From IMG/VR virus record IMGVR_UViG_2531839468_000012: a DNA stretch of 14,086 nucleotides, one strand, 5' to 3'. The position numbers were made by a program, and so were the translations under genes. Positions 1-14,086 of this stretch are shown here, in pieces. The DNA comes from a virus (taxonomy: Duplodnaviria; Heunggongvirae; Uroviricota; Caudoviricetes). The notes beneath the pieces are model-generated. The model made no database searches and was not told where the DNA came from. It worked only from the letters and a program-made list of their open reading frames with translations. How positions within the stretch are numbered: position 1 is the first letter of the stretch; each line of letters starts with the position of its first letter.

Positions 1-1
1 A

Positions 2-778
2 GTGATCCGTCGTGCTGGTGGCGTGGAATGTCTTGAAAGCTGGTTACTTCGTGAAAAAGGCTGCCAGTGGCCTCATTCCGACTGGCACAGCGAGAACATG
101 ACCACAATGCGACACGCGCCGGGCGCAATCCGTCTGTGCTGGCACTGCGATAATCAGTTACGTGATCAGTTCACGGAGCGGCTGGAATCAATGGCAACGG
201 ATAACTGTGCCCATTGGGTGTTGTCTGTAGTCCGTCGGGATCTCGATTTTAATGATAACCATGCCGTGACAATGCCGGAACTGTGCTGGTGGCTGGTTCG
301 TAATGACCTGGCGGATGCCTTACCGGAAAGCGCAGCCCGTAAGGCACTGAGATTACCGAAGTCTGTTTTGCCGTCTGTCACCCGGGAAAGTGACCTTGTG
401 CCTTCGGTTCCTGCCACCAGCATTATCCAGGATAAAGCGAAAAAGGTGCTGGCGCTGAAAGTGGATCCGGAGTCGCCGGAGTCTTTTATGTTACGCCCCA
501 AACGTCGTCGCTGGGTTAATGAACAGTACACGCGCTGGGTTAAGACGCAGCCGTGTGCATGTTGTGGAAAGCCAGCTGATGATCCGCATCATCTGATAGG
601 CCATGGTCAGGGTGGAATGGGTACAAAAGCGCATGACCTTTTTGTGCTGCCTTTGTGCAGAAAACACCACGACGAACTGCATGCGGATACCGTGGCATTT
701 GAAGAGAAGTATGGCTCCCAGCTGGAGCTGATATTTCGTTTTATCGATCGCGCACTGGCGATTGGTGTGCTGGCCTGA
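2..778 (+). CDS. DUF968-family phage protein (YdfU-like), 5' partial at window edge, with C-terminal Cys/His-rich HNH-like motif
   Basis: ORF is open to the window start and ends at TGA 776-778. C-terminus carries CACCGK...HHLIGHG...CRKHHDELH, a zinc-finger/HNH-like spacing. It lies directly upstream of Q, as ydfU does relative to the Q homologue in Qin-type prophages (from memory). Confidence 0.55.
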
Positions 779-795
779 TTTTGTGGAGAAAGTTA

Positions 796-1179
796 ATGCG
801 TGATATTCAGATGGTTCTTGAACGTTGGGGAGCGTGGGCGGCTAATAATCATGAAGATGTGACCTGGTCGTCCATTGCCGCCGGTTTTAAGGGATTAATT
901 CCTTCAAAAGTAAAATCTCGCCCGCAATGTTGTGACGATGACGCGATGATCATTTGCGGGTGCATGGCCCGTCTGAAAAAGAACAACAGCGATTTGCACG
1001 ATTTATTAGTAGATTATTATGTAGTCGGTATGACATTCATGTCACTGGCAGGTAAGCATTGCTGCTCTGATGGTTATATCGGGAAAAGGTTACAGAAGGC
1101 TGAGGGCATAATTGAAGGGATGTTAATGGCATTAGATATCCGGTTAGAGATGGATATCGTTGTTAATAACTCTAATTAA
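796..1179 (+). CDS. Q: Late-gene antiterminator Q, phage 82 / DLP12 QuuD type (127 aa)
   Basis: ATG at 796 with GGAG 7-8 nt upstream; the ORF-track start at 781 is TTG and less likely. Protein begins [24 protein letters not shown] and ends [11 protein letters not shown], which matches my recollection of DLP12 QuuD. Position is the one expected for Q: after the nin-type region and before the lysis genes. Confidence 0.8.
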
Positions 1180-1212
1180 TATGCCAATTGTTTACTGAAA
1201 GTTATTAAAAAT

Positions 1213-1230
1213 GGGGCGTTGCAACGCCCC
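1213..1230 (-). terminator. Perfect 18-bp palindrome GGGGCGTTGCAACGCCCC; intrinsic-terminator candidate for minus-strand (porin) transcripts
   Basis: Perfect inverted repeat. On the minus strand it is followed by ATTTTTAATAAC (T-rich). On the plus strand it is followed by CAAAAATAAA, so it is not a good plus-strand terminator. Confidence 0.4.
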
Positions 1231-1296
1231 CAAAAATAAAGGGTAATATATAACAGAAGGTTTATATAGTTAGAAGCAAGGTTGTGCTCCTAAAGG

Positions 1297-1318
1297 AAGT
1301 GGCTTGAGGGAGCCACTT
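1297..1318. other. Stem-loop AAGTGGCT-tgaggg-AGCCACTT (8-bp stem) between the convergent Q and porin genes
   Basis: Perfect 8-bp inverted repeat with a 6-nt loop. No adjacent U-tract on either strand, so function is unclear. Confidence 0.3.
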
Positions 1319-1320
1319 AT

Positions 1321-1358
1321 ATGTTGGGGAGGCAACGCCTCCCGCAACATATCTTTTT
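1321..1358 (+). terminator. Hairpin plus T-run; candidate tR'-like terminator of the short late leader RNA, or a bidirectional terminator
   Basis: ATGTTG-GGGAGGC-aac-GCCTCCC-g-CAACAT forms a long GC-rich stem (1321-1350) followed by ATCTTTTTCG on the plus strand. It lies about 140-180 bp downstream of the Q stop, where lambdoid phages place pR' and tR'. Confidence 0.35.
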
Positions 1359-1368
1359 CGTAATCAGA

Positions 1369-2466
1369 TTAGAACTGGTAAACCAGACCTACAGCAACGA
1401 TGTCATCAGTGCTTACACCGAGTGCTTTAGTGAAGTCATTTTTGTCAAGCAGGTTGATTTTGTAATCAACGAAAGTAGACATATTTTTGTTGAAGTAATA
1501 GGTTGCACCTACATCAACATATTTGACTAAGTCCTGATCGCCCCATACTCCAAGATCCTTACCTTTAGATTGCAGGTAAGCAACGGACGGACGCAGACCG
1601 AAATCGAACTGATATTGTGCAACAGCTTCGAAGTTTTGAGCTTTATTAGCAACGAAGTGATCAGCAAATACAGTCATATTCTGGGTTTCAGAATAGGTAG
1701 TGGCCAGGTAAATGTTGTTAGCGTCATATTTCAGACCTGCGGCCCAAACTTCTGCATTTTTACCGGAAGCAAATACTTCAGGAAGAACTTTCCCTGCATT
1801 AACTTGAGTGTCGGTACGATCAGATTTCGCATAAGTTGCACCGATACCGAATCCTTCGTATTCATAGGTAGCAGAGAAACCGAAGCCATCACCGTTACCT
1901 TCGGTGTAGTTATCGAAATCGCTACGATCGTTTTTGCCTTGGTACTGAGCAGCAAAGTTCAGACCATCAACCAGACCAAAGAAGTCGTTGTTACGATAGG
2001 TTGCAACACCAGTGGTGCGACCAGTCATGAACACATCTGTTTGGGTCCAGGTATCGCCACCGAATTCTGGCAGAACGTCAGTCCACGCACCGATGTCGTA
2101 TGCTACACCGTAGTTACGGCCGTAATCGATTGAGCCGTAGTCACCGAATTTCAGGCCTGCAAATGCAAGACGGGTTTTGTCTTTGGAGGAACCTTGAGAT
2201 TCAGCGCGGTTGCCTTTGAATTCATATTCCCACTGACCGAAACCAGTCAGCTGATCGTTGATTTGGGTTTCGCCTTTGAAGCCCAGACGAACATAAGTAG
2301 TATCACCATCATCTGCATCGTTAGAGGAAAAGTAGTGCTTGGCATTAACTTTCCCGTACAGATCCAGCTTGTTACTGTCTTTATTATAAATTTCAGCTGC
2401 CTGAGCAGACATCGCCATCAGTACTGATGCAGCTACAGCAGAAATTGCCACTGTTAATTTTTTCAT
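1369..2466 (-). CDS. nmpC: Outer-membrane general porin, phage-encoded NmpC/Lc (OmpC/OmpF family), 365 aa
   Basis: Signal peptide [23 protein letters not shown] followed by AEIYNKD. Mature protein has OmpC-like beta-barrel sequence (e.g. [28 protein letters not shown]) and the C-terminal VGLVYQF ending in Phe. ATG at 2464-2466 (complement) and TAA at 1369-1371 (complement). It sits between Q and the holin on the opposite strand, as lc does in phage PA-2 and nmpC in DLP12. Confidence 0.85.
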
Positions 2467-3010
2467 CGTGAGCCCTTTTTTTTGAACTATTATTAAAAAA
2501 TAGATGTCACTGCGCGATAAATATTCATCTAATCAATGTGATTATTTCAAGATGTAAGTTTTAGTTTCTCATTTAATTTGTGAAGTAGATCTCTATTTTT
2601 ATCTGAACTTTTTCTATCGAAACCTATTTATGGCTCTTATTTGAACAAAAATAAACCTATTAGCTAATTTATATTAATGGCTGTTATTTATGGTGGTTCT
2701 ATAATTCGTCTGTTTAATTTAAACCAGCTAAAAATAACACTGGAAATTATTTATTGTTTATTTGTTGAAGTTTTCTTATGTATTTGTGGTGATGTTTTGA
2801 ACACTCGGTAGCATTCTCATAAATATCATTCAGTGGTTTACGTACGTAAAAAATTGGTTATGCTGTTAAGAGTGGTTACTTCGTCACACAGCTTAAACCC
2901 GCCGTCGAGCTGGTTTTTCCATTTTTTGAGTCTCGATATTAGCTGATAACTCAATACCTGAGTTATTCACTGACTCGGAGTCAGTTACGTTTCTGCTTTT
3001 TTGCGATACG
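2467..3010. promoter_or_regulatory. AT-rich 544-bp intergenic region: porin promoter/regulatory region (minus strand) and 5' leader of the lysis genes (plus strand)
   Basis: No ORF of 60 aa or more, very AT-rich, directly upstream of the porin ATG. Around 2538-2570 the minus strand reads TTACATCTTGAAATAATCA, which resembles the OmpR box TTTACATTTTGAAACATCTA. A weak hairpin plus T-run lies at 2968-3003 on the plus strand. Confidence 0.4.
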
Positions 3011-3057
3011 TTGTATTCCCTCAATTTACACCCGCTTTGTCTGCGAGGTGGGGTTAT

Positions 3058-3271
3058 GAAATTCATGGATAAGTTAACAACTGGAGTCGCCTATGGCACC
3101 TCAGCAGGTAGTGCCGGTTACTGGTTTTTACAGCTGCTCGATAAAGTCACTCCCTCACAGTGGGCAGCAATAGGTGTGCTGGGTAGCCTGGTATTTGGCC
3201 TGCTGACGTACCTGACAAACCTTTATTTCAAGATTAAAGAAGATAAGCGCAAGGCTGCGAGAGGTGAATAA
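3058..3271 (+). CDS. S: Class II pinholin, phage 21 S type, 71 aa, with dual-start motif (antiholin start 3058, holin start 3067)
   Basis: [26 protein letters not shown]... resembles S21 (from memory). Two in-frame ATGs are separated by Lys-Phe (M-K-F-M). GAGGTGGGG Shine-Dalgarno at 3045-3053. Two hydrophobic segments and a charged C-terminus [13 protein letters not shown]. Stop TAA overlaps the next ATG (TAATG). Confidence 0.8.
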
Positions 3272-3768
3272 TGCCTCCATCATTACGAAAAGCCGTTGCT
3301 GCTGCTATTGGTGGCGGAGCAATTGCTATAGCATCAGTGTTAATCACTGGCCCAAGTGGTAACGATGGTCTGGAAGGTGTCAGCTACATACCATACAAAG
3401 ATATTGTTGGTGTATGGACTGTATGTCACGGACACACCGGAAAAGACATCATGCTCGGTAAAACGTATACCAAAGCAGAATGCAAAGCACTCTTGAATAA
3501 AGACCTTGCCACTGTCGCCAGACAAATTAACCCGTATATCAAAGTCGATATACCGGAAACAACGCGCGGCGCTCTTTACTCATTCGTTTACAACGTGGGT
3601 GCTGGCAATTTTAGAACATCGACGCTTCTTCGCAAAATAAACCAGGGCGATATCAAAGGCGCATGTGATCAGCTGCGTCGCTGGACATACGCTGGCGGTA
3701 AGCAATGGAAAGGCCTGATGACTCGTCGTGAGATTGAGCGTGAAGTCTGTTTGTGGGGGCAACAGTGA
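3271..3768 (+). CDS. R: SAR endolysin (signal-anchor-release lysozyme, T4-lysozyme-like GH24), phage 21 R type, 165 aa
   Basis: N-terminal Gly/Ala-rich weak transmembrane segment [20 protein letters not shown], typical of a SAR domain. Glu-Asp-Thr catalytic spacing in [17 protein letters not shown]. Start is translationally coupled to the holin stop. Confidence 0.85.
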
Positions 3769-4226
3769 GCAGAGTAACCGCGATTATATCCGCTCTGATT
3801 ATCTGCATCATCGTCAGCCTGTCATGGGCGGTCAATCATTACCGTGATAACGCAATCGCCTACAAAGTCCAGCGCGACAAAAATGCCAGAGAACTGAAGC
3901 TAGCGAACGCGGCAATTACTGACATGCAGATGCGTCAGCGTGATGTTGCTGCGCTCGATGCAAAATACACGAAGGAGTTAGCTGATGCGAAAGCTGAAAA
4001 TGATGCTCTGCGTGATGATGTTGCCGCTGGTCGTCGTCGGTTGCACATCAAAGCAGTCTGTCAGTCAGTGCGTGAAGCCACCACGGCCTCCGGCGTGGAT
4101 AATGCAGCCTCCCCCCGACTGGCAGACACCGCTGAACGGGATTATTTCACCCTCAGAGAGAGGCTGATCACTATGCAAAAACAACTGGAAGGAACCCAGA
4201 AGTATATTAATGAGCAGTGCAGATAG
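3765..4226 (+). CDS. Rz: Rz i-spanin (inner-membrane spanin subunit), lambda type, 153 aa
   Basis: GTG at 3765 gives [29 protein letters not shown]..., an N-terminal transmembrane helix followed by a coiled-coil periplasmic domain. It overlaps the endolysin stop (GTGA). GGGGG lies 7 nt upstream. An alternative GTG at 3753 would add 4 aa. Confidence 0.85.
3985..4167 (+). CDS. Rz1: Rz1 o-spanin lipoprotein, 60 aa, embedded in the +1 frame of Rz
   Basis: [24 protein letters not shown]... has a lipobox (VVGC) and a proline-rich mature region [15 protein letters not shown]. It is fully nested inside Rz in a different frame, the classic lambda arrangement. Confidence 0.8.
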
Positions 4227-4257
4227 AGCTGACCATATCGATGGGCAACTCATGCAA

Positions 4258-4551
4258 TTATTTTGAGCAATACACACGCGCTTCCAGCGGAGTATAAATG
4301 CCTAAAGTAATAAAACCGAGCAATCCATTTACGAATGTTTGCTGGGTTTCTGTTTTAACAACATTTTCTGCGCCGCCACAAATTTTAGCTGCATCGACAG
4401 TTTTCTTCTGCCCAATTCCAGAAACGAAGAAATGATGGGTGATGGTTTCCTTTGGTGCTACTGCTGTCTGTTTGTTTTGAACAGTAAATGTCTGTTGAGC
4501 ACATCCTGTAATAAGCAGGGCCAGCGCAGTAGCGAGTAGCATTTTTTTCAT
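4258..4551 (-). CDS. bor: Bor lipoprotein (serum-resistance, Iss-like lysogenic-conversion protein), 97 aa
   Basis: MKKMLLATALALLITGCAQQ... has a signal peptide with lipobox LITGC. Length and position (32 bp after Rz, opposite strand) match lambda bor. Confidence 0.85.
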   Translation of the reverse strand: MKKMLLATALALLITGCAQQTFTVQNKQTAVAPKETITHHFFVSGIGQKKTVDAAKICGGAENVVKTETQQTFVNGLLGFITLGIYTPLEARVYCSK

Positions 4552-4841
4552 GGTGTTATTCCCGATGCTTTTTGAAGTTCGCAGAATCGTATGTGTAGAA
4601 AATTAAACAAACCCTAAACAATGAGTTGAAATTTCATATTGTTAATATTTATTAATGTATGCCAGGTGCGATGAATCGTCATTGTATTCCCGGATTAACT
4701 ATGTCCACAGCCCTGACGGGGAACTTCTCTGCGGGAGTGTCCGGGAATAATTAAAAACGATGCACACAGGGTTTAGCGCGTACATGCATTGTATTATGCC
4801 AACACCCCGGTGCTGACACGGAAGAAACCGGACGTTATGAT

Positions 4842-5375
4842 TTAGCGTGGAAAGATTTGTGTAGTGTTCTGAATGCTCTCAGTAAATAGTAATGAATTAT
4901 CAAAGGTATAGTAATATCTTTTATGTTCGTGGATATTTGTAATCCATCGGAAAACTCCTGCTTTAGCAAGATTTTCCCTGTATTGCTGAAATGTGATTTC
5001 TCTTGATTTCAACCTATCATAGGACGTTTCTATAAGATGCGTATTTCTTGAGAATTTAACATTTACAACCTTTTTAAGTCCTTTTATTAACACGGTGTTA
5101 TCGTTTTCTAACACAATGTGAATATTATCTGTGGCTAGATAGTAAATATAATGTGAGACATTGTGACGTTTTAGTTCAGAATAAAACAATTCACAGTTTA
5201 AATCTTTTCGCACTTGATCGAATATTTCTTTAAAAATGGCAACCTGAGCCATTGGTAAAACCTTCCATGTGATACGAGGGCGCGTAGTTTGCATTATCGT
5301 TTTTATCGCTTCAATCTGGTCTGACCTCTTTGTGTTTTGTTGATGATTTATGTCAAATATTAGGAATGTTTTCAA
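4842..5375 (-). CDS. Hypothetical protein, 177 aa, AT-rich; corresponds to the lambda right-arm ORF between bor and cos (possibly YbcV/DUF1398-like 'putative envelope protein')
   Basis: Long ORF in a very AT-rich segment with no recognisable catalytic motif. Collinear with the lambda region downstream of bor. The family assignment is from memory and tentative. Confidence 0.45.
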
Positions 5376-5537
5376 TTAATAGTATTGGTTGCGTAACAAA
5401 GTGCGGTCCTGCTGGCATTCTGGAGGGAAATACAACCGACAGATGTATGTAAGGCCAACGTGCTCAAACCTTCATACAGAAAGATTTGAAGTAATATTTT
5501 AACCGCTAGATGAAGAGCAAGCGCATGGAGCGACAAA

Positions 5538-5744
5538 ATGAATAAAGAACAATCTGCTGATGATCCCTCCGTGGATCTGATTCGTGTAAAAAATATGCTT
5601 AATAGCACCATTTCTATGAGTTACCCTGATGTTGTAATTGCATGTATAGAACATAAGGTGTCTCTGGAAGCATTCAGGGCAATTGAGGCAGCGTTGGTGA
5701 AGCACGATAATAATATGAAGGATTATTCCCTGGTGGTTGACTGA
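5538..5744 (+). CDS. Small acidic hypothetical protein, 68 aa (YbcW-like)
   Basis: ATG at 5538 preceded by GGAGCGACAAA. Followed by an 8-bp-stem hairpin GTGACAGA...TCTGTCAC at about 5780-5812. Divergent from the 177-aa ORF. Size and position match DLP12 ybcW (from memory). Confidence 0.4.
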
Positions 5745-5908
5745 TCACCATAACTGCTAATCATTCAAACTACTTAACCTGTGACAGAGCCAACACGCAG
5801 TCTGTCACTGTCAGGAAAGTGGTAAAACTGCAACTCAATTACTGCAATGCCCTCGTAATTAAGTGAATTTACAATATCGTCCTGTTCGGAGGGAAGAACG
5901 CGGGATGT

Positions 5909-6103
5909 TCATTCTTCATCACTTTTAATTGATGTATATGCTCTCTTTTCTGACGTTAGCCTCCGACGGCAGGCTTCAATGACCCAGGCTGAGAAATTCC
6001 CGGACCCTTTTTGCTCAAGAGCGATGTTAATTTGTTCAATCATTTGGTTAGGAAAGCGGATGTTGCGGGTTGTTGTTCTGCGGGTTCTGTTCTTAGTTGA
6101 CAT
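5909..6103 (-). CDS. Small basic protein with ribbon-helix-helix-like pattern, 64 aa (YlcI/DUF3950-like), possible DNA-binding regulator
   Basis: MSTKNRTRRTTTRNIRFPNQMIEQINIALEQKGSGNFSAWVIEACRRRL: basic N-terminus, then a short beta-strand (RNIRFP), helix (QMIEQINIALEQ), turn and helix (FSAWVIEACRRRL), consistent with a CopG/Arc-type fold. Confidence 0.45.
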   Translation of the reverse strand: MSTKNRTRRTTTRNIRFPNQMIEQINIALEQKGSGNFSAWVIEACRRRLTSEKRAYTSIKSDEE

Positions 6104-6302
6104 GAGGTTGCCCCGTATTCAGTGTCGCTGATTTGTATTGTCTGAAGTTGTTTTTACGTTAAGTTGATGCAGATCAATTAATACGATACCTGCGTCATAA
6201 TTGATTATTTGACGTGGTTTGATGGCGTAGATGCACGTTGTGACATGTAGATGATAATTATTATCATTTTGTGGGTCCTTTCCGGCGATCCGACAGGTTA
6301 CG

Positions 6303-6314
6303 GGGCGGCGACCT
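6303..6314 (+). other. cos: cosN: lambda-type 12-nt cohesive-end site GGGCGGCGACCT (terminase nicking site; left end of the packaged genome)
   Basis: Exact GGGCGGCGACCT preceded by ...CGACAGGTTACG (lambda right terminus) and followed by CGCGGGTTTTCGCTATTTATGAAAATTTTCCGG (lambda left terminus), as I recall the lambda sequence. Confidence 0.8.
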
Positions 6315-6491
6315 CGCGGGTTTTCGCTATTTATGAAAATTTTCCGGTTTAAGGCGTTTCCGTTCTTCTTCGTCATAACTTAATGTTTTTATTTAAAATA
6401 CCCTCTGAAAAGAAAGGAAACGACAGGTGCTGAAAGCGAGCTTTTTGGCCTCTGTCGTTTCCTTTCTCTGTTTTTGTCCGTGGAATGAACA
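6315..6491 (+). promoter_or_regulatory. cosB region: gpNu1/IHF binding elements between cosN and the Nu1 start
   Basis: Position relative to cosN and Nu1. Contains repeated CGTTTCC-type elements and a 12-bp inverted repeat AGGAAACGACAG (6414-6425) / CTGTCGTTTCCT (6452-6463). Confidence 0.5.
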
Positions 6492-7011
6492 ATGGAAGTC
6501 AACAAAAAGCAGCTGGCTGACATTTTCGGTGCGAGTATCCGTACCATTCAGAACTGGCAGGAACAGGGAATGCCCGTTCTGCGAGGCGGTGGCAAGGGTA
6601 ATGAGGTGCTTTATGACTCTGCCGCCGTCATAAAATGGTATGCCGAAAGGGATGCTGAAATTGAGAACGAAAAGCTGCGCCGGGAAGTTGAAGAACTGCG
6701 GCAGGCCAGCGAGACAGATCTCCAGCCAGGGACTATTGAGTACGAACGCCATCGACTTACGCGTGCGCAGGCCGACGCACAGGAGCTGAAAAATGCCAGA
6801 GACTCCGCTGAAGTGGTGGAAACCGCATTCTGTACTTTCGTGCTGTCGCGGATCGCAGGTGAAATTGCCAGTATTCTCGACGGGATCCCCCTGTCGGTGC
6901 AGCGGCGTTTTCCGGAACTGGAAAACCGACATGTTGATTTCCTGAAACGGGATATCATCAAAGCCATGAACAAAGCAGCCGCGCTGGATGAACTGATACC
7001 GGGGTTGCTGA

Positions 7012-7037
<26 letters not shown>
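6492..7037 (+). CDS. Nu1: Terminase small subunit gpNu1, 181 aa
   Basis: MEVNKKQLADIFGASIRTIQNWQEQGMPVLRGGGKGNEVLYD... has an N-terminal winged-HTH DNA-binding motif and matches lambda Nu1 in length. The 3' end overlaps the A start. Confidence 0.9.
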
Positions 7038-10719
<3,682 letters not shown>

Positions 10720-10739
<20 letters not shown>

Positions 10740-12039
10740 TCTCCCGCATATTGCCAGCATGGCTTTTAATGAGCCGCTGATGCTTGAACCCGCCTATGCG
10801 CGGGTTTTCTTTTGTGCGCTTGCAGGCCAGCTTGGGATCAGTCGCCTGACGGATGCAGTATCCGGCGACAGCCTGACTGCCGGAGAGGCACCCGCGGCGC
10901 TGGCGTTATCCGGTGATGATGACGGACCACGACAGGCCCGCAGTTATCAGGTCATGAACGGCATCGCCGTGCTGCCGGTGTCCGGTACGCTGGTCAGCCG
11001 GACGCGGGCGCTGCAGCCGTATTCGGGAATGACCGGTTACAACGGCATTATCGCCCGTCTGCAACAGGCTGCCAGCGATCCGATGGTGGACGGCATTCTG
11101 CTCGATATGGACACACCGGGCGGGATGGTGGCGGGAGCATTTGACTGTGCTGACATCATCGCCCGTGTGCGTGACATAAAGCCGGTATGGGCGCTGGCCA
11201 ACGACATGAACTGCAGTGCAGGTCAGCTGCTTGCCAGCGCCGCCTCCCGGCGTCTGGTCACGCAGACCGCCCGGACAGGCTCCATCGGCGTCATGATGGC
11301 TCACAGTAATTACGGCGCTGCGCTGGAGAAACAGGGCGTGGAAATCACGCTGATTTACAGCGGCAGCCATAAGGTGGATGGCAACCCCTACAGCCATCTA
11401 CCGGGTGATGTCCGGGAGACACTGCAGTCCCGGATGGATGCAACCCGCCGGATGTTTGCGCAGAAGGTGTCGGCATATACCGGCCTGTCCGTGCAGGCTG
11501 TGCTGGATACCGAGGCTGCAGTGTATAGCGGTCAGGAGGCCATTGATGCCGGACTGGCTGATGAACTTGTCAACAGCACCGATGCGATCACCGTTATGCG
11601 TGATGCACTGGATGCACGTAAATCCCGTCTCTCAGGAGGGCGAATGACCAAAGAGACTCAATCAACAACTGTTTCAGCCACTGCTTCGCAGGCTGACGTT
11701 ACTGACGTGGTGCAAGCGACGGAGGGCGAAAACGCCAGCGCGGCGCAGCCGGACGTGAACGCGCAGATCACCGCTGCGGTTGCGGCAGAAAACAGCCGCA
11801 TTATGGGGATCCTCAACTGTGAGGAAGCTCACGGACGCGAAGAACAGGCACGTGTGCTGGCCGAAACCCCCGGTATGACCGTGGAAACGGCCCGCCGCAT
11901 TCTGGCAGCTGCACCACAGAGTGCACAGGCGCGCAGTGACACTGCGCTGGATCGTCTGATGCAGGGGGCACCGGCACCACTGGCTGCAGGTAACCCGGCA
12001 TCTGATGCCGTTAACGATTTGCTGAACACACCAGTGTAA
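10720..12039 (+). CDS. C: Head maturation protease / minor capsid protein gpC (ClpP/SppA-like S49 fold), 439 aa, GTG start
   Basis: GTG at 10720 gives MTAELRNLPHIASMAFNEPLMLEP..., a 20-nt overlap with the B 3' end as in lambda. The ORF-track start at 10585 is an upstream in-frame extension that overlaps B. Confidence 0.85.
11434..12039 (+). CDS. Nu3: Scaffolding protein gpNu3, in-frame internal start within C (shares the C-terminal 201 codons)
   Basis: In-frame ATG at 11434 (MDATRRMFAQKVSAY...), 714 nt into C, the same offset as lambda Nu3 relative to C (from memory). Confidence 0.6.
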   Translation: MDATRRMFAQKVSAYTGLSVQAVLDTEAAVYSGQEAIDAGLADELVNSTDAITVMRDALDARKSRLSGGRMTKETQSTTVSATASQADVTDVVQATEGENASAAQPDVNAQITAAVAAENSRIMGILNCEEAHGREEQARVLAETPGMTVETARRILAAAPQSAQARSDTALDRLMQGAPAPLAAGNPASDAVNDLLNTPV

Positions 12040-12048
12040 GGGATGTTT

Positions 12049-12381
12049 ATGACGAGCAAAGAAACCTTTACCCATTACCAGCCGCTGGGCAACAGTGACC
12101 CGGCACATACGGCAACCGCGCCCGGCGGATTGAGTGCGAAAGCGCCTGCAATGACCCCGCTGATGCTGGACACCTCCACCCGTAAGCTGGTTGCGTGGGA
12201 TGGCACCACCGACGGTACTGCCGTTGGCATTCTGGCGGTTGATGCTGACCAGACCAGCACCACGCTGACGTTCTACAAGTCCGGCACGTTCCGTTATGAG
12301 GATGTGCTCTGGCCGGAGGCTGCCAGCGACGAGACGAAAAAACGGACCGCGTTTGCCGGAACGGCAATCAGCATCGTTTAA
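12049..12381 (+). CDS. D: Head decoration protein gpD, 110 aa
   Basis: [27 protein letters not shown]...[12 protein letters not shown] at 12049 is 10 nt after the C/Nu3 stop, as in lambda. The ORF-track start at 12043 adds MF. Confidence 0.85.
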
Positions 12382-12400
12382 CCTTACCCTTCATCACTAA

Positions 12401-12424
12401 AGGCCGCCTGTGCGGCTTTTTTTA
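12401..12424 (+). terminator. Intrinsic-terminator-like hairpin between D and E
   Basis: AGGCCGC-ctgt-GCGGCT stem followed by TTTTTTT, immediately before the E start at 12437. Confidence 0.4.
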
Positions 12425-12436
12425 CGGGATTTTTTT

Positions 12437-13461
12437 ATGTCGATGTACACAACCGCCCAGCTGCTGGCGGCAAATGAGCAGAAATTTAAGTTTGATCCGC
12501 TGTTTCTGCGTCTCTTTTTCCGTGAGAGCTATCCCTTCACCACGGAGAAAGTCTATCTCTCACAAATTCCGGGACTGGTAAACATGGCGCTGTACGTTTC
12601 GCCGATTGTTTCCGGTGAGGTTATCCGTTCCCGTGGCGGCTCCACCTCTGAATTTACGCCGGGATATGTCAAACCCAAGCATGAGGTGAATCCGCAGATG
12701 ACCCTGCGTCGCCTGCCGGATGAAGATCCGCAGAATCTGGCGGACCCGGCTTACCGCCGCCGTCGCATCATCATGCAGAACATGCGAGACGAAGAGCTGG
12801 CCATTGCTCAGGTCGAAGAGATGCAGGCAGTTTCTGCTGTGCTTAAGGGCAAATACACCATGACCGGTGAAGCCTTCGATCCGGTTGAGGTGGATATGGG
12901 CCGCAGTGCGGCGAACAACATCACACAGTCCGGTGGTACGGAGTGGAGCAAGCGTGACAAGTCCACGTATGACCCGACCGACGATATCGAAGCCTATGCG
13001 CTGAACGCCAGCGGCGTGGTGAATATCATCGTGTTTGATCCGAAAGGCTGGGCGCTGTTCCGTTCCTTCAAAGCCGTCAAGGAGAAGCTGGATACCCGTC
13101 GCGGCTCTCATTCCGAGCTGGAGACAGCGGTAAAAGACCTGGGCGAAGCGGTGTCCTATAAGGGGATGTATGGCGATACGGCGATCGTCGTGTATTCCGG
13201 ACAGTACGTGGAAAACGACGTCAAAAAGAACTTCCTGCCGGACAACACGATGGTGCTGGGGAACACTCAGGCACGCGGTCTGCGCACCTATGGCTGCATT
13301 CAGGATGCGGACGCACAGCGCGAAGGTATTAACGCCTCTGCCCGCTCCCGAAAAACTGGGTGACCACCGGCGATCCGGCGCGTGAGTTCACCATGATTCA
13401 GTCAGCACCGCTGATGCTGCTGGCTGATCCTGATGCGTTCGTGTCCGTACAACTGGCGTAA
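12437..13461 (+). pseudogene. E: Major capsid protein gpE, disrupted near the 3' end by a -1 frameshift (1025 nt versus the 1026 expected); truncated ORF ends at 13363
   Basis: MSMYTTAQLLAANEQKFKFDPLFLRLFF... runs to ...GINASAR, then SRKTG and stop at 13361-13363. The remaining E C-terminus (PKNWVTTGDPAREFTMIQSAPLMLLADPDAFVSVQLA, stop 13459-13461) is encoded in the neighbouring frame. The frame change lies between 13343 and 13350, in CGCTCCCGAAAAA; the C-run 13347-13349 appears one C short. Confidence 0.75.
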
Positions 13462-13463
13462 TC

Positions 13464-13490
13464 ATGGCCCTTCGGGGCCATTTTCTCTCT
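13464..13490 (+). terminator. Stem-loop ATGGCCC-ttcg-GGGCCAT followed by a U-rich tract, between E and FI
   Basis: Perfect 7-bp GC-rich stem with a TTCG tetraloop, followed by TTTTCTCTCT, 3 nt after the E stop and about 12 nt before the FI Shine-Dalgarno (GGAGG, 13494-13498). Confidence 0.4.
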
Positions 13491-13502
13491 GTGGAGGAGT
13501 CC

Positions 13503-14086
<584 letters not shown>

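Follow-up and report, generated by a model that had tools for sequence, protein, structure and literature searches.

In Escherichia coli K-12, the prophage DLP12 carries quuD, a porin gene on the reverse strand, essD, rrrD, rzpD/rzoD and borD in this order, and the K-12 copy of the porin gene is interrupted by IS5. IpeX, a 167-nt RNA of DLP12, is made within the porin transcript (review PMC12197685); the RefSeq K-12 record carries no ipeX annotation. Papers cited by PMC7918800 report that the DLP12 lysis cassette is controlled by a Q-type antiterminator and RpoE, and its published promoter, essDp, is described as RpoE-dependent and Q-responsive. The same block is found in PA-2, in PhiR29_1 and other ECOR-derived phages and in 434B, which has the DLP12 copy: this plaque-forming phage 434, sequenced from virions, has its Q, late promoter and lysis region swapped for a DLP12 segment. 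As 434B propagates as a plaque former with this segment, the Q-promoter-lysis unit works as a whole. In the Stx phages (H-19B, 933W, Sakai Sp5), a Q ORF of 144 aa ends within the late promoter block, PR' being followed by the toxin genes. The PR' of Sakai has been located by published dRNA-seq, Term-seq and RNase E mapping, and a 258-nt PR' RNA is made.

The window analysed here is a stretch of 14,086 nucleotides from a member of the Caudoviricetes (IMG/VR record IMGVR_UViG_2531839468_000012). Its segment 781–4226 shows the DLP12 synteny described above together with high DNA identity, and very probably represents the classical qsr' unit, in which a lambdoid prophage of the DLP12/PA-2 type carries its late-control and lysis genes. 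The features of this segment and of its right-hand neighbour bor are as follows.

796–1179, plus strand: Q antiterminator of the QuuD type, 127 aa (PF06530, 8.5e-54)
1203–1368, minus strand: structured 3' region of the porin transcript, ipeX-like (from fold, terminator, position and length)
1369–2466, minus strand: intact porin gene (nmpC/lc), 365 aa (PF00267, 1.8e-156)
2467–2835, no strand assigned: AT-rich porin regulatory region (GC 29–33%)
About 2484–2515, plus strand: reported sigmaE-type essDp (primer mapping, literature)
2836–2852, plus strand: Q-linked element GTTTACGTACGTAAAAA (from three Q-to-S intervals and linkage to Q)
2859–2864, plus strand: -10 hexamer TATGCT (homology to Sakai Sp5)
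2871, plus strand: predicted late transcription start, A2871 (homology to mapped PR')
2897–2918, plus strand: promoter-proximal terminator-like hairpin and T run (folds of all variants)
2969–3002, plus strand: second terminator-like hairpin ACTGACTCGGAGTCAGT and T-rich tail (sequence and MFE fold of the leader)
3056–3271, plus strand: class II pinholin/antiholin, essD (PF04971, P21 holin S, 2e-35)
3271–3768, plus strand: SAR endolysin, rrrD (PF00959, 155 bits)
3765–4226, plus strand: Rz i-spanin, rzpD (PF03245)
3985–4167, plus strand: Rz1 o-spanin lipoprotein, rzoD (PF06085)
4258–4551, minus strand: bor lipoprotein gene (PF06291)

The gene content read from the sequence in an earlier note (Q, porin, holin, endolysin, Rz/Rz1, bor) was found with every ORF in its place and agrees with the Pfam assignments. 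K-12 DLP12 has the same genes in the same order and on the same strands (R, Rz, Rz1 and Bor 100% identical, Q 99%, S 98.6%) and matches 761–7319 at about 98%, the IS5 of K-12 excepted. It differs in that nmpC is intact here, without IS5; that a DUF968 gene lies upstream of Q in place of rusA-ylcG, homology starting at 761; that identity dips to 86–89% in 2001–2100, 2601–2800 and 2901–3100; and that the lambda-like head genes, deleted in K-12, run on past nohD. Identity over 781–4226 reaches 99.7% with PhiR29_1, the block is 97.1% identical to 434B and 100% identical to several E. coli chromosomes, and PA-2 (J02580, lc region) matches it at 98.1% over the whole 2816-bp record. At least 80% of the block is covered by 2197 of 5426 complete E. 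coli genomes (about 40%). This Q-porin-holin-endolysin-spanin block of the DLP12/PA-2 type is an ordinary and already known module of E. coli prophages. Whereas 434B and PhiR29_1 were recovered as virions and PA-2 is a phage record, the copy in the window belongs to a prophage in which A and E are frameshifted and FI is truncated. Its carrier is most likely a defective prophage of the kind that, in a close relative, occupies the argU site; in this relative it lies at tRNA-Arg/intD beside fimZ, which we take to be the DLP12 site, and the attachment site of the prophage itself falls outside the window.

The Q protein starts at the ATG at 796; the TTG at 781, previously taken as its start, only opens the ORF. 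It matches PF06530 (Phage_antitermQ) over the full length of the family (1–118 of 118; 181 bits for a cut-off of 26), with which Q21 scores 87 bits. It is 99% identical to K-12 QuuD, 82% to the Q protein of H-19B, 79% to that of Sakai Sp5 and 30% to Q21 (blastp E = 3e-12), and its only PDB matches are the Q21 chains 6jnx and 6p18. An antitermination activity on RNA polymerase would be expected of it, and the propagation of 434B, with its DLP12 copy, supports this indirectly. The earlier note had put this protein in the phage-82 class, treating 82 and DLP12 QuuD as one class. These are two unrelated families: Q82 scores 317 bits with PF06323 (Phage_antiter_Q), for which Q gave no match, no similarity was detected between Q and Q82 by blastp (E = 8.6), and the phage 82 record X92588 has no DNA match in the window. 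Judged by sequence, QuuD groups with Q21 and the H-19B/933W Q proteins and not with Q82. The order of the nin genes upstream of quuD in K-12 is also that found before Q in the phage 82 record, and this shared order may be the source of the "82" label. The last seven codons of Q, from about 1156, are unlike those of its relatives, the variants parting after RLEMD at residue 120.

Upstream of the holin, a conserved block (2836–2925) is a homologue of the PR' that has been mapped by experiment in the Stx phages whose Q proteins are 79–82% identical (83% identity over 100 nt for the promoter block of Sakai Sp5), the palindrome, the -10 hexamer and the conserved initial transcribed sequence AGTGGTTAC being the same. 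In Sp5, measured from the A equivalent to the predicted start (L281:846), the end of tR' is 258 nt away and the GU|AUU site 173 nt away; these two independent distances agree with the published PR' mapping. A TAnnnT motif occurs at fixed spacing in all members of the family. The element GTTTACGTACGTAAAAA contains a 14-bp palindrome, TTTACGTACGTAAA, a candidate Q-binding element that overlaps the -35-like TTTACG (2837–2842), and recurs in three Q-to-S intervals that are otherwise unrelated. At all 42 testable viral loci, a QuuD-like Q precedes the element on the same strand, versus none of 22 chance matches of the pattern, and the type of palindrome follows the Q protein cluster over 72 loci, in which the distance from Q to the promoter ranges from about 400 to 2800 nt. 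Shared descent could explain part of this co-variation. TTTACG-16-TATGCT scores only 8/12, and the promoter scan, at its threshold, reported no sigma70-like site anywhere in 1100–3100.

Two terminator-like hairpins follow. All variants of the first consist of a hairpin and then a U run, with differing stems and loops, and the allele of the window is weakened (-5.8 kcal/mol, versus -12.0 for the K-12 allele). As the 258-nt PR' RNA is made in Sakai, the homologue there must be read through at least partly, so that the role of this first hairpin as a terminator is uncertain. The second, about 55 nt before the holin start and with part of its tail deleted in K-12, is a putative terminator. The arrangement that defines promoters of the Q21 family, i.e. 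a Q-binding element between -35 and -10 and then a terminator, is found at 2836–2918, non-adjacent to Q, the binding element and the terminator being candidates. Phage 21 likewise has a terminator soon after its promoter, but that promoter has no DNA similarity to this one, its Q-binding element, also placed between -35 and -10, is a direct repeat whereas the candidate here is an inverted repeat, and tRNA genes stand where the porin stands here.

This places the Q-linked promoter (2836–2871) on the far side of the porin, about 1.66 kb past Q and about 185 nt ahead of the holin. What separates it from Q (about 1156–2835) is the porin together with the ipeX-like 3' RNA and the regulatory region of the latter. 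In contrast to the Stx phages, whose Q runs into the promoter, a 1.66-kb porin block stands here between a Q with a new C-terminal tail and the promoter, the moron is upstream of PR', and the 258-nt StxS leader is absent. An 82-type pR'-qut just downstream of Q, as formerly proposed, is wrong in both type and position: when phage 434, whose Q is 89% identical to Q82, stood in for phage 82, the 214 nt that follow its Q gave only chance-level matches of 9–15 nt with the window, the terminator motif alone aligning. It is fairly likely that, in the QuuD/H-19B/933W clade, the Q-binding element is a short inverted repeat and then an A/T tract, at positions -34 to -21 of PR', with a sequence specific to each Q subfamily (TTTACGWWCGTAAA, GCGGTCCGC, GCGTACGC, TGTTATAACA and others), that all of them share the initial transcribed sequence TAAGAGTGGTTAC, and that morons at codon ~121 of Q part Q from PR' by up to about 2.8 kb.

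The porin is 99.2% identical to the Lc porin of PA-2 and belongs to the OmpC subfamily according to NCBIfam; the CRP site annotated in the PA-2 record maps to about 2575–2595. Its identification as a moron was borne out: it would have been inserted on the opposite strand between Q, at codon ~121, and the late promoter, together with an AT-rich regulatory region of its own and a 3' RNA that is structured and ipeX-like. The minus-strand RNA from 1368 to 1200 folds at -62.4 kcal/mol (z = -7.6), and a terminator hairpin (1230 to 1213) followed by a U run ends the region, the scan of the minus strand reporting GGGGCGTTGCAACGCCCC then ATTTTT. Among 79 viral contigs, the stems of this region are almost invariant and the loops variable. 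The distance from the porin stop to the terminator is about 163–166 nt, and position, length, fold and terminator fit the description of IpeX in the review; no Rfam family matched the region. Position and length suggest that this RNA is ipeX. Since the porin lies upstream of the late promoter and has its own regulation, it would be expressed alone in the lysogen, outside the late transcript.

Downstream of the promoter, the lysis cassette, from the holin start through bor, is homologous to that of phage 21 at 91.8% DNA identity, with divergence beyond bor. The proposal of an S21-class pinholin with a dual start holds: the 71-aa protein (PF04971, 121 bits) begins with MKFMDK, giving starts at M1 (71 aa) and M4 (68 aa, from 3065) such as those annotated in phage 21 and 434B, and is 84.5% identical to S21 and 98.6% to EssD. 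Homology points to the pinholin topology and to the SAR nature of TMD1. The endolysin, equally confirmed as R21-class, has a T4-lysozyme-type domain, an N-terminal Gly/Ala-rich segment predicted to be a signal-anchor-release segment, and E35, D44 and T50; it is 98.8% identical to R21 and 100% to RrrD. It matches the solved structures 4zpu (RrrD) and 3hde, listed as "Lysozyme", which is presumably R21. The GTG start of Rz overlaps the R stop codon (GTGA). Rz is 100% identical to RzpD, 96.7% to lambda Rz and 94.1% to phage 21 Rz, and Rz1, which has the lipobox VVGC, 100% to RzoD, 96.7% to lambda and 98.3% to phage 21. As expected from the nested gene noted earlier, Rz1 lies wholly within Rz in another frame, which corresponds to an embedded two-component spanin.

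Rz and bor are 31 nt apart and not 32, and Bor is 96.9% identical to that of lambda and 91.8% to that of phage 21. The Q, pR', S and R of lambda are unrelated in sequence to those of the window, whereas Rz, Rz1, bor, the post-bor genes, cos and Nu1 to FI are 97.6–98% identical (3766 to 13810). The two junctions that had been predicted near the holin start and at the R/Rz boundary were both found: phage 21 homology starts at 3055, the base immediately ahead of the holin start codon, and lambda homology at 3766, in the R/Rz overlap GTGA. The latter is a junction with respect to lambda but not to phage 21, as Rz, Rz1 and bor of phage 21 continue past it. The description of the sequence as lambda-like from Rz onward is not discriminating, Rz and Rz1 being nearly equal in both phages: only seven sites separate lambda from 21 in 3765–4257, of which the window agrees with lambda at four and with 21 at three, and a clear likeness to lambda sets in only within bor, at about 4370.

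These breakpoints are real and, with the nin order that K-12 shares with phage 82, they are what speaks for a recent four-way mosaic made of an 82-type Q with its adjacent 82-type pR'-qut, a porin moron, a phage-21 lysis pair and lambda Rz/Rz1. Such an origin is nevertheless hardly credible, given that Q is unlike Q82 in both sequence and family, that the region after the 82-type Q of phage 434 shares the terminator motif only, that phage 21 has the same Rz, Rz1 and bor, and that the whole block is 98–100% identical to DLP12, PA-2 and many genomes. The mosaicism thus stands with respect to phage 21 and lambda but not as a recent event: for two of the five references named in the earlier note, DLP12 (761–7319, apart from the IS5 of K-12) and PA-2 (its whole record), the match is at about 98%, the single-reference identity that was to disprove the mosaic, which by sequence comparison makes the block a long-established unit, mosaic only against lambda or phage 21.

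Q genes normally have pR' immediately after them, which would favour a late promoter directly behind Q, for example TTGCAA-18-TAATAT at 1220–1249, from which polymerase would proceed antisense through the porin to the lysis genes. The stretch 1231–1290 is indeed nearly invariant in the 79 viral contigs, and its loop variants TTGAGA and TTGAAA are closer to a -35 hexamer than TTGCAA. However, the H-19B/Stx, PhiR40_1 and ev087 relatives (Q 79–86% identical) lack this stretch, the structured minus-strand RNA accounts for its conservation, the candidate scores 8/12 with nothing reported there by the promoter scan, and the homologue of the mapped PR' stands at 2836–2871; a promoter adjacent to Q is therefore quite improbable. 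It also appears unlikely, though less so, that the lysis genes are expressed mainly from essDp, with QuuD acting there and the 2836 block being a relic or a secondary start. The primer Pdlp12Fw, described as -121, maps to 2394–2413, which places the published +1 of this RpoE-type promoter near 2515, about 350 nt upstream of the start site of the 2836 block, and GAACT-N18-TCACT matches at 2484–2511; the reported control by RpoE and a Q-type antiterminator is in line with this. The reporter fragment used in that work spans 2394 to about 3170 and so also includes the 2836 block, hence the published data cannot separate the two sites. Moreover, the essDp site lies within the porin-specific insert, and Q relatives without the porin do not have it. 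Use of one promoter does not preclude use of the other.

With the late promoter placed at the 2836 block, the following model can be drawn. QuuD, a small antiterminator of the Q21 family (PF06530), would act at a sigma70-type late promoter (2837–2864) with a start near A2871, where it would recognize the palindrome overlapping the -35 region, a binding suggested by sequence. The Q-modified RNA polymerase would then read through both hairpins, and the late transcript would cover the pinholin, SAR endolysin and Rz/Rz1 genes and, in an intact phage, continue across cos to the head and tail genes. The pinholin would depolarize the membrane, from which the tethered SAR endolysin would be freed and thereby activated, and the Rz/Rz1 spanin would finally disrupt the outer membrane.

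As a finding, the block is of little import, being standard and widespread, with parts (qsr', nmpC/lc, essD/rrrD/rzpD, ipeX) that have been studied for decades. It does call for two corrections of annotation: the QuuD-type Q belongs with Q21 and the Q proteins of Stx phages and not with Q82, and its cognate late promoter would lie beyond the porin, just upstream of the holin. With such a promoter, the porin would not be transcribed antisense by the late operon and its expression in the lysogen would be uncoupled from Q. If the proposed organization of the clade is true, the DLP12/PA-2 porin is upstream of the late promoter and outside the late operon, and the published position of the DLP12 lysis promoter needs re-examination. 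The pairing of Q subfamily and promoter palindrome provides a directly testable hypothesis for the specificity of Q, in a clade (QuuD/H-19B/933W) that includes regulators of Shiga toxin expression.

The gene content and coordinates that the earlier note proposed for the late module were borne out by the ORF calls, the Pfam assignments, the holin start and the features of the endolysin. The window consists of a lambda-like prophage's right arm, after which come cos and head genes of the lambda type.

Genes of the module and its neighbours
2-778, DUF968/HNH gene (ORF call and Pfam)
796-1179, Q (PF06530)
1369-2466, minus strand, porin (PF00267)
3056-3271, holin of 71 aa (PF04971, 'P21 holin S')
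3271-3768, lysozyme, i.e. the endolysin (PF00959)
3765-4226, Rz (PF03245)
3985-4167, Rz1, nested in Rz (PF06085)
4258-4551, minus strand, bor (PF06291)

The N-terminus of the holin, MKFMDK, corresponds to the dual-start arrangement annotated for S21. The endolysin has a Gly/Ala-rich N-terminal segment together with E35, D44 and T50, and is 98.8% identical to R21 and 100% identical to RrrD from the K-12 prophage DLP12, solved structures being available for both. An NCBIfam search left Q, holin and Rz without a named family, and an Rfam search gave no family match within 781-4226. Phage 21 carries tRNA genes between Q and S, whereas none was found there in the window.

The earlier note viewed 781-4226 as a mosaic, with breakpoints near the holin start and the R/Rz boundary. 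These breakpoints are real when the window is compared with phage 21 and lambda. The phage 21 match (3055-4608, 91.8%) begins one base 5' of the holin start codon. Lambda homology begins at 3766, in the GTGA where the stop codon of R overlaps the start codon of Rz, extends to 6302, the right end of lambda (97.95% identity), and resumes at cos from 6303 to 13810 (97.6%), the cohesive-end sequence GGGCGGCGACCT being intact at 6303-6314, the junction of lambda's right and left ends. However, homology to phage 21 crosses the R/Rz boundary, and just seven sites discriminate lambda from phage 21 in 3765-4257, of which the window shares four with lambda and three with 21. As the same Rz, Rz1 and bor occur in phage 21 and the seven sites are split, the Rz/Rz1 pair is not specifically lambda-type but a block shared by all these phages; it is not until about 4370, within bor, that the window clearly takes lambda's side.

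Compared with DLP12 and PA-2, two references that the note itself named, the region is not mosaic. K-12 DLP12 matches 761-7319 at about 98%, the sole interruption being an IS5 in nmpC, its porin gene, and the full 2816 bp of the PA-2 lc record are matched at 98.1%. Because these matches answer the identity test of the earlier note, sequence comparison indicates that 781-4226 is one long-established unit, known historically as qsr'. Highton et al. (1985) is cited, in a reference list, for the location of nmpC within the defective qsr' prophage. The module, which is functional as a whole, is 99.7% identical to phage PhiR29_1 over 781-4226; at least 80% of this interval is covered in 35 phage records, several E. 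coli chromosomes are 100% identical to it, and at least 80% of the block is found in 2197 of 5426 complete genomes. Identity to K-12 is uneven, with three stretches at 86-89%, namely 2001-2100 within the porin gene, 2601-2800 and 2901-3100; these dips are read as ordinary allelic variation. The porin segment 2001-2100 is 87% identical to the K-12 nmpC allele and 98% identical to PA-2, and may be a variable surface-loop segment. DLP12 homology starts only at 761, the DUF968/HNH gene lying 5' of Q where K-12 has rusA-ylcG. In 78 of the 79 viral contigs carrying this Q, the upstream context is of a TGA-stop type resembling that of the window (identical over 40 nt in 8 of them); the remaining contig has a different context, which we take to be the K-12 type.

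The assignment of Q to an '82/DLP12 QuuD class' merged two unrelated families. The Q protein of the window is 99% identical to QuuD, its DLP12 counterpart, and belongs to PF06530, which also includes Q21 (30% identity, E = 3e-12); Q21 chains are the only solved structures that match it. In contrast, Q82, a 229-aa protein, falls in PF06323 and is not similar to the Q of the window (E = 8.6); nor does any DNA of the phage 82 record match the window.

An 82-type pR'-qut element had been expected just 3' of Q. The Q-linked promoter block lies instead beyond the porin, at about 2836-2871. Between Q and the porin stop codon lie 190 nt that are conserved in the 79 viral contigs carrying this Q and missing from relatives with a 79-86% identical Q. 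The minus-strand RNA of this stretch has a very stable predicted multi-hairpin fold (-62.4 kcal/mol, z = -7.6) and ends in a hairpin and U run, which a terminator scan also reports on the minus strand. This structured RNA 3' of the porin fits IpeX, described in a review (PMC12197685) as a 167-nt DLP12 RNA produced as part of the porin transcript. One weak promoter candidate, TTGCAA-18-TAATAT, can be picked out by eye in 1180-1368. Since the stretch is missing from relatives whose Q is 79-86% identical, and since the minus-strand RNA accounts for its conservation, this candidate was rejected as the main late promoter. Searches of the window for the phage 21 Q-binding repeats, the lambda pR'/6S region and the 434 (82-type) region downstream of Q gave only chance-level short matches.

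Comparison of the window with phages PhiR40_1 and Lambda_ev087, which carry different morons, over the interval from Q to the holin revealed only one block common to them.

Elements of the shared block
2836-2852, first motif, GTTTACGTACGTAAAAA
2859-2864, TATGCT (-10)
between TATGCT and the hairpin, conserved stretch beginning with AGTGGTTAC
2897-2918, hairpin and T run

Searching viral contigs with the first motif retrieved 80 loci, the extended core being present in 49 and the Lambda_ev087 type in 2 more. Of these, 42 have sufficient upstream DNA, and all 42 have a QuuD-like Q gene upstream on the same strand, at about -400, -1000, -2000 or -2300; none of the 22 chance motif matches that extend far enough upstream has one. 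Stx1 and Stx2 phages make up the -400 class, their 144-aa Q ORF ending inside the motif. In one of these, Sakai Sp5, the A located 7 nt past the -10 is separated by 258 nt from the end of the strong terminator and by 173 nt from a GU|AUU site, exactly the distances obtained by published Stx-phage mapping of the PR' start (dRNA-seq), the tR' end (Term-seq) and the RNase E cut. Since the block of the window and that of Sakai share 83% identity over 100 nt, the equivalent late transcription start is predicted to be A2871. The window does not carry a homologue of StxS, the Stx-phage leader RNA, only the first ~55 nt of this 258-nt leader being in common. A sigma70 promoter scan of 1100-3100 reported 0 sites at threshold (shuffles average 5.6, sd 2.2), yet this interval holds at least the porin promoter and the late promoter. 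In the PA-2 record (1986), a CRP/CAP site annotation maps to 2871-2891, in the conserved initial transcribed sequence AGTGGTTACTTCGTCACACAG; this annotation may be mistaken, as the half-sites are 7-8 nt apart and not 6.

Because Q variants part after residue 120, at about window position 1156, the porin, its 3' RNA and the AT-rich regulatory region (~1156-2835) form an insertion, which also replaced the C-terminal tail of Q. As this insertion lies between Q and the promoter, the porin is upstream of the late promoter and outside the late transcript.

A second viral scan, anchored on the conserved transcribed sequence, extended the family to 94 loci, 72 of which have an upstream Q gene. The Q proteins of these loci, obtained by tblastn and clustered at 75% identity, form groups that map one-to-one to the inverted repeat at -34 to -21 (window 2837-2850).

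Q clusters (identity to the window Q) and their inverted repeats
78-100% identical, n = 38: TTTACGWWCGTAAA; in five loci TTTACAATCGTAAA, an imperfect palindrome
46-52% identical, n = 16: GCGGTCCGC; three loci with one base different
45-49% identical, n = 11: GCGTACGC
62% identical, n = 3: TGTTATAACA
four single-member clusters: two with their own repeats, TGGAATTCCA and TTCGTTACGAA; the other two with TTTACGTACGTAAA and a one-base variant of GCGTACGC

The transcribed sequence TAAGAGTGGTTAC is common to all loci while the repeat differs between Q clusters but stays constant inside each (viral loci L094-L259), and the distance from Q to the promoter ranges from about 400 to 2800 nt within a group. 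These comparisons make the inverted repeat a candidate specificity or binding element of Q in a clade that includes the Q proteins of Stx phages, although shared descent may contribute to the pairing.

The first hairpin (2897-2918) has a predicted stability of -5.8 kcal/mol for the window allele versus -12.0 for the K-12 allele, and its homologue in Sakai is read through at least in part. A second terminator-like hairpin is found at 2969-3002. The 3' arm of the first hairpin reads GCTGGT in place of GCGGGT in the window, as it does in several viral contigs, and the predicted stability of the hairpin is thereby halved. Sakai Sp5 (L281 870-896) and the Stx phage H-19B (L215 11781-11806) carry a textbook hairpin followed by U7 at +25 to +50 of the mapped PR'; the published terminated transcript is nevertheless 258 nt long, so that this hairpin does not stop most transcription. 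Papers cited by PMC7918800 place the DLP12 cassette under the control of a Q-type antiterminator and RpoE. The promoter primer of PMC7918800, mapped on the window, puts the published +1 of the lysis promoter essDp near 2515, ~350 nt upstream of the A2871 site. The reporter fragment used there spans both the 2515 and 2836 sites, so the data at hand do not discriminate between them. The published essDp and the late promoter block may coexist.

Strain ESBL 15, a close relative (99.5% identity), carries a complete copy of this prophage at tRNA-Arg/intD beside fimZ, which corresponds to the DLP12 site. The prophage of the window is defective: relative to lambda, an additional T at 8165 splits terminase A into two ORFs (7012-8184 and 8189-8938), and a 1-nt deletion at 13346 causes a frameshift at the 3' end of the major capsid gene E, giving a truncated product. 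Both genes are intact in ESBL 15, and the two changes may be real decay or sequencing errors. Lambda homology stops at 13810, inside FI; since the Hfq-binding sRNA isrC (13879-14000, plus strand; RF01387, 144 bits, E = 1.7e-35), the only real Rfam hit, lies just past this end, the head region is truncated and joined to unrelated DNA. In K-12, isrC precedes flu (Ag43).

The gene and position observation of the earlier note is thus partly confirmed and its interpretation is supported in part. As a module it is well known and very common; its low interest is raised slightly by the relocated late promoter and the regular pairing between Q subfamilies and promoter palindromes.

Follow-up and report, generated by a model that had tools for sequence, protein, structure and literature searches.

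Gene content and layout of the window

The analysed window, a 14,086-nucleotide stretch of viral DNA (IMGVR_UViG_2531839468_000012), covers the late regulatory signals, lysis genes and head genes of a lambdoid phage, as judged from its ORF listing and Pfam scans (Table 1). The interval of principal interest, 1180-2466, consists of a 189-bp spacer downstream of the antiterminator gene Q and a 1098-bp porin gene. A preliminary description of the locus had presented this porin as a minus-strand gene of about 1.1 kb lying between Q and the holin, and both the ORF listing and the Pfam scans agree with it. The protein encoded by Q (quuD in RefSeq) shows 78-82% identity to its counterparts in Shiga-toxin phages and 95-100% identity to those in porin-bearing phages; an alternative start, an ATG at 796, would give the 127-aa form that is annotated in PhiR29_1. 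The latter is the closest complete phage, with 99.7% identity over bases 700-3300, and many isolated lambdoid phages share 91-99% identity with the same stretch. Holin, lysozyme and Rz form a lysis cassette (3056-4226) with which the late unit begins. No tRNA genes were found in the window, and an Rfam scan of positions 1-7000 at E <= 1 returned only chance matches to microRNAs and snoRNAs.

Table 1. Coding and regulatory features of the window, in order of position; regulatory assignments are putative.
Feature	Position	Strand	Basis and remarks
DUF968 protein	2-778	+	ORF listing and Pfam
Antiterminator Q, 82/933W type, quuD-like	781-1179	+	PF06530, E 1e-53, full-length match
Terminator-like hairpin GGGGCGT/ACGCCCC, then ATTTTTAA	1213-1230	-	Terminator scan
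Tandem hairpins	1297-1318 and 1319-1352	both	Folding
Porin (Lc/NmpC/OmpD-like)	1369-2466	-	PF00267 Porin_1, E 2e-156; 365 aa
AT-rich control region, GC about 0.29-0.33	2467-2836		Composition
Late promoter pR', 82/933W type	2837-2864	+	Homology to mapped pR'
Leader hairpin CCCGC/GCTGG with T-run	2898-2902/2909-2913; T-run 2914-2918	+	Folding; +30 to +50
Further leader hairpins	2945-2967 and 2969-2985; T-run 2997-3002	+	Folding; before holin ATG 3056
S21-type holin/antiholin	3056-3271	+	PF04971; ATGs at 3056 and 3065 in frame
SAR-type lysozyme	3271-3768	+	PF00959
Rz	3753-4226	+	PF03245
Bor	4258-4551	-	Pfam
DUF1398/YbcV gene	4842-5375	-	Pfam
DUF3950 ORF	5909-6103	-	
Nu1	6492-7037	+	Head genes follow

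The porin belongs to the lc/nmpC cassette

Residues 29-365 of the porin cover all 337 positions of the Porin_1 profile (PF00267, positions 1-337, E 1.8e-156), leaving a 28-residue leader ahead of the porin domain; the record for Lc of phage PA-2 annotates a signal peptide of 23 residues. The C-terminal residue is Phe, the last codon (1372-1374) reading TTC on the minus strand. By these traits the protein is a Gram-negative general porin of the OmpC/OmpF/PhoE/NmpC/Lc group. Over its 365 aa the protein is 99.2% identical to PA-2 Lc (J02580.1), and it is 99.1% identical to the IS5-interrupted NmpC copy in phage 434B, which corresponds to DLP12. Conversion by PA-2 Lc is classical, and the GenBank record backs the identity of the gene. 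The locus is the classical lc/nmpC cassette, a member of a kind that is already known. With lc of PA-2 and nmpC of DLP12 (qsr') it shares the protein, the position from Q to S-R-Rz, the opposite orientation, and an AT-rich upstream region in which J02580.1 annotates CRP sites; the nmpC of K-12 and the copy in 434B carry IS5, whereas the window porin does not, and there is otherwise essentially no difference. The annotation of the homologous region in 434B shows a lysis-gene layout that matches the window. Of 5426 complete E. coli genomes, 2396 (~44%) contain the block comprising Q, porin and holin at a query coverage of at least 80%, DLP12 nmpC included; in RefSeq the block is annotated quuD, porin, essD and rrrD.

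That the porin is expressed in lysogens, as a case of lysogenic conversion, was proposed in the preliminary description and is well founded, both in the near-identity to PA-2 Lc and in what has been reported for a relative: the NmpC porin of Perceval, a prophage of LF82, is a moron transcribed 10-fold above the prophage background (PMC9928086). The architecture of Perceval is that of the window, with Q followed by a minus-strand porin and then by the late promoter motif described below. By analogy with Perceval, then, the window porin is best regarded as a lysogen-expressed conversion gene (moron). Two further traits of morons are found here: terminator hairpins lie downstream of the porin and an AT-rich region with PA-2-annotated CRP sites lies upstream of it, and the same Q family and promoter block occur elsewhere without an insert, with the porin, or with an ORF6N-domain gene. 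Since the work on PA-2 and DLP12 it has been known that this porin cassette exists, where it lies and that lysogens express it.

Convergent hairpins between Q and the porin

The terminators that the preliminary description had associated with the porin have counterparts in terminator-like hairpins of the 189-bp spacer between Q and the porin stop codon. This spacer is strongly structured, with z-scores of -4.2 (plus strand) and -7.1 (minus strand), and nearly invariant across 73 related loci. The hairpin at 1213-1230 has a predicted stability of -13.9 kcal/mol, equalled in 0 of 200 shuffles, and would be the outermost putative stop for porin transcripts ahead of Q. The tandem hairpins with their flank (1297-1358) fold at -34.8 kcal/mol (z -6.1) when read as plus strand and at -34.2 kcal/mol (z -6.8) when read as minus strand. 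Reading rightward, the second of them (1319-1352) is followed by CTTTTT (1353-1358), about 10 nt short of the porin stop codon, and would stop plus-strand transcripts leaving Q; reading leftward, the pair is followed by UUCCUUU and is a possible first terminator for the porin. The spacer hairpins can be read as convergent terminators, which would end the early operon downstream of Q and would stop the porin transcript before it reaches Q.

A putative late promoter block between the porin and the holin

In Shiga-toxin phages the start of the late promoter has been mapped by dRNA-seq and the 3' end at tR' by Term-seq, the two being 258 nt apart (PMC7547250). The stretch directly after Q in Stx2 phage II (L002 2925-3006) aligns with window 2836-2918 at a local score of 64, against 21.5 +/- 2.7 (maximum 33) for 300 dinucleotide shuffles, and a global alignment of window 2837-2926 with its Stx2 II counterpart has 63 of 91 positions identical. 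The block at 2836-2918 sits between porin and holin, and is the only sequence in the window that is homologous to the mapped Stx late promoter. By this homology we assign a putative pR' to 2837-2864, with a -35 element TTTACG (2837-2842) and a -10 element TATGCT (2859-2864) separated by 16 nt, the same spacing as in Stx phages. A 43-nt pattern running from the -35 through the spacer and the -10 to the eleventh transcribed base matches the window once, at 2837-2879, with 0 matches expected by chance. A built-in promoter scan with a threshold of 9/12 reported no promoter in either of the spacers that flank the porin, pR' included; since pR' scores 8/12 against the consensus, we ran our own scan at 8 of 12.

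It may be mentioned that the depositors of Stx2 phage II annotated a 'putative -35/-10' at L002 3094-3119. This is about 140-160 bp downstream of the start that the 258-nt spacing of PR' and tR' implies, and the GenBank promoter annotation is therefore off the mapped pR'.

Overlapping the -35 element of the window pR' is a perfect 14-bp palindrome, TTTACGTACGTAAA (2837-2850). Shiga-toxin phages carry TTTACGATCGTAAA at their -35, which is also a perfect palindrome, and the common form of the two is TTTACG(NN)CGTAAA. The palindrome is a candidate target of a dimeric protein and may be the element to which Q proteins of this family bind. Wherever a locus has room for both, the pR' motif is accompanied by a Q of this family (PF06530). 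A full-text literature search for the string AGAGTGGTTAC gave no relevant match.

The base 258 nt upstream of the point where the tR' T-run of Stx2 II ends is an A that aligns with window 2869, in keeping with the mapped length of StxS. The same +1 places GCC at +15-17 of the Stx sequence, which is where GCC has been reported in the pause region of phage 82 pR' (PMC5001585). Since two independent published numbers (258 nt; GCC at +15-17) converge on this start site, we place the putative +1 of the window late transcript at about 2869-2871 by homology. The U at +25/+26 (2893-2894), corresponding to the phage 82 pause positions, is kept in the window, and the -10-like hexamer at +9 to +14 reads TACTTC, with 2/6 matches to TATAAT and without the usual final T (TACATT in Stx phages). 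A sigma-dependent pause is predicted at about 2893-2894, with this qualification as to the hexamer.

The first leader hairpin (2898-2918) follows the predicted pause, and would act as a terminator in the absence of Q. Its stability is only -5.4 kcal/mol in the window; most relatives have -11.6, and Stx2 II has -12.1. Most porin-bearing relatives read CCCGC...GCGGG-TTTTT at this position, whereas the window and PA-2 have T at 2911, a G-to-T change that is common to PA-2 and about 30 IMG/VR loci and that could allow leakier expression of the late and lysis genes in this lineage. Further downstream, the hairpins at 2945-2985 have no adjoining T-run; the stretch 2945-3002 that holds them (-17.1 kcal/mol, z -2.4) has a non-canonical geometry and may serve as a back-up terminator.

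The late module of phage 82, H-19B and 933W (Shiga-toxin phages), with its StxS leader RNA, is homologous to the window in its Q family, promoter, initial transcribed region and first hairpin. The differences are of position and of detail. The promoter of Stx phages directly adjoins Q or overlaps its 3' end, whereas that of the window is separated from Q by 1.66 kb and a convergent gene; the window leader past the first hairpin is unrelated to that of Stx phages, so that the 3' part of StxS is missing; the pause hexamer is TACTTC rather than TACATT, with GTC in place of GCC at +15-17; and the first terminator hairpin, unlike that of Stx phages, contains the destabilising T2911.

The spacer between Q and the porin was compared with the pR' block in the same manner. 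Local alignment found nothing significant there, with a score of 17 against 18 +/- 2 for shuffles and, in a second alignment, 13 against 16 +/- 2. The sole promoter-like site on the plus strand of this spacer, in our own scan, is a weak GTAATA-16 nt-TATAGT (1243-1270, 8/12). A MAFFT alignment had given about 60% resemblance to pR' at 1240-1300, suggestive of a relic Q-proximal promoter; this candidate was rejected, the local alignment being not significant against dinucleotide shuffles.

Other regulatory signals upstream of the holin

A putative porin promoter on the minus strand can be placed in the AT-rich region at 2467-2836. When the annotation of PA-2 is transferred to the window (by x -> 3958-x), the two CRP sites of that record map to 2575-2595 and 2871-2891. 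The second of these (GTGGTTACTTCGTCAC, an imperfect inverted repeat) overlaps the first ~20 transcribed bases of the putative pR' transcript, and the CRP annotation and the pause/Q-loading region may be one and the same element.

The corresponding spacer of DLP12 has been the subject of reporter work. The S-R-Rz operon of DLP12 is described there as controlled by a Q-type antiterminator, RpoE and Hha, and the nmpC-essD spacer is taken to be the region through which Q regulates the lysis operon (PMC7918800). The reporter fragment is described as '-121 to +650' (PMC7918800). Its forward primer matches window 2394-2413; the reverse primer has no exact match in the window, so the fragment is mapped by its forward end only. 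Because the forward primer starts at 2394, the published +1 (essD promoter) would fall at about 2515, some 350 bp upstream of the pR' start. A sigma-E-like element on the plus strand, TGAACTA (2483-2489), 17 nt, TCACT (2507-2511), coincides with this DLP12-implied +1; the sigma-E reading of 2483-2511 is our own suggestion. If real, the element, about 20-50 bp off the porin start codon, overlaps the 5' region of the porin divergently. Both pR' and the DLP12-type promoter would lie beyond the porin start codon, on its right-hand side, and would direct transcription away from the porin.

Three architectures of the Q-promoter interval

A scan of IMG/VR for the core pR' motif yielded 120 loci, on each of which Q, porin, holin and lysozyme were mapped. 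In every locus that reaches far enough upstream, a Q of this family precedes the motif, and three architectures can be told apart. In the first, which is that of Stx phages, 53 bp separate the end of Q from the motif, and Q is 78-82% identical to that of the window. In the second, represented by ~75 loci with a Q that is 95-100% identical, Q is followed by a minus-strand porin and the motif lies 378 bp beyond the porin start; here Q is ~1.65 kb upstream of the motif, and the holin follows the motif by ~200 bp in all porin loci. In the third, a gap of 0.8-1.1 kb is occupied by a plus-strand ORF6N-domain gene of ~190 aa that ends 26 bp before the motif (L052, 1602-2165; similarly L020, L047, L068, L084, L092, L102 and L114). 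One additional locus has a 3-kb insert between Q and the motif. In this comparison the promoter block stays with the late genes, and the gap between Q and promoter takes up cargo.

A more distant case is Lambda_ev087, whose Q is 88% identical and in which the 82/933W motif is absent. There (L003 3393-4074) Q is followed by a promoter-like TTGCTG-17-TAATGT, by a hairpin (GCCAGCCTCCCC..GGCTGG with T8) that resembles the tR' of StxS, and by a minus-strand lipocalin gene, blc. The late transcript of Lambda_ev087 might have to cross its cargo gene antisense.

Proposed transcriptional arrangement and alternatives

We hypothesize that the porin constitutes a self-contained lysogenic-conversion cassette (Lc/NmpC), an insertion that separates the gene for Q from the promoter on which Q acts, and we regard this as probable. 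The sequence itself shows what the genes are, where the pR' block lies and to what it is homologous, which hairpins are present, and how the three architectures are laid out; from these we infer the exact +1, the activity of the promoter, the action of Q at 2837-2864 and the efficiencies of the terminators. Under this arrangement Q, being diffusible, would load onto RNA polymerase at pR' (2837-2864), and late transcription would start at about 2869. Without Q, the transcript would stop at the leader terminator at 2898-2918, or perhaps at 2945-3002; with Q, it would run on into S-R-Rz and the head genes. The porin would be transcribed leftward, divergently from pR', by its own catabolite-sensitive promoter in the AT-rich spacer, and its transcript would end at the hairpins at 1297-1352 and 1213-1230, while the plus-strand terminator at 1319-1358 would close the early operon after Q. 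The cassette would in this way be insulated on both sides, allowing expression in the lysogen without interference in lytic development.

The preliminary description had come to a different conclusion, namely that the porin is antisense within the Q-dependent late transcription unit, so that any Q-antiterminated transcript must read through it to reach the lysis genes. This had assumed a pR' directly after Q. A promoter block for the lysis genes is instead found, by homology to a mapped promoter, within 2467-3057, the very interval in which an independent lysis-gene promoter would, by the preliminary description's own account, tell against its model, and the spacer between Q and porin is without significant similarity to it. 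Because pR' and the transcript that begins there lie beyond the porin and before the lysis genes, Q-modified polymerase would never need to cross the porin and late transcription should not run antisense through it; the proposed antisense silencing by Q-modified polymerase is unsupported.

Among the alternatives, the one that survives best concerns which promoter drives the lysis genes. A sigma-E promoter at about 2483-2511, with +1 at about 2515 as for essDp of DLP12, could be their main promoter, in which case the sequence at 2837-2918 would be only an internal terminator or Q-loading site, or vestigial. The DLP12 '-121 to +650' fragment, starting at window 2394, does imply a published +1 at about 2515, a GAACT-N17-TCACT element can be seen at that place, and PMC7918800 cites control of the operon by RpoE. 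Against this, the block at 2837-2918 is conserved with functional Stx phages. Q-type antiterminators, moreover, need a sigma-70-dependent, promoter-proximal pause beside their binding site. We consider a predominant sigma-E promoter unlikely, and since it too would lie beyond the porin start, it leaves the conclusion on antisense transcription unchanged.

Antisense transcription of the porin in the lytic cycle might also arise without Q, if the early rightward operon were read through past Q, for example by polymerase under N-type antitermination. In lambda, transcription from pR that has been modified by N extends beyond Q, and in the window Q and the porin are convergent and only 189 bp apart. 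However, PhiR29_1 has no annotated N gene, no N gene or nut region was found in the window, and a strong plus-strand hairpin with T-run (1319-1358) stands just before the 3' end of the porin. Given the lack of an annotated N in PhiR29_1 and the plus-strand terminator in the way, we give early-operon read-through a low weight and think it improbable.

The least tenable alternative, which we hold to be very improbable, is that a Q-responsive promoter lies within 1180-1368 after all, and that the late transcript crosses the terminators and 1.1 kb of antisense porin, with silencing or collision as a result: lambda and Shiga-toxin phages do have pR' directly after Q, the weak site at 1243-1270 could be paired with a plus-strand terminator (1319-1358) readable as tR', and Lambda_ev087 has a promoter-like site and tR'-like hairpin between Q and minus-strand blc, but the Q-porin spacer is without significant similarity to the cognate pR' block, the promoter-pause-terminator block at 2837-2918 is found beside the late genes and not beside Q in the ~75 porin-bearing loci, and Q proteins modify only polymerase that has initiated at their own promoter.

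Significance for moron placement and annotation

The lambda morons bor and lom resemble the porin in being lysogen-expressed outer-membrane genes of a lambdoid prophage with their own promoter and terminator. They differ in placement, in that bor is antisense to late transcription whereas the porin, upstream of the late promoter, would escape antisense transcription. In the window, bor, the DUF1398/YbcV gene and the DUF3950 ORF (4258-6103, minus strand, between Rz and Nu1) are in the path of late transcription, as is bor in lambda. The antisense-moron situation that had been proposed for the porin does apply to the bor, DUF1398 and DUF3950 genes instead.

For annotation, the consequence is that in this group of phages pR' is not to be assumed directly after Q, but is to be sought ~190 bp upstream of the holin; predictions of antisense transcription, of toxin or lysis-gene control and of leader sRNAs should be anchored at the pR' that precedes the holin. 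The choice of insertion site alone lets a phage avoid the conflict between a moron and the late operon. It is tempting to go further and to regard the gap between Q and pR' in 82/933W-type modules as a recurrent, insulated docking site for cargo, with terminators facing both ways, a generalization that we advance tentatively, as something short of an even chance. If it is true, a phage could keep a gene that lysogens express strongly next to its lysis switch and incur no antisense conflict, in contrast with morons such as bor that sit inside the late operon.

Follow-up and report, generated by a model that had tools for sequence, protein, structure and literature searches.

Three small genes between bor and cos of a DLP12-type prophage correspond to the known accessory genes ybcV, ybcW and ylcI

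What occupies the low-GC segment between bor and cos at the right end of a lambdoid prophage, and do its small genes form one system? The question was raised by a 14,086-nucleotide stretch of prophage DNA (IMG/VR record IMGVR_UViG_2531839468_000012; hereafter the window), in which the original prediction, made from the letters alone, had placed three small open reading frames of unknown function in a lambdoid accessory slot, with a small regulator, an exclusion function or a toxin-antitoxin-like pair as possible cargo. The frames were found where they had been placed, at 4842-5375 (minus strand), 5538-5744 (plus strand) and 5909-6103 (minus strand), and their coordinates and strands bear out a divergent layout for the first two and a convergent one for the last two. 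We also agree that this is a low-GC accessory slot: GC content is 38.2% across 4842-6103 and 31.6% in the first gene alone compared with 57.1% in the head genes, and the cargo genes range from 32 to 44% against that 57%. The labels acidic and basic suit the 68-aa protein (pI 4.9) and the 64-aa protein (pI 10.5), respectively.

Identity and distribution of the right-end genes

Judged by sequence identity, the three frames correspond to prophage genes that already have names, ybcV, ybcW and ylcI, which makes the finding an ordinary and previously known one and removes the label "unknown" from the frames. The DNA of all three genes is 100% identical to ybcV-ybcW-ylcI of the E. coli K-12 prophage DLP12 (b0558, b0559 and b4589), where the neighbours borD and nohD are the same as in the window; K-12 DLP12 ends right past nohD and carries IS5 in nmpC, whereas the window runs on through the head genes. 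The genes are also present in lambda itself, arranged identically between bor and cos in both order and strand and with 98.2-98.7% DNA identity between the segment and lambda 46761-48502, and their lambda counterparts are lambdap78, lambdap79 and an unannotated open reading frame at 48109-48303 (complement). YbcW (68/68 residues) and YlcI (64/64) are identical to the lambda proteins and YbcV differs at two of 136 residues, while the longer 177-aa frame differs at four residues and in its start codon (TTG/GTG). Unlike lambda, the window represents an apparently defective DLP12-type prophage, in which an nmpC-like porin gene is present along with QuuD and the EssD/RrrD lysis genes.

Among 5426 complete E. 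coli genomes, ylcI-like copies were found in 4184, ybcV-like copies in 3025 and ybcW-like copies in 2009, and the numbers of separate places were 9869, 3868 and 2160, respectively, with up to 12 ylcI-like places in one genome. The three genes, carried by 37-77% of complete E. coli genomes, belong to the last few in lambda that still lack an assigned function.

We consider it very probable that the segment represents the accessory region usually found at the right end of lambda/DLP12-type prophages, made up of three independent, dispensable cargo genes. Related phages carry ybcV, ybcW and ylcI in every combination, with orientations constant. All three accompany Nu1 in lambda and DLP12, homologues of ybcV and ylcI accompany Nu1 in Qin-type phages, and ylcI alone does so in mEp332, while in BP-4795 a lone ylcI homologue lies beside HNH/TerS. 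In strain 55989, ybcV and ybcW occur with a DUF1441 TerS, in CFSAN061763 ybcW is alone, and an AlpA/primase element (L051) holds a ybcW-like gene. The 80 IMG/VR loci with a lambda-type ylcI divide into 36 with both ybcW and ybcV, 5 with ybcW only and 39 with neither. Because the genes occur in every combination, they are best regarded as independent cargo genes, or morons, and not as a toxin-antitoxin pair or a single system.

The moron concept reportedly goes back to Hendrix. As expected of morons, the genes are present or absent between otherwise colinear relatives (seen in the indel map of Qin-type phages and mEp332) and deviate in base composition. The lambda morons bor and lom, whose outer-membrane products have phenotypes, are likewise extra late-region genes of lower GC that are variably present and dispensable for lytic growth. 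In the window bor (4258-4551) flanks the accessory segment on the side opposite cos and, like ybcV and ylcI, is antisense to the late operon. Unlike bor and lom, ybcV and ylcI have no known phenotype, and our scan found no flanking terminators.

The Qin-type arrangement (K-12 Qin and phage PhiR42_1) shares the N-terminal DUF3950 domain and a near-identical upstream region and cos, and its DUF1398 gene has 86% DNA identity to ybcV. In contrast to the window, it lacks ybcW, and its ynfO gene (77 aa, with another tail) immediately precedes ydfO, both being on one strand. Compared with this arrangement, the window has a replacement of ~610 bp (about 5332-5945) through which ybcW is introduced, and such a replacement would account for the shedding of lambdap79 by lambda through recombination with Qin (bioRxiv 10.64898/2026.09.04.749371).

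Extent, control and probable role of ybcV

The 177-aa length given to the first frame in the original prediction is an over-call, and the real gene spans 136 codons and a stop codon at 4842-5252 on the minus strand. The mechanical frame (4842-5375) opens with TTG and lacks a Shine-Dalgarno sequence there, whereas GGAAGG lies 8 nt 5' of the ATG at 5252. The DUF1398 match covers only residues 49-167 of the long frame, and the YdfO structure alignment begins at its residue 40. RefSeq annotates 136 aa in both E. coli A1 and K-12, and Qin-type homologues have an in-frame TAG or 1-nt indels within the extension. A PdhR box also lies inside it, and we therefore regard the extension (5253-5375) as non-coding and as part of the ybcV/ybcW control region.

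This divergent intergenic region extends over 5253-5537 and probably contains both promoters. Its PdhR box (ATCTGGTCTGACCTCTT, 5314-5330) exactly matches a genomic-SELEX site (PMC7660256) and is at the same time the left junction of the ybcW-bearing indel relative to Qin-type phages, with colinearity to PhiR42_1 ending at window position 5331. In a pdhR mutant of K-12, ybcV and ybcW mRNA are ~10-fold lower (PMC7660256). The expression data on the three genes come from K-12 DLP12 and lambda, that is, from another strain than that of the window, and the K-12 sequence of the intergenic region is identical to the window's. A sigma-70 consensus scan gave no strong site, promoter and terminator signals did not exceed those of shuffled sequences, and an Rfam scan of 4500-6500 returned no family.

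In a profile search, YbcV matched PF07166 (DUF1398/YdfO-like) over profile positions 1-119 of 119 with 157.3 bits against a cut-off of 22, and it has the duplicated helix-helix-three-strand unit of the YdfO fold, an orphan fold (PDB 2HH8). Its dN/dS is 0.20-0.23, compared with 1.3-1.5 in the off-frames. DUF1398 homologues also exist outside prophage modules, as ycgX adjoining bluR in E. coli and, in a Klebsiella PLSDB plasmid record (L057), amid selenium-metabolism, gap and aldA genes; a search with the Klebsiella protein returned only Klebsiella relatives. When T4 MotB, which copurifies with H-NS, was over-expressed, ybcV rose more than 1000-fold (PMC7827196), and CRISPRi knock-down of lambdap78 or of bor did not reduce plating (~1 for lambdap78; PMC10695390). 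The ybcV gene encodes a soluble protein, has its own host-controlled expression in K-12 and is transcribed against the late operon, as is its neighbour bor; its product probably acts in the lysogen and not in virion assembly.

YlcI as a candidate DNA-binding protein

The minus-strand gene ylcI (5909-6103) encodes a 64-aa basic DUF3950 (YlcI/YnfO) protein that scores 72.8 bits against PF13132 (cut-off 25) and 37.6 against NF041551 (cut-off 30). Purifying selection on its domain is very strong, with a dN/dS of 0.056 at a dS of 0.85 relative to BP-4795. The conserved N-terminal module (aa 1-49, 5957-6103, minus strand) consists of a basic arm, the candidate beta-strand TRNIRFP and two helices; DNA homology with Stx-type phages is confined to it, and alignment shows that the tails beyond about aa 49 vary among phages. 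An AF2 model (12-sequence alignment, pLDDT 62.8) placed helices at residues 19-32 and 34-63.

We think, with confidence a little better than even, that YlcI most likely acts as a small regulator that binds DNA as a dimer, with a ribbon-helix-helix fold of the Arc/CopG type. In the predicted layout, the basic N-terminal arm would lead into the strand TRNIRFP, which would be followed by helix 19-32, a turn made of G-S-G-N, another helix and an exchangeable C-terminal tail. In size and basic N-terminal arm the protein resembles Arc and Mnt of P22 and the CopG repressors, and, as in Arc/CopG, an x-N-h-R-(F/W)-P motif stands ahead of a predicted helix, which a Gly-x-Ser/Asn turn joins to another predicted helix. 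However, searches by sequence, profile and structure gave no significant match to these repressors, and a conserved operator was not found: Pfam returned no ribbon-helix-helix family even at E<=10, phmmer and hmmsearch profile searches of the PDB returned no ribbon-helix-helix chain, and hhalign against Arc gave an E of 0.027 and a probability of 1.8%, in a register with YlcI 12-33 on Arc 9-30. Of the ribbon-helix-helix likeness originally proposed for this protein, the sequence pattern is therefore upheld, but the fold found no confirmation in profile or structure searches.

An inverted repeat, ATCAATTAATACG-N7-CGTCATAATTGAT, lies at 6173-6205, 70-100 nt upstream of ylcI, and is a speculative candidate for a protein-binding site. 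Its 11/13 match was attained in 1.1% of dinucleotide shuffles, and it is kept in lambda, Qin-type phages and mEp332 and missing upstream of the BP-4795 homologue. In every layout that contains it, ylcI is the final gene on the minus strand ahead of the packaging genes.

Late transcription, cos and the ybcW gene

Between ylcI and the packaging genes lies cos (6273-6314; nick site 6302/6303), which forms the edge of the accessory segment. The 12-nt cohesive end GGGCGGCGACCT is found at 6303-6314, the linear lambda record stops at window position 6302, and a cosQ-like GGGTCCT motif lies at 6273-6279. The sequence of the 169 bp that separate ylcI from cosQ is nearly invariant in lambda, Qin-type phages and mEp332. 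An 85-aa open reading frame at 6119-6376 (minus strand), which spans the cos nick site, was rejected. On the other side of ylcI, the convergent spacer to ybcW (5745-5908) has short hairpins at 5781-5808 and 5833-5864, lacks a canonical terminator and is not unusually structured (fold z -0.21); K-12 RNA-seq lists ybcW-ylcI as a convergent excludon with overlapping transcripts (PMC12288877).

During lytic growth, the Q-antiterminated late transcript would run antisense to the three minus-strand genes (bor, ybcV and ylcI) and in the sense direction of ybcW, and from this orientation the former should go off and the latter on. The prophage of the window seems to be defective, as its terminase and capsid genes show apparent frameshifts (positions 8163 and 13346) and FI contains an IS, and late transcription may for this reason never take place in it. 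In uninduced K-12, ybcW is transcribed as well (PMC12288877, PMC7660256).

The 68-aa acidic protein encoded by ybcW (lambdap79; 5538-5744, plus strand, the sense of the late operon) matched phrog_657 with 161.7 bits over 1-68 of 68 and nothing in Pfam, NCBIfam, PADLOC or PDB. Its core (aa 17-56) is invariant and its N-terminus (aa 1-16) variable. Relative to ~88% variants its dN/dS is 0.36-0.49, compared with ~1.0 in the off-frames, and relative to ~95% variants it is about 0.9-1.2 on only 9-11 changes. A search of 1.84 billion representative proteins returned no more than 199 hits. Most of these were lambda control DNA in fragments full of errors, and the farthest natural relative among them was 52% identical.

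A September 2026 preprint describes lambdap79 as setting off the NADase defence system Vulcan: Vulcan escapers lose lambdap79, co-expression of Vulcan and lambdap79 is toxic, and a lambda from which lambdap79 has been deleted still forms plaques (bioRxiv 10.64898/2026.09.04.749371). This evidence consists of one preprint on a heterologous Enterobacter system. CRISPRi of lambdap79 lowers plating, although the literature calls the gene non-essential (PMC10695390), and we take the plating loss to reflect a polar effect, with the late transcript blocked. As trigger of an NAD-depleting system, the gene has recently gained a link to bacterial immunity, and its native role and its presence in prophages could affect phage-host and prophage-defence compatibility. 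Other abortive-infection systems likewise sense phage anti-defence proteins. Our best guess, a low-confidence one, is that YbcW is a host-directed or counter-defence factor. Rather improbable is a combined reading in which YbcW is a small acidic counter-defence or host take-over protein sensed by Vulcan as a guard, its variable N-terminus and invariant core being the footprint of that conflict, and YlcI a ribbon-helix-helix regulator expressed in the lysogen, with exchangeable tails, which from its place at the lysis/packaging boundary would control neighbouring cargo, for instance the Qin-type ynfO-ydfO operon, or host genes.

Alternative explanations

The toxin-antitoxin-like pair of the original prediction would make YlcI a ribbon-helix-helix antitoxin or repressor whose tail neutralises or controls YbcV or YbcW, and it is very unlikely. 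Qin-type phages, in which ynfO (DUF3950) lies 43 bp upstream of ydfO (DUF1398) in the same direction, do have the classic layout of a ribbon-helix-helix antitoxin followed by its toxin, and the exchange of YlcI tails past about aa 49 between contexts is antitoxin-like. Yet this adjacent, co-directional pair was found in Qin-type phages only. In the window, about 650 bp and the opposite-strand ybcW separate ylcI from ybcV, which are not co-transcribed here, and elsewhere the genes part in both directions: DUF3950 occurs without DUF1398 in mEp332, BP-4795 and the 39 IMG/VR loci mentioned above, strain 55989 and the Klebsiella locus have DUF1398 but no DUF3950, and ylcI-like places far outnumber ybcV-like ones. 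Pfam, NCBIfam and PADLOC gave no match to a toxin, antitoxin or defence family (the PADLOC profiles gave chance-level hits only, at E 0.001-0.04), and over-expression of YdfO, as cited in PMC4077768, is protective rather than toxic. A role in the virion or in packaging, with YbcV as the head or envelope protein that RefSeq, PHROG and GenBank call it and YlcI as a cos-proximal DNA-binding terminase accessory, is very unlikely as well. It draws on the label "head protein" of phrog_413, on older records of a "putative envelope protein" and on the position of ylcI, which is the last gene ahead of packaging modules with two unrelated terminase types, adjoins Nu1 divergently in all 68 IMG/VR loci whose contig reaches far enough upstream and is separated from cosQ by the nearly invariant 169 bp. 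Against it, phages with the DUF1441 terminase lack ylcI, the minimal cos (cosQ-cosN-cosB) presumably excludes it, and ybcV and ylcI lie on the strand opposite to every morphogenetic gene. YbcV is hydrophilic (GRAVY -0.46), has homologues outside prophage modules and is dispensable for plating when knocked down as lambdap78 (PMC10695390); neither a structural need nor membrane features were found for it, which leaves both database labels unsupported.

That the frames are decaying or spurious products of AT-rich junk in a defective prophage is hardly credible. The apparently damaged terminase, capsid and FI genes would suit such a view, long open reading frames arise less rarely in AT-rich DNA, and the 177-aa frame really is partly spurious; however, all three frames are under purifying selection relative to off-frame controls, functional lambda and thousands of bacterial genomes carry intact copies, the structure of a YdfO homologue has been solved, and lambdap79 has a genetic phenotype (bioRxiv 10.64898/2026.09.04.749371). 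Three independent cargo genes thus remain our preferred explanation. For their products, the searches for mundane known functions assigned known families (DUF1398 to YbcV, DUF3950 to YlcI) but no functions, and we concur with the earlier view that the sequences alone give none of the three proteins a biochemical function.

Several annotations can be corrected from these results, namely the 177-aa over-call, which lambda also carries, the unsupported name "head protein" and the absence of ylcI from the lambda reference (NC_001416). Homology searches with the right-end region call for caution, as lambda control DNA floods the results; ours were swamped by contigs of ~3.5 kb, in our view the lambda control amplicon of nanopore sequencing, and by whole-lambda spike-ins.

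Identity and extent of the three genes

The three ORFs between bor and cos (4842-6103) are already known and named, and are carried by the best-studied phage of all. Their DNA is 100% identical to ybcV, ybcW and ylcI of the K-12 cryptic prophage DLP12, and the last 1.7 kb of lambda matches the whole segment at 98.2-98.7% identity. The first ORF matches DUF1398 (157 bits) as well as YdfO, a protein of solved structure (PDB 2HH8; E 1.5e-71), the second matches only phrog_657, at full length, and the third exceeds the curated cut-offs of both DUF3950 and the NCBIfam YlcI/YnfO model. As for the lambda counterparts, two residues inside the 136-aa gene distinguish YbcV from lambdap78, the 68-aa YbcW is identical to lambdap79 (68/68 residues), and the 64-aa YlcI is identical to the product of an ORF at 48109-48303 (complement; 64/64 residues). 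In the lambda record NC_001416, this ylcI homologue carries no annotation, and lambdap78 (47042-47575) is given as 177 aa with an unsupported “head protein” label.

The original prediction had the positions and orientations of the ORFs right, as well as the low GC content of the segment (38%, with ybcV at 31.6%, versus 57% in the head genes) and the acidic and basic character of the 68-aa (pI 4.9) and 64-aa (pI 10.5) proteins. The observation is real except for the 177-aa length of the first ORF, which was over-called as the mechanical maximum; the actual gene is 4842-5252, encoding 136 aa. Within the long ORF, neither the DUF1398 profile nor the YdfO structure aligns before residues 40-49, and RefSeq annotates 136 aa in both E. 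coli strain A1 and K-12. A GGAAGG ribosome-binding site lies 8 nt upstream of the ATG at 5252, and none was found upstream of the TTG start at 5375. In addition, homologues of the Qin type (the ynfO-ydfO arrangement of K-12 Qin and phage PhiR42_1) have an in-frame TAG or 1-nt indels in the upstream extension. A published PdhR-binding site also falls within the extension.

Selection and prevalence

Nei-Gojobori dN/dS on natural variants shows that all three genes are protein-coding and under selection, with constraint strongest on ylcI and weakest on ybcW. For ybcV, dN/dS was 0.20-0.23 against Qin-type copies (dS ~0.45), compared with 1.3-1.5 in the two off-frames. The DUF3950 domain of ylcI gave 0.056 against phage BP-4795 (dS 0.85), and 24 synonymous and 6 non-synonymous changes against PPyecE. 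For ybcW, the ratio was 0.36-0.49 against ~88% variants (off-frames ~1.0) and ~0.9-1.2 against ~95% variants, the latter on just 9-11 changes; replacements are concentrated at positions 1-16 and 57-60 and are almost absent from the core (17-56).

Among 5426 complete E. coli genomes, ylcI-like genes occur in 4184 (9869 places), ybcV-like genes in 3025 (3868 places) and ybcW-like genes in 2009 (2160 places). Lambda DNA contaminating public data, as ~3.5-kb contigs or “plasmids” and as whole 48.5-kb lambda, was met in loci L009-L049, in lists of homologous proteins and among plasmid matches, filed under Staphylococcus, Acinetobacter, Streptomyces, Cohnella, Pseudomonas and others, and yields thousands of error-laden pseudo-homologues of the three proteins. 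We interpret the ~3.5-kb contigs as the nanopore control amplicon from the right end of lambda. Over this region, “Campylobacter phage CJLB-4” and lambda share 98.7% identity.

Three independent cargo genes at one hot-spot

The general idea of uncharacterised accessory biology at this place holds; the suggestion of a toxin-antitoxin-like pair does not, as this, like a single machine, is contradicted by the separate occurrence of the genes in every combination. Lambda and DLP12 carry all three adjoining Nu1, Qin-type phages carry ynfO immediately upstream of ydfO on the same strand and no ybcW, and mEp332 has ylcI only. In BP-4795 and PPyecE the DUF3950 gene is the sole one of the three, diverging from an HNH/TerS/TerL module of another type; in strain 55989, ybcV and ybcW adjoin a DUF1441-type terminase; CFSAN061763 has ybcW alone; and an AlpA/primase element holds a 52% identical ybcW relative. 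Lambda-type ylcI loci in IMG/VR (n=80) were accompanied by both ybcW and ybcV in 36, by ybcW only in 5 and by neither in 39, and Nu1 adjoins ylcI divergently in 68/68 loci whose contig extends far enough upstream. Orientations relative to the late operon are constant throughout (ybcV minus, ybcW plus, ylcI minus).

Compared with the Qin-type arrangement, window ~5332-5945 is a replacement carrying ybcW, whose left junction coincides exactly with the PdhR box. This replacement map, together with the range of combinations, shows that ybcV, ybcW and ylcI are three independent cargo genes sharing one hot-spot. In Qin-type phages (locus L007, 2969-3202 / 2501-2926), the ynfO stop codon overlaps the PdhR-box sequence of DLP12 and lambda, and homology between the two arrangements breaks exactly there (window 5314-5331), which suggests a recurrent joint for recombination. 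The genes are conserved, dispensable and independently mobile cargo at the lysis/packaging boundary.

Expression and possible roles

The uninduced K-12 prophage transcribes ybcV and ybcW. A PdhR site lies between them, and both mRNAs are ~10-fold lower in a pdhR mutant (PMC7660256); over-expression of T4 MotB, a DNA-binding protein copurifying with H-NS, raises both >1000-fold (PMC7827196). A published listing of convergent excludons, i.e. gene pairs with overlapping 3′ transcripts, includes ybcW-ylcI (PMC12288877), in keeping with the lack of any canonical terminator across the 164 bp between the two genes. For the paralogue ydfO there are scattered reports only: it is induced by an ionic liquid, and its over-expression is cited as protective against peroxide (PMC4077768).

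ybcW has recently been linked to bacterial immunity. In a September 2026 preprint on Vulcan, a NIR-HEAT NADase system, lambdap79 was deleted in 7/7 lambda-vir escapers, probably via recombination with Qin, and its co-expression with Vulcan was toxic, identifying lambdap79 as the activator of Vulcan (10.64898/2026.09.04.749371). The window YbcW is identical to this activator, and the ybcW product is made in lytic infection and sensed by Vulcan. In lambda, CRISPRi knock-down of bor or lambdap78 did not lower plating; that of lambdap79 did, although the same paper, drawing on earlier literature, classes this gene as non-essential, and the authors caution about polar effects (PMC10695390). As the late transcript runs in the lambdap79 sense, we read the lower plating as a block of that transcript. 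YbcW may have a host-directed or counter-defence role worth keeping even though it triggers a defence.

Like bor, ybcV and ylcI run antisense to the late operon; they may likewise be genes of the lysogenic phase, in which case late transcription should silence them. The ribbon-helix-helix fold suggested for YlcI is putative, and the protein is probably a small regulator that binds DNA as a dimer and whose tails are exchangeable. A candidate binding site, an inverted repeat upstream of ylcI (6173-6205), is matched by 1.1% of shuffles and is absent in the BP-4795 context.

Prophage context and cos

The window is from a lambdoid prophage of E. coli, with 99.9% identity to a prophage of strain A1 over 1-13810. 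Colinearity ends at 13810, within gene FI, and 13811-14086 matches an IS3-family element present at such junctions in other E. coli genomes; the sole Rfam match at gathering score in the window, isrC (13879-14000, 144 bits), lies inside this element. From the left end, a DUF968 gene and the antiterminator quuD are followed by an nmpC-like porin gene (1369-2466, minus strand), intact at 365 aa whereas that of K-12 DLP12 is IS5-interrupted, the lysis genes essD, rrrD and rzpD (with Rz1), and bor (4258-4551, minus strand), the left neighbour of the ybcV-ybcW-ylcI segment. To the right of the segment and cos lie nohD/Nu1 (6492-7037) and then, in order, the large terminase subunit, W, portal, protease, D, E and FI.

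The gene for gpA, the large terminase subunit, is intact at 641 aa in the A1 prophage; in the window an extra T at 8163 (GCATTTATTC versus GCATTATTC in A1) splits it into ORFs 7012-8184 and 8189-8938, a frameshift that may reflect either genuine decay or a sequencing error in a homopolymer. The major capsid gene (ORF 12410-13363) is truncated by a 1-nt deletion at ~13346 relative to A1.

The ybcV-ybcW-ylcI segment is bounded by cos (nick site 6302/6303): window position 6302 is the last base of linear lambda records, and the cohesive-end sequence GGGCGGCGACCT follows at 6303-6314. An 85-aa minus-strand ORF (6119-6376, phrog_9395) that spans the nick site is annotated in some phage records and is probably not a gene. 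Immediately left of cosQ is a perfect-looking AT-rich palindrome, ATGATAATTATTATCAT (6251-6267). Upstream of Nu1, the cosB region holds a long inverted repeat (6406-6472) that yields chance miRNA-like Rfam matches and corresponds to R2/R1, the inverted elements bound by Nu1 in lambda.

Follow-up and report, generated by a model that had tools for sequence, protein, structure and literature searches.

In this study we analyse a stretch of DNA of 14,086 nucleotides, in the following called the window. An exact-protein look-up identified it as contig AFDT01000020.1 in its full length (14,086 bp), belonging to assembly GCA_000225085.2, a draft genome of the porcine enterotoxigenic Escherichia coli (ETEC) strain 3030-2. 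From its sequence the window can be recognized as a DLP12/lambda-type prophage that is already broken. Its positions 1-6300 show one difference to an annotated region of E. coli A1 and contain the DLP12 gene set in order, the A1 region bearing quuD, the porin gene, essD, rrrD, rzpD, bor, ybcV, ybcW, ylcI and nohD. The porin gene (nmpC-type, 365 aa, window 1369-2466 on the minus strand) is intact; the porin copy in DLP12 of K-12 is interrupted by IS5. On the 3' side of this left arm follow the lambda-type head genes Nu1, A, W, B, C/Nu3, D, E and FI. The capsid gene E sits between the decoration gene D and FI, as indicated by the Pfam domains HDPD, Phage_cap_E and Packaging_FI in this order, and the annotated relatives agree. 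An IS3-family element cuts FI at 13810/13811 and the contig stops 276 bp into this element; both ends of the contig fall in repeats. The features on which our analysis is based are the following:

7012..8184, plus strand: 5' fragment of the terminase large-subunit gene A, 390 aa, with Pfam GpA_ATPase and the start of GpA_nuclease
8189..8938, plus strand: 3' fragment of gene A, 249 aa, with the remaining nuclease domain (Pfam)
12437..13363, plus strand: gene E as written, with 303 native codons followed by 5 out of frame (SRKTG) and the stop TGA (ORF; Pfam PF03864)
13346..13347, plus strand: site of the missing base, T-A-C (TAC, Tyr304) in relatives vs T-C in the window (alignments)
13348..13461, plus strand: native 3' end of E (Pro305-Ala341 and TAA), out of frame (translation; E. 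coli matches of 99.9% identity)
13351..13355, plus strand: A5 run 4 nt downstream of the gap, speculatively the only place for a frame-regaining -1 slip of tRNA-Lys (sequence)
13503..13826, plus strand: FI truncated by the IS, 107 aa vs 131 (Pfam; the intact FI of two compared loci, L004 and L005, is a CDS of 396 nt)
13811..14086, plus strand: left end of the IS3-family element (1258 bp in the relative E. coli A1), with the target duplication TGT at 13808-13810

The ORF of gene E starts with ATG 12437 and stops at TGA 13361-13363. Its product as written is a protein of 308 aa ending in ...GINASARSRKTG*, in which 303 native residues are followed by 5 foreign ones. The native C-terminus PKNWVTTGDPAREFTMIQSAPLMLLADPDAFVSVQLA* is encoded in the frame beginning at 13348 and ends with TAA 13459-13461; exactly 38 native residues (304-341) are lost. 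The whole span of E, 12437..13461, measures 1025 nt as compared to 1026 nt in the relatives. The gene was matched over 80% or more of the query length in 3,166 E. coli records and in all 86 phage records with E; in both sets each match listed is 1026 nt long. The best 40 of the 3,166 E. coli matches show 99.9% identity and differ by the gap alone, and the displaced segment 13348..13461 is, apart from its frame, the same as in intact alleles. An earlier note on this DNA had described E as truncated by a one-base deletion, with the stop at 13363, the displaced C-terminus reaching to 13461 and a length of 1025 instead of 1026 nt. The truncation and all of these coordinates proved to be correct.

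The position of the lost base had to be revised. The alignment of the window with three intact E genes (phiSTEC1575-Stx2k, PhiR34_1 and one lambda isolate) leaves only the A of CGC-TAC-CCG as the missing base, the codon hit being TAC for Tyr304, and the other 111 columns of the alignment are identical across the window and the three intact genes. In the window the site reads CGCT^CCCG, the base being absent between 13346 and 13347; the gap form of the site is CGCTCCCG and the TAC form is CGCTACCCG. The earlier note had instead mapped the shift to the C-run at 13347-13349 and had taken four Cs, read as ...ARSPKNWV..., for the ancestral state. However, CCC at 13347-13349 consists of three Cs in the intact genes too. 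Hence the lost residue is Tyr304 and not a fourth C, and the restored protein reads ...ARYPKNWV.... The note had also held that an E alignment lacking the frame switch would speak against the truncation; the alignment was run and the frame switch is present.

On the protein level the restored gpE scores 746 bits against lambda gpE (PDB 7VI9) over residues 1-341, with 7 of the 341 residues differing, so that the lambda E-like identity suggested before can be accepted. The truncated E still matches PF03864 (Phage_cap_E) at E = 3.7e-58 with its residues 5-301, covering profile positions 1-291 of 329, while the intact E covers positions 1-328 of 329. A complete capsid domain in one frame (about 341 aa) is not found in E as written, in which positions 292-329 are absent. 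Since these profile positions are lost, the missing part of E belongs to the conserved capsid domain. By this comparison E as written would be classified as a pseudogene of the lambda gpE-type family (PF03864, HK97 fold), and in view of the HK97 fold it is reasonable to expect that a truncated gpE would fail to assemble.

The E gap is not the only private change in the window. We compared the window base by base with the two prophage copies of E. coli A1, a third genome and roughly 120 other fetched loci. Against relatives of 99.9% identity the 14-kb contig bears four private 1-nt indels vs five private substitutions, the latter being shared by none of the fetched loci:

2502, plus strand: insertion of A after A6-T (2495-2501), 36 nt upstream of the porin gene start
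8163-8165, plus strand: insertion of T (TT to TTT), which splits the terminase gene A
13346/13347, plus strand: deletion of A, the gap in E
13892-13894, plus strand: deletion of A (A4 to A3) shortly after the ATG (13883) of the IS orfA
9305: substitution C to T, synonymous
10215: substitution C to T, portal R360W
11526: substitution C to T, synonymous
13658: substitution A to C, synonymous
13804: substitution A to G, FI E101G

Three further positions (8109, 8500 and 8506) differ from the nearest copy but are polymorphisms common to other phages. The left 6.3 kb and the IS end together hold two of the indels and zero substitutions. All four indels are A/T events and two of them alter short homopolymers; three lie in or adjoin a homopolymer (A6-T+A, TT to TTT and A4 to A3), whereas the E gap does not. 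In the IS orfA the A3 of the window, as compared to A4 elsewhere, leads to a frameshift of the transposase after 3 codons.

We found none of the four indels in other genomes. The E gap was seen in 0 of about 2,600 complete E. coli genomes holding the stretch, the additional T at 8163-8165 in 0 of about 3,050 and the A3 at 13892-13894 in 0 of about 2,080 such genomes, and the additional A at 2502 in 0 of 2,348 genomes holding that stretch. For the A3 form of the IS orfA there was no full-length exact match among 4,611 matching places in complete E. coli genomes, and an 80-nt query with the E gap gave no full-length exact match in 5,426 complete E. coli genomes. Exact scans of GTDB representatives, metagenome contigs and IMG/VR returned no copy of the deleted 38-mer of E; the intact 39-mer, used as a control, was present in at least 120 IMG/VR contigs. 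Exact-protein look-up gave no record for the ORFs with starts at 12437 and 12410, and the called 306-aa E, the 390-aa fragment of A and the portal were recorded on AFDT01000020.1 alone. As even the portal variant is known from this contig alone, the fact that the truncated proteins are on record nowhere else has no power to separate a real mutation from an artefact.

One inactivating lesion of an essential morphogenesis gene is independent of sequencing error, namely the insertion of the IS3-family element in FI, which has a 3-bp target duplication and a junction that recurs in an independent complete genome. The same FI::IS junction was found by BLAST in the second, Qin-type prophage of E. 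coli A1, with E intact there; it was absent from GTDB representatives. As the junction also occurs in E. coli A1, this lesion is real and predates the split of A1 and 3030-2. The two A1 prophages (L004 and L007) are identical over the equivalent of window 11056-13810 (2.7 kb) and have about 60 differing sites upstream. This pattern suggests that gene conversion may have taken place recently between the two prophages in one genome.

What, then, is the origin of the E gap? On balance we lean towards the view that it is a sequencing or consensus indel of the deposited draft and not a mutation of the strain. In this case strain 3030-2 would carry an intact E of 1026 nt. Pyrosequencing-type read errors would have left single-base indels in the contig, one of them removing the A of TAC304, and low or mixed coverage in the repeated prophage region might have worsened these errors; the indels would then have arisen in base calling or consensus. 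In natural E. coli divergence there is roughly one indel per ten substitutions. The proportion found here, four indels vs five substitutions, is far from about 1:10, and the presence of four private indels in 14 kb makes error at least as likely as real mutation. Insertion of an A one base past an A6 run fits lagging extension in pyrosequencing. The additional A at 2502 is of this kind and unlike replication slippage, and thus looks technical. The A3 of the IS looks technical as well, as it lies at the contig end, where low depth is expected. Moreover E shows no secondary decay downstream of the shift, and 40 or more intact alleles match it at all other positions.

The sequencing history of related drafts is consistent with this view. 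A literature search for a paper on the sequencing of AFDT or 3030-2 found only a paper that uses the accession, in the form of AFDT01000052, and from which the assembly is known to be that of the porcine ETEC strain 3030-2 (PMC4358887). For AFDQ, AFDR, AFDU, AFDV, AFDW, AFDZ and AFEA it has been described that 454 Titanium paired-end reads only were used, with assembly by Celera 6.0, at one centre (PMC3491183). These seven accessions lie in the same accession block as AFDT, and we infer that AFDT shares the 454 Titanium and Celera history of its sister accessions. However, there are several points against an error. The E gap lies outside a homopolymer, its A being placed between T and CCC, and the loss of a single-base call is the kind of error least typical of pyrosequencing; a consensus of adequate depth should correct it; and four consensus errors in 14 kb are denser than usual for such assemblies. 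In addition the lineage has real private substitutions, and in a prophage that is already defective a real frameshift would cost nothing.

It might therefore also be possible that the deletion is a genuine and recent mutation, a reading that we regard as a serious candidate, although we would not call it probable. The prophage would be defective, selection on its head genes relaxed, and the 308-aa product of the E pseudogene unable to build capsids. Since the prophage is already defective, a real frameshift in E would be neutral. In favour of this reading are the FI::IS lesion, which is real, old and common to the E. coli A1 prophage, and the private substitutions of the lineage, among them two non-synonymous ones (portal R360W and FI E101G). 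Broken head genes are also known from public prophages; among the full-length copies of A, B, C and E found in IMG/VR loci, 7 of 231 are broken. The T-A-CCC context is atypical as a site of pyrosequencing error. On the other hand, four private indels vs five substitutions are far off natural ratios, and a technical origin is suggested at the least for the A at 2502 and for the A3 at the contig end. Both A1 prophage copies retain an intact E despite the IS damage, and E of the window has acquired no further change. In the resources searched, no independent sequence of the 3030-2 prophage lineage was found that would confirm the gap. A mismatch-repair mutator lineage was considered as a source of the many indels and dropped, the contexts being short runs or non-runs and the numbers tiny.

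A special case of the artefact would be that the contig is a consensus of two or more near-identical head modules and that the indels came from merging them. We consider this unlikely. Some features of the contig would fit such a merger: E. coli A1, the closest complete genome, has two prophages with identical head modules from about 11056 to 13810, the window has a DLP12-type left arm and SNPs in the head genes as in one A1 copy, joined to the FI::IS junction of the other, a patch of two SNPs (8500 and 8506) matches the second, Qin-type A1 copy, and both contig ends lie in repeats. However, the window tracks one A1 copy at about 60 discriminating sites and the other copy at 8500 and 8506 only. 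This patch is also present in other phages, hence natural recombination suffices as an explanation. Mixing copies that all have TAC, moreover, would not remove an A. As for the patch itself, it could have its origin in gene conversion between paralogous prophages or in natural mosaicism.

It is very improbable that the shift in E is real and yet bypassed by tRNA-Lys slipping back by one base (-1) on the A5 run, so that full-length gpE is made. The codon AAA at 13352-13354 could re-pair perfectly with AAA at 13351-13353, by which the native C-terminus would be regained, and the computed slip product is a gpE of 341 aa that differs by Y304S and P305R alone. But this arrangement is found in no relative, all of which have one continuous ORF of 1026 nt; there is no canonical X XXY YYZ heptamer in the zero frame, nor is a stimulator evident; one capsid requires about 400 gpE molecules, more than a rare slip could provide; and the packaging genes are damaged as well. 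A weaker version, in which the deletion is real and low-level slippage of tRNA-Lys gives some gpE with Y304S and P305R, we judge to be just as far-fetched; if slippage did occur, the capsid gene would be leaky and not dead. Programmed frameshifting in E was rejected, since it is not conserved and has no signal.

What does the E gap mean for the phage and for the users of this draft? The earlier note had implied a biological weight of the truncation. Its structural part stands, as a conserved domain is shortened (PF03864 positions 1-328 to 1-291), but the importance attached to it does not, as the prophage was already disabled. With the IS in FI, the frameshift in terminase A as written and four private indels in 14 kb, the biological weight of the E gap is weak. 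Error or mutation alike, the gap is a known kind of event and involves no novel mechanism. A real gap would add a further inactivating lesion to a prophage that an IS has already crippled, and would show only that this prophage is unable to make capsids. An artefact, which we tend to believe it to be, would remind us that frameshifts in drafts of the 454 era should not be taken for biology until the reads have been checked. In either case A, E and the IS orfA of AFDT01000020.1 should not be scored as pseudogenes without the reads.

In conclusion, the locus can be compared with several known systems. The closest is gene E of lambda with its product gpE (HK97 fold; PDB 7VI9 and 7SJ5; PF03864). 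The restored protein of the window also has 341 aa and differs from it in 7 residues, and the gene order Nu1-A-W-B-C/Nu3-D-E-FI is the same in lambda and in the window. In contrast to lambda gpE, the ORF of the window stops after 303 native residues, and the last 38, which belong to the conserved domain, are encoded in another frame. With the cryptic prophages DLP12 and Qin of K-12 the window shares damage mediated by IS elements, and its left arm is 99.9% identical to the region annotated from quuD to nohD. DLP12 of K-12 ends at nohD, whereas in the window the lambda-type head genes remain. As regards drafts based on 454 reads only, in which single-base indels remain, the window is similar in having several private A/T indels, three of them in or beside homopolymers, and in being a draft of the 2011 era; it differs in that the E deletion lies outside a homopolymer, and its platform is deduced from the sister accessions. 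Finally, the programmed -1 frameshift of lambda G/GT likewise affects a structural gene of lambda type in which the frame is a different one for the downstream part. However, the frameshift of G/GT is conserved and has a slippery heptamer, whereas the shift in E occurs only in AFDT01000020.1 and has no such signal.
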